From: Microgenomates group bacterium
GTDB taxonomy: Bacteria > Patescibacteriota > Microgenomatia > UBA8517
Assembly: GCA_049301455.1 (NCBI GenBank)
Contig: JBAQKY010000025.1
Location: forward strand, 1 to 60,500
DNA length: 60,500 bases
Reading direction: 5' to 3'
Part shown: positions 1 to 60,500 of the stretch, one piece after another
How positions within the stretch are numbered: the stretch's first letter is position 1
How the letters are laid out: the number at the start of each line of letters is the position of its first letter
Notes under the pieces: model-generated
The model's input: the letters and a program-made list of their open reading frames with translations, nothing else
Database searches by the model: none
What the model was told of the DNA's origin: nothing
Program-made: the position numbers and the translations under genes

Positions 1-333
1 GTCTTTATATCATCAGGTTTGGTCTTTTTGTCTTCGTTTCTTTTGTTTTTACAAGGCCTTTGGTCAATTGAACTTGAGAAGGAATTTGATAAAGGTATAT
101 TTGTTATGTCGCTAGTATCAAGTTTGATCCTAACAGAGCTTGCAATCTTAATATTCTTTTGGCCTGTTACTGTGGTCGTAGGCTCACTTTTTCTAACCAG
201 TGGGGTATACTTACTTTTAGGTTTGGGACAGGCTAAACTTGAAGATAGATTGTTTCCAGGCGTGGTTCGTGAGTATTTAACTGTTGGATTAATTGTTTTA
301 ATTGGAATGTTTTTTGCTACACGTTGGGGATAA
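1..333 (+). CDS. Integral membrane protein, C-terminal part. The frame is open to the window edge; track ORF 19..333 starts at an internal TTG.
   Basis: Frame 1 has no stop from nt 1. The product is a series of hydrophobic helices (FLLFLQGLW..., LILTELAILIFFWPVTVVVGSLFLTSGVYLLLGLG). TAA stop at 331-333. Confidence 0.5.
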   Translation, partial: VFISSGLVFLSSFLLFLQGLWSIELEKEFDKGIFVMSLVSSLILTELAILIFFWPVTVVVGSLFLTSGVYLLLGLGQAKLEDRLFPGVVREYLTVGLIVLIGMFFATRWG

Positions 334-435
334 GGGGAGAGAGGGTAGTATCCCATAATATATCCTATAATTATTACTTCACTTTTCACGACGTCCTATA
401 AGTTTTCACGAAATGATACAGTTTGTACTAGTTGT

Positions 436-444
436 TGTGGATAA
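436..444 (-). promoter_or_regulatory. Perfect DnaA-box consensus (TTATCCACA, read on the minus strand)
   Basis: The plus strand reads tgtggataa at 436-444. It is the only perfect copy I found in the 334-1196 ORF-free region. Function is unproven. Confidence 0.3.
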
Positions 445-577
445 CTTAATTTGTGATTAGAGAGAAGTGATGTGTATGTACGACAGTCAGATGAAAGTAA
501 TATCCATAGTGTTCTTCTATTGGATATGTTAATGGTAATTGATATGTATTCTTCGGTTTAGCTGTCTATAAATTGTA

Positions 578-589
578 TGTCGTACAATA
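578..589 (+). repeat. 12-nt motif TGTCGTACAATA, copy 1
   Basis: Identical 12-mer recurs at 1427-1438. The core TGTCGTACA also occurs inverted at 477-485. Here it lies inside the palindrome ATTGTA-tgtcg-TACAAT. Confidence 0.6.
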
Positions 590-1121
590 ATACTTTTACG
601 ACGCATTATATATGGTTGAGAGTAGTGCAGTATTTTGTTAATTTCTTAAAACTTCTTTGTATATGTTGATTATTTTCTCCTATATGCATGATATTTTTGT
701 TACTTTTCCCTCTAATTTATCTTTCTATAGGGATTTGTCTGTTTGAGCCTAAAATCTTTCTATAAGTCCCCTAAATTTTAAAAATTGGAGGAGTCCTGTA
801 TTGGGCCGAAAATACGGGAATATATTTGGATGATGTACTAGTCGGCTTTTGATTTAGACAGGCCTTAAAATCGATCACAGAAGGTCATATTAAGCTCATA
901 TTTTAGCGACCTTTATTGTATGTTTAATAGGCATTAGTTGCTTTAACAAATTAGTTTTTTAATGGATAAACAATGTAGTTAAAAAGTTTTACTTATATAG
1001 ATAAATAATTTATTAAAATTTAAAAAATATTATTTCATATTATTTAAGTAAATTATTAATTTAAACTTTTTATATGTAGTAAGTTGGTAAAATGGCTGTT
1101 ATTAAATTTTGTCTTAAAAAT

Positions 1122-1147
1122 AGGGGACTTCTCCCCTCTTTTGTTTT
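1122..1147 (+). terminator. Rho-independent terminator-like hairpin, usable in both directions
   Basis: AGGGGA-cttc-TCCCCT is followed by cttttgtttt on the plus strand. On the minus strand the same stem is followed by atttttaag. Confidence 0.5.
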
Positions 1148-1162
1148 CATCCGTGAAAACTT

Positions 1163-1190
1163 TTGACAAATTATATTTTTAGTATATTAT
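1163..1190 (+). promoter_or_regulatory. Sigma70-type promoter: TTGACA, 16-nt spacer, TATTAT
   Basis: TTGACA at 1163-1168 and TATTAT at 1185-1190. An ATG sits exactly 6 nt downstream at 1197, which is leaderless geometry. Confidence 0.5.
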
Positions 1191-1196
1191 TCGACC

Positions 1197-1418
1197 ATGG
1201 TTGAGAAGATACATATTACGACCGGTAAGGTTGATGGTAGTACCTATATATTATTCACAAACGATACACCTCCTCCAGTCACTTGTTTTAGGTATTGTCA
1301 CTCTGACAAGTTTGTTTTAAAAATGCATAACCGGAGACAAAGCTGCGAGGTCCCTGTGCAAGTTGTTGTTCCAAGTCCTTGGACCCGTTGGTTAAAAGAA
1401 AAAGAGAAAAACAAGTAG
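1197..1418 (+). CDS. Hypothetical 73-aa protein, possibly translated from a leaderless mRNA; could instead be a structured 5' leader of xerC
   Basis: The ATG coincides with the predicted TSS of the 1163-1190 promoter. No family recognised. Codon usage looks less AT-biased than neighbouring genes, so coding status is uncertain. Confidence 0.3.
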   Translation: MVEKIHITTGKVDGSTYILFTNDTPPPVTCFRYCHSDKFVLKMHNRRQSCEVPVQVVVPSPWTRWLKEKEKNK

Positions 1419-1426
1419 GGTAACAG

Positions 1427-1438
1427 TGTCGTACAATA
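1427..1438 (+). repeat. 12-nt motif TGTCGTACAATA, copy 2, abutting the xerC -35 box
   Basis: Identical to 578-589. It ends 1 nt before TTGACA (1439-1444), which is an operator-like position. Confidence 0.6.
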
Positions 1439-1467
1439 TTGACAGACTTCCTCAAAAGATTTATAGT
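1439..1467 (+). promoter_or_regulatory. xerC promoter: TTGACA, 17-nt spacer, TATAGT
   Basis: TTGACA at 1439-1444 and TATAGT at 1462-1467. The ATG lies 9 nt downstream, giving a leader of about 2-3 nt. Confidence 0.55.
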
Positions 1468-1476
1468 AAATTATAG

Positions 1477-2409
1477 ATGGATTCTGCCACATCAAAAAAT
1501 TCTGAAATATCAAAAAAAATAGATGAATTCTTAGATTATTTATCTGTTGAAAAAGGATGCTCCCCTCTTACAATTAGAAACTACAGACACTACCTAACAA
1601 GACTTCTTGAGTGGTTAATTACAAACAAAAAACACACAGATATTAAATCTATTAACCAAGACATTATCCATGACTTTAGGGCATATCTAGCAAAAATTGG
1701 TTTAGGCAAGAAGACACAAGGGTACCATGCTATTGCGCTACGATCATTTTTAAAGTGGTTACTGCGTAATGATTATCAAGTAATGGCACCTGACAAGATT
1801 GAACTGCCTAAAATACCAGACAGACAAGTTAAGTTTTTAAGTGGTGAACAAGTTGACAGACTGTTAAATGCCCCTGTTATGAATGACATACAAGGCTATA
1901 GGGACAAAGCCATACTTGAAGTTTTGTTTTCTACAGGACTTCGTGTATCTGAACTAACGGGATTAAATATAGAAAAAATTGACTTTGAAAGACGTGAGTT
2001 TGGCATAACAGGAAAAGGAGGGAGAGCTAGGGTAGTTTTTCTTTCAGCTCGTGCAACTGAGTATTTAAAAAAATATTTGAATGAAAGAAAAGATCATTTT
2101 AAGCCATTGTTTATAAGACATAAAGGAAAATTGGACCCAATCACTCCAGATGAAAAAATGAGACTCACTCCCCGATCAGTTGAACGTTTGGTAAAAAAAT
2201 ATGTACATAAGATGAAACTTCCAGTTGAAGCTACTCCACATACAATGAGGCACAGTTACGCTACTGATTTATTGGTTGCAGGAGCTGATATTAGGTCAGT
2301 TCAGGAGATGCTGGGGCATAAAAATATATCAACAACACAGATTTATACTCATGTAACGAACAAGCAACTTCATGATATCCACGAAACCTTCCATGGGAGG
2401 GGGAAATAA
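1477..2409 (+). CDS. xerC: Tyrosine site-specific recombinase, XerC/XerD family
   Basis: N-terminal SAM-like domain (LDYLSVEKGCSPLTIRNYRHYL). Catalytic signatures are GLRVSEL, HTMRHSYATDLL and LGHKNISTTQIYTHV (R..HxxR..Y). Confidence 0.9.
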   Translation: MDSATSKNSEISKKIDEFLDYLSVEKGCSPLTIRNYRHYLTRLLEWLITNKKHTDIKSINQDIIHDFRAYLAKIGLGKKTQGYHAIALRSFLKWLLRNDYQVMAPDKIELPKIPDRQVKFLSGEQVDRLLNAPVMNDIQGYRDKAILEVLFSTGLRVSELTGLNIEKIDFERREFGITGKGGRARVVFLSARATEYLKKYLNERKDHFKPLFIRHKGKLDPITPDEKMRLTPRSVERLVKKYVHKMKLPVEATPHTMRHSYATDLLVAGADIRSVQEMLGHKNISTTQIYTHVTNKQLHDIHETFHGRGK

Positions 2410-3415
2410 TTTTGTTATACTTAATTCTGTGAAAAATATACTTTCTTCTCCATACAAACTTTCTGCATTCATTGGAATAATTTTTGTAACAGGTATGGCT
2501 TTGGGTGCTGTTGGTTATACAAAATTTTTTAAGAAGTCAACACAATCAGCAACAAATAAAATTGTAACTAACTATCCCCTACCTCAAATAATTGAAGAAA
2601 AAAGAGAAACAAGCAAAGCGGCCAAAACTTTTAATATTCTTTTAACTGGTCATGGTGGTGCAGGACATTCAGGTGGAGGTTTGATGGATGCCATTTTGGT
2701 TGTAAACGTTAATTTAACAGATAAAAAGGCAAATTTGATATCTTTCCCCCGTGATTTTTGGTTCTCTGGTCACAAAATAAATGCTGATCCATCACTTAAA
2801 GATGCCTTAACTGGTGTAACAGGTTTACCAATTTCAAATTCTATCGCAATTGATTTTAACTCCTTTGTAAAAATGGTTGATTCATTGGGAGGTGTAACAG
2901 TTGATGTAAAGAAGGCCTATACAGATAACTTCTACCCCGTCAGGGGCAAGGAAAATGAACTTTGTGGATTCTCAAATGAAAAAATTGAAGAAGTACACAA
3001 ACTATATACTGGCTTTGAACTGGAGAAACAATTTACTTGTAGATATGAAACTATTTCATATAACGTAGGATTACATGAGATGAATGGTGAAGAGGCTTTA
3101 AAATACGTTAGGAGTCGTCACGGAGGCAGTGATTTTGAAAGGTCACATCATCAATTTGAAGTATTAAAAGCCATACTTCAAAAGGCAAATATATCCTCTG
3201 TTGGTAATGCGCTAGGCTTTGTTAAAACAGACTTAACACTAGAGAAGATTGAAGAGATGTTGTCCGAAATTGGAAATCCACTTGAATACGCAGTTTCATT
3301 TATTAATCTATCAGACCAAAATGTTTTACAGAATAGTAAAAGTACTCAGGGAGCTTATATCTTAATTCCTAAAGACGGAGTAAATATAAAAGAATATATT
3401 AAAGATAATTTGTAA
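2372..3415 (+). CDS. LytR-CpsA-Psr (LCP) family cell-envelope phosphotransferase; start uncertain (ATG 2372 or 2393, or GTG 2429)
   Basis: N-terminal TM segment followed by LCP motifs: MDAILVVNVNLTDKKANLISFPRD and EEALKYVRSRHGGSDFERSHHQ. Confidence 0.85.
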   Translation: MISTKPSMGGGNNFVILNSVKNILSSPYKLSAFIGIIFVTGMALGAVGYTKFFKKSTQSATNKIVTNYPLPQIIEEKRETSKAAKTFNILLTGHGGAGHSGGGLMDAILVVNVNLTDKKANLISFPRDFWFSGHKINADPSLKDALTGVTGLPISNSIAIDFNSFVKMVDSLGGVTVDVKKAYTDNFYPVRGKENELCGFSNEKIEEVHKLYTGFELEKQFTCRYETISYNVGLHEMNGEEALKYVRSRHGGSDFERSHHQFEVLKAILQKANISSVGNALGFVKTDLTLEKIEEMLSEIGNPLEYAVSFINLSDQNVLQNSKSTQGAYILIPKDGVNIKEYIKDNL

Positions 3416-3435
3416 AGATTATCTAATGATGAAGA

Positions 3436-4185
3436 TTATCTGATTTCGTATGAAAGACTTACTGTAACTGATATTTCTGTCTCTCCTGGAGTTACATTTG
3501 CAATTTCTGCTTGATCAGCGGACCCACCAAATGGCATTTCCTTTGTATACGATATTGGCCTTGGATAGTCCATTCCAAATGATTCAGAAACATTGATTAC
3601 TTTACCTAGTGTAATACCTGAAGCTTTTGCTAATCCTTCTGCCTTATTTTTTGCTAGTTTTACTGCTTCTTCTCTGGCTTTTTGTGTATATTCATCTTTT
3701 GTCTTTTCATTTACTTCAAAACTTATATTACCGATTACATTAGCACCTGATTCTGTAGCTATAGTTAGTGCATCATTTACCAACTCAAAATTTGTTATTT
3801 TAACTTCGTAATTAGTTGAAACTCTATATCCATTTATTTTATATGGTGAATTAGAATAGTCATATTCTGGATTAACACTGTAATTTGTTGTTTTAATGTC
3901 TTTCTCGTCAATTCCCAATTTCTTTAATGCATCAGTCAATGTTTTTGACTTTTTGTTTACAGAGTCTTGAACTTGCTTTAAATTTTGTCCCTGACTGTCA
4001 ATGCCAAATGAAACCTTTGCGATGTCAGGAACAACTGCAACCTTTCCAGTTTCTGATACTACCATTGGTTCACCTTTGGTCTGAGTTAAAACAGAAATTG
4101 GAAGTGACGGTCCAAACTTTGAATATACAAAAAGAAGGATAAAGAAAATTATTATACTACCAATGAATTCTACTCTTTTCTCCAT
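3436..4185 (-). CDS. SIMPL / DUF541 family secreted protein (26-kDa periplasmic immunogenic protein-like)
   Basis: Signal anchor, then GYRVSTNYEVKI...ANVIGNISFEV...KAREEAVKLAKNKAEGLAKASGITLGKVINVSE. Start placed at Met13 of the track ORF because a -10 box lies 6 nt upstream of it. Confidence 0.8.
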   Translation of the reverse strand: MEKRVEFIGSIIIFFILLFVYSKFGPSLPISVLTQTKGEPMVVSETGKVAVVPDIAKVSFGIDSQGQNLKQVQDSVNKKSKTLTDALKKLGIDEKDIKTTNYSVNPEYDYSNSPYKINGYRVSTNYEVKITNFELVNDALTIATESGANVIGNISFEVNEKTKDEYTQKAREEAVKLAKNKAEGLAKASGITLGKVINVSESFGMDYPRPISYTKEMPFGGSADQAEIANVTPGETEISVTVSLSYEIR

Positions 4186-4191
4186 ACATTC

Positions 4192-4221
4192 AATATAGCA
4201 TGTAATGGACGAAAGTTTCAA
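4192..4221 (-). promoter_or_regulatory. Promoter: TTGAAA, 18-nt spacer, TATATT, with ATG 6 nt downstream (leaderless geometry)
   Basis: The reverse complement of 4216-4221 is TTGAAA and of 4192-4197 is TATATT. ATG at 4185-4183. Confidence 0.45.
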
Positions 4222-4364
4222 GAAGTTGTTTAAACTTCTTCTTCCTCATCCTCTGTTTTGATGACACATTGAACCCCCACCCCACCTTTGCGTAATTGTT
4301 TTATTATTGACATAAAGAAAAATCTTTGCCATTATGACTTTTATATATAAGCGATAAATTACCC

Positions 4365-5036
4365 TTGAGTGTTTTAGATGGTATAGAGACCAAACCATTA
4401 TCTAGCTTTGACGGATTAAAATCATCGAATATCAATAAGGTGCAAATTGAGGAGAGGCGCTCAGATGACAAAGTAATGTCGGTATTAAATCCAGAAATAA
4501 AAGTGGTTAAATCAGAATACTATGAGGAATCAGTTAACGAGCTCGTCAAGAATGTAGTTGTCCGTGCAAAAGTTGAAGCAGGAAGAAGCAAGAATGACGA
4601 AAACATTGCAAAATACCAAGAGATTGAAAAATATGCAGTCAATAACCATATAATAAGTCAAGACGAATTAAACGTAAGATTTGAAGCAGTTGTAAAAGAG
4701 GATGTGCAAGCGGCAGAGACTGTTTTGAAAGAAGTAGATAGTGCAATTGAGATGGCAGTGGCTGCTTTAAAAAATATTGAAAATTTTGACCCAGCTAATT
4801 TAACAGAAATATATTTTGTGGCGATGAAACTAGACTCAATACTAGATTTAAAATTAGACTCATCAACTAGACATGACGTCGAAAATGCAATAAAGAGAAT
4901 TCACAACGTAATGGAACTAATAGAAAAGAATGTTGAGTATAATAAGTCTACATTGGAAGAACATACTAATATTGAAAATCCATTCAGCTTCTTGACACAG
5001 TTATTTTCTCCAAAATTAAGTATTTCAACCGTTTAA
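4365..5036 (+). CDS. Hypothetical acidic, mostly helical protein; start uncertain (TTG 4365 or ATG 4476)
   Basis: Long ORF with no recognised motif. A TTGACA (4307-4312) / CATTAT (4330-4335) promoter-like pair lies upstream. Confidence 0.5.
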   Translation: MSVLDGIETKPLSSFDGLKSSNINKVQIEERRSDDKVMSVLNPEIKVVKSEYYEESVNELVKNVVVRAKVEAGRSKNDENIAKYQEIEKYAVNNHIISQDELNVRFEAVVKEDVQAAETVLKEVDSAIEMAVAALKNIENFDPANLTEIYFVAMKLDSILDLKLDSSTRHDVENAIKRIHNVMELIEKNVEYNKSTLEEHTNIENPFSFLTQLFSPKLSISTV

Positions 5037-5072
5037 TTTATTTATAAATAAAATATTTTTTTAAATGAGAAA

Positions 5073-5663
5073 TTATTCATCTGAAGGTAGATCGAGGGGG
5101 TTATACTGATAGCTGATTTCATTATTTTCAACTTTAATACCAGAATTTAGGGCTTTTGCTCGCATCAAAACCGTACCTGCATCTTCACCTGCTGTATAAA
5201 TAATTCTTGCGTTGTAATCCCCATCGTTTTGTGCTCCATCTCTGCTAAGCTGTAGCCATATATTTCTTCCTATACCTGGTGGTGTCGCAACAACACGTGC
5301 CTCATTTGGGTGAGCAATGGGGTCTACTGCGTCTGCCAAACAGACTGTAAATTCGGTTATGTTGGGTATATTTATATTCCTTCCTAAATTAAAGTCACTC
5401 GAATACCTTGAATGCTCATCGGGAATATCATCGTGTCGAGCTTGTTGTCCACTTACATCATGAAACCTCGAATTTTCTAACCCTCCAGATATAAATATTT
5501 CAGCCTTTGGTGACTCGTTCTCAGGAGTAAAGATTTTACGGATTTCCTCTTCCCATTGATGTTTTTTACCCTCCCAAAAGGTCTGCAACTCAACTCGTCG
5601 TTCCTCATCAGTTACGCCGAAAGTTATTGCGTGTCCTTCATTTGTGGTTTGGTTATCGAACAT
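5073..5663 (-). CDS. Hypothetical protein, 196 aa, no signal peptide
   Basis: Intact ORF ending 12 nt downstream of gyrA. G+C is visibly higher than in neighbouring genes. No family recognised. Confidence 0.55.
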   Translation of the reverse strand: MFDNQTTNEGHAITFGVTDEERRVELQTFWEGKKHQWEEEIRKIFTPENESPKAEIFISGGLENSRFHDVSGQQARHDDIPDEHSRYSSDFNLGRNINIPNITEFTVCLADAVDPIAHPNEARVVATPPGIGRNIWLQLSRDGAQNDGDYNARIIYTAGEDAGTVLMRAKALNSGIKVENNEISYQYNPLDLPSDE

Positions 5664-5675
5664 GTTTAAATTATA

Positions 5676-8294
5676 CTATATTACTTCTTCCTCATCTCCA
5701 GTTTTATCAATTACAGTTGCAGCTGCAATAACATCACCTTTGTTTGCAAACCTCATGATAATAACTCCTTGTGTTGCTCTTCCTAATTGAGGAATGTTTT
5801 TAACAGGAAGCTTGATTACTTGTCCCTTTTTGGATGTTATAACAAGTTGATCAGAGTTTTCAGTAACTAGTGATGCACAGGCTAAGTCCCCTGTTTTGTC
5901 AGAAACTATACAGGCCTTAACTCCTTTTCCAGATCTCTTTTGAATTGGGAATGCATCAAATTTTGTTCTTTTTCCAATTCCATGGATTGAAAGAGTTAAG
6001 ATATCTCTAAAGACTTTCTTTCTTTTGTCTTCTGGAACCTCTAGTTTATCTGGAAATACTTCCATTCCGATTAAACTGTCATCTTTGTCAAATTTCATGC
6101 CTGTTACTCCAGTTGTAGCTCTACCCATAGGTCTAACGTTTGCTTCTGGGAATCTAATTGACATACCTTTTTTGGTTAAAAGCATGACATTGTCTGTACC
6201 AAATGATAGATGAGCTGATATTAAACTATCCGTACCTTGTAATTTTATAGCAATTAGTCCAGATGATCTTAGGTTTTCAAATTGTTTTAATTCTGTCTTC
6301 TTTATTACACCAGAAGCAGTTGCCAAAATAAGGTGCTTTGCTTTCAAGTCTTTGTTAACAGGAAGAATTGATTTAATTACTTCTCCACCTTCAAGGTTTA
6401 AGAAATTAACAAGTGCTTGTCCTTTTGCTTGCCTTGATGATTCTGGTATTTCAAATGCTTTTGCACCAAAGACACGGCCTTTATTAGTAAAGAATAATAT
6501 TTGATCATGCGTACTTGCCGTAACTAAATGATCAATCTCATCTTCTTCTTTTGTTGTCATCCCAATTACTCCTTTTCCACCCCTTCTTTGTGCTTTATAT
6601 GTATTCTTTGAAACTCTTTTGATGTAGCCAGTTTTGGTAACTGTTACTAAAACATCTTCTTTGGCTACTAAATCTTCTTCTGAGAATTCTCCAATTTTAC
6701 TTTTGTAAATTTTTGTTTTTCTTGAATCTCCAAACTTTGTCTTTAGTTCTGTTAATTCTGTATCAATTATTCCCAAAATTCTTTGTGGATCTTTTAAGAT
6801 TGCGATTAGTTCATCGATTAATTTCTTTAATTCTTGGTATTCTTTTTCAATTTTTTCTCTTTCAAGTGCAGCAAGTCTTCTAAGTTGCATATCAAGAATA
6901 GCAATTGATTGGATCTCTGATAATTTAAATCTTTCAATAAGATTATTCTTTGCTTCTTCTTGGGTTTTTGACTCTCTAATTGTTTTAATTACAGCATCTA
7001 GGTTGTCGAGTGCAATTTTAAGACCTTCTAAAATATGTGATCTTCTTTTTGCTTCTGTAAGTTCAAAAATTGTTCTTCTGACAACTACTTTTTGTCTGTG
7101 TTTAATATATTCAACTAAAATTTGTCTTAAGTTTAAGGTGTGAGGAGTTCCATCAACTAATGCAACAAAGTTTGCAGGGAATGAAGTTTGAAGTCTTGTG
7201 TGTTTGTACAGGTTGTTAAGTACAGACTTTGGTTTTGCATCTTTTTTAAGATCAATTGCAACACGAAGTCCATCTTTGTCTGATTCGTCCCTAAGGTCTG
7301 CAATTCCAACAAGTTTTTTATCTTTAACAAGTTCTGCAATCTTTGCAACCATTTCTGCCTTGTTGACTTGGTATGGAATTTCAGAAATAATAATTTGAGG
7401 CCTTTTGCCACTGTCTACAATTTCTGCAATACCACGAACGACAATCTTTCCTCGTCCTGTTGCATAGACTTCTTTCAATGAATTTGCATCGTAAATAGCT
7501 CCACCTGTTGGAAAATCAGGTCCCGGTAAAATGTTTGTGATTTCGTCAATTGTTGATTCTGTTTCAAATGAAATACTTTTTGGATCTACTTCTTCTTGGG
7601 TAAATGATTTTTCTTGTCCTGCTGCAATTAAATTAATCTTTTTGATGACAAATTCGTTTTCTGATTCATGTACTTTTTCATCTTCAATAACTACTCTACC
7701 CTTCTTTAACATTTCACGAATTGCATCAATAACCTCACTTAAGTTGTGTGGTGGAATTTTAGTTGCCATACCAACAGCAATACCTTCAGATCCCATGAGT
7801 AACAAATTAGGAAGTAGAGCTGGTAAAAAGACTGGTTCCTTTAATGTAGCGTCAAAATTGTCTACATAATCAACAGTATCTTTTTCCATGTCTGCAAGTA
7901 AATATTCTGAAATTGCAGACAGTTTCATTTCAGAGTAACGCATAGCAGCAGCTGAATCACCATCAACTGATCCAAAGTTACCTTGACCTTTAAGAAGTGG
8001 GTATCGAAGTGAAAAGTCTTGTACCATACGGACCGCAGTATCATAGACAGCACTGTCTCCATGTGGATGATATTTACCTAAAACTTCTCCAACAACTTTT
8101 GCAGATTTTGTAAAACTTCCTGTGTGTTTTAATCCCATTTGAGCCATGGCATACAATATTCTTCTGTGTACTGGTTTTAGTCCATCACGAACGTCTGGTA
8201 GTGCACGAGCAACAATGACACTCATTGCATAGTCAACGTATGATTTTGATAATTCTGAAGTTATTTCTGAAATTTGTATTTTTCCAATTTCCAT
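5676..8294 (-). CDS. gyrA: DNA gyrase subunit A
   Basis: Motifs [22 protein letters not shown], active-site [16 protein letters not shown] and a C-terminal beta-pinwheel repeat region. Carries an insertion of about 46 aa before PGPDFPT. Confidence 0.97.
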
Positions 8295-8337
8295 ATATTA
8301 ATGCGAATAAAAAAGCTCTCTATATTGAGCCTTGATC

Positions 8338-8366
8338 ATTCTAACCTGAAATATTTGACGAAGCAA
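8338..8366 (-). promoter_or_regulatory. gyrA promoter: TTGCTT, 17-nt spacer, TAGAAT
   Basis: The reverse complement of 8361-8366 is TTGCTT and of 8338-8343 is TAGAAT. Predicted 5' UTR is about 37 nt. Confidence 0.5.
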
Positions 8367-8386
8367 GAGGAAGTCACTCGAGAATG

Positions 8387-8620
8387 TCATTCGTCCTTGT
8401 GTGCATTTGGGAAAAGTTGATGAAGAACTTGTTCGGTGGCACTTTTCGGTACATATTTTACTTTTCCTGACCTCTTTTTAACTAATACTGGTTCTACCCC
8501 TCTTCCTTTTTCAGACATGGCTTCATGCCATGCCTCGAGAGTCATACCTGCGGCATCTGCATCTTTTAAATTTTGTTCATGAACCTGCCTCATTCTCAAG
8601 TCAACTCTGTCAAAATTCAT
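8387..8620 (-). CDS. Hypothetical small protein, 77 aa
   Basis: Intact ORF upstream of gyrA on the same strand. G+C is higher than the local average. No family recognised. Confidence 0.45.
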   Translation of the reverse strand: MNFDRVDLRMRQVHEQNLKDADAAGMTLEAWHEAMSEKGRGVEPVLVKKRSGKVKYVPKSATEQVLHQLFPNAHKDE

Positions 8621-8694
8621 TCTCCCAAAAGTACAAAATAAAATCTGGTATTCACAACCACTAAAAATTTGTTAAACTAATCTTACCCCAAAAA

Positions 8695-8723
8695 TTTACA
8701 TTCGCAGTATACTGTCCTATAAT
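8695..8723 (+). promoter_or_regulatory. Promoter: TTTACA, 17-nt spacer, TATAAT
   Basis: TTTACA at 8695-8700 and TATAAT at 8718-8723. The ATG lies 9 nt downstream at 8733. Confidence 0.55.
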
Positions 8724-8732
8724 TCCACAATT

Positions 8733-9548
8733 ATGTCGTCAGAGTTAATGCAAAGGCAATTTGAGCCAATAAATGAAAAATGTGTTAATCCTCTTAAAAG
8801 AGGGGGGGATCTTTTGGTTTATGAATATCATCCGGAAAATATTCCCAGCGATGTACCCCAAGATTTTATAGTCGCAAAAACCCCAGGCTTGGGAGATCAA
8901 TATCTTATGGGTCGAAGAGAAGCTGTGTTGTCAAATGCGATAGCTTTTAATATTTTGGATTCGTTAGGATTCAACGAATTAAGAGCTATGTCAGTAATTA
9001 CATATCCTTATGAATATGAAAGTTCTGGAGTTGAAGAAAAGCCAATGTGGAATATTTTTATTAAGGAATTAATGACCCGCTTTGGATTATTTCAAAAAAT
9101 TCGAGAGTCTAAATTTAATTATAAAAGTATAAAAATTGGGATTAAAACAGATATACAAAATCCATTATTTGTTGGATTTGATACACTAAAATGGACCGCG
9201 TTGTGGGGAGATAAAAATATAAACTTTTCTGCAATTTTTGATGCAGCTGTATTTGTTCATGAATGGCAACATGTACTTCAGTTGAGAGACGGCCTACCAG
9301 TAAACTCGCTTTGGTCAGAGAGAAATGCTATGACCCACGAGGGTAATTTACTGTTAAGATTTTTAAATACAAACAAGCTTACAAAGCGTCAGCAGTTTAT
9401 TGTTGCGTACTATCTTCAATATAAATCTTTAAGGATATCAAACTATAGAAACGGATTTGGTTTTAATGACCACTTTAGTGAAAATTCAGATGGTACTCCT
9501 CTTAAAAAACATAATTTAGGTAATATTGATTTTGAATTTGGACATTAA
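8733..9548 (+). CDS. Hypothetical protein with an HExxH zinc-metallopeptidase-like motif
   Basis: AAVFVHEWQHVLQ contains HExxH. No other signature recognised. Confidence 0.55.
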   Translation: MSSELMQRQFEPINEKCVNPLKRGGDLLVYEYHPENIPSDVPQDFIVAKTPGLGDQYLMGRREAVLSNAIAFNILDSLGFNELRAMSVITYPYEYESSGVEEKPMWNIFIKELMTRFGLFQKIRESKFNYKSIKIGIKTDIQNPLFVGFDTLKWTALWGDKNINFSAIFDAAVFVHEWQHVLQLRDGLPVNSLWSERNAMTHEGNLLLRFLNTNKLTKRQQFIVAYYLQYKSLRISNYRNGFGFNDHFSENSDGTPLKKHNLGNIDFEFGH

Positions 9549-9552
9549 TTTT

Positions 9553-10323
9553 TTATTTTGTGAACCAAGGGAAGAAGGCTGAAGTCTTTTTTTTGTATGC
9601 CTCAAATTCTTTATTACCTTCATATTTTTTCTCAAGCATTGGAATACCTGAAACTTTTAAAATTAAAAATGAGATTGTTAGTGGACCAATTAATCCAAGA
9701 TACCAATAAGTTGAACCTAGTGTTAATATCCAAATTCCCCACCATTGGGTAACTTCACCAAAATAGTTAGGATGTCTGGTGTATCTCCATAATCCTTGGT
9801 CCATTATTTTACCTTTATTGTTTTTGTTTCTTTTGAATAAATACATCTCAATATCTCCAACTGTCTCAAAATAAAAACCAATTACCCAGATGATTAATCC
9901 AATGAAACTAACTAGTATTACTCCCCCATCAAAACGATTGTATAAATTGACTGATGTTGAAACTAAAAACATAAATAATCCTTGAAGAAGAAAAACTTGC
10001 AAATAACTTCTTAAAATTGCCTTTTTGCCCCATTGCTCTCTCCACTCTTTGTATCTGAAATCTTCATTTTTACCCCAATTACGGAGAGTAATATAGCCCA
10101 TTAGTCTCAAGCCCCAAAGTATAACTAATGTAGTTAGTATTATTTTTGTTCTTTGAAAATCACCTGATGATACAAGGTTAAAAATTGCTAAGACTATAAA
10201 GCCCAATCCCCATGCAGAATCTGCAATGTCATTTCTTTTAAATTTTAATGAAAGTACAAAAAACAAATTCATGAAGATGAAAATTACTAATAAATTTTGC
10301 CAGACGAAATTAATTAGTTCCAT
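9553..10323 (-). CDS. DUF1295 / steroid 5-alpha-reductase-like polytopic membrane protein
   Basis: Multiple TM helices and the C-terminal GLWRYTRHPNYFGEVTQWWGIW motif typical of this family. Confidence 0.8.
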   Translation of the reverse strand: MELINFVWQNLLVIFIFMNLFFVLSLKFKRNDIADSAWGLGFIVLAIFNLVSSGDFQRTKIILTTLVILWGLRLMGYITLRNWGKNEDFRYKEWREQWGKKAILRSYLQVFLLQGLFMFLVSTSVNLYNRFDGGVILVSFIGLIIWVIGFYFETVGDIEMYLFKRNKNNKGKIMDQGLWRYTRHPNYFGEVTQWWGIWILTLGSTYWYLGLIGPLTISFLILKVSGIPMLEKKYEGNKEFEAYKKKTSAFFPWFTK

Positions 10324-10740
10324 TTAAATTTTTTGTAGTACTAATAATGATGCAATAGTAACTAGGCTACATAATACACCACCCCAAATAATGTCAGTAA
10401 TTACCATAGGCACACTCCAATTTTTAAGCGTTGCAAGGTTTGTTAAATCATAAACACTGTATGAACATACTCCATAAACAAATGCTTCTAAAACTATTTT
10501 TGTATTTGGAACATCACCTATGTGTTTTGATATAACTAAGTAAACTAAACCAAAAGGAATGAACAAATAAACAAGGATTGCAGCAGGAATATTTAAAACT
10601 CTTTCAAATGGAGATAGCCAACCATCATATATTTTTTTAGTTAGCGTTAACCAAACAACATCAATTGGAAAAAGAACTAGAAGTGAGACTAAATATGATT
10701 TTGCAAAGTCCATACAAAAACATTGTATAATGTTCATCAC
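10324..10740 (-). CDS. Small polytopic membrane protein, DUF2177-like
   Basis: 138 aa with 4 predicted TM helices and an N-terminal ...FPIDVVWLTL...Y pattern. Directly abuts the DUF1295 gene. Confidence 0.5.
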   Translation of the reverse strand: MMNIIQCFCMDFAKSYLVSLLVLFPIDVVWLTLTKKIYDGWLSPFERVLNIPAAILVYLFIPFGLVYLVISKHIGDVPNTKIVLEAFVYGVCSYSVYDLTNLATLKNWSVPMVITDIIWGGVLCSLVTIASLLVLQKI

Positions 10741-10750
10741 CTAGAACGCA

Positions 10751-11362
10751 ATGAATACTATTAATGAAGTAATTTTTGATCTTGAAACACAACGTTTTTT
10801 TGATGAAGCTCCAGACCCTTCACAATTTGGTGTTTCTGTAATTTCACTCTATGCCAGAACATTAGATGAAAACTTCAATGAAATAAGTGGAGAAATGATA
10901 TCCTTTTTCGAGGAGGATGTTTTAAAGTCGTTTGAATATTTCAGAAAGGCAGATAGAATAATTGGTTTTAATTCAAAAAGATTTGATGTGCCAGTTCTAA
11001 AACCATATTTACCACAAGAATTTCAAAAGTATAATCACTTTGATATTTTGGAACACATAAAAGAAATAAATGGTAAACGAGTTTCTTTAAATGCAGTAGC
11101 TAAAGAAACATTAGGACAACAAAAAGTTGATGAAGGTGGAAATGCAATTATTTATTGGAAGAAGCATGACGAAGAATCTTTAAGAAAGCTAAAATATTAC
11201 TGTGAAGAAGATGTCAGGATAACAAAAGAAGTATATGATTATGGATTCAAAAATAAAACATTAAAGTTTAAAGACTATTGGAATGATATCAAAGAAATTG
11301 AAGTTGATTTCAGTTACCCTGTATTAGAAAAACCTGAAGAAGAACAAGCAAGTTTGTTTTGA
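10751..11362 (+). CDS. RNase H-fold DEDD 3'-5' exonuclease-like protein
   Basis: Motifs VIFDLETQ (Exo I), IGFNSKRFDVPVL (Exo II) and YCEEDVRITKEVY (Exo III). Confidence 0.7.
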   Translation: MNTINEVIFDLETQRFFDEAPDPSQFGVSVISLYARTLDENFNEISGEMISFFEEDVLKSFEYFRKADRIIGFNSKRFDVPVLKPYLPQEFQKYNHFDILEHIKEINGKRVSLNAVAKETLGQQKVDEGGNAIIYWKKHDEESLRKLKYYCEEDVRITKEVYDYGFKNKTLKFKDYWNDIKEIEVDFSYPVLEKPEEEQASLF

Positions 11363-11366
11363 TAAA

Positions 11367-11900
11367 TTATTTGGAGAACTTTTCAGAATATCTTGCTACG
11401 CACTCCATTATGATTTTCCATGCATCTTCTTTATTTCCCCAACCTTCTACTTTTGTGCTTCCAGGTTTTTTGAGATCTTTGTAGTGTGTAAAATGATGTT
11501 CTAATTTCTCCATCAATCTCTTTGGAAGATCTGTAATATCATTAATTACATTTCCTTCATTTCTATCATCTTCTGGAACACAAATTATTTTGTGATCATT
11601 TTCTCCATCATCAACAAAATTTAAAATTCCAATTACTTTTGCTTTTACTAAAACTGCCGTTGGTAGTGGTTCTGTTGTAACAATTAATGTATCAAGTGGG
11701 TCATTGTCTTCGTCCCATGTTCTTGGAATAAATCCATAATTAACAGGTTTTGCAAATATTTCTGGTTCTACTCTATCTAATACAAAAATACCAAGTTCTG
11801 TGCTGTACTCAATTTTGTGCATTGAACCTTTTGGAATCTCAATGAAGGTGTTTAATGTTTTGTTTTCTTCTCCGTATGCAATGTCGTGTACAAAATTCAT
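11367..11900 (-). CDS. ppa: Inorganic pyrophosphatase, family I
   Basis: Motifs IEIPKGSMHKIEY, YGFIPRTWDEDNDPLDTLIV and DDGENDHKIICVP. Confidence 0.93.
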   Translation of the reverse strand: MNFVHDIAYGEENKTLNTFIEIPKGSMHKIEYSTELGIFVLDRVEPEIFAKPVNYGFIPRTWDEDNDPLDTLIVTTEPLPTAVLVKAKVIGILNFVDDGENDHKIICVPEDDRNEGNVINDITDLPKRLMEKLEHHFTHYKDLKKPGSTKVEGWGNKEDAWKIIMECVARYSEKFSK

Positions 11901-11938
11901 AGTGTAAGTATATTATTGAATCACTTTCAAATCAATAG

Positions 11939-12175
11939 TTATCGCTCAGGGATTCCATATCCCATTAGTCCTCTTCTAATCATCCGTGTTGCGTCGGTTA
12001 GCCATTGTTCTGGGTCAGTACTAAGTAGTGTAGGAACCCAATTGCCATCTTTTTCTTCAAAAGAAAAACCTTTTTGAAACCTAATTCCGTCTTCTTCGAT
12101 AAATTGTAATGTTGGATCAAAAGTTGGCAAAGTTTTTGGTTTTAATCCTCTTGTAATTCGTGATGCCTTTCTCAT
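11939..12175 (-). CDS. Hypothetical small protein, 78 aa, from internal Met27 of track ORF 11939..12253
   Basis: Starting at Met27 removes the 68-nt overlap with the gyrB 3' end. No family recognised. Confidence 0.4.
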   Translation of the reverse strand: MRKASRITRGLKPKTLPTFDPTLQFIEEDGIRFQKGFSFEEKDGNWVPTLLSTDPEQWLTDATRMIRRGLMGYGIPER

Positions 12176-12185
12176 ATTGAGAGTA

Positions 12186-14661
<2,476 letters not shown>

Positions 14662-14699
14662 ATTGATTATTTTGTTTACAGGTATATTATGTATTTTAC

Positions 14700-15641
14700 A
14701 TGAATAAAAAGATTCTTGTAACTGGATGCGCGGGTTTTATAGGTTCAAATTTGACTGTAAATCTTGTAAATGAGGGTAATAACGTTACAGGGATTGATAA
14801 CTTAAGTTTTGGATTTTTGGAAAACTTAAGTGAAATAAAGGATAAAGATAACTTCAAATTTATTGAACATGACATTACGCTTCCTTTAGAACTTGATACT
14901 TTTGATGAGATCTATAATCTTGCTTGTCCAGCTTCTCCAATTGCCCACAGTAAAGCTCCGTTTGATGCTTGGAGAGCATCTACTTTCGGAATATATAACA
15001 TGTTAGAAGTTGCAAAGAAAAATCCTGAATGTTTATTTTTCCATACTTCTACATCTGAAGTCTATGGTGACCCACAGGTTAATCCTCAACCTGAAACATA
15101 TCGTGGAAATGTTGATTGCACTGGCTTACGTGCTTGTTATAAAGAATCAAAAAGAGCTGGTGAAAGTTTAATATTTGATTACAATAGATATCATAAGACA
15201 AAAGTTAGAGTTATTAGGATATTTAACACCTATGGTCCAAAAATGTCACCAAATGATGGAAGGGTTGTATCAAATTTTATCACCCAAGCATTAAGTGGTA
15301 GTGATATCACAATTCATGGTGATGGAAAACAAACAAGATCTTTTCAATATATCGATGATCTTTTGCTTGGAATGGATAAAATGATGCACAATTCAATTGA
15401 TTTTATTGGTCCTGTAAACATTGGTAATCCTGGTGAATATACAATAAAACAGTTGGCCGAGGCTGTGGTTAGTTTAATCCCTGAAACAAAAAGCAAAATA
15501 ATTTATATACCAGAGGCTCCGGATGATGCCCATCTTAGGAAACCTGACATTGCTCTGGCCAAAGAAAAATTAGACTGGGAACCAAAGACTGACCTGATGG
15601 AAGGCTTAAAGAAGACAATTGAATATTTTAAAACTCACTAA
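14700..15641 (+). CDS. UDP-glucuronate decarboxylase (UDP-xylose synthase)-like SDR
   Basis: Motifs ILVTGCAGFIGSNL, YKESKRAGE (YxxxK) and RIFNTYGPKMSPNDGRVVSNFI. Confidence 0.85.
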   Translation: MNKKILVTGCAGFIGSNLTVNLVNEGNNVTGIDNLSFGFLENLSEIKDKDNFKFIEHDITLPLELDTFDEIYNLACPASPIAHSKAPFDAWRASTFGIYNMLEVAKKNPECLFFHTSTSEVYGDPQVNPQPETYRGNVDCTGLRACYKESKRAGESLIFDYNRYHKTKVRVIRIFNTYGPKMSPNDGRVVSNFITQALSGSDITIHGDGKQTRSFQYIDDLLLGMDKMMHNSIDFIGPVNIGNPGEYTIKQLAEAVVSLIPETKSKIIYIPEAPDDAHLRKPDIALAKEKLDWEPKTDLMEGLKKTIEYFKTH

Positions 15642-15683
15642 TCTAGTCTATTATATATTTACACGCTAAATGCGTGATAACAT

Positions 15684-17408
15684 ATGCCCACTGCCAATAC
15701 TGCCACTAAACCTACAGGTAATAGTATCTCCGATATTTTAGTTTCCATGGGGGTTTTGGACCAGACTCGCGCTGAGCAGGTCAAAATGGCTGAGGTCCAG
15801 TATGGAACTACACAAGAAGAGATAATTACTAAACAAAATTTAGTTAGCCCTAAAGAATTGGTCCAAGCCAAAGCAACTCTTTATAATATTCCATTTGTAG
15901 ATCTAGCTACAGCGCCATCTTCACCTGAAGCCATGTCTGTTCTTTCTCAAGAGGTCTCTTCTAAGTTTAATATCTTTCCCCTAGCTGTTGATAAAGCAGG
16001 CAAATCTATCACATTGGCCATGGTTGATCCTCTTGATTTGACTGCTATTGAATTTGTTGAAAGAAAAACTGGATTTAGAGTAAAACCAGTTGCTGTCGAA
16101 GAAGGATTATTAGGAGATATCATTACAACTAGATATGCCACTTCCCTATCACAAGAAGTTACAGAAGCCTTAAAAGATGTAGCTCCTGAAAAGAAGACTA
16201 ATCAAACTCAGAATTTAAAAATTGGTTTTATCAGAGAAGAAAAAATATCAGAGATTGTCAGCCATATTTTGGAGTTTGCTGTTAAATCAAGATCGTCTGA
16301 TATTCACATTGAACCTGAGGAAAGAGCAACCAGAGTTCGATATAGAATTGATGGTATTTTAGTTGAAAAATTAACAATTCCAAGAGAATTGCATGAATCG
16401 CTATCGTCTCGTATTAAGATTTTGGCGGGTATGAAAATTGATGAAAAAAGAATTCCACAAGATGGTAGGTTTAACTTTAAGGCGGGCTCAGAAGACACTG
16501 ATCTTCGTGTGTCTTCACTTCCTACTGCGTGGGGAGAAAAGATTGTCATGCGTTTACTTAAAAAAACTGGTGGTGTCCCCGATCTCCCTGTTTTAGGTCT
16601 TCGTGGAAAAGCTTTGAAAAATTTACAAGATGCCATTTTAAGGCCACATGGAATTATTATGATTTGTGGTCCAACCGGATCTGGAAAAACTACAACACTT
16701 TATTCAATTATTAGTAAAATTAATACACCAAAAGTTAATATTGTTACTTTGGAGGATCCTATTGAATATAAAATGGTGGGTGTAAACCAAGTGCAAATTA
16801 ACCCCGCAGTCGGTTTAACTTTTGCATCAGGATTGAAAGCATTTTTGCGACAAGATCCAAACATAATTTTGGTTGGAGAAATCCGAGATCGAGAAACTGC
16901 AGATCTTGCTATACAAGCTTCACTTACCGGACATTTAGTTTTCTCCACACTTCACACTAATAATGCTGCAGGTGCGCTTCCTCGTATGCTTGATATGGGT
17001 GCAGAGCCTTATCTTTTGACATCTTCAATGACTGCAATTATGGCTCAAAGAGTTGCCAGAAAAATTCATGATGATTGCAAAGAGACATATGATCCAGATC
17101 CAAAAATAATTGAAGACATGAAGGCAGTTTTAGGTCCATTATGGCCACAAGATTCAACTGGAAAAATATTTCGCGGTAAAGGTTGCCAAGCTTGTGGCAA
17201 TAGTGGCTATTATGGAAGAGTCGGAGTTTTTGAAGTATTACCTGTAACCGACTCAATTGGCAAAATGATTTTAGAGCGAAAACCAGCTTTGGAAATTGAG
17301 AAAAAAGCTCGCGAAGAAGGAATGATTACCTTGAAACAAGATGGATATTTAAAAGTCTTGGCAGGAGAAACATCTATTGAAGAGGTCTTGCGTGTTGCTC
17401 AAGAATGA
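15684..17408 (+). CDS. pilB: Type IV pilus assembly ATPase PilB (GspE family)
   Basis: N-terminal T2SSE_N-like region, Walker A GPTGSGKTTT, Asp box/Walker B ILVGEIRD, His box TGHLVFSTLHTN, and CQACGNSGYYGRVGVFE. Confidence 0.93.
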   Translation: MPTANTATKPTGNSISDILVSMGVLDQTRAEQVKMAEVQYGTTQEEIITKQNLVSPKELVQAKATLYNIPFVDLATAPSSPEAMSVLSQEVSSKFNIFPLAVDKAGKSITLAMVDPLDLTAIEFVERKTGFRVKPVAVEEGLLGDIITTRYATSLSQEVTEALKDVAPEKKTNQTQNLKIGFIREEKISEIVSHILEFAVKSRSSDIHIEPEERATRVRYRIDGILVEKLTIPRELHESLSSRIKILAGMKIDEKRIPQDGRFNFKAGSEDTDLRVSSLPTAWGEKIVMRLLKKTGGVPDLPVLGLRGKALKNLQDAILRPHGIIMICGPTGSGKTTTLYSIISKINTPKVNIVTLEDPIEYKMVGVNQVQINPAVGLTFASGLKAFLRQDPNIILVGEIRDRETADLAIQASLTGHLVFSTLHTNNAAGALPRMLDMGAEPYLLTSSMTAIMAQRVARKIHDDCKETYDPDPKIIEDMKAVLGPLWPQDSTGKIFRGKGCQACGNSGYYGRVGVFEVLPVTDSIGKMILERKPALEIEKKAREEGMITLKQDGYLKVLAGETSIEEVLRVAQE

Positions 17409-17422
17409 TTTAACTTATATAT

Positions 17423-18490
17423 ATGGCAATTGATATACGACATTTATTACAACAAGCAATTGATTTAAAAGCATCCGATTTGCATTTAGTTGTTGGTGTT
17501 GCTCCAACTGTTCGTTTAGAAGGTGAACTGAGATCTTTAGCAGATGCAGGAATACTAACCCCTGAAATTTTGTCAGATGGCTTAAAACAAGTTTTAACAA
17601 CTGATCAGATAGAAAGATTAACAGTTAATAAAGAAATTGATTTTTCACTTTCTTTCTCAGAGAAAGCAAGATTTAGGGTTAATGCTTATACACAAAAGGG
17701 ATCTCTTGCTGCTGCATTTAGAAGAATACCTTTAGAAATCCCAGAAATTGATACTCTTGGTTTACCTCAGATAACTCGAAGTTTTACAACTTTAAGACAA
17801 GGTCTAGTTTTAGTAACTGGTCCAACAGGTCATGGTAAATCGACTACACTTGCTGCAATTATTAATGAGATAAATAAAAACAGATCAAATCACATTGTAA
17901 CAATTGAAGACCCTATTGAATTTGTATTCAAGCCAATTAAATCAATAATTTCACAAAGAGAGATGAGATCAGATACTCATTCTTGGCAAGTTGCTCTTCG
18001 TTCTGTTCTTCGTGAAGATCCTGATGTTGTTTTGGTTGGAGAAATGAGAGATTTTGAAACAATATCTGCTGCAATGACAATTGCAGAAACAGGACATTTA
18101 GTCTTTGGTACACTTCATACAAATTCAGCAGGCCAAACAATTGATAGAATAGTTGACGTTTTCCCTGAAGACCAACAAAATCAAGTTAGATTGCAACTAT
18201 CTGCTGTCTTGGAAGCAGTTTTCTCTCAAAGATTAATTTCAGGTGTAACAGGTTCAAGGTTGGTTGCACATGAAGTAATGCTTGGAACGACTGCAATTAA
18301 AACTGCAATTAGAGAAGGTAAATCACATTTAATTGATTCAATTATTCAAACATCACTTGAAGCAGGAATGTCAACACTTGAGCATTCATTGGCTTCACTT
18401 GTTAAATCAGGAAAGATATCAATTGACGTTGCTCAAGAATGGTCAGTCAGGCCAGAAGAGCTAAACCGTCTGATTCGTGGTTCTAAATAA
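17423..18490 (+). CDS. pilT: Twitching-motility retraction ATPase PilT
   Basis: 355 aa. Motifs ASDLHL, GPTGHGKSTT, VLVGEMRD, TGHLVFGTLHTNSA and AIREGK. Confidence 0.93.
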   Translation: MAIDIRHLLQQAIDLKASDLHLVVGVAPTVRLEGELRSLADAGILTPEILSDGLKQVLTTDQIERLTVNKEIDFSLSFSEKARFRVNAYTQKGSLAAAFRRIPLEIPEIDTLGLPQITRSFTTLRQGLVLVTGPTGHGKSTTLAAIINEINKNRSNHIVTIEDPIEFVFKPIKSIISQREMRSDTHSWQVALRSVLREDPDVVLVGEMRDFETISAAMTIAETGHLVFGTLHTNSAGQTIDRIVDVFPEDQQNQVRLQLSAVLEAVFSQRLISGVTGSRLVAHEVMLGTTAIKTAIREGKSHLIDSIIQTSLEAGMSTLEHSLASLVKSGKISIDVAQEWSVRPEELNRLIRGSK

Positions 18491-18507
18491 AATATTCAAA
18501 AGATTAA

Positions 18508-19713
18508 ATGAAACGTTTTAACTACAAGGCTAAAGACAAAAGTGGAAAATTGGTAAATGGTGAAGTCGAAGCAACTGATGAAAGCAATGCAGCTAAACTT
18601 GTAAGAGGTAAGGGTCTTTTAGTTCTTTCAATAAAGCCAGTATTTGAAAGTCCAATTGCTTTTATAAGAAATCTAAAGAACAGAATAACTCCATCAGATG
18701 TAGCTACATTTACTCGACAGTTTGCAACTATGGTAAATGCTGGTTTGCCTATTACAGAATCTTTAATGATATTAAAATCTCAGGCCAAAGGTTCAATGGG
18801 TAAAGTTGTCTCTCAGATACTTGCTGACATTGAAGGTGGAGAATCTGTTTCAAAAGCATTCACTAAACATCCAACTGTTTTCTCCCCTACTTATATTGCA
18901 TTAGTAAAGTCAGGTGAAGTTGGTGGTGTTTTGGATACTGTTTTGGTTCGTCTAGCAGACGACATGGAAAAACAACAAGAATTTAAAGGTAAAGTAAAAG
19001 GAGCACTTATTTATCCTTCTATTATTATTACAGGTATGATTGTTGTTGCTTTTATTATGATGATCTTTGTTATTCCACGACTTACTTCTTTATATGATGA
19101 ATTTGATGCAGAACTTCCACTCCCAACCAGAATCTTGATTGGGATGTCTGATGCTGTTATTAAATTTTGGCCTGTGACATTAGCACTTGTAGTCGGTGGT
19201 TTTTATGCTTTCAAAGCCTATAAAAAAACACCGTCAGGCAAGCTCAAATTAGATGAACTGCAGTTTAAAGTTCCTGTAATTGGTGAATTGCAAAAACAAG
19301 TTATTTTAACTGAGCTTACAAGTACATTATCCTTAATGACAGGAGCAGGCGTTTCAATCTTGGAAGGTTTAAACATAACTTCTGAAGTTGTAGGCAACTC
19401 AGTTATTGGTAATGCTCTAAAAGATGTTTCTCTTCAGGTTGAAAAAGGATTTCCTGTTTCATTTGCCTTTGCCAAACATCCTGATGCTTTTCCTTTTATC
19501 CTTTCACAAATGATTGCAGTTAGTGAAGAAACTGGAAAAATGGAAGAAGTTCTTTCTAAAGTCAGCCATGTTTTTGAAACTGAATCTGATCAAAAAGTTA
19601 AAGGCTTAACCTCTGCAATTGAACCAATTGTCATGGTCATACTTGGTCTTGGGGTAGGCTTTCTTGTTATTGCAATTATTTTACCGATATACAACTTGAC
19701 TAGTCAGTTCTAA
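18508..19713 (+). CDS. pilC: Type IV pilus platform protein PilC (GspF family)
   Basis: Two GspF repeats (FTRQFATMVNAGLPI, LTSTLSLMTGAGVSI) and three TM segments. Confidence 0.92.
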   Translation: MKRFNYKAKDKSGKLVNGEVEATDESNAAKLVRGKGLLVLSIKPVFESPIAFIRNLKNRITPSDVATFTRQFATMVNAGLPITESLMILKSQAKGSMGKVVSQILADIEGGESVSKAFTKHPTVFSPTYIALVKSGEVGGVLDTVLVRLADDMEKQQEFKGKVKGALIYPSIIITGMIVVAFIMMIFVIPRLTSLYDEFDAELPLPTRILIGMSDAVIKFWPVTLALVVGGFYAFKAYKKTPSGKLKLDELQFKVPVIGELQKQVILTELTSTLSLMTGAGVSILEGLNITSEVVGNSVIGNALKDVSLQVEKGFPVSFAFAKHPDAFPFILSQMIAVSEETGKMEEVLSKVSHVFETESDQKVKGLTSAIEPIVMVILGLGVGFLVIAIILPIYNLTSQF

Positions 19714-19748
19714 TGGTTCATATTAATAAATGAAGGAGGTGAATTAAT

Positions 19749-20384
19749 ATCAAAAATTTAAAAAATACATTAAGAAATGTAAAAGGTTTTACACTTGTCG
19801 AACTTTTGATCGTCATTGGTCTTCTTGGTGCTATAGCATTAATTGTTATCGCTGCTATCAACCCAATTGAACAATCAAACAGGGCAAGAGATACTAGATT
19901 TAAGGCAGATGGTGGACAGCTTATTTCAGCAATTGATAGATACTTTGCTGCAAATTCAAGGTTTCCTTGGATGACTGTTACCCCAACATATACAACTGAA
20001 GATGAGTTTGGATTTGTGACATCTTCTGATCAAGAAGTTGGTCTTTGTGGCGCATCCTGTGCAGCTGATGGAGTTTTGATTACAACAAATGAATTAAAAA
20101 CTGAGTTCAGAAACAGAGATTTCGTACAAGATGGTGATGGTGCACAAGAAGATTTGAAAATCTTAATCGGTAAAGCACAAGGTTCATCCGCATCAGTTTA
20201 TGCATGTTTTATCCCACTTGCTAATTCAACCAAATCAAAGGCAGTCACTGAAGGAAAAGTTTTTCAACCTGATTTAACAACGGGTGAAAAAGGCTCAGCA
20301 GTCACAACTTGTGATGGTGCAAACATGGACGGAGCAGGCGTTAACTGGACATCTAATGGATGTTATGTGTGTATTCCTGAATAA
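19749..20384 (+). CDS. Type IV (major) pilin. Start assigned to ATC 19749 (or ATT 19743) because no ATG, GTG or TTG precedes the prepilin motif.
   Basis: The in-frame sequence reads ...KNLKNTLRNVKG|FTLVELLIVIGLLGAIA. A strong SD (GGAGG, 19735-19739) lies upstream and an in-frame TGA at 19740-19742 closes the frame. The track ORF start (TTG 19806) falls inside the mature N-terminal helix. Confidence 0.7.
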   Translation: MKNLKNTLRNVKGFTLVELLIVIGLLGAIALIVIAAINPIEQSNRARDTRFKADGGQLISAIDRYFAANSRFPWMTVTPTYTTEDEFGFVTSSDQEVGLCGASCAADGVLITTNELKTEFRNRDFVQDGDGAQEDLKILIGKAQGSSASVYACFIPLANSTKSKAVTEGKVFQPDLTTGEKGSAVTTCDGANMDGAGVNWTSNGCYVCIPE

Positions 20385-20391
20385 TGTAGGT

Positions 20392-21102
20392 ATGGAAGTT
20401 TATTTCATACTTACATTATTGGGTTTACTATCTTTAGCTGTAGGATCGTTTATCTCAGCTATTAGTTACAGAATTCCAAGAGGTTTAGGTTTCATAAAAG
20501 GAAGGTCGTTTTGTGATTCTTGCAAAAAAGAACTTAAATGGTATGACAATATACCTTTAATTTCTTTTTTGTTTTACGGCGCAGCAGCTAGGTGTTGTGG
20601 AAAAAGAATCTCAATTCGTTATCCTTTAATTGAGCTTGCAACACTCATTGGCTTTGTTGCTCTATTTTTGTTATCTGTAAACTCTGCTTATTATATTTTG
20701 TATGTAATTTCTTTGCTTGTTTTAGTAATTGATTTGGAGCATCAAATTATTCCAGATGAACTAACTTGGATTATTTTAGTACTGGGATTGATGGCTGGTG
20801 TTCAGTCACCAATTACTGCATTATTCATTGCCTTTTTCCTTTCACTGTTACTTTTATCACTATTTATAATTACTGCAGGTCGTGGAATGGGTTTGGGCGA
20901 TGTTAAATTGGCAGTAGGACTTGGTGTTTGGCTGTCATTTGTTGATGGCCTTAAATGGTTGATGGTATCTTTCATCTTGGGTGGAATTGTTGCTTCGGTG
21001 TTGCTACTATTAAAGAGGGCTAATTTAAAAACTAAAATTGCCTTTGGGCCATTTTTAATAGTAGGTTTTTGGATTATACTTTTAATTACAAAACTATATT
21101 AA
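20392..21102 (+). CDS. pilD: Prepilin peptidase (A24 family, PilD)
   Basis: CDSCKKELKWYDNIPL zinc-finger region, catalytic Asp motifs IIPDE and GRGMGLGDVKL, polytopic. Start placed at Met37 of the track ORF, just after the pilin stop. Confidence 0.9.
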   Translation: MEVYFILTLLGLLSLAVGSFISAISYRIPRGLGFIKGRSFCDSCKKELKWYDNIPLISFLFYGAAARCCGKRISIRYPLIELATLIGFVALFLLSVNSAYYILYVISLLVLVIDLEHQIIPDELTWIILVLGLMAGVQSPITALFIAFFLSLLLLSLFIITAGRGMGLGDVKLAVGLGVWLSFVDGLKWLMVSFILGGIVASVLLLLKRANLKTKIAFGPFLIVGFWIILLITKLY

Positions 21103-21734
21103 TGAAAAAAAATACAAAAGCATTCACCCTTGTGGAACTAATGATTGTTATTGGTGTGATAGCTTTTTTGGCAGTGCTTATCTCTTCATATCTTCGAACG
21201 CAAATTTACAAAAGTTATGATGCAAGGAGAAAAGCTGAGATTAAAAGAATATCAATTGCAGTCGAAGAATACGAAAAAGATAATAATTGTTATCCCCTAC
21301 CAAGTGTTGTCGCTTGTACTGTTGGTACAGGGTTAAGGCCATATCTTGATAAAGTTCCTTGCGATCCTGTAACTGGTGCTTCATATATGTATGAACATGA
21401 AGATTCTACTTGTCCTAGATGGTATAAAATATATTCCGTTTTGGATAATGAATCAGATAGTGATTACACTGCAAACATTGGACCCAATGCTGCATATAGT
21501 TTTGTTTTGGAGAGTCCAAATGCGCCAATAACTGTACCTGCTGAAGGAGGCGGAAACGCTGGTGGTGGAGGTGGTGTTCCAGATACTGACTTCTATGGTT
21601 GCTTTAGCGGTGTTTGTACATTGATACAATGGGATACAAATAGGCCCGGTCCTTCATGTGATCCAAATTATCAAAACTCTACATGCTATGGCCAATGCTC
21701 AAATCCTGCAAACGAGTGTGCATCTTGGAATTAA
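21102..21734 (+). CDS. Type IV pilin-like protein with a Gly-rich linker and Cys-rich C-terminus
   Basis: MKKNTKA|FTLVELMIVIGVIAF (Ala at -1). The start overlaps the pilD stop (TAATG). Contains AEGGGNAGGGGGVPD and 8 Cys. Confidence 0.8.
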   Translation: MKKNTKAFTLVELMIVIGVIAFLAVLISSYLRTQIYKSYDARRKAEIKRISIAVEEYEKDNNCYPLPSVVACTVGTGLRPYLDKVPCDPVTGASYMYEHEDSTCPRWYKIYSVLDNESDSDYTANIGPNAAYSFVLESPNAPITVPAEGGGNAGGGGGVPDTDFYGCFSGVCTLIQWDTNRPGPSCDPNYQNSTCYGQCSNPANECASWN

Positions 21735-21745
21735 TATCTATTAAA

Positions 21746-22237
21746 ATGAAACCATTTTCAAAATCAGAATATAAATCAATTTTCTTAATACTTTCAATTT
21801 TGTTTGTGGTTGTTTTTGTCAACATGACTGTTTCAATCAGAAGAGGTAGAGATGCCACAAGGAAGGATGATATATCATATATTCAAAAGGCACTCGATAC
21901 TTTTTATCAAAAATATAGAGTCTATCCAAAATCAACTGATGATGGTCGAATAATTGGTTGTTTTAATGAAGAAATAAAATTAGATACTGCTGGTTTGCCA
22001 ACTAATGTAACAATTTGTGAATGGGGTGAATCTTCATTTGAAGAAATAAAAACTATGCCTAGAGACCCAAGAGCAGATCGTGGTACAAATTATAGATATA
22101 TATCAGACGGTGTTGGTTATTCATTTTATTTAGCACTTGAAGGTGAAGATGAAGCTGAATACACGGTTTCAATCTATAATCAAAACTTGCAATGTGGTAA
22201 TCAAATATGCAATTATGGAAGAGTAGTAGAAAAATGA
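21746..22237 (+). CDS. Pilin/pseudopilin-like protein lacking the G|FTLxE cleavage motif
   Basis: An N-terminal TM segment is followed by RRGRDATRKDDISYIQKALDTFYQKY, the same helix motif as neighbouring pilins. There is no Gly-Phe-Thr-Leu-x-Glu. Confidence 0.6.
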   Translation: MKPFSKSEYKSIFLILSILFVVVFVNMTVSIRRGRDATRKDDISYIQKALDTFYQKYRVYPKSTDDGRIIGCFNEEIKLDTAGLPTNVTICEWGESSFEEIKTMPRDPRADRGTNYRYISDGVGYSFYLALEGEDEAEYTVSIYNQNLQCGNQICNYGRVVEK

Positions 22238-22752
22238 AAACAAATAAGCATAGCTTGCCACTTCGTGGTAAAAACGGATTCACTCTTGTCGAACTTCTTG
22301 TCGTAATGTCTATCATAGGTGTACTAGCAGCACTTGCTGTAGGAAGCTTTAGAACTGCACAAATGAGAGGTAGAGATGCAACTAGAAAATCTGATTTAAA
22401 ACAAATTTCAAATGCACTTGAACTTTTCTATGCAGATTATGGAAGATACCCAGCAGCATCAGGTGGAATGATATCTGCTTGTAGCTACAATCCGACATTG
22501 GGAACTGGAACTAGTTGTAGCTGGGGTACAGGTGAGTTTACTGACGGCAAAACAGTTTATTTTAAAGTTTTGCCAGATGATCCAACAGATTCATATTCAT
22601 ATACCTATGAAATTGTTTCTGGTTCAAACAATCAAAAGTATAAATTATTTGCCAAACTTGAAAACACTGAAGACCAAGATTGTTTAGATGGAAATTGTGC
22701 AACGAATCCTAACTTTGCAGTAACCAGTGCAAACACTAGTGCAAGTGAGTAG
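22234..22752 (+). CDS. Type IV pilin-like protein
   Basis: ...LRGKNG|FTLVELLVVMSIIGVLAALA followed by RGRDATRKSDLKQISNALELFY. ATGA overlap with the preceding gene. Confidence 0.85.
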   Translation: MKTNKHSLPLRGKNGFTLVELLVVMSIIGVLAALAVGSFRTAQMRGRDATRKSDLKQISNALELFYADYGRYPAASGGMISACSYNPTLGTGTSCSWGTGEFTDGKTVYFKVLPDDPTDSYSYTYEIVSGSNNQKYKLFAKLENTEDQDCLDGNCATNPNFAVTSANTSASE

Positions 22753-22777
22753 CTAGTATGTGATATATTTAATAAAG

Positions 22778-23215
22778 ATGAAAATACAAAAAGGTTTTAT
22801 AGCACAAGCTGGATTCACTCTGATCGAGTTGCTAGTCGTAGTTTCGCTTATCGGTGTTCTTGCAACTTTAGTAATTGCAAACATGAATTCAGCTAGAGAA
22901 CGTGCAAGAGATGCACAAAGAAAGTCAGATTTAAGAAATATTCAAACAGGTTTACGACTTTATTATAATGATAATGGTGGTTACCCCCTAAAGGCTGTGC
23001 TTGACTCGTTTTGGGATATTGAATGGTCTGATAATGGGGTTACATATATGAACGTATTACCTAATGATCCCCTAGCCCCAACACAAGTTTATACTTATAC
23101 ATACACAGACTCAGAAACATACACCATTAAAGCATGTTTAGAAAATAAATCTGATGATAAGGCAGTAGTTGATGCAACTTGTCCTAGTGGATATAAATAT
23201 GAAGTAAAACCATAA
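22778..23215 (+). CDS. Type IV pilin-like protein with a duplicated G-F leader motif
   Basis: MKIQKGFIAQAG|FTLIELLVVVSLIGVLATL followed by ARERARDAQRKSDLRNIQ. Confidence 0.85.
   Translation: MKIQKGFIAQAGFTLIELLVVVSLIGVLATLVIANMNSARERARDAQRKSDLRNIQTGLRLYYNDNGGYPLKAVLDSFWDIEWSDNGVTYMNVLPNDPLAPTQVYTYTYTDSETYTIKACLENKSDDKAVVDATCPSGYKYEVKP
22784..22818 (+). repeat. 35-nt exact repeat, copy 1 (pilin leader region)
   Basis: atacaaaaaggttttatagcacaagctggattcac is identical to 23715-23749. Confidence 0.9.
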
Positions 23216-23217
23216 TT

Positions 23218-23700
23218 ATGAAAAAAATACAAAAGGGTTTCACCTTAATTGAGATGCTTGTAGTTATTTCGCTTATTGGAATTTTGGCTGCATTGGCCTT
23301 AGTTTCTTTTGGAGCATCACAAAAGCAAGCAAGAGATACAACAAGAAAATCAGATCTAAGACAATATCAAACTGCTTTAGAAATGTATGGTAATTTAACA
23401 AATGGGTTGTTTCCATCAAGAACTGCTGCAAGCTCAGCTTACTCTACGCTTTGTACAGATTTAAATGTACGACTTGAGCCTGATATCACTTGCTCAGAAG
23501 ATCCAAAAGTGCCATCTGATGCTACCTATTACACATATAAATATATTTCTAATGGAACATCTGGAACTGCATCTGCAACAACATATGTTATTTGGGGAAA
23601 AATAGAAAATAGTTCAACAACGAAATATTGGGTAGTTTGTTCAAATGGCAAAATTGGTGAAAGTACAACTGCACCGTCGTCTGGGACTTGTCCAATTTAA
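23218..23700 (+). CDS. Type IV pilin-like protein
   Basis: MKKIQKG|FTLIEMLVVISLIGILAALA followed by QKQARDTTRKSDLRQYQTALEMY. Confidence 0.85.
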   Translation: MKKIQKGFTLIEMLVVISLIGILAALALVSFGASQKQARDTTRKSDLRQYQTALEMYGNLTNGLFPSRTAASSAYSTLCTDLNVRLEPDITCSEDPKVPSDATYYTYKYISNGTSGTASATTYVIWGKIENSSTTKYWVVCSNGKIGESTTAPSSGTCPI

Positions 23701-23705
23701 AATAT

Positions 23706-24158
23706 ATGACAAAGATACAAAAAGGTTTTATAGCACAAGCTGGATTCACATTGATTGAGCTTTTAGTAGTTATTTCTATCATTGGTGTACTTGCTGCTGT
23801 TTCAATCTTTGGGCTTTCTGGTGCAAGAGAATCTTCTAGAGATGCAAGAAGAAAGTCAGATCTTGAACTGATAAAGTCAGGGCTTGAGTTGTACCGTGCA
23901 GATTGTAATGTCTACCCTAGCTCATTAAGTACAACATTGGTTGGTAGTGGAACTCCTACTGCGTGTGCAGTTACAAATACATATATAAACGCTGTACCTA
24001 CTGATCCAATTCCTGCTTCAAAGTCATATAGATATGCAACAACCGCATCTGGATATGAGATATGTGCCTCACTTGAACAGTCCGGATTATCAACAGTTAC
24101 TTGTGGTGGATCTTCAAATTGTGGTACAAGTTGTAACTACAAGATTACAAATCCCTAG
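23706..24158 (+). CDS. Type IV pilin-like protein with a duplicated G-F leader motif
   Basis: MTKIQKGFIAQAG|FTLIELLVVISIIGVLAAV followed by ARESSRDARRKSDLELIK. Confidence 0.85.
   Translation: MTKIQKGFIAQAGFTLIELLVVISIIGVLAAVSIFGLSGARESSRDARRKSDLELIKSGLELYRADCNVYPSSLSTTLVGSGTPTACAVTNTYINAVPTDPIPASKSYRYATTASGYEICASLEQSGLSTVTCGGSSNCGTSCNYKITNP
23715..23749 (+). repeat. 35-nt exact repeat, copy 2 (pilin leader region)
   Basis: Identical to 22784-22818. Synonymous positions diverge immediately downstream. Confidence 0.9.
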
Positions 24159-24192
24159 ATTAGTATATCGAATTTAGTATATAGTATATATT

Positions 24193-24669
24193 ATGAAAAC
24201 TGCCAATAACTTCAAGGGCTATACTCTAGTGGAGCTACTAATTGGAATTACAATTGTTTCAATAGTTTTTGGTGTTGGACTTGCAGGCTACAGAGAATTT
24301 TCAAGAAGGCAGGCCTTAACAGGTGTTTCAAAACAGTTAAAAGCCGATTTAAGATTAGCACAACAACTTGCTTTAACTGGGCAAAAGCCAGACAGTGTTT
24401 CTTGTGACACTCTTGATGGATACATTTTCTCTAGAGTCGACGCCTATACTTACAGGTTATCTGCAGATTGTGCAGGAATTGCAACACCATATGTCTATAA
24501 AGAAGTTAATTTAGGTAGTGATATCACAATTTCATCAACCAATGCCAGTTTTATGTTTAAAGTTCTAGGACAGGGTACTGATCTGGTGGCAAGTAACACA
24601 CTCACTTTAACACATACGTCAGGCAACCAAAATATTATGGTTGTGGGTGTCGGTGGAGATGTAAGATAA
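24193..24669 (+). CDS. Minor pilin / pseudopilin (GspH/FimT-like)
   Basis: MKTANNFKG|YTLVELLIGITIVSIVFG followed by YREFSRRQAL. Confidence 0.75.
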   Translation: MKTANNFKGYTLVELLIGITIVSIVFGVGLAGYREFSRRQALTGVSKQLKADLRLAQQLALTGQKPDSVSCDTLDGYIFSRVDAYTYRLSADCAGIATPYVYKEVNLGSDITISSTNASFMFKVLGQGTDLVASNTLTLTHTSGNQNIMVVGVGGDVR

Positions 24670-24692
24670 TTTAAAATATAAATAATAATAAA

Positions 24693-25157
24693 ATGAAACA
24701 AAAAAGGTTAAATCTAAAGGGTCAATCAATGTTTGAAGTTGTTTTGGCACTTTTTATAATAACGATGATTACAGTTGCTGTTGTTTTACTGTCTACGAAG
24801 TCGATTTCTAACTCTCTTTTCTCAAGAAGTAAAACACAAGCTTCAAGATATTCTCAAGAAGCAATTGAATGGCTTAGAGATCAAAGAGAAACCAACTTAG
24901 ATACATTTTCAACGTATACTACTACTCCAATTTATTGTTTAAATTCAAACCCGCCAAGCTTTGCAAATTCTGGTGCTTGTTCTTCTGCTGAATTAATACC
25001 TAACACAATTTATAAAAGACAAGTAACTTTTGAAACAAGTACAATATCTGCCGGAATAACAATAATTGCAGCAACTGTTGTAACTTCTTGGGAAGATTCA
25101 AAGGGATACCATGAGGTTCGCGCAGTAACTGAGTTTAATGATATACGTCAAGAATAA
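24693..25157 (+). CDS. Minor pilin-like protein (PilV/GspI-like leader)
   Basis: ...LNLKGQS|MFEVVLALFIITMITVAVV, a degenerate class III signal. Confidence 0.6.
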   Translation: MKQKRLNLKGQSMFEVVLALFIITMITVAVVLLSTKSISNSLFSRSKTQASRYSQEAIEWLRDQRETNLDTFSTYTTTPIYCLNSNPPSFANSGACSSAELIPNTIYKRQVTFETSTISAGITIIAATVVTSWEDSKGYHEVRAVTEFNDIRQE

Positions 25158-25159
25158 TT

Positions 25160-25681
25160 ATGTTAAAAAATAAACAAAATATTATAAATATAAATAAGAA
25201 CAACACAAAGGGATTCTCCCTAGTTGAAATTTTAATTGTTGTTACAATTTTTGCTGTGATTGGGCTTCTTGCAACAAGATCCATATTTTTAACAATTAGA
25301 GGAGCAAAGAAAAGCGACTCGTTAGTTAGAGTCAGAGAAAATGTTAACTTTTCATTATCTGTTATTGAACGGCAACTCAGAAATTCAGAGAGTGTGACAT
25401 GTCCTAATGCATCCACAAGCACTTTGAATTATATTTCCATTGAAGGTACCTCAACTACGTTTAGTTGTGTCACTGCAGGGACGGATAAATATATTGCCTC
25501 AGGTTCTGCAAGACTAACTTCTGCTGACATTTCAGTTACAAGCTGTTCTTTTTCCTGCACTGTTGGGACTAATACACCGCCAACTGTAAAGATTGCAATT
25601 GAAGCGGAAGATAGCGAATCAACAAGCGTAGAAAAAGGTTCAGTTTCTGCCCAAACCCAAATAGTTGTAAGAAATTATTAA
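25160..25681 (+). CDS. Minor pilin-like protein (PilW/GspJ-like)
   Basis: ...NKNNTKG|FSLVEILIVVTIFAVIGLLA. Confidence 0.7.
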   Translation: MLKNKQNIININKNNTKGFSLVEILIVVTIFAVIGLLATRSIFLTIRGAKKSDSLVRVRENVNFSLSVIERQLRNSESVTCPNASTSTLNYISIEGTSTTFSCVTAGTDKYIASGSARLTSADISVTSCSFSCTVGTNTPPTVKIAIEAEDSESTSVEKGSVSAQTQIVVRNY

Positions 25682-25737
25682 ATGTTTATTTAGCTCATGG
25701 GTCTAAGCTTCACTTTAGAAGTTTGTCATAATGTTAA

Positions 25738-27357
25738 TTATGGAGCAATCTCAGCCCACTTTGTTCTTTTGTATCTTAAATTGTCTGGGAATAGAAGAAC
25801 TTGGTCAGGTGCAAATTCAAATAACTCTGCTGGGTTTGTGTTGTTGGTCAGATCTCTACTGAGAGTTACGCCTCCATGAGAGACAATTGACCCTCTAACG
25901 TGTAACGGTAAAGTTGAGGCACCACTACTAAATCCTAAATCTGTTAAATAAATACCTTCAATAGATGGCGCACCTGTTACTGCAGGATCAACAACTATGT
26001 TACCTTCAACAAACGTTCCAAAGAAACCGGTTCCAGCCGAAGTATTTGATAGATTTACTCTCCCGTTTATTCCAAGTCCTCCATTTTCAACAAATAATAT
26101 TACTTTTCTTGTACCAAAGTTAATATCACTTGCAATAGTTAAACTGCCATCAGATTTGAACCATTCATATTCGCTACCTGTTATTTTATAACCTGTTGAG
26201 TTTCTCAATGAGTCATCAGTCGCGATAGTTATGTTGTCTCTAACTGACTCAGGAATCAAATTGTCAAAATATTGATAGTTAAACAAACGTGGTTGTATTG
26301 TTGTGGTATTTGCATTCCATGATGTAGTTGATATTTTTGTTGTTCCAGCTAGATTAAATGTTGTTCCATATGTTACAACACCTGGGAAACCACCTAACCC
26401 AATTGAATTAAATAACTGGCCAGTAGGAACATCTGATGAAATTCCATTGTTTGTGGTTAGATCTGCATCTTTAGCTTGCCACCATGGTCCTGGATTGATT
26501 GTAAAAGTCCAAGGAGGAGCACTATCTGTAAATCCTTGTCCATTGCTGGCTCTGACCTTCCAATAATAAGTTAGTCCTGCTGTTCCGTTAAAGGGAACAG
26601 ATCCAACTGTCGAGGCTACTATACCCATTGAAGACATTGACGCAGCAGAAGTTCCAATAAAAACTTCAAACGTTCTGTTGTTGGTAGCACAACTTGTGCC
26701 CCAAGTCATGTTTGTAGTGCTCCATGTAAGATTGGGAGTTGTTGTTGCAATGGTTGATCCGTTTGTTGGTGATAACTGTTGTGGTGCAGATGCTGCAACA
26801 GGCGTACATGTAGATATGCAGTTGTATGTAACCAGATTCCAACTAACACATTCTGGTTGCGGATCTGTGCAATCTCTACACATTTTATCTGGATTATTAC
26901 GTGTTCCACAATTATACCAATCAGTACACTCTCTAGGTTCAGTATAGGTGCGACAACATGAACCTTGTGCTTGTGCACTACCTATCCCATTACAAGTGTT
27001 TCCACCACATACAGAACTGACAACAGTTGTACCTCTAACAGAATTGGCCGGGCAATCAGTTCTTGGTACTGTAGGGGTGCATTCTCCTCCACCAGGTCTT
27101 GGGGTTTGTGTTCCGCTACCTCCTAAACAAACATCTCCAACACAATATTGAGGAGATACACAGGTAACATTTGAAAAACAACCAACTTGTTCACAGGTGC
27201 CTGTCAAGTTGGTGGGAGATAGTCCAATACATTGGTAACCACTGGGACAAGGATCTGACGCTGAACAGGCGGATACAATGTTTATAAATTTTGGGACAGT
27301 CATTATCAGTAAAAAAAATGTGAATACGATTGACAATATGGATACTAATTTATTCAT
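25738..27357 (-). CDS. Secreted or anchored Cys-rich protein with an Fn3-like module, 539 aa
   Basis: N-terminal signal anchor, many Cys in the N-terminal third (about 30 by eye), and an Fn3-like stretch (LSPTNGSTI...LTWS...YYWKVRASNGQG...WTF). Convergent with the pilin operon. Confidence 0.75.
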   Translation of the reverse strand: MNKLVSILSIVFTFFLLIMTVPKFINIVSACSASDPCPSGYQCIGLSPTNLTGTCEQVGCFSNVTCVSPQYCVGDVCLGGSGTQTPRPGGGECTPTVPRTDCPANSVRGTTVVSSVCGGNTCNGIGSAQAQGSCCRTYTEPRECTDWYNCGTRNNPDKMCRDCTDPQPECVSWNLVTYNCISTCTPVAASAPQQLSPTNGSTIATTTPNLTWSTTNMTWGTSCATNNRTFEVFIGTSAASMSSMGIVASTVGSVPFNGTAGLTYYWKVRASNGQGFTDSAPPWTFTINPGPWWQAKDADLTTNNGISSDVPTGQLFNSIGLGGFPGVVTYGTTFNLAGTTKISTTSWNANTTTIQPRLFNYQYFDNLIPESVRDNITIATDDSLRNSTGYKITGSEYEWFKSDGSLTIASDINFGTRKVILFVENGGLGINGRVNLSNTSAGTGFFGTFVEGNIVVDPAVTGAPSIEGIYLTDLGFSSGASTLPLHVRGSIVSHGGVTLSRDLTNNTNPAELFEFAPDQVLLFPDNLRYKRTKWAEIAP

Positions 27358-27361
27358 TGGT

Positions 27362-28129
27362 TTATTGTATTAAAACAAGTTTAATCATCGAAGGTATTTC
27401 TTCAATTTCTTCAGTAAACGTGGAACTCTCTTGTATACTTTTTACCAAATTAAACGAATTTATTTTTATTTTTTTTTGTGTTTTGTACCAGTTGCAATAC
27501 TTTTCAAAATTTGGATATCTGTTATTACATGATGTATCTGATTGATATGCTAAAACAGGAGATGCAAAATTATTAAGCGACGGGTCAAAAATAAAATCAA
27601 CATATCGATGACCTTCGTCATTTGTAGAAAATAGTGTTTCCTTGTTTGTAATAAGTGGTATGAAGACTTCTGATCCGTCCATATTTTTAAGCTCTTGAAT
27701 TAATAGTGTGTATTTATCTCCATAAAGACTGGTCTCAAAGATTGCAACTATGTGAAATGGGTAAGACTGTGGAATAGTCCTGTCAACGGAGACTTCTTTT
27801 CCGAGTTTTGGAATGGGGTAATTTAGTCCTTTTTGCTCGAATAACTCATCGTTTATAAAATAATATTCCTCAATTAGTTTTGTATCTGTCAAAAGGATGT
27901 CTATGTTTCCCTTCTTTTTTTCTTGTCTTAAAAATTCGGATAAATTTCCATTAGTTATATCGGTCCATCTTAAAAACGGGTAATTATTAACATTTTGTAT
28001 GTCTTGATTTATTCTGAATTGACTGGATCGGAAACCATACAAGTTGTATTGTCTTATTGTTGCCCCAACCGAAATTGTAACGATAATAATAATTAATATT
28101 GCCAATTTAGCGTGGCTAAACTTTAACAT
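27362..28129 (-). CDS. Hypothetical membrane-anchored protein, 255 aa
   Basis: N-terminal TM segment (LAILIIIIVTISVGA). Lies 4 nt upstream of the Cys-rich gene on the same strand. Confidence 0.6.
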   Translation of the reverse strand: MLKFSHAKLAILIIIIVTISVGATIRQYNLYGFRSSQFRINQDIQNVNNYPFLRWTDITNGNLSEFLRQEKKKGNIDILLTDTKLIEEYYFINDELFEQKGLNYPIPKLGKEVSVDRTIPQSYPFHIVAIFETSLYGDKYTLLIQELKNMDGSEVFIPLITNKETLFSTNDEGHRYVDFIFDPSLNNFASPVLAYQSDTSCNNRYPNFEKYCNWYKTQKKIKINSFNLVKSIQESSTFTEEIEEIPSMIKLVLIQ

Positions 28130-28203
28130 AATCTATTATTACACCTTTTACAATAAATGTGAAGCGTTTTGTAATCAAGGACTTTGTTTCGTGTAGTCCT
28201 TTG

Positions 28204-29880
28204 TTAATCTATTTTGGTACCGCTTGCAAAAACAACTGGTGTCCTAGTGCTATTTAAGATACCTGTTTTACAAAAATTATCATGCAGTGTGTACATTTCA
28301 GTTGTCATAAAATTACCATGATCATTAACCAATTGTGTATAACCATCTGGATTAATGTACCAAATAAATGCGTTATCTTGAAATGCTTTTGTGCTTTTAC
28401 AAAATGCTCCTGAAGGCATATATTTGTTTGTATTGTAACCATACAAAGCTCCGGAGTTCATAAAGTTTGCATTACTAGAGTTTGCCGGTAGTATTACATA
28501 TCTATATCTTAATCCTTCGCTGGTTGTCCATCTTTCAACTACTATATCACCTGCTATTTTTCTATTTTTGTCGTCAAATTTATATACCGCCAATACTTGA
28601 ATAGGCATTTCCTTAGGTTTTCTCTTTGTTCCATTTCCATTATCCGCGTTATGTTCTGTGTTTAATTCCAAAACTGATATTGTTCCATGAGTCTTCATTA
28701 TTAACTCACCCTTTAAAAAAGGTATTTCTTCATCTGTTGGTCTTGTCGACCGCCCTTTGCTTTCAAGGTTTGCTACTGTAATATCTAGTTTTCCATCAAA
28801 CACATTATCAAGTGGAATAGTTATTGAAGGTTTAAGTAAATCAAATTTCTTTGTCACCTCAGGTATTAATTTTAAAGACTCGGCATCAAATATCCATGCC
28901 ACACCGTCCTCGTCTTTAAGCGAGAATCCGTTGTCATTAAGTGTTAAAGCGCTAATAAAAGTTGAATTAGACAAGATATATTGTTCTGCATAATCTGCCA
29001 TCATTTCACTTTTGTAGGATACAGTTGCAGATCCATCTGCATTAATTTTTATGCCTTCAACTGTTTCAACAGTATCATCCTCTTTTTTGTATTTAACAGA
29101 TCCATCAGGTTCAAGTGAATATTTAGTTCCTTTGAATTTATCTAGTAGGTTCTTAAATTCCTCACTCACAGGTACAAGTTCTGCTATAACTTTTTTGAGA
29201 CCTTCAGGAGCTAATTTAATGTCTTTTACTGTGAATGCTTCTTGTGAATATGGTTCATAGGCAGTTATATTTTGTGTTCCATCGCTATTATTTTTAATAG
29301 TGAACATGGGAACAGTCAACTGTATATTTTCGAAATCTACAAGTTTGCCTAAGCCAAAATTAATAGTATCTGATCCTTCTTGTTGAAATGGAAAGATTGG
29401 AAAAAATCTACCCCTTGCGTCATTGTTGGTTTGATTGACAGGAACAAATGATAAATTTTGTTCGTCAAAAGCGGTATACATGAACGGTTGTTTATTACCT
29501 TTAACACCATCTATAATAGGAGTTATGTAAGCAATTATTGTGGGTACTTCTAAACCTGTCTGATCTTGAAATGCAATTCCTGTGTATTCTACTTTGACAT
29601 TGTCGTTGTTCCAGCCCATTTCTAGCGCTGCCTTTTTCATTGCCTCTGCATATGGATCAATTTCATCTTTAGTAAATTCACGAATTTCCTTTATTCGACC
29701 AAACAACTCTTTATTTAAAAACACATTACTATCGGGATGTATTTTCGAGATATCAACTCTTTCTGGAATAAATGCAGTTGGACTTTCGTTTGAATTTTGT
29801 TGAGGAGAACAGGCTGCTAATGCTGTACTTCCGGCAATAACGCCAGCTGCTTTTAGAAAATCCCGTCTTGTTATTTCCAT
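28204..29880 (-). CDS. Putative Tat-exported lipoprotein, 558 aa, from Met44 of the track ORF
   Basis: MEITRRDFLKAAGVIAGSTALAAC: a canonical twin-arginine motif (T-R-R-x-F-L-K) followed by a lipobox-like LAAC. Confidence 0.7.
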   Translation of the reverse strand: MEITRRDFLKAAGVIAGSTALAACSPQQNSNESPTAFIPERVDISKIHPDSNVFLNKELFGRIKEIREFTKDEIDPYAEAMKKAALEMGWNNDNVKVEYTGIAFQDQTGLEVPTIIAYITPIIDGVKGNKQPFMYTAFDEQNLSFVPVNQTNNDARGRFFPIFPFQQEGSDTINFGLGKLVDFENIQLTVPMFTIKNNSDGTQNITAYEPYSQEAFTVKDIKLAPEGLKKVIAELVPVSEEFKNLLDKFKGTKYSLEPDGSVKYKKEDDTVETVEGIKINADGSATVSYKSEMMADYAEQYILSNSTFISALTLNDNGFSLKDEDGVAWIFDAESLKLIPEVTKKFDLLKPSITIPLDNVFDGKLDITVANLESKGRSTRPTDEEIPFLKGELIMKTHGTISVLELNTEHNADNGNGTKRKPKEMPIQVLAVYKFDDKNRKIAGDIVVERWTTSEGLRYRYVILPANSSNANFMNSGALYGYNTNKYMPSGAFCKSTKAFQDNAFIWYINPDGYTQLVNDHGNFMTTEMYTLHDNFCKTGILNSTRTPVVFASGTKID

Positions 29881-30141
29881 GTTTATTTTTAAAGTTAAAT
29901 TTGCTGCTGTTGCTTTTCCTATAATAAACTCAGTTTTAATTCTTGATCCAATTCTTTGTAACACTTTTTCCATACCCCAGATTCTAACTAATACTCTAGG
30001 ATATTTCAATCATTTAATATACTACAGGATACATTTTTGTTTGTCAAGTGAGTAGAGGTGAGGTCAGAATATAGGCTGAGTTTGAATTGGGAATATTTTT
30101 TAATTATTCTCACGTAATTTATTGTATCACATTTTTAAAAT

Positions 30142-31017
30142 ATGGTATATTTAATTAGTATGATTTTCAGGAACAAAAAAAATCAATCTGGGCAAGCTGT
30201 TTTAATTGTTTTACTTTCACTATCTGTTGTTTTAATTGTTGTTCTTTTCATCATGTCGCGTTCTGTTACAGATATTTCACTTTCAACCAAAGAAGAAGAT
30301 TCACTGAGAGCTTTTTCAGCTGCCGAGGCGGGCGTTGAACGTGCCTTGGTTATCGGTAGTGGTTCGTCTGGTTCTGTTGATTCTGCAACTTTTGATGCCA
30401 CTGTTTCAAGTTTTGCACAGGGTTCAAGTAGTCTTGTTTTCCCAATAAGCCTAAAGTCTGGTGACAATGCAACTTTCTGGCTATCTAGAACAGGAGAAGT
30501 AACTAGTTTTACAGGAAGCCAAATTAAATATTGTTGGGGTGATTTAAATAGTACAACTGCAGTTCCTGCTCTTGAAATTACAATCTATTATACAAGTGCA
30601 GCTAGTCCAAACGATTTAAGTACTCTTAGAGTTGCAAGAGCAACATTAGATCCAGATGCCTCAAGAAGAGCAAATAACAACTTTGGAGTTCCAAGTAACA
30701 CTAATTGTGATATTGGAACAGATACATTTGAATATCAAGGCACATTAAATTTGGCTAGTTTAGGAATTTCAGGTTATGCAACTAGTGGTGTTTTAAAATA
30801 CACAACTGCAAAAATTTTGTATAACACAGTTGACGCTCATAAGGTTGGAATAGATGTTACAGGGACTGGGTCGACATTACCTTCTCAAGGAAATGAAATT
30901 GTTTCAGATGGATCTTTTGGAAATTCAAACAGAAAAGTACAAGTATATGAGTTACACCCAGAAGTACCACCAGTTTTTGCTAATGCAATCTTTAGTGCAT
31001 CTGGTATAGTTAAATAA
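30142..31017 (+). CDS. PilX-like pilus assembly protein (PilX N-terminal domain); alternative start at ATG 30160
   Basis: ...NQSGQAVLIVLLSLSVVLIVVLF...SLRAFSAAEAGVERAL, typical of the PilX_N pattern. Confidence 0.6.
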   Translation: MVYLISMIFRNKKNQSGQAVLIVLLSLSVVLIVVLFIMSRSVTDISLSTKEEDSLRAFSAAEAGVERALVIGSGSSGSVDSATFDATVSSFAQGSSSLVFPISLKSGDNATFWLSRTGEVTSFTGSQIKYCWGDLNSTTAVPALEITIYYTSAASPNDLSTLRVARATLDPDASRRANNNFGVPSNTNCDIGTDTFEYQGTLNLASLGISGYATSGVLKYTTAKILYNTVDAHKVGIDVTGTGSTLPSQGNEIVSDGSFGNSNRKVQVYELHPEVPPVFANAIFSASGIVK

Positions 31018-31031
31018 TATAGAAAGACTGC

Positions 31032-31080
31032 CCATATGGTAAGCGGAGCTTGTCATATGGTAATAGAAGAACCATATGAT
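31032..31080 (+). promoter_or_regulatory. Three spaced CATATG palindromes upstream of and overlapping the pilM start codon
   Basis: CATATGGTAA at 31033-31042 and 31054-31063 (21-nt period), plus CCATATGA at 31072-31079, which contains the pilM ATG (31076). Confidence 0.4.
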
Positions 31081-32083
31081 TGGAATAGATATTGGAACAA
31101 AAAGTATAAAAATAATTGAACTTGCCAAGAGTGGTGCAACGTGGCAAATGAAATCTTCAGGAGCAGTTGGCTACGCTGGTGTTTCACCTGATAAAGCACA
31201 AGATGACAAAGAACTTTCAGTAATAGCAGATGTTGTTAAAAAAATATTTACACAAATTGGTATAACTGCAAAGGACATAAACTTAGCACTTCCTGAATCA
31301 CTTGTCTTTACAAGAGTTATTAAGTTCCCATTACTTTCAGAAGAAGAAGTTGCTGCAGCTGTTAAGTGGGAAGCTGAACAGTACATTCCAATTCCTGTAA
31401 ATGAAGCTGTAATACAATACTCAATTTTAGAAAGAAATGAAGCTACTTCCCAAACATCAGTCTTGTTAGTTGCTGCCCCTAAGGCAATTGTTGAAAAATA
31501 TGTAAAAGTTGTAAGACTTGCAGGGTTAACACCTGTTGCAGCTGAAACAGAACTAACTGCCCTAGCCCGCGCTCTTTCACCTGACAAAGGTATCTCGCTT
31601 CTTTTAGATTTAGGTTCTTCTGCAACAGATATGTCAATTGTTAAAGATACACATGTTGTCTTTACAAGATCAATTCCAGTTGCTGGTGAAGCTTTTACTC
31701 GAGCAGTTTCCCAGGGTTTAAATATTACTCCACAGCAAGCTGAAGAGTATAAAAAGACATATGGTTTAGATGCTACCCAGCTTGAAGGTAAGGTTAAAGA
31801 TGCTCTACTACCTGTTTTCAGAATGGTAGTTGATGAAATAAAGAAAGCAATTCATTTCTACTCGACCGACGAAAAAGGAGAAACACCAACATCAGTAATC
31901 ATTACAGGAGGTGCTTCTGTTATGCCTGGTATCGTTCCATTTTTGACTGAATCACTTGGTATAGAAACTGTTGTGGGTGACCCATTTGTTAAATTAGCAC
32001 TTGATCCGGAAACAGCAAAAAGTTTAATGCCCTACTCCTCTATCTATGGTACTGCAATTGGACTTGCTATGAGAGAGGAATAA
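31076..32083 (+). CDS. pilM: Type IV pilus assembly protein PilM (actin-like ATPase fold)
   Basis: Motifs IGIDIGTKSIKIIEL, LLDLGSSATDMSIV and IITGGASVMPGI. Confidence 0.9.
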   Translation: MIGIDIGTKSIKIIELAKSGATWQMKSSGAVGYAGVSPDKAQDDKELSVIADVVKKIFTQIGITAKDINLALPESLVFTRVIKFPLLSEEEVAAAVKWEAEQYIPIPVNEAVIQYSILERNEATSQTSVLLVAAPKAIVEKYVKVVRLAGLTPVAAETELTALARALSPDKGISLLLDLGSSATDMSIVKDTHVVFTRSIPVAGEAFTRAVSQGLNITPQQAEEYKKTYGLDATQLEGKVKDALLPVFRMVVDEIKKAIHFYSTDEKGETPTSVIITGGASVMPGIVPFLTESLGIETVVGDPFVKLALDPETAKSLMPYSSIYGTAIGLAMREE

Positions 32084-32105
32084 TAGTTTCAATTCTAGAA
32101 AAGAT

Positions 32106-32657
32106 ATGGATAATAAGAATACTCCTAAAAAAATAAATTTAATTCCGAGTGAAATGGCTGTTCCAGCAACTGCTGTAAAACTTGCAAAACTATTAAACAA
32201 AATATCAGTTTTTGCTGTGATAGGTTTGATAATAACGTCATTAAGCGTTGCAGGACTATTTTTTTACTTTTCATCAGAAGTAACTAAACAAAATGAAAGG
32301 ATAGCTACCTTAAAAAATAAAATTACTTCCTTATCTCAAAATGAACAAAAGTTAGTACTGGCTAAGGATCGCCTTTCAAAAATTGGAGTGGTTCAGAAAG
32401 CGAAATCTGTTGGTGATGAGGTTGCAAGATTTAAGAAATTTTCAGAAGCTGTAGATACAACAGGTACCATTATTACTGAAGCCAACTTAAATTCAAAAGG
32501 GTCTGAGGTAACAATGCTTTCTCAGAATTCTGAAAGTCTTGCTTTGGTATTAAAACCTTTGTCAAAGATCGCAGATTATAAGACTGTGATATTAAGTTCG
32601 CTAGGATTTAATTCTGGAACAGGATTTATATCAACAATTAACTTGGAAATAGAATAA
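32106..32657 (+). CDS. pilN: PilN-like pilus assembly protein
   Basis: N-terminal KKINLIPSE (an INLLP-type PilM-binding motif), a single TM segment and a coiled coil. Positioned after pilM. Confidence 0.65.
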   Translation: MDNKNTPKKINLIPSEMAVPATAVKLAKLLNKISVFAVIGLIITSLSVAGLFFYFSSEVTKQNERIATLKNKITSLSQNEQKLVLAKDRLSKIGVVQKAKSVGDEVARFKKFSEAVDTTGTIITEANLNSKGSEVTMLSQNSESLALVLKPLSKIADYKTVILSSLGFNSGTGFISTINLEIE

Positions 32658-32667
32658 TTAAAAAAAT

Positions 32668-33345
32668 ATGGATACAAACACAAAATCACAAATTAATTTT
32701 ATAGCCAAACCTGCAGCTATTTTAGGTGTAATTGTTTTGTTATTTATTTTAGTTTTGACTTTTGGAATGAAACAAATAACGACTGTCAGAACCAAGATTG
32801 CTGCAGGCAATAAATCAGAAGCTACTCTAAGGCAAAAAGCTCAAACACTTGAGACAGTTGCAGAAATTTTACCTGGCGATGTCACGTTCTTGGATGTTGT
32901 TTTACCTAGCAAAGGATCAGTCCTTTATGGCTTAAGTCAAATTAAGAATCAAGCTTTATCTAATAGTATTGCGCTTTCGAGCCTTAAGACTGGAACGCAA
33001 ATACCAGAAAGTGATGGAGTATCAAAAATATCAATCAGTTTTGATGCTGAAGGAGAAGAACAAAGCATTTATAACTTTTTAAACTCATTTTCAAAGCTTC
33101 TACCTTTAATGAATGTTGATAAAGTTAGTTTAAATAAATCTGGAGATTTGGCTCGCGCAAGCGTTTCTGTTAGTGTTTATTCTTCAGAATTGCCAAAGAA
33201 GATACCAGCTCTGACTGAATCGGTCAAAGAATTAACTAAAGATGAAATTGCAACACTTACTGAATTAGCAACATATGGTATGCCTCAATTTGTCGAGCCA
33301 GAAGCTGCAAATTCGAATTCAACAAAAACTGATCCGTTTAATTAA
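32668..33345 (+). CDS. PilO-like pilus assembly protein, called by position and architecture
   Basis: Single TM segment plus a coiled coil, immediately after the pilN-like gene. Confidence 0.5.
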   Translation: MDTNTKSQINFIAKPAAILGVIVLLFILVLTFGMKQITTVRTKIAAGNKSEATLRQKAQTLETVAEILPGDVTFLDVVLPSKGSVLYGLSQIKNQALSNSIALSSLKTGTQIPESDGVSKISISFDAEGEEQSIYNFLNSFSKLLPLMNVDKVSLNKSGDLARASVSVSVYSSELPKKIPALTESVKELTKDEIATLTELATYGMPQFVEPEAANSNSTKTDPFN

Positions 33346-33358
33346 TAATTTCTACAAA

Positions 33359-33385
33359 AATAATTAAAAAACTTTTTTAATTATT
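33359..33385. terminator. AT-only palindrome between convergent genes; possible weak bidirectional terminator
   Basis: AATAATTAAAAAA-c-TTTTTTAATTATT. Confidence 0.3.
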
Positions 33386-33620
33386 AAACTTGAGGGTTAA
33401 CAAGAAGGATAATTTTCTTTTTATCTAGTGTTGCTTTGATTCTTAAAATATTTCTAATTGCTTTAATAACTTTTCCGCCTTTGCCAATTACCATCCCGCC
33501 TTCATCTTCTGCTGTTTTGACAGTTAATTTAACAATGGATCCATCATCTTCTTCAATTATTTCATACTTTGAGTCTTTACCTAGTAAATTTCTTAAAATG
33601 AAGTCTAATAGTTCTTTCAT
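33384..33620 (-). CDS. khpA: KH-domain RNA-binding protein (YlqC/KhpA-like)
   Basis: 78 aa with the VIGKGGKVIKAIR (GxxG) motif. Positioned next to rpsP as in many bacteria. Confidence 0.85.
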   Translation of the reverse strand: MKELLDFILRNLLGKDSKYEIIEEDDGSIVKLTVKTAEDEGGMVIGKGGKVIKAIRNILRIKATLDKKKIILLVNPQV

Positions 33621-33631
33621 ATATTAATAGA

Positions 33632-33862
33632 TTATTTCTTTAGAGCTAATACTTTTTTGACACCTTCTGTAAGAATTGCACCTTTTTTAACCCATTCATC
33701 AAAAAGACCTTTGTCTAATTCGTGAGTTTTAAGTTTTGGATCATATCTACCAATAACACCAAGATTTTTACCATCTCTTTTGCTTTTTGTTGGAGCAGCA
33801 ATGATACGATAGTATGGACTGTTTTTGGCTCCTACTCTTGCTAATTTAATTGAAACTGACAT
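33632..33862 (-). CDS. rpsP: 30S ribosomal protein S16
   Basis: MSVSIKLARVGAKNSPYYRIIAAPTKSKRDGK. Confidence 0.95.
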   Translation of the reverse strand: MSVSIKLARVGAKNSPYYRIIAAPTKSKRDGKNLGVIGRYDPKLKTHELDKGLFDEWVKKGAILTEGVKKVLALKK

Positions 33863-33896
33863 ATTAAGTGTTTATTTTACCACAACGTGGCAAATT

Positions 33897-34550
33897 CTAT
33901 TTTACCACAGAATTTAAAGCGTTGGAAGCTGCATCTTGTTCTGCTTCTGATTTACTTTTACCAATTCCTTTGGCAGCTGGTTGGCCATTTACTATAACTT
34001 CGACTGTAAATATTTTGTTATGATCTGGGCCTTCCTCAGATATTACCTGATACTTTGGTGCAGGTAGGCTTTGTGATTGAACTTTCTCTTGCAATAAACT
34101 TTTTGGATCTTTTAATGGTAATGATGCTTTTTTATCCACATCGATAAGAATATTTTCTTCAATAAATTTTTGTGAACTTTCAATTCCTTGATCTAAAAAT
34201 AACGCACCAATTATTGCCTCAACAGTATCTGCTAAGAGTGAAGCATTTGTTCTACCTCCTCCATCTTCCTCACCTTTAGATAAAAATATCTCTGCTCCTA
34301 TATTTAATTTTTCTGCAACTTGGCTTAAATTTTTTGTATTAACTAAGTTTGCACGAAGTGCTGTTAAGTAACCTTCTTCTTCGTTAGGAAATTTCTCATA
34401 GATTGCTTTTGAAACAACAAATTCCAACACTGCATCACCCAAAAACTCAAGACGTTCATTTGTGCCACGGTTTCCATCGTTTTCATTAACCCAAGACCTA
34501 TGGGTTAATGCTTGCAAATATAGATTTTGATTTTGAAATAGTTTGTTCAT
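33897..34550 (-). CDS. rnc: Ribonuclease III
   Basis: NERLEFLGDAVLEFVVS signature, EAIIGALFLD, and a C-terminal dsRBD (GPDHNKIFTVEV...GKSKSEAEQDAA). Confidence 0.93.
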   Translation of the reverse strand: MNKLFQNQNLYLQALTHRSWVNENDGNRGTNERLEFLGDAVLEFVVSKAIYEKFPNEEEGYLTALRANLVNTKNLSQVAEKLNIGAEIFLSKGEEDGGGRTNASLLADTVEAIIGALFLDQGIESSQKFIEENILIDVDKKASLPLKDPKSLLQEKVQSQSLPAPKYQVISEEGPDHNKIFTVEVIVNGQPAAKGIGKSKSEAEQDAASNALNSVVK

Positions 34551-34561
34551 TTTTTTAAAAT

Positions 34562-34927
34562 TTACTTTTTTGAATTAATAATATTTTCATAGATTGTACC
34601 CAGTACCCCATTTACAAAGGATCCTGATGATTCAGAACCAAATTCTTTTGCAAGTTCAACTGCTTCATCGATTATGACTTTAGGAGGTGTATCCTCATTC
34701 ATCAATTCAAAAATGGCTAAATGTAGAACTGCTAAATCAATTTTATTTATCTTGTCAATTGGCCAAGTTGGTGCTGAGTCAACAATTATTTTATTTAATT
34801 TCTTTTGTTGTTTTTCAATTTTAACAACTAGGTCGGGAATGTTTTTTTGTTTTGTGAAGCTTTCTGCAAATAAAGATTTAATTGCATCTCTTCTCCTTAA
34901 ATGTCTTGGATCAGTTGCAGTCTTCAT
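34562..34927 (-). CDS. nusB: Transcription antitermination factor NusB
   Basis: 121 aa with DLAVLHLAIFEL...PPKVIIDEAVELAKEFGSESSGSFVNGVL. Confidence 0.88.
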   Translation of the reverse strand: MKTATDPRHLRRRDAIKSLFAESFTKQKNIPDLVVKIEKQQKKLNKIIVDSAPTWPIDKINKIDLAVLHLAIFELMNEDTPPKVIIDEAVELAKEFGSESSGSFVNGVLGTIYENIINSKK

Positions 34928-34974
34928 ATTAATGGTAAGTATACAAGGAAACTAAGAAAAAGTGATGAGTCAAA

Positions 34975-35133
34975 TTACGATTTGTATGTTCCACAATGAG
35001 GACATGCTTTGTGTGGTTCTCTTAACTTTCCACAGCTTGGACATTTTGAAATGCCAGCAATAGCAGCTTTGAATGTGCTTCTTCTTCTGGTTGTTCGTCC
35101 GTGACTATGTTTCTTCTTTGGTAGTGGCGCCAT
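34975..35133 (-). CDS. rpmF: 50S ribosomal protein L32, 52 aa, below the ORF-track cutoff
   Basis: Manual translation: MAPLPKKKHSHGRTTRRRSTFKAAIAGISKCPSCGKLREPHKACPHCGTYKS. It has a basic N-terminus and a CxxC...CxxC zinc ribbon. Confidence 0.9.
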   Translation of the reverse strand: MAPLPKKKHSHGRTTRRRSTFKAAIAGISKCPSCGKLREPHKACPHCGTYKS

Positions 35134-35141
35134 AGTTGTGA

Positions 35142-37061
35142 TTATACATTGTTTACAGCCTCTGATGCAAGCTTAATTATTTTAGTCTGCGACCAGTCTG
35201 CAATTTTTAAGTTTCCAAAACCGCTTTGTTTAGTTCCTAGTACATCTCCCGCTCCACGAAGTTGTAAATCCATTTCTGCCAATTCAAAACCTGAAGATGT
35301 TGTTGTTAGAGTGGTCAATCTTTGTATAGCTTTCTCTGAGTCATTTTCTGTAAATAACAAACAATATGATTCTTTTGTTCCTCTGCCCACCCTACCTCTT
35401 AACTGATGCAGTTGAGCTAAGCCGAATCTGTCAGCTCCTTCAATTAACATTATTGTTGCATTAGGAATGTCTATGCCAACTTCAACTACAGGTGTTGAAA
35501 CTAAGATGTCTATTTTACCTTCCTTAAAGTTGCCCAAAACCTCATTTTTCTCTTTCTCTTTAAGTTTTCCGTGTAGTAAGCCTAATTTAAAATCTTCAAA
35601 TATGGACTTTAAATTGTCAAACTCTTTTTTGACAGATTTAACATCTTTTAAGCTCTCAGTTTCAGACTCTTCAACCAATGGACAGATAACAAAAATTTGA
35701 GATTTGTTATTTTTTATTTGTTCACTAATCCAATTGTAAGCACCATCTCTTTTTTGATTAGGTACTAACCATGTTTTTATTTTTTGTCTATCTTTAGGTA
35801 ATTCATTAATAATTGATAAATCCATATCTGAGAATAATGTTTGTGCTATTGTTCTCGGAATTGGCGTTGCTGTCATCGTTAACTTGTTAGGGTTGTACTT
35901 TTTAAGGAATTCTATTTGTTTAACTCCAAATTTGTGTTGTTCATCAATTACGATTAATCCTACTTTGTTAAATTCACTTATTTTATTGAGCAACGCATGT
36001 GTACCAACAACAATATCTGCTATACCAACATCCCTTTTAACAACTGACCCTGTAATTAGTGATATTCGAATTTTGAAGTTGTTAAATACTTTCTTTAATG
36101 TTTCATAATGTTGGTTTGCTAAAATTTGAGTTGGTGCCATAACAACTGTCTGATATCCATTTAAAAAAGTTACAAATGCAGAAACAGCAGCTACAACTGT
36201 CTTTCCACTTCCAACATCACCCTGAAGAAGTCTATTCATTGAAGTCTTTTTATTTAAATCAGATAGTATCTCAGCAATAACTTTTTCTTGAGCAGCTGTT
36301 AATTTAAACGGAAGAGAATCAATAAATTCATTTAATAACTTATCGTCTATTTCTAATTTGATACTTTTCTTGTGAGTCAAGTTGGCTTTTCGTTCTTTAG
36401 CAGTACGTAAAAGATCGTAAAACTCGTTAAAAGCTAGGCGGTCCTTTGCCTTTTTTGCTTCGTCTAAACTATTTGGAAAGTGTATATTTCTGATAGCTTG
36501 GTCGAAGCTTGGCATACCTGATCTGTCTTTTAAAAATTCATCAATTGTAATTCTGTCTAGAACGTATTTAATTCTTGCCTTAATCCATTTAGATGAAAGT
36601 CCTGCTGTTTCTGGATATACCCCTACAATCTTTCCTGTATGTACAGTCTCGTGGTTATCTTCAATTTTTTCGTATTGTGGTGAAAAAAAAGCAGGTTTGC
36701 CTGCAAACCAAGAAAGCTCACCTGATATCGCAATTTTGATTCCAGGAAATAACATCCTAGTTAAAAATGGTTGTGAAAACCATGCAATAGACACCTTGCC
36801 TGTTTCGTCTTCAATTTGACCAATTTGCATTAGCCTACCTGCTTTTGTGGATTGATTTCTAATTGATGTAATAGTTCCAATTACAGTTACTACTTCGCCA
36901 ACTTTTACCTCACTTATCTTTGTAATTTTACTGAAGTCTAAGTATCTGTGTGGAATATGGTGAAGTAAATCAGAAATAGTTAATATCCCAAGTTTTTCTA
37001 ATTTTTTCTCATAATTAGGACCAACAAATGGAAGTGAGGATACTGAATCAGTTAGATTCAT
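35142..37061 (-). CDS. recG: ATP-dependent DNA helicase RecG
   Basis: OB/wedge domain, then LQGDVGSGKT (Walker A), IVIDEQHKFG (DEQH), TATPIPRT and QLRGRVGRG. Confidence 0.92.
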   Translation of the reverse strand: MNLTDSVSSLPFVGPNYEKKLEKLGILTISDLLHHIPHRYLDFSKITKISEVKVGEVVTVIGTITSIRNQSTKAGRLMQIGQIEDETGKVSIAWFSQPFLTRMLFPGIKIAISGELSWFAGKPAFFSPQYEKIEDNHETVHTGKIVGVYPETAGLSSKWIKARIKYVLDRITIDEFLKDRSGMPSFDQAIRNIHFPNSLDEAKKAKDRLAFNEFYDLLRTAKERKANLTHKKSIKLEIDDKLLNEFIDSLPFKLTAAQEKVIAEILSDLNKKTSMNRLLQGDVGSGKTVVAAVSAFVTFLNGYQTVVMAPTQILANQHYETLKKVFNNFKIRISLITGSVVKRDVGIADIVVGTHALLNKISEFNKVGLIVIDEQHKFGVKQIEFLKKYNPNKLTMTATPIPRTIAQTLFSDMDLSIINELPKDRQKIKTWLVPNQKRDGAYNWISEQIKNNKSQIFVICPLVEESETESLKDVKSVKKEFDNLKSIFEDFKLGLLHGKLKEKEKNEVLGNFKEGKIDILVSTPVVEVGIDIPNATIMLIEGADRFGLAQLHQLRGRVGRGTKESYCLLFTENDSEKAIQRLTTLTTTSSGFELAEMDLQLRGAGDVLGTKQSGFGNLKIADWSQTKIIKLASEAVNNV

Positions 37062-37070
37062 ATTTTTAAT

Positions 37071-37172
37071 TTAAAGATAAACAAAGAATGGAATAAAGGT
37101 TCCTGCCAAAAGTGCAATTCCTGAAAGGATAACAATTACTTTAAATATTTTTTTGTGTGTTTTAGGTGACAT
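37071..37172 (-). CDS. Possible 33-aa membrane micro-protein
   Basis: Manual translation: MSPKTHKKIFKVIVILSGIALLAGTFIPFFVYL. It fills the tyrS-recG gap. No other support. Confidence 0.25.
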   Translation of the reverse strand: MSPKTHKKIFKVIVILSGIALLAGTFIPFFVYL

Positions 37173-37184
37173 ATTAATTATTAT

Positions 37185-38345
37185 TTAGACAAGTATACCA
37201 AATATCTTTTTTCCAATCTTGATTCTGTCACCTTTTTTAATTTTGTAATTAAGATCACTTACAGCATCACCATTAATTGTTAGTCCTCCTTGTTGGATTA
37301 ATCTTTTTGCGTCTCCTGCAGACTTTAAATTAGTAAAAGGTGCAATTGTTTCAACAAGTGATTTATTAATTTTAATTTCTTGTGTGTATTCAGGTTCTTT
37401 TTTGGCAAAGGATTTCTCAAAATTATTTTTAGCCTTTATGGCTTCTCTTTTGTTAGTCAACTCTGTCGCAATTATTAAGGCTAAATCCTTTTTGATGTGT
37501 GATGGGTTTACTCCAGCTTTTAGTGCTTTTTTAACTTCTCCTATTTTTTCAATGCTTGCTGATGTGGCATTTTCAAAGTATTCAATAATTAAATTATCTG
37601 GAAGTGACATTGTTTTGCCAAAAATTTCATCAGCAGAATCTGAAAGCCAAATAGCATTGCCCCAACTTTTACTCATTTTCCTACCGTCCGTTCCTGTTAA
37701 ATATCCAGTAACAATAACAAATGATTCTTTGTTTCGTAATCTGCTTTGCAGATTTCTTCCCGCCTGCATGTTAAATGTTTGGTCTGCTCCGCCAATTTGT
37801 ATATCAGTATCTAAAATATAACTATCATAGCCTTGCATAACTGGATATAAAGCTTCGTGTAGCCCAACTCTCTTTTTATCAGTTAATCTCTTTTTGATTA
37901 ATTCACGTCCTGCAAATTCTCCAAATGAAAATTCTTGGCATAACTTGACAATCTCTGAAAATTTTAATTTTGATAACCAAGAACTATTGAATTTAACAGT
38001 TACTTTAGAAAAATCTAATATTTTGCTTGCCTGTTTTTTATATGTTTTGAAATTATCTTTAATCTGTTGGTATGTTAATACTGGACGTTCTGTATCTTTG
38101 TCTGAGGTGTCCCCAATTAGTGCGGTGAAGTCACCGATTAAAAAGGTCACATCGTGACCAAGATCAACAAATTCTTGCAATTTTTTCAAAGCAACAGCAT
38201 GGCCAATGTGAATTCTTGTTGCTGTTGGATCAATACCTAAATAGACGTTTAACTTTTTCCCACTTTTAAGTAAATCTTCAAGTATTTGTTTGTTTGGGAT
38301 TATGTTTGTAACTCTTCTTGTTAGAATCTCTTCTATATTTGCCAT
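37185..38345 (-). CDS. tyrS: Tyrosyl-tRNA synthetase
   Basis: HIGH motif (TRIHIGHAV), KMSKS motif (GRKMSKSWGN) and a C-terminal S4-like domain. Confidence 0.95.
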   Translation of the reverse strand: MANIEEILTRRVTNIIPNKQILEDLLKSGKKLNVYLGIDPTATRIHIGHAVALKKLQEFVDLGHDVTFLIGDFTALIGDTSDKDTERPVLTYQQIKDNFKTYKKQASKILDFSKVTVKFNSSWLSKLKFSEIVKLCQEFSFGEFAGRELIKKRLTDKKRVGLHEALYPVMQGYDSYILDTDIQIGGADQTFNMQAGRNLQSRLRNKESFVIVTGYLTGTDGRKMSKSWGNAIWLSDSADEIFGKTMSLPDNLIIEYFENATSASIEKIGEVKKALKAGVNPSHIKKDLALIIATELTNKREAIKAKNNFEKSFAKKEPEYTQEIKINKSLVETIAPFTNLKSAGDAKRLIQQGGLTINGDAVSDLNYKIKKGDRIKIGKKIFGILV

Positions 38346-38351
38346 ACTTTG

Positions 38352-38380
38352 ATTCTAGACGTATGGAGATGTAGATTCAA
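38352..38380 (-). promoter_or_regulatory. tyrS promoter: TTGAAT, 17-nt spacer, TAGAAT, with ATG 6 nt downstream (leaderless geometry)
   Basis: The reverse complement of 38375-38380 is TTGAAT and of 38352-38357 is TAGAAT. ATG at 38345-38343. Confidence 0.55.
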
Positions 38381-38390
38381 GTATGATAAT

Positions 38391-40946
38391 ATGACATATA
38401 TGTGGAAAGCGAGAAGAAGGCTTCAGTTTGGTGAACGAAATGCTGGCTTAAGAAATTCTAGAAATATTGCAAAAATTGCTAAATTTGGTTTTTTGGGAAT
38501 TATTGGTTTATTCGTAATTTTAATAATTGTTTTACCACTTCTATCTTTTGGTCTCCCCTCGCCTGACAAGGTAATCAGACGTGAAGGTTTTTCAACAAAA
38601 ATTTTAGATAGAAATGGCAAACCTTTATATGACATCTTTGATAATGAAAGAAGAACCCCAATAAACATTAATGACATGCCTGTTTATTTAAAACAGGCAA
38701 CTGTTGCAATTGAAGATAAAAATTTCTACTCACATAATGGTTTTGATATTTTAGGTACTTTGCGTGGACTTTCCCGTTTCTTTACTCGTGGTTATGCACA
38801 AGGAGGATCTACTTTAACACAGCAACTTGTTAAAAATGTGCTTTTAACTTCTGAACGTTCAGCTCTACGTAAAATTAAAGAGTTTATTTTGGCTGTACAG
38901 ATTGAAAGAAAATATACCAAAGACGAAATACTTCAGATGTATCTTAATGAAGCTCCATATGGTGGTACTGCTTGGGGTGTTGAGTCTGCGTCAGAAACTT
39001 ATTTTGGAAAGTCTGCAAAGGATTTAAACCTTGTTGAATCAGCAATCCTTGCAGGTATGCCACAGTTACCATCAAGATACTCACCATATTCATCAACACC
39101 AAAAGCATATGTTGATAGAACAACAAATGTATTAAGGAGAATGAGAGAGGATGGATACATAACCAAAGATCAAGAAGAAGCTGCTTTAGCAGAACTTCCA
39201 GAATTCAAATTCCAAACCAAAGGTTCATCTTTTAAGGCTCCTCACTTTGTTCAGTACGTACAAAAAATACTAGAAGAAAGATATGGTGAAAAAGTCATTG
39301 AACAAGGAGGTTTAAAAGTTACCACAACTCTTGATCTTGATTTGCAAGAAAAAGCACAAGAAATAGTTGCAGAAGAAATTGCTAAAGTTGAAGCACAACG
39401 CATAACTAACGGTGGATCTGTGGTCATGAATCCTGAAACTGGAGAAATTTTGGCTATGGTTGGTAGTAAAAGATTTGATGATCCTGATTATGATGGACAG
39501 GTCAACGTTACAGTAGCACTTAGACAGCCTGGATCATCTTTTAAGCCCTTTACATATGTAACAGCACTCAAAGAGGGCTATACCGCATCATCAATGGTTA
39601 TGGACGTTCCAACTGTATTTCAAAGCGGTGAAGGTCAACCTGATTATAATCCTGTAAATTATGATGGCAAATATCGAGGTCCAGTTCAAATGCGTTACGC
39701 GTTAGGAAACTCTCTAAATATTCCTGCAGTTAAGTTTATTGCCATGGTGGGTATTAAAGACGTTTTAGAGACTGCGTTTGATTTTGGTTTAACATCACTC
39801 CCACCAACGGCAGAAACATTACAACGAGTAGGACTATCTTTAACACTTGGAGGTGGTGAAGTTAGATTGGTTGAATTAACAGGTGCATATTCTGCGTTTT
39901 TAAATGGTGGTACAAAAGCAGAACCATTATCAATTTTAAAAGTTGAAGATAGTAATGGTAAAGTATTGGAAGAAATTAAACCTAAAAGAGGTAAAAGAGT
40001 ATTAGATGAAGAATATGCTTATATTATTACCAATATTCTTTCAGATAACTCTGCAAGATCTGATGCCTTTGGACCAAACTCCCTATTAAATGTTTCTGGA
40101 CGTCAGGTTGCAGTAAAAACAGGTACAACAAATGATAGACGTGACAACTGGACAGTTGGAGGTACACCACAAAGAACAGTTGGTGTTTGGGTTGGTAATA
40201 ACGATAATTCTCCAATGCTAAATGTGGCATCAGGTATATCAGGTGCATCACCTATTTGGAGAAGAATACTTCTTGAATCACTAAGCGGTATGGATCCAGT
40301 AAGTTTTACTGCACCTGAAAAAATTGTCACAGCAGATGTTGATACTGTGTCAGGAAAACGTGCACATGATGGTTTTCCATCAAGATCTGAAATTTTTGTT
40401 AAAGGCTCAGAACCTGAAAATGATGATATACATGTAAACTTGAAAGTTTGTAAGTCAGACGGAAGACTTGCAACCCCATCAGATATTTCAGGACAAAATT
40501 ATGATAATAAAGAATATTATGTGTTTAAAGAAGAAGATCCAGTATCTACTGACGGAAAGAATAGATGGCAGGAAGCAATTTTAAATTGGTTAAATGGACA
40601 GTCAGACAGTATATATCACCCACCTACTGAATATTGTGGAACTGTTAATCCTTTAAGTGTTGAAATATATAGTCCTACAGATAGAACAAGTAATTTACCT
40701 AACCAATTTGAAATTAAGATGAGGGCAGATACAACAAGTAAAATTGTTTCTATAGAACTTGAAATTGATGGAGTCAAGAGAAGAACATTTGATGCCCCCC
40801 CTTATGTTTATCAGGCAGATCTTCCAAATGGTTCTCATGTTTTAAAAGCGATTGCAAGAGATTCAGAAGGTCATGAGTCATCTCATCCATTAACAGTTGG
40901 TGTAAACACTGCATGGGATGCAGTCAGTCCAACTCCTACTCCCTAG
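38391..40946 (+). CDS. Class A penicillin-binding protein (glycosyltransferase plus transpeptidase) with a C-terminal Ig-like extension; start at ATG 38391 or 38400
   Basis: GT51 motifs AIEDKNFYSHNGFD and GGSTLTQQLVKN. Transpeptidase motifs SSFKPF, SLN and KTGTT. Confidence 0.92.
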   Translation: MTYMWKARRRLQFGERNAGLRNSRNIAKIAKFGFLGIIGLFVILIIVLPLLSFGLPSPDKVIRREGFSTKILDRNGKPLYDIFDNERRTPININDMPVYLKQATVAIEDKNFYSHNGFDILGTLRGLSRFFTRGYAQGGSTLTQQLVKNVLLTSERSALRKIKEFILAVQIERKYTKDEILQMYLNEAPYGGTAWGVESASETYFGKSAKDLNLVESAILAGMPQLPSRYSPYSSTPKAYVDRTTNVLRRMREDGYITKDQEEAALAELPEFKFQTKGSSFKAPHFVQYVQKILEERYGEKVIEQGGLKVTTTLDLDLQEKAQEIVAEEIAKVEAQRITNGGSVVMNPETGEILAMVGSKRFDDPDYDGQVNVTVALRQPGSSFKPFTYVTALKEGYTASSMVMDVPTVFQSGEGQPDYNPVNYDGKYRGPVQMRYALGNSLNIPAVKFIAMVGIKDVLETAFDFGLTSLPPTAETLQRVGLSLTLGGGEVRLVELTGAYSAFLNGGTKAEPLSILKVEDSNGKVLEEIKPKRGKRVLDEEYAYIITNILSDNSARSDAFGPNSLLNVSGRQVAVKTGTTNDRRDNWTVGGTPQRTVGVWVGNNDNSPMLNVASGISGASPIWRRILLESLSGMDPVSFTAPEKIVTADVDTVSGKRAHDGFPSRSEIFVKGSEPENDDIHVNLKVCKSDGRLATPSDISGQNYDNKEYYVFKEEDPVSTDGKNRWQEAILNWLNGQSDSIYHPPTEYCGTVNPLSVEIYSPTDRTSNLPNQFEIKMRADTTSKIVSIELEIDGVKRRTFDAPPYVYQADLPNGSHVLKAIARDSEGHESSHPLTVGVNTAWDAVSPTPTP

Positions 40947-41201
40947 TTAAGTTTTTTTAAAATAAATACAACCATCACAACCTGTAAAACTTATTCGAGC
41001 TATATTACCTGTAGCTTCGATTTTACCTCCTTTTGGTGACCTCTTTTTACACGTAAACAGCTGACCATCTCTTACGACTAACTCTGAAGATGTATCTTTA
41101 TGATCTTTTCGAACAAGATTGACACTAAACTTTAAAGTTCTTTTCCACTCGCAATCGAGATTTGGATATCTAGCAGAATGACTGATAATTCGATCTGTCA
41201 T
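40947..41201 (-). CDS. Hypothetical small Cys-containing protein, 84 aa
   Basis: Intact ORF with a C-terminal GCDGC. No family recognised. Confidence 0.4.
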   Translation of the reverse strand: MTDRIISHSARYPNLDCEWKRTLKFSVNLVRKDHKDTSSELVVRDGQLFTCKKRSPKGGKIEATGNIARISFTGCDGCIYFKKT

Positions 41202-41216
41202 GTCGGAATTATAAAT

Positions 41217-43157
41217 CTAAACAACTGAAATTCCAAACTTCGTGTTTAGCGAAGACAGTATTTTGCTTCTAACCTCTTCTACCTCTTTATCTGTAAGCGT
41301 GTGATCTTCTGATTGGTACTGAATATTAAAAGTAAAATTTGATTGATATTTGTCTGTAAGTTCTACCCTATATACGATATTTGACATACTATATACAGTT
41401 TTAATCACATCACCAACAAAAGTCTTTTCTGGCAGTTCAAGTGTAATGTCCTCTACTTGCGGTGGATACTTATTTATTTCTTTATACTTTCTAGCAATCT
41501 TCTTTGAAGATAGTAATTTTTGCATATCGAAGCTATATAAAAACAAACCATTTTCTAAATTGCCATACTCACCCAGTATCGTTTTGTCTGACTTTATAAA
41601 TATTCTTTGGTTTGGTAGATAACTACCACCATCTTCTTGCTTGTCTGTGTATTCAATGTTTAATTCATTTAGTAATGATTCAACAATACCTTTATTTTGT
41701 CGATAATTATTATGTCTGATTATTCCACCTAACATTAACTTTTCTTCAGGTAGGTCATTCTTGCGAGGTATATAGATATTACTAATTTCAAATATATGTA
41801 AATCACCTTTTTCTTGTGGGTTGTCTTGAACATTTCTGGCTAGTGAATCTAGCAGATTATCTCTTAAGAATGCAGTATCTGGGCCTAGTGGATTTTTTAA
41901 TTCAACTTGACCTTTGTCTGTTAATGATAGGTTGTAGACTTCAGTAGCTCCTAATGACTTTAGCAGCTGTTTTACAGTTTGTTCGAACTTAAAATCATCA
42001 TTTTGTTTTGGTTTTGGAAGTGAACCGTCCATTAATACACATGGTAAATTGAAGTATCCGTATATTCTGGCAATTTCTTCTGCAATATCCTCTCTTATGT
42101 CAATATCATTGGCTCTATATGATGGCACCTTAACTTCTAATTTTGTTTTATTCCAATTAACACCAAAACCTAAATTTGTTAAATAATTTGTCATTTCTTT
42201 TTCAGAAATGTCTATGCCAATTATTTTATCAATTTCCTCTTTTGTAACAGTGACAGTTTTTGTTTTGTATGGATTAGGATAAATATCTAAGATTTCTTTT
42301 TCTGACTTTCCGCCTGACAAATTTTCAATCATTTCGATGCTAGACAAAATAGCAGGAGTTACATTTTCACTATCTAGCCCTTTTTCAAAAAGGACTGCAG
42401 CCTCAGTTCTTTGACCTAAACTCATAGAAGTTTTTCTAATTTTGTGTTGATTGTAATTTTGAACGAACAGTAAAACGTTTTTAGTGTTGTTATCTATACT
42501 GCTTGCTTCTCCTCCCATGATTCCACATAAATCAATTAAGTTTCCCGATGCATCTTCAATTACAATATCTCCTCCGTCTAGTTTAAATTCTTTTCCATCA
42601 AGAGTTTTGATTAATTCTCCTCTTTTTGATTCACGAAGTGTCATGTCTGCGTCTGATATCTTATCGTAATCAAAAGTGTGAACAGGTTGACCTAATTCAT
42701 GCATTATGTAGTTACTGACATCAACAATATTGTTAATAGGTCGAACATCAACTTTTTCAAGAAGTGATCTGATTTCTTTAGGTGATTCTTTTACAGTTAC
42801 GTTTTTAATCAAAACAGCAGTAAACCTAGAACATAATTTTGGATCAACTACTGCAGTTAAATATTTTGTTTTTTTAACAAATTTAAATTTGCTTTGATCA
42901 AGTTTGTTTTCTTTTAAACTAGCTTTGATTCCAAACCTCGGAAGTATTGTTGCAGCTTCTCTGGCTATTCCAAGTATTGAAGCGGTATCAACTCTGTTTG
43001 TAGTAACTTCTACATTGTAGATGTGGTCGCCATCATTAGTTTGTTTGGTTCTTTCTATTGAAGGTCCACAAAGAGAGAGATACTTTGCAATTTCTTTTGG
43101 AGTTGCCTTAGTTTCTAAATGCTTTTTAAGCCAGCTATTTGGTATTAATAAATCCAT
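41217..43157 (-). CDS. pheT: Phenylalanyl-tRNA synthetase beta subunit, short form without the N-terminal OB tRNA-binding domain
   Basis: B1 start (LIPNSWLKKH), VTTNRVDTASILGIAREA, B3/4 and B5 domains, and a C-terminal FDX-ACB-like domain. Directly downstream of pheS. Confidence 0.92.
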   Translation of the reverse strand: MDLLIPNSWLKKHLETKATPKEIAKYLSLCGPSIERTKQTNDGDHIYNVEVTTNRVDTASILGIAREAATILPRFGIKASLKENKLDQSKFKFVKKTKYLTAVVDPKLCSRFTAVLIKNVTVKESPKEIRSLLEKVDVRPINNIVDVSNYIMHELGQPVHTFDYDKISDADMTLRESKRGELIKTLDGKEFKLDGGDIVIEDASGNLIDLCGIMGGEASSIDNNTKNVLLFVQNYNQHKIRKTSMSLGQRTEAAVLFEKGLDSENVTPAILSSIEMIENLSGGKSEKEILDIYPNPYKTKTVTVTKEEIDKIIGIDISEKEMTNYLTNLGFGVNWNKTKLEVKVPSYRANDIDIREDIAEEIARIYGYFNLPCVLMDGSLPKPKQNDDFKFEQTVKQLLKSLGATEVYNLSLTDKGQVELKNPLGPDTAFLRDNLLDSLARNVQDNPQEKGDLHIFEISNIYIPRKNDLPEEKLMLGGIIRHNNYRQNKGIVESLLNELNIEYTDKQEDGGSYLPNQRIFIKSDKTILGEYGNLENGLFLYSFDMQKLLSSKKIARKYKEINKYPPQVEDITLELPEKTFVGDVIKTVYSMSNIVYRVELTDKYQSNFTFNIQYQSEDHTLTDKEVEEVRSKILSSLNTKFGISVV

Positions 43158-43175
43158 AATATTATTCTAATAAAA

Positions 43176-44198
43176 TTACAATTGTTTCAAAACTCTTAAA
43201 TCATCACTGTAAAGCAATCTAATGTCTGGGACAGAAAGACCAGATTTCATCATGTATGTTCTTTCCACTCCCCATCCAAATGCAAACCCAGAATATGTTT
43301 TTGGATCAACTCCACATTCTTTTAAAACATTTGGATGAACCATACCTGCTCCACCAATTTCCAACCAACCCTCTTTACATAGTTTGCATCCCTTGCCGTT
43401 ACAAACATTACAAGAGATATCAACTTCAAATGATGGTTCTGTAAATTGGAAATGATAAGGTCTGAGCCTTGTTTCTCTGTTTGGTCCAAAGAATGTTTTA
43501 GCAAAATGGTCAATTGTGCCACGTAGGTGAGTAATTGAAATGTCTTTATCTACTACTAACCCTTCAAATTGGTGAAACATAGCAAGATGGCTAATATCAA
43601 GTTGCCTTCTGTAACACTTTGCAATATTAATCATCCTGATAGGTGGTTTGTTTGATAACATTTCTCTGATCTGCCCACTTGATGTGTGCGGTGTCAAAAG
43701 CATGGGACCATATTTTGATGATGTTGGAGCATCGACAAAGAAAGTTTCCCAATCGTCACGGGCTGGGTGATTGTCTGGAAAGTTAAGTGCACCAAAGGCA
43801 AAGTAATCGTATTCTACTTCTGGATATCTAACTCTAGTAAAACCGATCTTCTCAAAGACTTCTGAAATTTCATTTATGGCATTTGTTACCATGTGCAGAT
43901 GTCCTAGCTTTGGAAGTTCAGCTGGCATTGTGGGATCAAACCAAACCCGTGCGTTATTATTTAATTCATTCTTTTTGGTTGCAAGAAGTTCCAATAAAGT
44001 ATTCTTCACTTCGTTTAAAGTAATGCCATATTGCTTTTTCTCTTCTGGTGTAACTTTTGAAATGTCTTTTGAAGCAATTGTGAATTTGCCTGATTTACCA
44101 AACAAATCAATTCTAATTTGCTCTAATTCATTAAGGTCTGCACAATCGGAAACTCTAGCAATTGCTTGGTTTTTAATATTAATTAAATTATCATTCAT
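43176..44198 (-). CDS. pheS: Phenylalanyl-tRNA synthetase alpha subunit
   Basis: Class II motifs: FPDNHPARDDWETFF, RMINIAKCYRRQ, MFHQFEGLVVD and GFAFGWGVERTYM. Confidence 0.96.
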   Translation of the reverse strand: MNDNLINIKNQAIARVSDCADLNELEQIRIDLFGKSGKFTIASKDISKVTPEEKKQYGITLNEVKNTLLELLATKKNELNNNARVWFDPTMPAELPKLGHLHMVTNAINEISEVFEKIGFTRVRYPEVEYDYFAFGALNFPDNHPARDDWETFFVDAPTSSKYGPMLLTPHTSSGQIREMLSNKPPIRMINIAKCYRRQLDISHLAMFHQFEGLVVDKDISITHLRGTIDHFAKTFFGPNRETRLRPYHFQFTEPSFEVDISCNVCNGKGCKLCKEGWLEIGGAGMVHPNVLKECGVDPKTYSGFAFGWGVERTYMMKSGLSVPDIRLLYSDDLRVLKQL

Positions 44199-44237
44199 GT
44201 TAGTATTGTATTACTTTTTAGATATAAATTATACTGT

Positions 44238-44444
44238 TTATATTCCACTGTTTTTGGTTAAAATATCCCTTTCTTTACCTAATTTAATCCCATATTTCTT
44301 ACATCCTAATTTTAATGCAACAATGTAATCAGATGTTGTTGCTTCATGTTTTAGAATATTAGACAAAGCTTCTTGATATTTAAGTGCCTCCTCAAGTGTT
44401 AATGTATTATTTTGTTTTCCAATTCTTTCTGTCATGTAAATCAC
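44238..44444 (-). CDS. Hypothetical small protein, 68 aa (GTG 44444 or ATG 44435 start)
   Basis: Its start overlaps the stop of the upstream small ORF (GTGA). It lies between the Phe attenuator and pheS. Confidence 0.4.
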   Translation of the reverse strand: MIYMTERIGKQNNTLTLEEALKYQEALSNILKHEATTSDYIVALKLGCKKYGIKLGKERDILTKNSGI

Positions 44445-44623
44445 CTTCTTTCTGCTCCATTTGGTTTGATATCCATATCATTTTTATGTTCGATTTCAGT
44501 TGACTCTTCATCAATACGACTGTCCTTATTTAGCTCGCTTATAATATCAACAGCTTCTGCAACTACTTGTTGCTTATTCTTGTCTTCGTGACCCTCATTA
44601 ATTAATAGTTGTATTATGCTCAT
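44441..44623 (-). CDS. Hypothetical acidic small protein, 60 aa, from Met20 of the track ORF
   Basis: The track ORF's N-terminal 19 codons overlap the attenuator terminator hairpin. Met20 (MSIIQLLINEGHEDK...) lies just downstream of the U-tract. Confidence 0.35.
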   Translation of the reverse strand: MSIIQLLINEGHEDKNKQQVVAEAVDIISELNKDSRIDEESTEIEHKNDMDIKPNGAERR

Positions 44624-44634
44624 ATTTTTAAACC

Positions 44635-44660
44635 AACAAAAAACCTCCTTGTGGGAGGTT
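44635..44660 (-). terminator. Attenuator terminator (segments 3:4)
   Basis: Minus-strand RNA: AACCUCC-cacaa-GGAGGUU followed by UUUUGUUGGUUU. Confidence 0.7.
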
Positions 44661-44685
44661 GAAACGAACGCAAACTTCAACCTCC
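44654..44685 (-). promoter_or_regulatory. Attenuator antiterminator (segments 2:3), mutually exclusive with the terminator
   Basis: Minus-strand RNA: GGAGGUUGAA-guuugcguucgu-UUCAACCUCC (10 bp). It sequesters the 5' strand of the terminator. Confidence 0.65.
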
Positions 44686-44686
44686 G

Positions 44687-44731
44687 TTAGGAAGTAAAGA
44701 AGAATGCAAAAAATGTATTATTTAAATTCAT
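44687..44731 (-). CDS. pheM: Phe-rich leader peptide (pheM-like), 14 codons
   Basis: AUG AAU UUA AAU AAU ACA UUU UUU GCA UUC UUC UUU ACU UCC UAA encodes MNLNNTFFAFFFTS (5 Phe). It starts 13 nt after the rplT stop and stops 1 nt before the antiterminator. Confidence 0.65.
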   Translation of the reverse strand: MNLNNTFFAFFFTS

Positions 44732-44744
44732 ATTGTTTATATTA

Positions 44745-45089
44745 TTACTTTGTTTTAAAAGATGCAACTATTTTTTCAAAAACAGTTGGATTTTTTGCGG
44801 CTACATCTGAAAGGATTTTTCTATCTAATTCAATTTTGTTTGTTTTTAAATTGTTAATAAGTCTTGAATATGAAGTTCCAAGAGATTTTGCAGCTGCTGA
44901 TAATCTAACAATCCACAAACTTCTTAAATCTCTTTTCTTAAGCTTTCTACCATGAAATGCATATGCACCAGCATGCATAACTGCTTCATGAGCAACTTTG
45001 TATCTTCTTGATCTTGCTGCATGAAAACCTTTAGCCTGTTTTAAGACTTTTCTGTGTTTTCTTGCTGCTAATGATTTTACTCTTGCCAT
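44745..45089 (-). CDS. rplT: 50S ribosomal protein L20
   Basis: MARVKSLAARKHRKVLKQAKGFHAARSRRYKVA. Confidence 0.96.
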   Translation of the reverse strand: MARVKSLAARKHRKVLKQAKGFHAARSRRYKVAHEAVMHAGAYAFHGRKLKKRDLRSLWIVRLSAAAKSLGTSYSRLINNLKTNKIELDRKILSDVAAKNPTVFEKIVASFKTK

Positions 45090-45090
45090 A

Positions 45091-45312
45091 TTATTTCCCT
45101 GTTCCTTTCAAGACCTTACCTAAAAACTTTCTAAGTCTTCTTGCCAACACTTTCTTAACTGGTGTAACTCTTGATAATCTATTTAATCTATTCTTGCTTT
45201 TTGAGGCATTCAAATGTCTCTTGAAAGCTTTTCTACGCAAAACTTTACCATTCTTGGTAACTCTAATTCTATTTGTTACTAATTGCTTAGTTTTGACTTT
45301 TGTTTTTGCCAT
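45091..45312 (-). CDS. rpmI: 50S ribosomal protein L35
   Basis: Small, highly basic protein (MAKTKVKTKQ...RIRVTKNGKVLRRKAFKRHL). Positioned between infC and rplT. Confidence 0.92.
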   Translation of the reverse strand: MAKTKVKTKQLVTNRIRVTKNGKVLRRKAFKRHLNASKSKNRLNRLSRVTPVKKVLARRLRKFLGKVLKGTGK

Positions 45313-45838
45313 ATGTATTTGTTGGTGAAATTATCATTATTAGATTTCTGCCTAAGAACTTTGGCTTCATGTCTACATTAATTCCTTCACCTAAATCTTT
45401 CAATACTCTTCCCATCATGTCGTATCCAAATTGCTTTGAACCCAACTGTTTTATCTTAAAGTATACTACTAATTTTACTTTATCTTTACCCCTTAAAAAC
45501 TCATCAATTCTCTTCAAGCGAGTTTGATAATCTCCTTCACCTATAAAAGGTGTAAATCTTATCTCTTTTAAGCTACTTGGCTTACTCTTTTTCTGAGCTT
45601 CCTTAGCTTTCTTCTCCTCTTGATACTTAAATTTACCAAATTCAATAATTTTAGCTACAGGTGGATTAGCATTTGCTACAATTTCAATTAAATCGTCCCC
45701 TTTGTCTTGGGCCATTTTAATTGCTTCCTCCTTAGAAAATATCCCTAGCTGTTTACCTTCTGCGTCTAAGACGCGTAGTGTTTGAGCAGGAATTCTTTCG
45801 TTTAAACGCCAGTTATTACTGATACTTTTCAATTTCAA
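45287..45838 (-). CDS. infC: Translation initiation factor IF-3 (TTG start in the track)
   Basis: Motifs NERIPAQTLRVLDAEGKQLG, PPVAKIIEFGKFKYQ and KEIRF. Confidence 0.93.
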   Translation of the reverse strand: MKLKSISNNWRLNERIPAQTLRVLDAEGKQLGIFSKEEAIKMAQDKGDDLIEIVANANPPVAKIIEFGKFKYQEEKKAKEAQKKSKPSSLKEIRFTPFIGEGDYQTRLKRIDEFLRGKDKVKLVVYFKIKQLGSKQFGYDMMGRVLKDLGEGINVDMKPKFLGRNLIMIISPTNTYGKNKSQN

Positions 45839-45879
45839 TAGTGATTGTACCTAAAAATGACAATAGTAGCAAGAAGATA

Positions 45880-46737
45880 TTATATTAATTTGTTTTTGAT
45901 GAAATCTTCAACAATATCTACTAATTCTATCTTTTTACCAGTAAAACTATGGTCTGTGTCTGAAATTGTTTCTATCTGAGCATTTGAGTTTTCATTCTTT
46001 AGCAGAGTAACCGTATCAACTCCTAGCATTTCATTCCATTCATCTGTGTCACAGATAACACCCAAAATAGGTACTTTTATGTTTTGGTAATAAACTAAAC
46101 CTTTACCTTTTCTTAGAGGTAACGCCTTTGATAGTTCGGAGCCTTCACTAAAACAATTTACATATGAATTTGCAGTTTTTGGTAATACTCCTGCATGGCA
46201 CAAATGAATTGAGGTGATTAATTCATGCCCTCTATCTTCCTTGATAAGTTCTAAAGCATTTATCATTGGATCAATCTTTTGTGTTTCTAAAAATTTCATT
46301 TGGCAACCGAATGAGTCTGCAAAACCTAGAAGTATCACTCCAATAATTTTATCCTTGTGTTTACCCTTTTCCATATAATATGTAACTTTTTCTGTTCCTA
46401 ATGAATGCCCTTGAAGAATTATTTTTTTGTAGCCTTTGTCTAATGCAAATTCTATCCATGTATCTATATCTATTAGGCATTCTTCAAACTTTTCTCTTGC
46501 GCAACCAGTTGCTTGCCAACTTTCTAGTGTGTAGTTACCTCTGTTGTTTGTAAATAAAACTGAAATGTCTAATTTGGGCAGTCTTTCAACAAACTCCCCT
46601 TCAAATTCCTCTGCATAGAAGCACGATCCTGTTCCATGAATATTTATTAGGATGGTGTCTTTTTTGCTGGTTTCAGATAGAAAGCCAAAAAGTGCAATGT
46701 CGTCAGAAGTTTTAACCTTTACTATTGGATAGTTCAT
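45880..46737 (-). CDS. Alpha/beta hydrolase-fold protein, from Met43 of the track ORF
   Basis: GHSLGTEK nucleophile elbow and a late DTDH. The Met43 start removes the overlap with the thrS 3' end. Confidence 0.7.
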   Translation of the reverse strand: MNYPIVKVKTSDDIALFGFLSETSKKDTILINIHGTGSCFYAEEFEGEFVERLPKLDISVLFTNNRGNYTLESWQATGCAREKFEECLIDIDTWIEFALDKGYKKIILQGHSLGTEKVTYYMEKGKHKDKIIGVILLGFADSFGCQMKFLETQKIDPMINALELIKEDRGHELITSIHLCHAGVLPKTANSYVNCFSEGSELSKALPLRKGKGLVYYQNIKVPILGVICDTDEWNEMLGVDTVTLLKNENSNAQIETISDTDHSFTGKKIELVDIVEDFIKNKLI

Positions 46738-46741
46738 TGAA

Positions 46742-48481
46742 TTAAATCTTTTTGTCTTCAATCTCTTTTTTAACCATTTCTGTAAATTCAGACAATTTGT
46801 GATTTTTACTTTCTCCTGCACGATTTCTGACAGATACTTCATTATTTTCAATTTCTTTGTCACCTAAAACTAACATATATGGAACCTTTTCATTTTGGGC
46901 ATTTCTGATTTTATTACCAAGTGTTTCTGCTCTTTCATCAAGTTCTACTCTAATACCACTCTCTTTTAGTTGTTTAAGGACTTCATTTGCATAATCTAAA
47001 TGCTTTTCAGAAATTGGTAAAATTTTAATTTGGATAGGACTAAGCCAAGTTGGGAATGCGCCGCCAAAGTGTTCAATTAAAACACCTATAAATCTTTCAA
47101 GTGAACCATAGATAACTCTATGTATTGCAACAGGAGTCTTTGTCGTACCATCACTTGCTGAGTATTTTAAATTAAATCTTAATGGCTGTTGGAAATCCAA
47201 TTGTAATGTTCCCATCTGCCATTCTCTTCCAAGTGCATCTTTCATTAAAATATCAATTTTTGGTCCATAGAAGGCACCATCACCTTCAAGAACAAAATAA
47301 TCTTTTCCTGAATCTTCAAGCACCTGTTTAAGCTCGCTTTCAGCCTTGTCCCAAAGTTTTACATCACCCATGAATTTTTCAGGTCTTGTACCTAATCTGA
47401 ATTTGTACTTCAAATTAAATATTGAATAAAACCTTTCTGTTAAGGCAAATAACTTTTTATACTCATCAACTATTTGATCTTCTGTTACAAAAATATGTGC
47501 ATCGTCTTGCCTGAACTCTCTAATACGCAAGAGTCCGTTAAGTGTTCCAGATCTTTCGAATCTGTGAAGTGTGTCAGTATCGGAGAGCCTTAGTGGCAAA
47601 TCTCTGTATGATCTTGTTTCAGAGCCAAAAACAACCATAGCATTCGGACAATTCATTGGTTTTAAAGCATAAACTTCTCCTTCTTCTGTTTCACTCAAGA
47701 ACATATTTTCTTGATAATGATCCCAATGCCCTGATGTTTCGTATAATTCTTTTTTATTTATTAATGGAGAAAAGATTTCTTGGTAATTTTCTTTTTGATG
47801 TTCTACTCTCCAAAAATTTACAAGTTCATTGTATAAAGTAACTCCTTTCGGAAGCCAATATGCCATGCCTGGTGCGGTTTCGTGAAACATAAATAAACCA
47901 AGTTCTCTTCCTAACTTTTTATGATTTCTTTTTTCAGCTTCAGAAAGCATATTTATATAGTCATCAAGTTCTACTTTTGTTGGAAAACATGTTCCATATA
48001 TTCTAGTTAACATTTTATTTTTTTCATTACCTCTCCAATATGCACCTGCAATTGAAAGTAATTTAAAATGTTTTATTTCTGAATCTGGATGATTAACATG
48101 GCCGCCACGACACAAATCTGAATAGTTTCCAGAGTTGTAGAAAGTTAAATCTTTTCCTTCTCCTGAAAACTCTTCAATTAATTCTATTTTATATTCATTA
48201 TCTTTGTAGTACTCTTTTGCTTCATCTGTCGCTACGTCTTTTCTTTCAAAACCCTTCCATGATTTAACCAACTCCTTCATTTTGGATTCTATTTTCTCAA
48301 AATCGGATTCTGCGACTTTAACTTCTCCGAAGTCGAAGTCGTAATAGAAGCCATTTTCAATTGATGGTCCTATGGTTCTTTTGGCTGTTGGATATAGCTC
48401 TAAAACTGCAGCAGCAAGAAGGTGTGCACAGGAATGCCTTAAGTTGTCTAAATATTCTTTTGATTGTTTATCTGTCGCCAT
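46742..48481 (-). CDS. thrS: Threonyl-tRNA synthetase lacking the N-terminal TGS domain
   Basis: Editing/SAD motif RHSCAHLLAAAV, class II core (FRQDDAHIF, GTLQLDF) and an anticodon-binding C-terminus. Confidence 0.95.
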   Translation of the reverse strand: MATDKQSKEYLDNLRHSCAHLLAAAVLELYPTAKRTIGPSIENGFYYDFDFGEVKVAESDFEKIESKMKELVKSWKGFERKDVATDEAKEYYKDNEYKIELIEEFSGEGKDLTFYNSGNYSDLCRGGHVNHPDSEIKHFKLLSIAGAYWRGNEKNKMLTRIYGTCFPTKVELDDYINMLSEAEKRNHKKLGRELGLFMFHETAPGMAYWLPKGVTLYNELVNFWRVEHQKENYQEIFSPLINKKELYETSGHWDHYQENMFLSETEEGEVYALKPMNCPNAMVVFGSETRSYRDLPLRLSDTDTLHRFERSGTLNGLLRIREFRQDDAHIFVTEDQIVDEYKKLFALTERFYSIFNLKYKFRLGTRPEKFMGDVKLWDKAESELKQVLEDSGKDYFVLEGDGAFYGPKIDILMKDALGREWQMGTLQLDFQQPLRFNLKYSASDGTTKTPVAIHRVIYGSLERFIGVLIEHFGGAFPTWLSPIQIKILPISEKHLDYANEVLKQLKESGIRVELDERAETLGNKIRNAQNEKVPYMLVLGDKEIENNEVSVRNRAGESKNHKLSEFTEMVKKEIEDKKI

Positions 48482-48634
48482 ATTAAATATAATTATATAC
48501 TTAAGAAGACGATATCTCTATTGAAGATTCGTGGTTCCACTTCTCTTTTAACTCTTTCTCATTCAATTAATCTCTTTAGATTGGTTAATTCTAAATGCAA
48601 ACGATTAATTAACTGATACAAGTATCATATTGCA

Positions 48635-49609
48635 TTACTTGCTCTTTTGCAAATTTGGATATTTTTTGTCTACTTGTTCTTTTACCCAATTGTAATGAAT
48701 TTTAATTGCATCTTTTAATTTCCATTTTGGTTTCCAACCTGTTGACTTAATTAATTTGTCGCTAAAGTTTCTTGCTTTAACTCCAACTGGTCCATCAATA
48801 TGTTTAATTTTTAAATTTTTGCCAGAAGCATCTATTACATATTCTGCTAATTTATTAACTTCTACATATTCATTACTGCCTAAATTAACTGGCTCTTCAA
48901 TTTTTGATTTCATTAGTGTCCTGATTCCGTTAATTAAATCTTCAATATATGTAAAGCAACGAACAGCCTTTCCATCTCCCCAGACTTCTAAAAACGTCCC
49001 ATCTTTGGCCATCGCAGCTTTACGACATAGATCATCAGCTGCTTTCGGTTTTAACCCTTCCCAAGTTCCTTCAGGTCCAAAAGTGGTATGAAATCTAGCT
49101 ATTCTAACTTTTGTCTTATATTTTCTGGCATAGGCCAAAATCATTCTTTCTGTGTATAATTTTTCCCAACCATATTCATTTTCAGGATGTGCTGGATAGG
49201 CGTCATCTTCAGTAATTACTTTTTCGCCAACTTTCATATCTCTATAAATACAAACAGATGATGAGAAGAAATATTTTTTAACATTGGCTTTTACAGCTTC
49301 ATCAATCATGTATGCATTAATTAAAACATTTGAATACATCATTTCAGTTTCTTTGGGTACCATGTATCCTGCACCACCTCTGTCTGCAGCTAATTGATAG
49401 ACTTCATCAAAACCACCCGTAATTTTTAATGCTTTTTGGCAATTTTCTTTAATGCGAAGATCTAGAAGTTTAAATTCATCTGCGGAAGTTTTTGAAAAAT
49501 CAGGTTTTTTAATATCAACACCGCGAACAAAGTAGCCTTCTTTTTTAAGTTTTCTGACAAGGTGTGTACCTACAAATCCTCCTGCTCCACAAACTAAAGC
49601 CTTTTTCAT
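48635..49609 (-). CDS. NAD-dependent sugar epimerase/dehydratase (extended SDR; GDP-mannose 3,5-epimerase-like)
   Basis: VCGAGGFVGTHL Rossmann motif and YGWEKLYTE (YxxxK). Confidence 0.82.
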   Translation of the reverse strand: MKKALVCGAGGFVGTHLVRKLKKEGYFVRGVDIKKPDFSKTSADEFKLLDLRIKENCQKALKITGGFDEVYQLAADRGGAGYMVPKETEMMYSNVLINAYMIDEAVKANVKKYFFSSSVCIYRDMKVGEKVITEDDAYPAHPENEYGWEKLYTERMILAYARKYKTKVRIARFHTTFGPEGTWEGLKPKAADDLCRKAAMAKDGTFLEVWGDGKAVRCFTYIEDLINGIRTLMKSKIEEPVNLGSNEYVEVNKLAEYVIDASGKNLKIKHIDGPVGVKARNFSDKLIKSTGWKPKWKLKDAIKIHYNWVKEQVDKKYPNLQKSK

Positions 49610-49649
49610 GTAACAACAATTTATATGAAGTTTTACTCGAAGTCAAATA

Positions 49650-51464
49650 TTACTTAATCCCCATTGATTTCTTACGTCTTGCTTCTGCTTCATCAAGAAT
49701 CATTTTTCTGATTCTGATTGTTTTTGGAGTTACTTCTACGAGTTCTGTGTCATCAATATATTCTAACGCATCATCCAAAAGCATTTCTTTTGGTGTATTG
49801 AAATGTTCTGCAGATCCATCACCTTTTGATCTCATGTTTGATAGTTGTTTTTCTTTACAAACGTTAACTTGCATATCACCAGCTCTACTGCTTTGTCCAA
49901 CAACTTGTCCTTTGTATACTTTTGTTGCAGGTCCAATAAATAATTGTCCTTGGTCTTGTACATTAACAAGTCCATAGAGTCTTGTTTCTCCTGTTTCAAA
50001 TGCAATCATTGATCCTCTATCTCTTTTTCTTGTAAAACCATCATCAGGTAGGTAATCAAAAAATGCAGTATTCATAATACCCATGCCTTTTGTGTCTGTA
50101 ATAAGTTCACCTCTAAAACCAATTAATTCCTTAGTTGAAACTGTAAACTCAAGCGCCACAATTCCTTCTTCGTTTTTATACATATCATCCATTTTGGCAT
50201 GTCTTACACCCATGTGTTGGATTACAACGCCTGAATGTTCCTCTGGGACGTCTATATAGACCTTTTCAAATGGGGTTAGGACCTTTCCATCTACTGTTTT
50301 GTTAATAACATATGGTCGTGATACTGCAAACTCATATCCCTCTCTTCTCATTCTTTCAATTAAAATTGCTAAATGTAGTTCTCCTCTTCCACAGACTGTC
50401 CATGTTCCATCAGGATTGTCATATACTTTCAAGGCTACGTCTGTGTCTAATTCTTTATATAGTCTTTCTCTAATTTGGCTTGAAGTTTTAAAATCTCCTT
50501 CACGTCCTCCAAATGGAGAATCGTTAACCATGAAGACCATCTTAACTGTTGGTTCTTCAATTGAAATAACTGGAAGCGGCATTGGGTTGTTTACATCTGC
50601 AATTGTTTCTCCAATTGTTGCATCAAGTATTCCAGTAACAGCAACGATATCGCCTGCAATAGCCTCAGTTTCTTCTTGTTTTGCCAAGCCTTTAAAAGTT
50701 GTGATTGATGTTATTTTTCCTTTTGATTGGACACCTTCTCTGTTTATGTGTATAACATCAGAATTTGCCAAAAGTTTTCCATTTTTAATTCTTCCAATAG
50801 CAATTCTTCCTTTGTAATTGTCTTTTCCGATATTACTAACAAGCATTTGAAGTGGTTTTTCAGGATCAGCATCAGGAGCTGGAACATAACTTAATATTTC
50901 TTCAAAAATAGGGGTAATATCTGTCATTATTGCAAGATCTGGTTCTTTTCCTGCTAAACCGTCTCGTCCTGATGCATAAATTGTAGGGAACATTGCAATA
51001 TCCTCACTTGCACCCAGTTCAACAAACAAATCAAATGTTTTTCCTTCTACCCACTTTGATCTTGCACCTTGCTTATCAATTTTATTAACTATGACAATAA
51101 TCTTAAGACCCATTTTGAGTGCGTGTTTTAAGACAAATCTGGTTTGAGGCATTGGACCTTCTTTGGCATCAACCAATAAGAGCGCTCCATCAGCCATTGA
51201 AAGAACACGTTCTACTTCACCACCAAAATCAGCATGGCCTGGAGTGTCAATGATGTTTATTTTTGTACCTTTGTACATTACTGAAGCATTTTTACTAAAA
51301 ATGGTGATTCCTCTTTCGCGTTCTAGATCATTACTGTCCATTATTGCTTCCTGATCAGCAACATCTTTTTTAAGTTCTGTGTGTGATTGACGCAAAAGTG
51401 CATCCACAAGTGTGGTTTTTCCATGATCAACGTGGGCAATGATAGCAACGTTTCGTATATCCAT
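49650..51464 (-). CDS. typA: Translational GTPase TypA/BipA
   Basis: IRNVAIIAHVDHGKTTLVDALL, DTPGHADFGGEV and NKID, with EF-G-like domains. Start placed at Met3. Confidence 0.95.
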   Translation of the reverse strand: MDIRNVAIIAHVDHGKTTLVDALLRQSHTELKKDVADQEAIMDSNDLERERGITIFSKNASVMYKGTKINIIDTPGHADFGGEVERVLSMADGALLLVDAKEGPMPQTRFVLKHALKMGLKIIVIVNKIDKQGARSKWVEGKTFDLFVELGASEDIAMFPTIYASGRDGLAGKEPDLAIMTDITPIFEEILSYVPAPDADPEKPLQMLVSNIGKDNYKGRIAIGRIKNGKLLANSDVIHINREGVQSKGKITSITTFKGLAKQEETEAIAGDIVAVTGILDATIGETIADVNNPMPLPVISIEEPTVKMVFMVNDSPFGGREGDFKTSSQIRERLYKELDTDVALKVYDNPDGTWTVCGRGELHLAILIERMRREGYEFAVSRPYVINKTVDGKVLTPFEKVYIDVPEEHSGVVIQHMGVRHAKMDDMYKNEEGIVALEFTVSTKELIGFRGELITDTKGMGIMNTAFFDYLPDDGFTRKRDRGSMIAFETGETRLYGLVNVQDQGQLFIGPATKVYKGQVVGQSSRAGDMQVNVCKEKQLSNMRSKGDGSAEHFNTPKEMLLDDALEYIDDTELVEVTPKTIRIRKMILDEAEARRKKSMGIK

Positions 51465-51569
51465 ATGCAAAAGGAAAGCTAATTATATCCTATAGCGAGC
51501 TAAAAACAAAGTATCTGTTTCAAGCGAGATAAGAGGAGAAACATTCTTTACCTATGATTATTGTATCAT

Positions 51570-52310
51570 TTACTTTAATTTTTTGACAGCTTCAGTATCT
51601 ACATTGTAATAATATAGATTTTCAGGATCTTCTGTATCGCCAATTAATTTATTTGAAACTACCATTATTCTAGAGCAATTTTCATACTTTTCTGTATTTT
51701 TAATAATGTTGATATAGGCATCTGCAACTTTGTCGACGTCCATTGTATCTGACCATTCAAATTCATTGTCTTTGACTTCATCATTCAGTCTATGTTGAAG
51801 CGGTGTATTTACATATGACGGGAGTATATTAATAATTTTAAGGTTTTTATTCTCTAACGCTATGGCGTCAAAATAAATGTTAAGTGATGATTTTGAGGCA
51901 CTATATAATCCATAATCAATTCCAGTCCATCTATCGCTTGTTGAGGAAGTATTAATAATTAATCCACCTGCTAGTTTATTTTTTAATAGGGTTGTTAAAT
52001 AAATTGGTGCTTTAAAGTTTAAATCAAACATCTTGTAAAAATCTTCGCTAGTTAATTCTAACGACCTTAACTTAAATGCAGTTCCTGCGTTGTTTATAAG
52101 TAAGTCGATATTCTCCTCTTTGATTAATTTAGTGGTTTCTTTTATTTCTTCTTGATTATATAAATCACATTTGATCCAAACAAAGTTATTATTATCAATT
52201 TTAGTTTCAGATCTAGAAATACCATAGACTTTGTAACCTTCATTAAGAAGTTTTGAAGTAACAGAATATCCTATTCCATAGCTTGATCCTGTAACGATTG
52301 CAGTTTTCAT
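51570..52310 (-). CDS. Short-chain dehydrogenase/reductase (classical SDR)
   Basis: Motifs TAIVTGSSYGIG, NNAG and YSASKSS (YxxxK). Confidence 0.85.
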   Translation of the reverse strand: MKTAIVTGSSYGIGYSVTSKLLNEGYKVYGISRSETKIDNNNFVWIKCDLYNQEEIKETTKLIKEENIDLLINNAGTAFKLRSLELTSEDFYKMFDLNFKAPIYLTTLLKNKLAGGLIINTSSTSDRWTGIDYGLYSASKSSLNIYFDAIALENKNLKIINILPSYVNTPLQHRLNDEVKDNEFEWSDTMDVDKVADAYINIIKNTEKYENCSRIMVVSNKLIGDTEDPENLYYYNVDTEAVKKLK

Positions 52311-52337
52311 AAATTACTCCGTATTTTCGGAGCTTTG

Positions 52338-52408
52338 TGGACCTAGGGAGAATCGAACTCCCGTTACATGACTGCCAGCCACGTGTCCTACCATTGAACG
52401 ACAGGCCC
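52338..52408 (-). tRNA. tRNA-Ala (anticodon GGC), CCA not encoded
   Basis: Manual cloverleaf: acceptor GGGCCUG/UAGGUCC with the G3:U70 Ala identity pair, anticodon loop CUGGCAG and T arm GGGAG-UUCGAUU-CUCCC. Confidence 0.85.
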
Positions 52409-52426
52409 AACATAACTAAAACCTTG

Positions 52427-52499
52427 TGGACCCCCCGAGACTCGGACTCGGAACCTATTCAACGTCAATGAATCGCTCTACCAATTGAGCTAAGGGTCC
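52427..52499 (-). tRNA. tRNA-Val (anticodon GAC), CCA not encoded
   Basis: Manual cloverleaf: acceptor GGACCCU/GGGGUCC, D arm GCUC-AAUUGGUA-GAGC, anticodon arm AUUCA-UUGACGU-UGAAU and T arm CCGAG-UCCGAGU-CUCGG. Confidence 0.8.
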
Positions 52500-52563
52500 A
52501 GAAAACAATTTGTATTTTACACCATAATTTAAATTATTAGAAGAAGGCTAAAATACTAATTAA

Positions 52564-53202
52564 TTACCCAGCGCTTCTCTGTGAGTAGTGGTCAGGAGAA
52601 AGTAGGAAGCTTGCACCTTTCTTTTTGTATTGTGACCAATAGTTTTTCTTTTCTGATCTTTTGCTTTGTCCTTGCATCCAAACAACTGCACCATCAATTT
52701 TCTTTCTGAAATCTGAAATTAATTTAATAATATTTTCAAAAAAGTTAATTTGATATTCAGAAGGATCAACAACACCTGAAAGTACTGCATTTCTAACTTC
52801 TTGTGACAAACTTGCAGTTGAAGCAATCATTTGTGATGCTTCAGTTTGGATTGCTTGAAGTCTTAATCTAAGCTCTTGTAATTTCTTTTGAGTTTCGTTT
52901 CTTTCTTCTGAAAAAAGTCTTCTTTCAAAATACATTTGTTCCTGAAGCTTTTTATTTTTTTGTTCCTGTCCTGACATTACTTCAGAGACGTTGACAGATG
53001 ATCCTACCTCAAGATTTGTTGATCTTTTTTCTTGTGACTTCTTTTGTTGACCCAGAAGTTGTCTGAAGAACTCATCACTTACAGCTTTTGTTTCATCCTT
53101 TGCAGTATTAACTACGCTTGATCCAATTTCATTAATAGCCTCAAGCACGTTCTTAGTCTTGATTTGTTTCTGTAGTTTGGCCTTTTGGTTTTTGTCTGTC
53201 AT
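52564..53202 (-). CDS. Hypothetical coiled-coil protein, 212 aa
   Basis: Intact Lys/Gln/Glu-rich ORF. No family recognised. Confidence 0.55.
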   Translation of the reverse strand: MTDKNQKAKLQKQIKTKNVLEAINEIGSSVVNTAKDETKAVSDEFFRQLLGQQKKSQEKRSTNLEVGSSVNVSEVMSGQEQKNKKLQEQMYFERRLFSEERNETQKKLQELRLRLQAIQTEASQMIASTASLSQEVRNAVLSGVVDPSEYQINFFENIIKLISDFRKKIDGAVVWMQGQSKRSEKKNYWSQYKKKGASFLLSPDHYSQRSAG

Positions 53203-53235
53203 TTGTCACAAACTCCTTTTCTTTGGCCTATTGTA

Positions 53236-54051
53236 CTACTTTGGAGATATTTTTTCCAAAGCTGACCTTCTAAGGATGACTCTTCTTAGCATGTCTCTTT
53301 GTTCTTTGCCGACTTTAGCTACGTCTTCGCCAGTAGTTTTAATTAATTCATCGATCTCTTTTTCTGTAACCTCAATTTTTTCTTGGTTTGAAATTTCATT
53401 TAATATTAACTCTAAGGCAATGGCGTCTCTTGATTGGATATCATATTCGCCGCGAAGTCCTTCTGGAGTTTTACCAACACTCTTTAGGTATCCTTCAAGT
53501 GTTAGACCTAATCTTTCAATTCTTTCCAAAACTTGTGAAAGCCTTCCATTGACTTCTTCTTCGATTAGTAATCTTGGAATTTCTATTTTTACGGCTTCAA
53601 GCAAAGATTTAACTAAAACATTCTGGTCCTTTTCATCCTTCTTGAGTTTCTTTTTGTAATCTTTTGGAAGTATAACTTGTGGAAGTTCACAAGTAACAGC
53701 TTTAACTTGCCATTCTGTATCGTTGGCAACATTTTTAGAAGAAGTAATTTTAATTGCATCAAATTTTGGATAAATTGCAGGGTTGTATTTATGTTCTTCA
53801 ACTGAATCGGAAAATGCTTTTGGTAAAATGTGACTTAAAATGTGTTCAGTTAGTTTTTCCTCACTAACTGCTTCCTCAACTTTTGCAATTGGAGCTTTTC
53901 CTTTTCTGAATCCTGCAACAACTGCATCTTTTGCAAATTCATTTAATGTATCTTCTTTGTTTGAAAGAATAACACTTGCTGGGATTGTAAAAATAATCTC
54001 AACATTACCGTTTTCTAATTTTTTAAATGTTGATGTAACTTTGCCTGACAT
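53236..54051 (-). CDS. tig: Trigger factor-like chaperone lacking the PPIase domain
   Basis: N-terminal ribosome-binding signature VAGFRKGKAP and C-terminal arm region (IEIPRLLIEEEVNGRL...). Only about 271 aa and no FKBP segment. Confidence 0.72.
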   Translation of the reverse strand: MSGKVTSTFKKLENGNVEIIFTIPASVILSNKEDTLNEFAKDAVVAGFRKGKAPIAKVEEAVSEEKLTEHILSHILPKAFSDSVEEHKYNPAIYPKFDAIKITSSKNVANDTEWQVKAVTCELPQVILPKDYKKKLKKDEKDQNVLVKSLLEAVKIEIPRLLIEEEVNGRLSQVLERIERLGLTLEGYLKSVGKTPEGLRGEYDIQSRDAIALELILNEISNQEKIEVTEKEIDELIKTTGEDVAKVGKEQRDMLRRVILRRSALEKISPK

Positions 54052-54088
54052 GGCGGAATTATAACATAATATCATTAACTAAGAATAG

Positions 54089-54646
54089 TTAATTTTGGAA
54101 TTTGAAGGACCTTAGTATTTTTAGTAAAACCTCCTTTTCATTGTCGTCAGCATAATTACCAAGTAGCTCAAAACATGTACTATTATGTCGGATTGGCATT
54201 TGCACTTTAAAATCTGTGGAACCATATTTTAAATTGTTAAGTTGATTGCTATCGATTTGATTATCTTTAGAATTTAATCCAAAGACACATTGGGATTTTC
54301 CTTCGCTAAATAAAGTAATTTGTAAAAAAATATCGTTGTTATCAATCTTGTGAATATGTGTTGAAGAATAGTATTCACAATCTTCATTTTCTTGGCATTC
54401 TTTGATAACCCAATCTTTGGGGACTGAAAATGAATAATTCATAAACCTGCTTTTATACAAATTCCAGTCTTTATAAAGTGGTGATTCAACTAATTGGATT
54501 TTGACAAGGTTTTTAGTAGGAGACTTTCTCAATTCGGCGGTTTTGTTTTGATGAATTTGGGTTAAATATAAATTTATTATTTTTGTAATTAATAAGAAGA
54601 ATAAAGATAAAGCACAAATTAATACAATAACAACTCTCTTGTTCAT
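54089..54646 (-). CDS. Hypothetical membrane-anchored protein, 185 aa
   Basis: N-terminal TM segment (VVIVLICALSLFFLLI). No family recognised. Confidence 0.55.
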   Translation of the reverse strand: MNKRVVIVLICALSLFFLLITKIINLYLTQIHQNKTAELRKSPTKNLVKIQLVESPLYKDWNLYKSRFMNYSFSVPKDWVIKECQENEDCEYYSSTHIHKIDNNDIFLQITLFSEGKSQCVFGLNSKDNQIDSNQLNNLKYGSTDFKVQMPIRHNSTCFELLGNYADDNEKEVLLKILRSFKFQN

Positions 54647-54820
54647 TTATGCTCCCTTGTGTTGATTAATTCTGACTTTAGGTAGATTAACATTACCTTT
54701 TGGAGTAGGCATATTTGAAAGCTTAGTTAGTCTTGATAAATTAGCCTGACCTTTTTTATCAAACATAGAAACTCTAGGTCCAAAACTAGATAAACTTGAC
54801 TTTGTTTGTATACTTGACAT
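54647..54820 (-). CDS. Possible 57-aa small protein, below the ORF-track cutoff
   Basis: Manual translation: MSSIQTKSSLSSFGPRVSMFDKKGQANLSRLTKLSNMPTPKGNVNLPKVRINQHKGA. Its stop abuts the next gene's ATG (TAAATG). Confidence 0.3.
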   Translation of the reverse strand: MSSIQTKSSLSSFGPRVSMFDKKGQANLSRLTKLSNMPTPKGNVNLPKVRINQHKGA

Positions 54821-54945
54821 GGATATAGTATACTACATTTGCCATCCGCAAGGTTAATGAGAATAGAGTTTAATTAAATTGACTTTTATTTGAGTCCCCA
54901 AGGTAAGGTACACACTAGAATCGAGGTGAGTATTTAAACACACAT

Positions 54946-55197
54946 ATGAAAAAATTATTTATTGGAAATTTGTCATGGGAAGTAACTTCCGATGATTTGA
55001 GAGCATTTTTTGCAAGCTTTGGAACAGTTATTGATGCCGTAGTTATTATGGATAGAATGACTGGAAGAAGCAGAGGCTTTGGTTTCGTTGAAATGGAAAC
55101 TGAAGATCAAGCAAATAAAGCATTAGAAGCTAACGGAAAAGAACTTAAGGGAAGAGCTATGAACGTAAACATGGCAAAACCTCAAGAGAATCGTTAA
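54946..55197 (+). CDS. RRM-type RNA-binding protein
   Basis: RNP-2 (KLFIGNL) and RNP-1 (RGFGFVEM) motifs in an 83-aa protein. Confidence 0.9.
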   Translation: MKKLFIGNLSWEVTSDDLRAFFASFGTVIDAVVIMDRMTGRSRGFGFVEMETEDQANKALEANGKELKGRAMNVNMAKPQENR

Positions 55198-55245
55198 TTC
55201 TTTTGTTTAATACAATAACCCCAAAGCGGGTCATTTTAACTAAAA

Positions 55246-56253
55246 TTAAATTGAAAGCGCAGGGGTTTTGTAGTGTTCAAAGAAGTCTAATGATTGACTT
55301 ATAGCCTCGTTCCAAAGTGGATTCATATTATGGTCTGCTCCTATATGGTTATAGTTTGTTACATCTTTTTCAAGTGTTTTCATTTTCTTTAGAAATCTGT
55401 CTCTCCATTCAGTTGATATTGCATCGTCATTTGTTCCAAAGTGGTATTCAATTGGAGCATTTATGCTTTCAAAGTACTTTGTAAAATTAAATTTATCTGT
55501 GTCGTATTCGCTTTCAAATTTCGCAAGCTCTTTTCTTATGAATTTTCCACCATCATCAGATTCGTTTGTGTAATATAGAATTGAATAAGGAAACCCTTCT
55601 GTTACTGGGGCCCAAAGAACTGTTGGATAATTCCCTCCTGTAACCTCAAGTGTGGTTAGCGCAATCTGGCCTCCGTTGCTGTGGGCCCAAATAAATATAT
55701 TTTTTCCATCCCAGTTTGGAAAGTTTTCTTTGTCAATTGATTTTAATAAAGTTAAAACAGTTGTATAAGTTTGAAATCTAGTTTCAAAGATATTTGAGGA
55801 TTCACTACTGGAACCTCCATACCCCAAAAAATCAGGAGCCAGAGTTATGTATCCATTATCTCTAAAGTATTCTCCAACTCTTTTGGTACCTACGCCAGTC
55901 TGATAAATTGATTGATCTACATAACCTCGTAGTAAGACAACCACAGGCTGTAAGTCATTGGTCGTTGGCTTGTTTATGAGCCCAGTAACTTTTTTAGGCT
56001 CATAATTCTTTTTGTATTGTAATGTTGGGTCAAATTCAAAATTAAAGATATTGTCCTCAATATTTATTTTTACAGGTTTGACATCTGTTTTAGAAAGATT
56101 TTCAATTGTATATTTTTCTAGTGGTTTTGGTTTATTCCAACTTGGTAAATCTGTATCCTGACTCAAATAATTTTTAAACGTTTCGTTTCCCCACCAACCC
56201 AACGAAATTAAAACAAATGAAGATAGAAGAAAAAATATTACTTTCTTAAACAT
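55246..56253 (-). CDS. Secreted or anchored alpha/beta hydrolase (prolyl-oligopeptidase/esterase-like), from Met38
   Basis: N-terminal TM segment and IWAHSNGGQIAL (G/AxSxG elbow). The Met38 start avoids overlap with the divergent gene. Confidence 0.68.
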   Translation of the reverse strand: MFKKVIFFLLSSFVLISLGWWGNETFKNYLSQDTDLPSWNKPKPLEKYTIENLSKTDVKPVKINIEDNIFNFEFDPTLQYKKNYEPKKVTGLINKPTTNDLQPVVVLLRGYVDQSIYQTGVGTKRVGEYFRDNGYITLAPDFLGYGGSSSESSNIFETRFQTYTTVLTLLKSIDKENFPNWDGKNIFIWAHSNGGQIALTTLEVTGGNYPTVLWAPVTEGFPYSILYYTNESDDGGKFIRKELAKFESEYDTDKFNFTKYFESINAPIEYHFGTNDDAISTEWRDRFLKKMKTLEKDVTNYNHIGADHNMNPLWNEAISQSLDFFEHYKTPALSI

Positions 56254-56275
56254 TAATCTATTATATAATAAATAC

Positions 56276-56755
56276 ATGCAAACTCTTATTCTTCCGGGAT
56301 ACTCAGCTTCAAACAAAGAATGGGTTGATGAAACTGCAAAAAATTTAAAAGTTGAAGGTACCATTCGACCTTTCTATTGGATGCATTGGACAGATGAAAA
56401 CAGTAAATTTGATGTTCAAGAAAAGGCAGACTTAATTGCAAAACATTTAAGAGGTGAAAAGGCAAATATTATTGCAAAATCTATTGGAACATTGGTTGCA
56501 AGTTTGGCTATCAAGACAATATCTGATCAAATTAATAAAGTTATTTTTTGTGGTATTCCTTTAAATGATATTAGTAAAGAAGAATTAGAAATTATTAAAT
56601 CAGTTGCAAAAAGTTTAGGAGATAAAATTATTATTATTCAAAACTCAAATGATCCACATGGTACTTTTAATGAAATTAAGGATTTTGGTATAGTAATTGA
56701 AAAAGAAGGAAATACCCACAACTATCCATATTTTGAGGAATTTAAATTTACTTAA
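56276..56755 (+). CDS. Small alpha/beta hydrolase-fold protein (YdeN/RBBP9-like size class)
   Basis: 159 aa with LILPGYSAS, IIAKSIGTLVA and a late NDPHG. Confidence 0.55.
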   Translation: MQTLILPGYSASNKEWVDETAKNLKVEGTIRPFYWMHWTDENSKFDVQEKADLIAKHLRGEKANIIAKSIGTLVASLAIKTISDQINKVIFCGIPLNDISKEELEIIKSVAKSLGDKIIIIQNSNDPHGTFNEIKDFGIVIEKEGNTHNYPYFEEFKFT

Positions 56756-57284
56756 GAATAATCTCTGCCATGGTTAATATTTTTTTAGGCGCGGAGATCT
56801 CTCCTTCTTTAATAACTGTAGACAAGAATTTAAATTTAGTATTTATTTTTTTAACCGTTTCTTTGTTGTCATTATCTAAAAGGTTTGCTCTTAAATATCC
56901 TACTGTTTCATGACTTAGTAATTTAGCAAATTTTAAATATGTATCCAGATTAATGAGATGGTTAACTCCAGTATCTGTATCGTTTTCTTGTGGTTCAATT
57001 GTTCCGCCTCCCATTGCAAGTTGCACCAAATCTCTGGCATCTATAAAATATTTTTCACTAAAACCAAAGATCTGTTCATCAAGTATTTTAACAGCTTTTG
57101 CAAGTGAATAAGGTTCAGAGTTTATTGGTAATTGTATGCCTTCAATATCAAATTTAATAACAGAAGAAACCTGGGAGTGTTTAATGTGATATTCTTGTGC
57201 GTGATTTAAGATACATCCTTCTTCGTTTAGTAAGTTATAAACTTGATCGTTATCTAATAAACTATCTTTTCTTCGGTCTTTCAT
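56748..57284 (-). CDS. Hypothetical protein, 178 aa
   Basis: Intact ORF. No family recognised. Confidence 0.5.
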   Translation of the reverse strand: MKDRRKDSLLDNDQVYNLLNEEGCILNHAQEYHIKHSQVSSVIKFDIEGIQLPINSEPYSLAKAVKILDEQIFGFSEKYFIDARDLVQLAMGGGTIEPQENDTDTGVNHLINLDTYLKFAKLLSHETVGYLRANLLDNDNKETVKKINTKFKFLSTVIKEGEISAPKKILTMAEIILK

Positions 57285-57325
57285 TGTAGTATTGTAATTG
57301 ATCCTAATTTAAAATCAATAGTCTA

Positions 57326-57354
57326 TTGACTTCGTTTTAACTTCGGCATATATT
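57326..57354 (+). promoter_or_regulatory. Promoter of the small-ORF/dinB operon: TTGACT, 17-nt spacer, TATATT
   Basis: TTGACT at 57326-57331 and TATATT at 57349-57354. ATG at 57366. Confidence 0.55.
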
Positions 57355-57365
57355 TAATATTGTAT

Positions 57366-57596
57366 ATGCAAACAATATCCGAACAAGTCAGTGTTAGTTT
57401 AGTTGATAATATACCCACTTCAATGTCTTGGAGAAATAGAGATTATAAAATTACCAAAGTTGGACTCCATCACACTTATCTTGAAGGAAAAATACTAGTC
57501 CATATCTTTTCAGTTCTTGCTGGTGATTTATTTTTGAAGTTAAAACTTAATACTAAACATTTAACATGGAATTTAACAGAAATTTACCAAGGATAG
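57366..57596 (+). CDS. Hypothetical small protein, 76 aa, overlapping the dinB start by 31 nt
   Basis: Sequence MQTISEQVSVSLVDNIPTSMSWRNRDYKITKV... with an ATG start at 57366. No family confidently recognised. Confidence 0.45.
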   Translation: MQTISEQVSVSLVDNIPTSMSWRNRDYKITKVGLHHTYLEGKILVHIFSVLAGDLFLKLKLNTKHLTWNLTEIYQG

Positions 57597-58753
57597 TTCA
57601 TCTTGATATCAACTCTTGTTTTGCAACAGTTGAACAACAAGCAAATCCTCTGCTTCGTAACAGACCTGTTGTAGTTTGTGCTTATACTACAAACTCTGGC
57701 TGTGTTTTGGCTGCTTCTGTAACAGCTAAAAAACTTGGAATTAAAACTGGAATGAGAGTGATGGACGCAAGACTGATATACCCTAAAGTTGTAGTTCTTT
57801 CTCCAGATCCTCCAAAGTATAGATATATACATAACAAAATTAAAAAGATATTGAAAGATTATTCAACCTGTGTGGTTCCTAAATCAATTGATGAATTTGT
57901 TTTTAAAACCATTAGTGATAAACCTTGGGAAGTAAGCCTTGAAATTAAAAAGCGTATAAAGGAAGAAGTTGGTGAATATATAACAGTATCTATTGGGATA
58001 TCAACAAATAGATACCTTGCAAAAGTAGCTAGTAATTTGCAAAAACCTGATGGACTGTCTGAGATAAACAAAGACAATATTAGAGAAATCTTTTCAAAAC
58101 TCAAGTTGACTGATTTAACAGGAATCAAAAAAGGAAACTCAAAAAGATTAAACTTGTTTGGGATAAAAACAACAACTGATTTTTTTGAATCTTCTGTATC
58201 TAAACTCAAACTAGCCTTTGGTGGTATTGGTGGTTTGTATTGGTATCTACGGCTTCATGGTATGGAAATTGACGACTTTAAATCAAAAAGAGGTATGTAT
58301 GGTAATTCTTTTGCACCACCTCCAAATAAGGCCAACATGACCTTAGAAATACTATCAAAACTTTCAGAAAAAACTGGCTTAAGGCTTAGAAATGCCAACT
58401 TAAAGGCTTCGGGAGTTCATCTCTTTTTAGAAGATAGGAATGGCAACGCTTGGCATATGGGCAAGAAATTAAAAAGGGATATTTTTAATTCTAACGACAT
58501 ATATAAAGAGATGAATAATCTATTAAGTATAAGTCCTATAAAGGACAATCTAAGACATATTGCTATTTCGACTTTTAATCTAAAGCCAATAGACACGCTC
58601 CAGCTCGAAATTTTTGACGACGTATTAAAAAAATCAAAATTAACTGAATCTTTAGATGTAATTAATACTAAGTATGGAGATTACACGATTTACCCTGCCA
58701 GAATGATTAACACTGAAGATATGATTAAAGATCGGATAGCTTTTGGACGGTAG
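57566..58753 (+). CDS. dinB: Y-family DNA polymerase IV
   Basis: Motifs IVHLDINSCFATVEQQANPLLRNRPVVV, catalytic SIDEFVF, and ISTNRYLAKVAS. Confidence 0.9.
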   Translation: MEFNRNLPRIVHLDINSCFATVEQQANPLLRNRPVVVCAYTTNSGCVLAASVTAKKLGIKTGMRVMDARLIYPKVVVLSPDPPKYRYIHNKIKKILKDYSTCVVPKSIDEFVFKTISDKPWEVSLEIKKRIKEEVGEYITVSIGISTNRYLAKVASNLQKPDGLSEINKDNIREIFSKLKLTDLTGIKKGNSKRLNLFGIKTTTDFFESSVSKLKLAFGGIGGLYWYLRLHGMEIDDFKSKRGMYGNSFAPPPNKANMTLEILSKLSEKTGLRLRNANLKASGVHLFLEDRNGNAWHMGKKLKRDIFNSNDIYKEMNNLLSISPIKDNLRHIAISTFNLKPIDTLQLEIFDDVLKKSKLTESLDVINTKYGDYTIYPARMINTEDMIKDRIAFGR

Positions 58754-59219
58754 ATCCTGCTTTTATTCCATTTTTATCACTAAAACCAGCATTTACCTCT
58801 AATACATAATCAATTTCAGATGGTGCAGGATATTTCTTAAGTTGAGAATCACTCTTGTTAGGTTCTGGTTCAACATTTTTATTAATTGATACTATTTTAT
58901 CGTCATTGATCCAAATAATATCTAATGCAATCTTGGTATCTTTCATCCAAAATGAAGGTTTAGAGTTTTTGTCGAAAACAAAAACCATTCCTGAGTTTTC
59001 TTCTAGTTTTTCTCTGTTGGATAATCCTTTTGATCTCTCAACGTTTGTTCTGGCCACCTCAACCTTAATCTCTTTGTCATTGATTACGATACTCTTTGCA
59101 TGTTGGTTACTGTTGTCTGTTGTTTTGATAAATTTATCTAATTTACCTTGACTAAGAAGACCTACAAGGGTTATAAAAACTGCAACAGCAATTATTGGAA
59201 GGAATAAAGATTTAAACAT
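58725..59219 (-). CDS. DUF192 (COG1430) domain protein with an N-terminal membrane anchor
   Basis: Motifs GLSNREKLEENSGMVFVF...FWMKDTKIALDIIWI. Confidence 0.8.
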   Translation of the reverse strand: MFKSLFLPIIAVAVFITLVGLLSQGKLDKFIKTTDNSNQHAKSIVINDKEIKVEVARTNVERSKGLSNREKLEENSGMVFVFDKNSKPSFWMKDTKIALDIIWINDDKIVSINKNVEPEPNKSDSQLKKYPAPSEIDYVLEVNAGFSDKNGIKAGSTVQKLSDL

Positions 59220-59455
59220 TAGTTAAGTTCTGCTTGGATGTCTGCTAGTTCAATATCGAGGCTTTCAAAATCTGTTTCGTCTAAATCTTTTTCTATTGCA
59301 TCAACATCGTCAGAATCAGATGTTTGTTCCACTTTTGATATTTGTCTCTCATATTTTTTAGGAAATGAAACATCTTTGCTGGACATAACAATTGCAAAGA
59401 AACCCGAAACTATTACAAGTACTGCAAGAAGTGAGATAACCAATTTGTTTTTCAT
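59219..59455 (-). CDS. Hypothetical small anchored acidic protein, 78 aa
   Basis: N-terminal TM segment and an acidic tail. TAATG overlap with the DUF192 gene. Confidence 0.5.
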   Translation of the reverse strand: MKNKLVISLLAVLVIVSGFFAIVMSSKDVSFPKKYERQISKVEQTSDSDDVDAIEKDLDETDFESLDIELADIQAELN

Positions 59456-59464
59456 TTAAGTATT

Positions 59465-60019
59465 TTATTCTCTGTTTTCTCCAACTCTTAACCCTTTAAT
59501 GTCACCGATAAGTTTTACAAGAATTGTATGAACTTCTTTTAATCCATCTCTAATTTCATTGACTGAGGTTCTAACTTCTTCAAACATCTCTTTTGGATCT
59601 CCGTCAACTAACATTGAATCGATTTTGTCTTGAAGCTTTGTAATTTCAATTTTTACTAATGCAAGCTTTTGTTTTGCTTCATCTAATGACTCTTTGATTG
59701 GCTCAGTTTTGATATCGTTTTCGCCTTCTTCAATTTTTGTAATTCTTGTTTCAATTCTTGCTATTAATTTTTCAATTCTATCTGTGGTTGCCTCAAGTCT
59801 GACAATCATTTTGTTTGAAAAGTTTAGGATTCTTTCTTTTCTAACTGCGTTTAGCTTCTCAATTCTTTCTGTTTTCTTCTCTTCAATCATAGTTCTAACC
59901 TGTTGTCGTTTTGGATTTGGAGTTGCAGAAGGTGTGGATTCTATTGCCATTACATTTGGAACTGAAACAAGGCTAGTTAGAAGTAGGCTAAATATAACTA
60001 AAGAATTAGTAACCTTCAT
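59465..60019 (-). CDS. Hypothetical secreted coiled-coil protein, 184 aa
   Basis: Signal peptide (SLLLTSLVSVPNVMA) followed by heptad-rich sequence. Confidence 0.55.
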   Translation of the reverse strand: MKVTNSLVIFSLLLTSLVSVPNVMAIESTPSATPNPKRQQVRTMIEEKKTERIEKLNAVRKERILNFSNKMIVRLEATTDRIEKLIARIETRITKIEEGENDIKTEPIKESLDEAKQKLALVKIEITKLQDKIDSMLVDGDPKEMFEEVRTSVNEIRDGLKEVHTILVKLIGDIKGLRVGENRE

Positions 60020-60295
60020 AAATTAATACTATACAATCACCATCAAAATTGCAAGTGTGGTGAAAAATACAATTATGGGTATAAAAAGTAGAAAAACACC
60101 TAATGAGTCTTTCTCATGTTTTTTAAGTGTGTGTATTGCTTGCATAACTAAATAATATCACAAATTATTGTGCAGATCTACGAAACTGCTAGAACCTATT
60201 TTCAAAACTCATTTTGAAAATAATTTTATCTGCACCAATCTAACTTCGCAAAGTTATTTTACCATGAAATGGCAAACTTGTTTATCATGTGTTGC

Positions 60296-60500
60296 ATTCT
60301 CCAAGGGAGGGGTCAAAGGGGAAGGAATTGGAGAATGCTCGTGTTTCTCTGCTCGCCGCTTCGCGGCTCGCAACCACAGTCGAATCTTCCGCTCCAGGCC
60401 TCCACTCGCTTCGCTCGTTTCGGCCTTCCGCTTACCCACTGTACTACCAAAGGGGAAAGCCCTTGCGAGGGCTTGACGGTATACCGTCAGGTACTTTACA
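60296..60500 (-). ncRNA. GC-rich structured RNA, class unresolved, truncated by the window end; strand call tentative
   Basis: Hand counts give 34, 37 and 36 G+C per 60-nt line over 60301-60480 (57-62%), against 17 per 60 at 60001-60060. Stacked hairpins: GACGG-uaua-CCGUC; GCCCU-cgca-AGGGC; a 9-bp GCAUUCUCC...GGAGAAUGC stem. On the minus strand, two hairpins have GAA triloops flanked by tandem G.A pairs (ACGAGC-GAA-GCGAGU and UGCGAGCCGC-GAA-GCGGCGAGCA). Confidence 0.6.

Follow-up and report, generated by a model that had tools for sequence, protein, structure and literature searches.

We analysed a 60,500-nucleotide stretch of DNA from a Microgenomates group bacterium (the window), in which the genes around the phenylalanyl-tRNA synthetase operon lie on the minus strand in the order thrS, a hydrolase gene, infC, rpmI, rplT, a short leader ORF, orfA, orfB, pheS and pheT. 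All coordinates below refer to that strand. The rplT gene (44745-45089) comes from the ORF list and codes for ribosomal protein L20 (114 aa); the identical gene in a related locus, L001, matches the Pfam family Ribosomal_L20. Read directly, its TAA stop codon occupies 44747-44745 and is followed by a 13-nt spacer and the ATG of the leader. The distance from rplT to pheS is 546 nt and includes two ORFs, neither of which belongs to a Pfam family. orfA (44441-44623) is the first ORF 3' of the terminator described below and codes for an acidic protein of 60 aa. In the relative L165 the orfA product has equal length and 73% identity, and it is probably co-regulated cargo. orfB (44238-44432, from the ORF list) codes for 64 aa, or 68 aa if translation starts at a GTG at 44444, and is not conserved in L165. 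pheS (44198-43176; tRNA-synt_2d in PheS homologues by Pfam) and pheT (43157-41217), both taken from the ORF list, are the presumed regulated genes.

The leader ORF (44687-44731) has 14 codons and a TAA, and codes for the peptide MNLNNTFFAFFFTS. Its codons are ATG (44731) AAT TTA AAT AAT ACA TTT TTT GCA TTC TTC TTT ACT TCC TAA (44689-44687). Five of the 14 specify Phe, namely codons 7 and 8 (44713-44708) and codons 10, 11 and 12 (44704-44696), so that Phe accounts for 5 of the last 8 sense codons. An initial annotation of this DNA had placed a 14-codon ORF with five Phe codons 13 nt past the rplT stop, and our reading of the minus strand agrees to the base. Among 808 ATG mini-ORFs of 8 to 35 codons in the window, 19 are Phe-rich, and within this group the leader has the fewest codons and the highest density of Phe. 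Sequence scans found no SD, promoter or terminator belonging to the leader itself, and the absence of a predicted promoter or terminator between rplT and the leader is weak evidence that transcription enters from rplT. The leader appears to be translationally coupled to rplT, which is the likely source, via termination-reinitiation, of the ribosomes that read it. SD cores precede 3 of the 53 long ORFs in the window, compared with 6 of 53 in a control window, which bears out an earlier remark that this genome initiates translation largely without SD sequences.

The RNA downstream of rplT can be divided into four segments. Segment 1 (44690-44707, GCAUUCUUCUUUACUUCC) covers leader codons 9 to 14, including three Phe codons, and was defined from the MFE and centroid folds. 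Segment 2 (44670-44685, GGAGGUUGAAGUUUGC) contains GGAGGTTGAA at 44685-44676 and can pair with segment 1 or segment 3. Segment 3 (44654-44664, UUUCAACCUCC) contains TTCAACCTCC at 44663-44654 and can pair with segment 2 or use its AACCUCC to pair with segment 4. Segment 4 is GGAGGUU (44648-44642) and, together with the U-tract UUUUGUUGGUUU, spans 44630-44648, as identified by a terminator scan and direct reading; in the DNA, the T-tract TTTTGTTGGTTT (44641-44630) directly follows GGAGGTT. A 12-nt loop separates GGAGGTTGAA from TTCAACCTCC, and cacaa separates segments 3 and 4. This layout is as first annotated. The leader UAA ends one nucleotide (c) 5' of segment 2, and Phe codons 10 to 12 lie within segment 1.

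Folding positions 44620-44750, a check that had been proposed with the annotation, gave an MFE and centroid structure that combines the 1:2 hairpin with the 3:4 terminator (-25.4 kcal/mol). The MFE is modestly below that of dinucleotide shuffles (z = -2.46). The 1:2 hairpin, already suspected from the sequence, pairs GCA with UGC, CUUC with GAAG and ACUUCC with GGAGGU; it is longer than first described and therefore takes in the last three Phe codons. Its pairing in the window alone is marginal against shuffles (z = -2.0, p = 0.05). Considered singly, the helices have predicted energies of -15.8 (1:2), -14.9 (2:3) and -9.6 kcal/mol (3:4). The 11-bp 2:3 helix, or antiterminator, is thus more stable than the terminator that it would displace, as expected if three mutually exclusive helices form an attenuator, and the energies fit the proposal that segment 3 alternates between segments 2 and 4. 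The 3:4 helix is a predicted intrinsic terminator, with a 7-bp stem, four G-C pairs, a 5-nt loop and then the U-tract. It is the sole intrinsic-terminator-like site on the minus strand between 41000 and 49000. The antiterminator duplex scores -16.9 kcal/mol, and just one further terminator in the window has a stronger one. That stronger terminator/complement pair (25636-25658) was rejected as an attenuator, as the genes on either side of it are convergent and no leader ORF accompanies it.

We consider it very probable from these features that the element is a classical ribosome-mediated transcription attenuator that senses charging of Phe-tRNA(Phe) and gates read-through from infC-rpmI-rplT into orfA-orfB-pheS-pheT. 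The leader lies upstream of these four genes in the same orientation, its clustered codons are cognate to pheST, and its stop and Phe codons sit where attenuation would need them relative to segments 2 and 1. In the proposed mechanism, transcription would come in from rplT, and a ribosome finishing rplT would reinitiate on the ATG of the leader, which has no SD and lies 13 nt further on. We infer reinitiation because a spacing of -4 to +13 nt is kept in relatives and because the genome is SD-less. When Phe-tRNA is plentiful, the ribosome would reach the UAA, situated in the 1:2 hairpin loop one nucleotide before segment 2, so that a terminating ribosome would cover segment 2; the 3:4 helix and U-tract would then end transcription. 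In the absence of a ribosome, the 1:2 and 3:4 helices would both form and transcription would also terminate. When Phe-tRNA is scarce, a ribosome stalled on codons 7 to 12 would mask segment 1 and allow the 2:3 helix to form, which would block the terminator and permit transcription of pheST. Regulation by Phe-tRNA charging is the inferred outcome of these steps.

We compared the element with more than 160 related Microgenomates loci, of which 115 non-redundant loci were used for counting mini-ORFs. The initial annotation had staked its attenuator reading on conservation in relatives and had suggested a search for F-rich mini-ORFs and covariation; the features proved to be conserved. A Phe-rich mini-ORF lies just after rplT in 25 of the 115 loci, against a background of about 0.016 per 60-nt window, with its start between -4 and +13 nt relative to the end of rplT, and a covariance model (CM) search added further leader/attenuator examples. 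In L165 and L166 the leader peptide is identical to that of the window, although PheS is only 86% identical and the loop between segments 2 and 3 has diverged, which indicates purifying selection. The leader of L084 lacks one TTC codon, deleted in frame; those of L086 and L007 code for MNLNNVYFVNFFTS and MNTNVNSYFAFFTS. The reading frame is kept across relatives and the stop codon is fixed beside segment 2, either -1 to +3 nt before it or some 9 nt into it. The same three mutually exclusive helices occur in two or more RNA classes of unrelated sequence. Class A has GGAGG/CCUCC/GGAGG; in class B, GGUGGAGA/UCUCCACC is combined with AGCUCUCC..GGAGAGCU as terminator.

Conservation is not uniform among the closest relatives, and this bears on whether the window element still acts on pheST. 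The separate leader ORF is lost in L082, L002, L085, L129, L163 and L164, and the terminator of L167 and L168 has decayed, with segment 4 and the T-tract gone. These losses imply that the element is dispensable or fast-evolving in the genus. One could regard the window copy as a relic, an intact attenuator that was uncoupled from pheST by insertion of orfA and orfB, possibly with a new promoter. The spacer between rplT and pheS is a hot spot for insertions whose cargo varies among relatives; by Pfam, small ORFs located there 3' of the attenuator match only DAHP_synth_1 (L036) and, weakly, an HD family (L086). In addition to the leaderless (L163, L164, L082 and L002) and decayed relatives, a promoter-like hexamer pair at 44435-44406, with matches at 10 of 12 positions, could give pheST a promoter of its own. 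However, promoter-like matches overall are no commoner than in shuffled sequence, and the scan predicted no minus-strand terminator between the attenuator and pheT. The window element retains each of its four segments, its start and stop codons and its five Phe codons intact, and the unchanged leader in L165 and L166 speaks for selection on it. We regard the relic interpretation as unlikely, though it fares best of the alternatives.

A simpler explanation is that the 3:4 hairpin is a plain intrinsic terminator of the infC-rpmI-rplT operon and that the Phe mini-ORF and the complementary segments arose by chance in an AT-rich, T-rich spacer. AT-rich genomes yield many Phe mini-ORFs, as the 19 in the window illustrate, and the modest MFE z-score would also suit such a terminator. 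We looked at how the helices behave across the family. MAFFT alignments of full elements and of cores from segment 2 to segment 4 left segment 2 out of register, so we used a CM seeded from the window and L086 to align 37 elements. In this alignment the 2:3 helix is 95% paired, with double changes at 9 of 11 pairs, counts that are somewhat inflated because the alignment was fitted to the 2:3 structure. The covariation score of this helix is 0.263, compared with 0.106 after shuffling; none of 500 shuffles reaches it, and slid controls stay at or below 0.065. The 3:4 helix is 90% paired, and its covariation on fixed columns is weak (0.155 versus 0.115). This would be in keeping with a plain terminator, but it can be attributed to the high conservation of segment 3 and to register shifts. 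Pairing between segments 1 and 2 is better than in shuffles (p ≤ 0.05) in 20 of 34 elements (Fisher p 7e-19), although the loci are phylogenetically related and such shuffle statistics are not true probabilities.

We also asked how the antiterminators of this family compare with sequences upstream of other terminators. Antiterminator energy was scored on the 5' arm of the terminator together with its loop, since a version that used the 5' arm alone and required at least 30 nt upstream dropped the short three-segment loci and the class B elements. The median complementarity was -11.9 kcal/mol for rplT-proximal terminators and -8.3 kcal/mol for 249 other terminators from the same loci and the window. 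Values of -14 kcal/mol or lower were found for 36% of the rplT-proximal sites and 7% of the others (MWU p 6e-5). The ORF, its frame, its stop position and both alternative helices thus recur in dozens of divergent relatives and again in a second, unrelated sequence class. We consider a plain terminator very improbable.

Leaders of other amino acid compositions lent further support to the attenuator reading. Leaders with runs of Thr codons and the same architecture precede thrS in relatives (MLLLTTTTTSSA, MKIFTTTTTSC, ..ETTTTTAA* and MNKQFALTTTTAL), and a leader rich in F, Y and W precedes a DAHP synthase gene in another. The leader residue follows the downstream gene, with Phe or aromatic residues before pheS, Thr before thrS, and F/Y/W before DAHP synthase. 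This match between residue and gene is the decisive additional evidence for attenuation, and the change to Thr upstream of thrS is a further argument against a plain terminator. No Thr leader is present at the window's own thrS.

The same match bears on the specificity of the signal. The element might act as a general sensor of translation coupling, in which a ribosome ending near segment 2 would cause termination and any slowdown on rplT or the leader would cause read-through, whatever the amino acid. Such a sensor would make transcription of pheST depend on the state of translation of the L20 operon. Fifteen relatives have no leader ORF of their own; in these, the start of segment 2 is at -4 to +2 nt relative to the rplT stop codon, the 3' end of rplT itself contains segment 1, and only one or two Phe codons are near. 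The tight coupling of the window leader to rplT, with 13 nt between them and no SD, also fits this idea. The dominance of Phe in the second half of the window leader does not, and the correspondence of Phe or aromatic residues with pheS and Thr with thrS would be unexpected for a non-specific sensor. We judge this alternative somewhat less probable again than a plain terminator.

We searched Rfam for known regulatory RNAs. The initial annotation had suggested cmscan against leader families, and none matched positions 44100-45900, a region that runs from infC through rpmI and rplT into the spacer, at E ≤ 10. Phe_leader (RF01859), T-box (RF00230) and L20_leader (RF00558) membership was rejected on this basis. 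The E. coli pheM leader scored 75 bits on Phe_leader (gathering threshold 55) as a positive control. At gathering thresholds the whole window returned two tRNAs only, the search of 44100-45900 at E ≤ 10 added noise, and the loci of 20 relatives returned nothing. In E. coli and Bacillus, L20 regulates its own operon by way of structures in the mRNA, and in L149 a T-box-like leader occupies exactly this slot between rplT and pheS with a sub-threshold score (48 bits, E 5e-8); even so, a protein- or tRNA-binding RNA of either kind is scarcely credible in the window, where neither family matches and the element is too short for a T-box (about 100 nt) and lies downstream, not upstream, of rplT. T-box leaders share with the window element the task of sensing tRNA charging to gate a synthetase gene through a terminator/antiterminator switch, but they bind tRNA directly, span about 200 nt and have no leader ORF, whereas the window element has a Phe-rich one.

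The closest known counterpart is the pheM attenuator of E. coli, whose mechanism has been established experimentally (PMC5371410 and references therein). E. coli has the same order, thrS-infC-rpmI-rplT-leader-pheS-pheT, and the window leader occupies the position that characterizes the pheM subtype. The order claimed in the initial annotation therefore holds, with the amendment that in the window orfA and orfB intervene between the terminator and pheS. The E. coli sequence confirmed the further statement in that annotation that pheM has 14 codons with five Phe; as in the window, these cluster in the second half and the peptide ends in Ser/Thr residues. The stop codon of pheM falls a few nucleotides before a segment 2 that contains GGAGG, and its terminator consists of CCUCC, a loop, GGAGG and a U-run, again as in the window. 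A CM derived from the window element found the pheM attenuator as its sole match in the E. coli locus, at a weak score (15.6 bits, E about 0.1), and the Rfam covariance model detects no homology between the two. There are further differences. In E. coli, 122 nt and a hairpin separate pheM from rplT, and pheM has its own transcription and translation signals, whereas the window leader starts 13 nt past the rplT stop without an SD or an intervening terminator. The spacer between segments 2 and 3 is 12 nt in the window and about 45 nt in E. coli, and the host of the window element is a CPR bacterium. The GGAGG/CCUCC/GGAGG arrangement common to both could have been inherited from an ancient shared rplT-pheM-pheST unit and not have arisen by convergence.

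Leader-peptide attenuation is also found in other settings. The E. coli pheL-pheA system has a short leader with a run of Phe codons, the motif FFAFFFT and four-segment logic. Groups of pheL leaders are reportedly described in PMC3082878. The FFAFFFT motif also occurs within TFFAFFFTS of the window leader. pheL regulates a biosynthetic enzyme at another genomic location, whereas the window element precedes an aminoacyl-tRNA synthetase; our comparison of the two was made through the Phe_leader scan only. In Streptomyces (Actinobacteria), trpS and leuS provide examples of synthetase genes controlled by leader-peptide attenuation outside the Proteobacteria (PMC1262725). They parallel the Phe/pheS and Thr/thrS pairs found here, but concern other amino acids, phyla and sequences and have no ribosomal protein gene linked to them upstream. 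We found no description of such attenuation in Patescibacteria, CPR or Microgenomates in the literature searched, most subscription journals being outside the search. As far as we searched, the family, with its Phe, Thr and aromatic versions, two RNA classes and leader-fused variants, is absent from Rfam and undescribed. Judged by its sequence features, the window element most likely represents a known type of mechanism, leader-peptide attenuation, and what is new is its occurrence in CPR. Since the mechanism is textbook, no new principle is involved, and what is surprising is the host and the evolutionary variants.

The variants suggest a tentative extension of the model. Microgenomates might possess a lineage-wide attenuation regulon, comprising Phe/pheST, Thr/thrS and aromatic/DAHP synthase pairs and small uncharacterized genes, whose leaders are read by ribosomes coming off the upstream gene and are often fused to that gene; we see this as possible, with the balance somewhat against it. 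Fusion of a leader onto the upstream gene may account for L20 tails that end in ..AGFSFTxx* or ..NFTS* and for a methyltransferase-like gene that ends in ..ETTTTTAA*. If so, a full-length functional ORF would double as an attenuator leader. With such a regulon, PheRS synthesis would depend on the charging of Phe-tRNA as well as on translation of the L20 operon.

CPR/Patescibacteria are uncultivated bacteria with reduced genomes that are mostly unable to make amino acids, and Microgenomates have very few conventional regulators and largely lack SD sequences. To our knowledge, almost nothing is known about gene regulation in these organisms. A conserved attenuator would imply that transcription and translation in CPR are so closely coupled that the position of a ribosome determines whether transcription terminates. 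It would also imply that these bacteria sense the charging of their tRNAs and set the levels of aminoacyl-tRNA synthetases to match, and that they do so through RNA alone. The element of about 100 nt would offer a compact, portable system for asking whether attenuation works without SD sequences via termination-reinitiation, and the attenuator family would provide regulatory elements that can be annotated in thousands of metagenome-assembled genomes.

The window (33% G+C) comes from a CPR/Patescibacteria bacterium, because its PheS shares 67-94% identity with proteins from metagenome bins of Woesebacteria and Microgenomates. Its minus strand carries thrS (48481-46742), a hydrolase-like ORF, infC, rpmI, rplT (45089-44745), the proposed attenuator, the small ORFs orfA (44623-44441) and orfB (44432-44238), pheS (44198-43176) and pheT (43157-41217). 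The leader ORF (44731-44687, minus strand; MNLNNTFFAFFFTS) begins 13 nt after the rplT TAA and reads ATG AAT TTA AAT AAT ACA TTT TTT GCA TTC TTC TTT ACT TCC TAA, with Phe as TTT TTT and TTC TTC TTT. Direct reading of the minus strand placed seg2 (GGAGGTTGAA) 1 nt after the leader stop, seg3 (TTCAACCTCC) after a 12-nt loop, and seg4 (GGAGGTT, then TTTTGTTGGTTT) after an intervening cacaa, matching the initial annotation base for base. Phe codons 10-12 fall within seg1, and the stop codon lies inside the 1:2 loop. The proposed order of rplT, leader and pheST was correct in that the leader follows rplT; direct adjacency to pheS was not upheld, since orfA and orfB occupy part of the 546 nt between rplT and pheS. 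orfA is conserved at 73% identity and equal length in L165, a related locus with an identical leader. orfB is not conserved there, and neither ORF belongs to a known family.

Between rplT and the leader, a scan predicted neither a promoter-like nor a terminator-like site. As had been suggested, the window genome is essentially without Shine-Dalgarno (SD) sequences: an SD core occurs at -20 to -4 in 3 of 53 ORFs of at least 150 aa (a control window gave 6 of 53), and none precedes the leader. TATAAT-like sequences closely precede many starts in the window, which suggests leaderless or short-leader mRNAs.

The unconstrained fold of the element consists of the 1:2 hairpin and the 3:4 terminator. 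Their energies (-15.8 and -9.6 kcal/mol) sum to -25.4 kcal/mol, and the predicted default state is therefore termination. The 2:3 antiterminator (-14.9 kcal/mol) would beat the terminator once seg1 is masked. Fold and energies fit the claimed alternative pairing of seg3 and the 1:2 hairpin, and the computed balance of the three helices is precisely the one that attenuation requires. On the minus strand, no terminator-like site other than the 3:4 hairpin was found across the thrS-pheT cluster, and the leader is the shortest and most Phe-dense of 808 ATG mini-ORFs (8-35 codons) in the window. Because the statistics of the window taken alone are modest (MFE z -2.46; 1:2 versus shuffles, p=0.05), the case rests on comparison with relatives.

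Two further structures were noted. Seg1 can also pair with seg4 (44632-44731, minus strand), because seg2 and seg4 are near-copies. For five close elements (alignment A8), RNAalifold preferred a nested conformer of 2:3 plus 1:4 (-21.6 kcal/mol), a possible third state in which the 1:4 stem would also adjoin the U-tract. Elsewhere, a terminator-like hairpin at 25636-25658 (minus strand), with an upstream complement of -17.5 kcal/mol, was rejected as a second attenuator; it lies between convergent genes, antisense to a plus-strand ORF and without a leader ORF.

We compared the element with 160 loci encoding PheS relatives (54-86% identity) and six loci from the closest relatives; loci are designated L plus a number, followed by positions in that locus. 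In 115 non-redundant loci pheS is preceded by rplT. Of these, 25 contain a Phe-rich ATG mini-ORF that begins no more than 54 nt from the rplT stop; for comparison, the background in these loci is 0.016 per window of equivalent size. For most of the 25, the start codon falls between -4 and +13 nt relative to that stop, and several overlap it as ATGA. Conservation of the F-rich ORF, proposed initially as a check, was thus found, and the helices recur as well. At least two RNA classes can be distinguished among the Phe leaders. Class A, the window type (MNLNNVYFVNFFTS, MNTNVNSYFAFFTS, MTTTLKAFFAFFAS, MKHSVLFFGFFATS, MTSIVVNSFFFAFA, MFSRRFSFFFFTFA), ends in ..FFTS or ..FFAS and a stop, followed by GGAGG..CCUCC..GGAGG-U. 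Class B (MKSFFFASFFG, MKFFFFSGFFGNIS, MRLFFFTSFYFRIS) forms helices unrelated in sequence to those of class A (seg2 GGUGGAGA; seg3 UCUCCACC; terminator AGCUCUCC..GGAGAGCU). Sub-segment folds of both classes gave 2:3 for a stall at the Phe run and 3:4 for a ribosome on the stop codon. Compared with the window leader, that of L084 lacks a single TTC codon and stays in frame. The leader stop codon is always found -1 to +3 nt ahead of seg2 or, in a '..GR*' subtype, about 9 nt within seg2. The frame-preserving deletion and fixed stop position point to constraint at the level of translation.

Pairing statistics were computed across the family. When the 5' arm and loop of each terminator were paired against the preceding 70 nt, median antiterminator energies were -11.9 kcal/mol for rplT-proximal terminators versus -8.3 kcal/mol for 249 others from the same loci and the window; 36% versus 7% reached -14 kcal/mol or lower (MWU p = 6e-5). 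We seeded a covariance model (CM) with the seg2-seg4 cores of L086 and the window; it matched a single site in the whole 60.5 kb of the window and 37 credible sites in the loci. In the resulting alignment, which is model-fitted, pairing of 2:3 reached 95%, 9 of its 11 pairs showed compensatory changes, and its covariation score was 0.263, versus 0.106 for shuffles (0/500) and at most 0.065 for slid registers. The 3:4 helix was 90% paired with little covariation. For 1:2, pairing of seg2 with the 46 nt upstream was compared with that of composition-matched shuffles: 20 of 34 elements did better than the shuffles at p<=0.05 (Fisher p 7e-19).

The CM also matched sites immediately preceding thrS in 4-5 of 32 relatives, where the three helices of the attenuator recur together with Thr-run leaders: L067:568-661 (MLLLTTTTTSSA), L011:87-184 (MKIFTTTTTSC), L069:~50-143 (MNKQFALTTTTAL) and L034:495-593 (MTQLTHNITTQNRPL). 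In L027:460-562 the leader is the C-terminus of an upstream methyltransferase-like gene (..RPETTTTTAA*), ending right at seg2. Seg1 of these elements consists of ACN codons, and seg2 is altered to match (GGAGUUGAUGUGG, GGAGGUAGUUUUGUGG). No Thr-run leader lies upstream of the window's own thrS (48482-48634). A third group of leaders is rich in F, Y and W (MQNYNWFYFTS.., MIKIINFGFYFT.., MKSFATVWSYFTS..; motifs ..NWFYFTS.., ..FGFYFT.., ..VWSYFTS..) and precedes a DAHP synthase (Pfam DAHP_synth_1, 3e-22) as well as conserved small ORFs of 70-100 aa that lie between rplT and pheS. These attenuators lie at L036:2336-2463 (followed by an ORF at 2483-3307), L015:2485-2593, L017:992-1100, L039:3051-3159, L065:2999-3105, L133:770-874, L137:1833-1937 and L041:~190-322. 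The examined stretches of L017 and L041 lack rplT, and the L041 element precedes a 304-aa ORF. A leader composition that matches the amino acid of the downstream gene is the hallmark of attenuation, and no rival explanation accounts for this match easily.

Leaderless variants, with no separate leader, were found at 15 loci, including the window's nearest relatives (L082:2376-2426, L002:3412-3461, L085:2421-2472, L129:3431-3483, L163:2113-2170, L164:2433-2490); further such loci are L096, L006, L092, L003, L152, L004, L030, L031, L035 and L040. In these variants the 3' end of rplT contains seg1, and seg2 begins between -4 and +2 nt relative to the rplT stop codon. Their L20 frequently ends like a leader (..AGFSFTSKE*, ..NFTS*, ..KFTSQ*), which suggests that the leader was fused onto rplT. 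rplT itself may be the leader ORF at these loci, or they may be relics. The attenuator of L167:1938-2340, and identically that of L168, is decayed: an inserted Asp_protease-like gene is fused in frame and ends ..RDTFAFFFTS*; seg2 and seg3 are intact, but other sequence (..AACCTCCcacatagtgatttt..) stands in place of seg4 and the T-tract. Judging by the leaderless and decayed variants, the spacer changes readily in evolution, and any claim of indispensability for the element must be made with caution.

The spacer is also a hot spot for small variable ORFs after the attenuator (window 44238-44623, minus strand; L084:1130-1354; L142:2674-2889; L007:3207-3434; L086:1866-2105; L141:814-1008). In relatives these ORFs encode proteins of 65-90 aa that are rich in Cys, such as MAREIKIKCCEGNEQYAGQC.., and no such ORF, in window or relatives, has a Pfam family. 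A motif (..CGTATACGAATAGTAT..GCCGAGTGCGAAAAC..) shared by L006:~1960-2035, L136:~95-160 and L069:~3440-3500 lies 3' of the terminator and 5' of pheS or an AlaX-like ORF. It had no Rfam match at E<=0.5 and could be another cis-regulatory RNA.

We compared the element with E. coli pheM, for which attenuation is experimentally established (PMC5371410). The E. coli K-12 locus agrees with the initial annotation: the gene cluster is the same, and pheM likewise has 14 codons, 5 of them Phe. GGAGGCU follows the pheM stop by 5 nt, the terminator is AGCCUCC-cagu-GGAGGCU-U7, and the window element, which would work in the manner of pheM, has the GGAGG/CCUCC/GGAGG theme in common with it. The only match of the window-derived CM in the E. 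coli locus fell exactly on the pheM attenuator (E ~0.1). Membership in Rfam Phe_leader, checked as initially suggested, was rejected: E. coli scores 75 bits, whereas the window element has no match at E<=10. The window leader lies 13 nt from rplT, in direct coupling, versus 122 nt with a hairpin in E. coli; the window element also differs in its lack of an SD, short 2-3 loop and cargo ORFs. A seg1 of UUY codons with a few C's entails a purine-rich seg2, pyrimidine-rich seg3 and purine-rich seg4. Because this pattern may be forced by the seg1 codons, convergence is at least as likely as homology.

Classical attenuation of aminoacyl-tRNA synthetase genes has otherwise been described in gamma-proteobacteria and some Streptomyces, and Firmicutes use T-boxes (PMC1262725). 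At L149:805-988, between rplT and pheS, lies a leader that resembles a T-box (48.4 bits to RF00230, E 4.8e-8, below the gathering score of 93), indicating that within the clade this slot is filled by one or the other, a T-box or an attenuator with a leader peptide.

In the proposed mechanism, a ribosome that has finished rplT would start again on the leader. If charged tRNA-Phe is available, it would reach the UAA and mask seg2, 3:4 would form and transcription would end at about 44630-44641. When Phe-tRNA is scarce, stalling on codons 7-12 would allow seg2 to pair with seg3 and RNA polymerase to continue into orfA-orfB-pheST. We consider it highly probable that the window element is a Phe-responsive attenuator, and the remaining doubt concerns entirely its function in vivo. 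In line with the initial annotation, leader-peptide attenuation was not described for CPR, Patescibacteria or Microgenomates in the literature searched, and Rfam 15 has no matching family. We conclude that the mechanism is textbook, and that the element is part of a previously unannotated, lineage-wide family that includes leader-fused variants.

Follow-up and report, generated by a model that had tools for sequence, protein, structure and literature searches.

The GC-rich island at the right-hand end of the window (the whole stretch of 60,500 nucleotides analysed here) is the beginning of a repeated element. With a probability of about 0.65, we take this element to represent an uncatalogued class of large, ornate, multi-copy structured non-coding RNA, whose nearest counterparts in kind are GOLLD and ROOL. 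So far, this analysis has detected the family solely in Microgenomates-group Patescibacteria of low G+C (Woesebacteria, Microgenomatus). Its fold is maintained by compensatory substitutions and, when set beside the neighbouring proteins, its sequence is conserved far above them.

Results

A GC-rich island cut by the window edge

At positions 60296-60500, the G+C content rises from about 0.30 outside the island to 0.59-0.62 inside it. This jump had been described in an initial annotation of the DNA and its counts were reproduced exactly: 17/60 at 60001-60060, then 34, 37 and 36/60 across 60301-60480. The island as a whole contains 116 G or C among its 205 bases, the value for the entire window being 0.339. 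The duplicated motifs reported in the same annotation were all located, CAAAGGGGAA at 60314 and 60448 and CTTCCGCT at 60386 and 60425, and its two minus-strand hairpins, each combining a GAA triloop with tandem G.A pairs, were present as described (plus-strand coordinates 60351-60371 and 60404-60418).

The island is indeed cut by the window edge, as homologous copies run about 300 bases further. The window holds one copy only, made up of the lead-in and the first ~205 bases, which correspond to the 5' third of the element on the plus strand. Because of this truncation, complete copies were recovered from other contigs; a Logan contig of the window's own organism, reached through a neighbouring protein, breaks off 25 nt past the start of the island. 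Synteny with a Candidatus Woesebacteria MAG places the window in a low-GC Patescibacteria genome, and the window copy is flanked by a gene of 184 aa (59465-60019, minus strand) having its own promoter, TTGCAA-17-TAGTAT. Other neighbouring genes encode a DUF192 protein, a polymerase of the IMS/DinB family (Pfam PF00817) and several small secreted proteins. Across the window, Rfam 15 detected only two tRNAs, at 52338-52499 on the minus strand.

Two open reading frames span the island, 60168..60476 on the plus strand (102 aa) and 60254..60439 on the minus strand (61 aa), and one of them could be a protein-coding gene or pseudogene. However, when the ORF translation was searched among 5.8 billion predicted proteins, only two clusters matched. 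Furthermore, the linker and the 5' domain differ between copies, so that the frame read from the upstream start is not preserved, and the substitutions found in stems are compensatory. ORFs on both strands are also what one expects of a GC-rich RNA gene when the genome is AT-rich. Thus, a coding function has practically no chance of being the right explanation; as had been proposed, both ORFs are artefacts, and the element is of the structured, non-protein-coding RNA type.

Copies and hosts

An exact-motif scan with a 25-mer from the island led to two metagenome contigs carrying full copies (L002 and L003). Two conserved motifs scanned against one genome per GTDB species gave 18 and 26 loci (2 of the 26 by chance), nearly all in low-GC CPR MAGs. 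An exact 38-mer had no match in GTDB genomes, and a looser pattern, CCAAGTGCT..CAGCACTTGG, returned mostly chance matches and only four new true copies; an additional contig was found via a spurious predicted protein. With nhmmer and a covariance model, 30 complete 3' domains were obtained, the total amounting to at least 35 copies.

These copies are distributed over about a dozen (at least 12) low-GC Patescibacteria MAGs, the named hosts being Candidatus Woesebacteria (at least three MAGs), Candidatus Microgenomatus and 'Patescibacteria group'. The loci look the same in MAGs automatically labelled 'Gammaproteobacteria', 'Micavibrio' and 'archaeon'. A single Woesebacteria MAG, MFD02832.bin.1.153, contains nine copies (five long, three short and one truncated). 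Within genomes, the paralogues share 75-90% identity and display compensatory changes, which indicates that each of them is kept for its fold and that they are not recent transposition copies.

All copies are intergenic, and many sit at contig ends; assembly breaks of this kind are typical of repeats. The element was absent from IMG/VR in an exact-motif scan, blastn against 50,697 phage records gave no match, and none was obtained in plasmid collections. No phage genes were seen near the copies, though serine-recombinase islands lie nearby.

Anatomy of the full-length element

Read on the plus strand, a full copy consists of an AT-rich lead-in of about 130 nt and a GC-rich part of 470-570 nt, the unit measuring 0.5-0.65 kb; in L002 and L003, the GC-rich stretch extends over ~470-525 nt. 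The G+C content of full copies is about 50-60%, versus about 30-34% for the genome. The unit starts with a hairpin (hp1), followed by GAACnTATTTTA and by an AU-rich linker hairpin. Next comes a variable 5' domain which, in a first family, is formed by the P1 hairpin with its 23-nt loop and by hairpin modules, two or three in number, that follow the pattern GCTC(G/A)-stem-TTC-stem-CTCGC. The middle domain is conserved (M1, H1, H2, H3 and others). A variable AT-rich linker of 0 to ~60 nt joins it to a highly conserved 3' domain of about 200 nt, in which helices A-E build a long arm that leads to a three-way junction, CCTGCCC/GGGCAGG being its closing helix. Last comes the A-rich tail GAAnAACAnAAC. 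Its boundaries (TGTGCAG... on the left, ...GGGCAGG and the A-rich tail on the right) are not inverted repeats, and neither terminal inverted repeats nor target duplications were seen at them.

A second 5'-domain family is devoid of P1 and begins with GTGAACGCTTACGAACAAATTCGAAC. Short variants also occur, which comprise the 5' domain only; their terminal segment resembles the reverse complement of the long-form 3' terminus. The labels 5' and 3' follow the plus-strand reading and would be exchanged if the minus strand is the coding one.

Parts of the window copy

The window copy occupies 60169-60500. Its conserved AT-rich lead-in (60169..60202), with 97-100% identity to L002, L007 and L013, marks the limit of the repeated unit on the left. 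Within the lead-in lies hp1, whose stem (60172-60175/60186-60189) encloses the loop ATCTACGAAA (60176-60185) and is followed by TAGAACCTATTTT. The stem covaries between copies, in which the versions GCAG/CTGC, GAGCG/CGCTC, GCGCC/GGCGC and GAGCCC/GGGCTC were encountered, and the loop TACGA and the flanking GAAC are unchanged. An ECF or sigma-70 promoter within hp1 was considered and rejected, as was an integron attC-like site, the spacings and consensus sequences being unsuitable in both cases. The lead-in is followed by a linker hairpin made of AT-only arms, TTTTCAAAA-CTCA-TTTTGAAAA (60199..60220), a position taken by a different AU-rich hairpin in other copies. Weak Rfam matches to miRNA and CRISPR-DR families at 60199..60220 are due to chance, on account of this AT-only hairpin.

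P1 (60294..60338) is built of the arms GCATTCTCCAA (60294-60304) and TTGGAGAATGC (60328-60338), which enclose the purine-rich 23-nt loop GGGAGGGGTCAAAGGGGAAGGAA (60305-60327). This loop is identical in 21 of the 24 retrieved family-1 copies, a one-base difference being found in L029, L032 and L034. The arms exist in two fully compensatory types, GCATTCTCCAA/TTGGAGAATGC and GCAACAA/TTGTTGC, which are combined in the chimeric P1 of L019.

Two hairpin modules follow. Module a, GCTCG-CCGC-TTC-GCGG-CTCGC (60351..60371), has a tandem U.C/C.U mismatch on the plus strand which, on the minus strand, corresponds to tandem sheared G.A pairs with a GAA triloop. Its stem exists as CCGC/GCGG, CTGC/GCGG, GCCAC/GTGGC, GCTCCGC/GCGGAGC or CCC/GGG, and the module recurs at other positions of the element as well as in a 65-nt GC-rich segment designated 'module X'. 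Module b (60397..60425), GGCC ... ACTCGC-TTC-GCTCGT (60404-60418) ... GGCC, has the same tandem-mismatch and triloop architecture and is invariant in the 5' domain of the window type.

The segment CCTTCCGCTTACCC (60424..60437) is a candidate pseudoknot strand, complementary to GGGGT..AAG.GGAAGG in the P1 loop, and its pairing with that loop was predicted by RNAalifold on both strands. The pseudoknot potential noticed initially is therefore real, the invariant stretch 60305-60327 being the complement of CCTTCCGCTTACCC; the pairing itself is tentative, as it is not kept in the second 5'-domain subtype.

Hairpin M1, GCCCT-TGCG-AGGGC (60459..60472), keeps a constant TGCG loop on at least five compensatory stems (GCCCT/AGGGC, GGTAGT/ACTACC, CGC/GCG, CGTC/GACG, GCC/GGC). 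Hairpin H1, TTGACGG-TATA-CCGTCAG (60473..60490), is the first helix of the conserved middle domain. Taken alone, it shows 89.6% canonical pairs, its pair 4/17 being GC in six copies and UA in six. Finally, GGTACTTTA (60490..60500) is the 5' strand of a long-range helix, H6, whose partner TAAAGTACC is located past the window end; 9/9 of its pairs form in L002, L003, L007, L010, L014 and L034. The rest of the middle domain and the 3' domain also lie past the window end.

Covariation and constraint

The initial annotation had proposed covariation among the checks of its RNA call. In a model-based alignment of the 30 copies of the 3' domain, 95.6% of the 1473 pair cells are canonical, and 20 of the 51 pairs are changed on both sides. 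None of 500 column shuffles reached the observed values by any measure, and controls with slid partners gave canonical pairing of 30-44%. Nine compensatory pairs were already visible in an alignment made by MAFFT only. For H1 and H3 (17 copies), canonical pairing was 86%, versus 22-46% with slid partners.

When full copies were compared with dinucleotide shuffles, the folding z-scores ranged from -3.3 to -9.1 and were below -5 in 16 of 18 tests. The window fragment (207 nt) folds no better than its shuffles, with z-scores of -0.85 on the plus strand and -1.34 on the minus strand; it is conservation that lifts the signal well above chance. Its identity to copies in other organisms is 91-97%, and reaches 93.9% at the nucleotide level with the Woesebacteria locus L014. 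For the syntenic flanking proteins of the window and L014, identity is 65% for DUF192 and 39% for the 184-aa protein.

Searches against known RNA families

No relevant match to Rfam 15 at E<=10 was obtained with the island fragment on either strand, nor at gathering score and E<=10 with full copies of both 5'-domain families. Chance matches in the AT-rich flank (snoZ5, mir-2063, CRISPR-DR45, VqmR and similar) were discarded. Of the two possibilities left by the initial annotation, a divergent housekeeping RNA or a new class, it is the latter that holds, no Rfam 15 family matching either the fragment or the full copies. The open-access and bioRxiv literature searched here yielded no prior description of the element, nor of such a class in the candidate phyla radiation.

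The likeness to tmRNA and to RNase P RNA deserves consideration, as short minus-strand segments recall them (GGAAGAUUCGAC; GGCCU..AGAU..GACUGU..CAGA) and, like these RNAs, the element is a GC-rich structured gene in an AT-rich genome. The resemblance goes no further than these few segments: when both strands were searched at E<=10, neither the fragment nor even complete copies with either 5' domain matched one of these RNAs, which led to the rejection of both, and ARAGORN detected no tmRNA and no tag in the window, L002 or L003. The domains that define the two RNAs are absent, the element having no tRNA-like domain (neither T-arm nor CCA end), no tag ORF or ..AA tag frame, and no match to an RNase P covariance model including the conserved P4 strands. 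It is not single-copy either; up to nine diverged copies per genome, with variable 5' domains and short variants, are seen, to our knowledge, for no tmRNA or RNase P gene. A divergent version of one of these housekeeping RNAs can thus be dismissed with near certainty. An rRNA operon leader was also rejected, since no rRNA adjoins any complete copy.

The size of about 0.5 kb, the multi-copy character, the GC-rich ornate fold and the mobile-element neighbours would also suit a transposon guide RNA (HEARO/omega RNA, bridge RNA) or a group I or group II intron that lacks an ORF. Moreover, the GGGGTCAA motif and a CCGCAAT/ATTGCGG helix may recall the P4-P6 region of group I introns. Nevertheless, neither Intron_gpI, nor group II, nor HEARO was matched at E<=10, so that no intron core model recognises the element, and its copies lie between genes and not inserted in a host gene. 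No ORF for IscB, TnpB, reverse transcriptase or an IS110-type protein stood out beside the inspected copies (a Pfam scan of ten ORFs gave no TnpB or IscB), and no variable guide-like segment was identified. An explanation of this type is very unlikely.

Genomic context and recombination

The lead-in end of the element preferentially abuts the 5' ends of tRNAs or the starts of other genes. Seven loci have a tRNA gene or operon whose 5' end is 8-70 nt away from the hp1 end; the tRNAs differ from locus to locus (Val-Phe-Gly, Ala, Pro, His, Gly(tcc), Gly(gcc), Lys) and are always on the minus strand of the element; about 0.4 such adjacencies were expected by chance, according to our estimate. At the other loci, what adjoins the hp1 end is usually the start of a gene, again one on the minus strand.

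Mobile-element genes were found around several copies. The ten neighbouring ORFs scanned against Pfam comprised serine recombinases, IS200 Y1 transposases, SNase and others. The short variants belong to a recurrent island with the order SNase-like protein, cargo gene, short element, hp1, module X and large serine recombinase; at L008 and L019, large serine recombinases abut tRNAs beside long copies. Other loci share only part of their surroundings: L002 and L003 have the left flank and the 5' two-thirds of the element in common and then diverge, L007 and L010 have the right flank in common and differ on the left side in P1 type and tRNA. L141 has a pair of inverted copies, its ThrRS-BipA-tRNA-Ala flanks being duplicated. 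Copies thus recombine with each other, as is also seen from the chimeric P1 of L019, and serve as substrates of a recombination by which the flanking DNA is reshuffled.

The many copies, the contig breaks and the chimeras resemble a repeat element, which counts against the RNA reading. One can indeed picture a REP/BIME-, MITE- or PATE-like DNA element, non-autonomous and either mobile or repetitive, which would be spread or rearranged by serine recombinases or by IS200-type Y1 transposases of the same genomes and whose hairpins would matter as single-stranded DNA or recombination sites and not as RNA. The number of copies (up to nine per genome) and the assemblies broken at the element speak for this possibility, as do the large serine recombinases and IS200 transposases near several copies, the chimeric L019 P1, the one-flank sharing of L002/L003 and L007/L010 and the inverted pair of L141. 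Small hairpin modules also exist alone, in module X and in isolated dom5 fragments of L025 and L039, and G.U equals A.C in the 3' domain. In addition, GCGAAGC mini-hairpins, C-GNA-G triloops and tandem G.A pairs are the most stable DNA hairpin motifs, and such motifs are carried by the minus strand.

On the other hand, the unit boundaries show neither terminal inverted repeats nor target duplications, no recombinase or transposase is consistently adjacent, and hp1 was rejected as an IS200 end because the IS200 hairpins of the same MAG are unlike it. The paralogues, 75-90% identical with compensatory changes, are not recent transposition copies, and the long-range helices, multi-way junctions and A-rich linkers are RNA-like. 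Finally, the window and L014, which are distant relatives, hold the element at a syntenic position. The element does share with REP/BIME and MITE repeats its multi-copy, intergenic character, its GC-rich palindromic modules provoking rearrangements and the presence of Y1 (IS200-like) transposases in the same genomes. It differs from them by its 0.5-0.65 kb unit, its long-range helices and junctions and its conserved domain order, and has none of the features expected of REP/MITE (less than 300 bp, terminal inverted repeats, target-site duplication). A purely DNA-borne repeat is accordingly improbable, albeit the most serious competitor of the RNA reading.

Strand

The sequence signals that bear on the coding strand are split about evenly. 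In favour of the minus strand, the tandem mismatches conserved in CGAG contexts, at least five in number, take the form 5'-GA-3'/3'-AG-5', triloops are of the type C(GAA/GCA/GGA)G and many tetraloops are GNNA; tRNAs and most flanking genes are co-oriented with this strand, and no recognisable promoter lies between element and tRNA.

In favour of the plus strand, 42% of the unpaired positions of the 3' domain are A and 14% are G; A-rich unpaired positions are usual for structured RNAs. The same orientation is supported by independent cUGCGg hairpin caps, some UNAC-type loops, A/C-rich linkers, 21 G.U versus 7 A.C cells in H1/H3 and the purine GGA/GGA internal loop of P1 type A.

For all hairpins together, the ratio of G.U to A.C is 60:40. 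In the 3' domain, the two kinds are represented by 19 and 21 cells, each about 1.3% of the paired cells and together less than 3%. Pairing that is Watson-Crick-only to such a degree is unusual for RNA, and this scarcity of wobble pairs leaves room for, and would fit, selection on both strands or on a single-stranded DNA form. The alifold energies are -232 (plus) and -225 (minus) for the full length, and -29 (plus) and -39 (minus) for the 3' domain. The z-scores of nine copies gave no consistent difference between strands, and scans for sigma-70 promoters and intrinsic terminators found nothing convincing on either strand. Since the signals are so divided, the preference for the minus strand expressed initially is neither confirmed nor refuted, although the shared GAA/tandem G.A architecture on which it was founded stands.

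Discussion

Proposed role

By analogy with GOLLD and ROOL, the element would be transcribed and would act as a folded RNA scaffold, alone or with a protein. The invariant 23-nt loop of P1 may be regarded as the best candidate for a functional contact surface. If the plus strand is transcribed, which has slightly better than an even chance, the element would be divergent from the tRNA. A minus-strand transcript would be synthesised together with the downstream tRNA and the element would be released by RNase P cleavage, an arrangement whose chances fall a little short of even. One may go further and imagine a giant 5' leader of tRNA operons or genes which, after release by RNase P, would form an RNA-only or RNA-protein assembly via the 23-nt loop, selection acting also on both strands or on a DNA form engaged in recombination; this complete scheme is rather unlikely in all its parts.

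Large ornate bacterial RNAs are very rare. Larger and more complex than ROOL are only ribosomal RNAs, GOLLD and group II introns (PMC5737381). Every class of this sort has brought surprises in biochemistry or architecture, the latest being the RNA-only nanocages that GOLLD and ROOL form (PMC12286853). The one near-complete contig among our matches measures 744 kb. Several copies of about 0.5 kb are a large investment for a small genome, which implies that the function is important and lineage-specific, perhaps with a link to tRNA expression or genome rearrangement. In practical terms, the element family accounts for the assembly breaks at such loci and gives a ready covariance model for annotation. 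Its strong covariation and modular 5' domain also make it a well-behaved target for structure determination.

Comparison with known large RNAs

As in structured RNAs generally, compensatory pairs in the element exceed those of shuffled and slid controls. OLE RNA is a single-copy RNA of extremophilic Firmicutes, encoded in a conserved operon with oap genes. The element resembles it in being large, ornate and chromosomal and in having highly conserved nucleotides, and is distinguished from it by its multi-copy character and by the absence of a match.

ROOL (RF03087) is an RNA of about 580 nt with many multistem junctions, located near tRNA islands, possibly co-transcribed with tRNAs and without known protein partner (PMC5737381; PMC12286853). 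The element has a similar size and is tRNA-adjacent too. In contrast, it has no covariance-model match to ROOL, whose hosts are Firmicutes and relatives, and phages; several copies per genome are not reported for ROOL (PMC5737381; PMC12286853), whereas the element reaches nine.

GOLLD (RF01998) is an ornate bacterial RNA of more than 500 nt and unknown function, often found beside tRNA genes; its 3' region is universally conserved, its 5' region less so, and the linker is variable (PMC12286853; PMC5737381). GOLLD occurs mostly in phages and prophages, whereas the searched viral, phage and plasmid collections contained no copy of the element, which in Patescibacteria forms as many as nine chromosomal paralogues per genome and has no sequence or structure match to GOLLD. 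At gathering score, neither GOLLD nor ROOL was matched by Rfam at 18 loci, and neither a covariance-model match nor a phage or prophage location links the element to them. The three RNAs are of similar size and share a position beside tRNA genes, observed at seven loci of the element, and with GOLLD the element further shares the combination of a variable 5' domain and a conserved 3' domain.

Structural symmetry of the element and predicted promoters nearby

The first ~118 nt of the conserved 3' domain of the element form a nearly perfect long hairpin, as in the copy at L031:7217-7331 (L-numbers designate contigs or loci from other genomes or metagenomes that carry homologous copies). Because of this symmetry, the opposite strand of the 3' domain also gave weak matches (21-38 bits), with the covariance model as well as with the profile HMM. 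In the whole window, the sole Rfam matches were a tandem pair of minus-strand tRNA genes, tRNA-Val(GAC) and tRNA-Ala(GGC), located at 52337-52499 and with encoded CCA ends.

On the minus strand at 60020-60060, a good match to a sigma-70-like promoter (TTGCAA-17-TAGTAT) precedes the gene of a 184-aa protein (59465-60019). Since this predicted promoter ends only ~6 nt before the ATG, the spacing suggests that the corresponding mRNA is leaderless or near-leaderless. A comparable layout was observed for the L012 serine recombinase gene, where TTGATT-17-TATAAA lies ~10 nt upstream of the ATG. In the right flanks of L029, L035 and L020, and likewise in those of L033 and L039, strong canonical plus-strand promoters were found 20-40 nt beyond the A-rich tail of the element, with the sequences CTTGACT-17-TAGTAT and TTGACA-17-GATAAT. 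These predicted promoters would drive the conserved sequence downstream of them.

Carrier genomes and rearrangements

Among the carriers are the TPA MAGs L004, L006, L008, L009, L013, L015, L016, L021-L023, L027, L031-L033, L035 and L036, which are labeled 'uncultured Gammaproteobacteria', 'Micavibrio', 'archaeon' or 'Actinomycetota'. In all of these, the surroundings of the element are AT-rich and CPR-like, and the taxonomic labels or the binning are probably wrong.

The JGI contig L141 contains a ~4-kb inverted duplication (141-4034 and 11739-14633) comprising ThrRS, a 69-aa ORF, BipA, tRNA-Ala and the lead-in and 5' domain of the element. A long copy of the element and a short one delimit the duplication. 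This arrangement is either a real element-mediated inversion/duplication or an assembly chimera.

In L018, the 5' domain is split by a ~210-nt AT-rich insertion (~2700-2930). As related sequence adjoins other copies in inverted orientation (L017 upstream of 7948; L020:6140-6230), this insertion suggests a second, smaller mobile repeat of MITE-like type. Furthermore, the serine recombinase gene of L018 (3189-5307) is interrupted by an IS200-type element (Y1 transposase, 144 aa), which is present in identical form in L017 and L020.

Module X and serine recombinases

Module X is a GC-rich segment of ~65 nt that includes the GCTTCGC mini-hairpin motif of the element. Pairs of module X, arranged as inverted repeats, flank a large serine recombinase gene on both sides in L012 (2430-2497 and 4035-4097) and in L018 (3091-3153 and 5207-5274), and at its 3' end the recombinase gene overlaps a tRNA gene in antisense orientation (tRNA-Ser in L012, tRNA-Leu in L018). 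Module X could represent an att site, or else mark where an invertible segment is bounded. In addition, a tRNA 3' fragment (..TTACCATTAAACTATACCCGCAT..) is present as two direct repeats at L019:2790-2880, between a serine recombinase gene and the element. The repeats resemble an attL/attR-type scar left by an integration event in tRNA-Gly.
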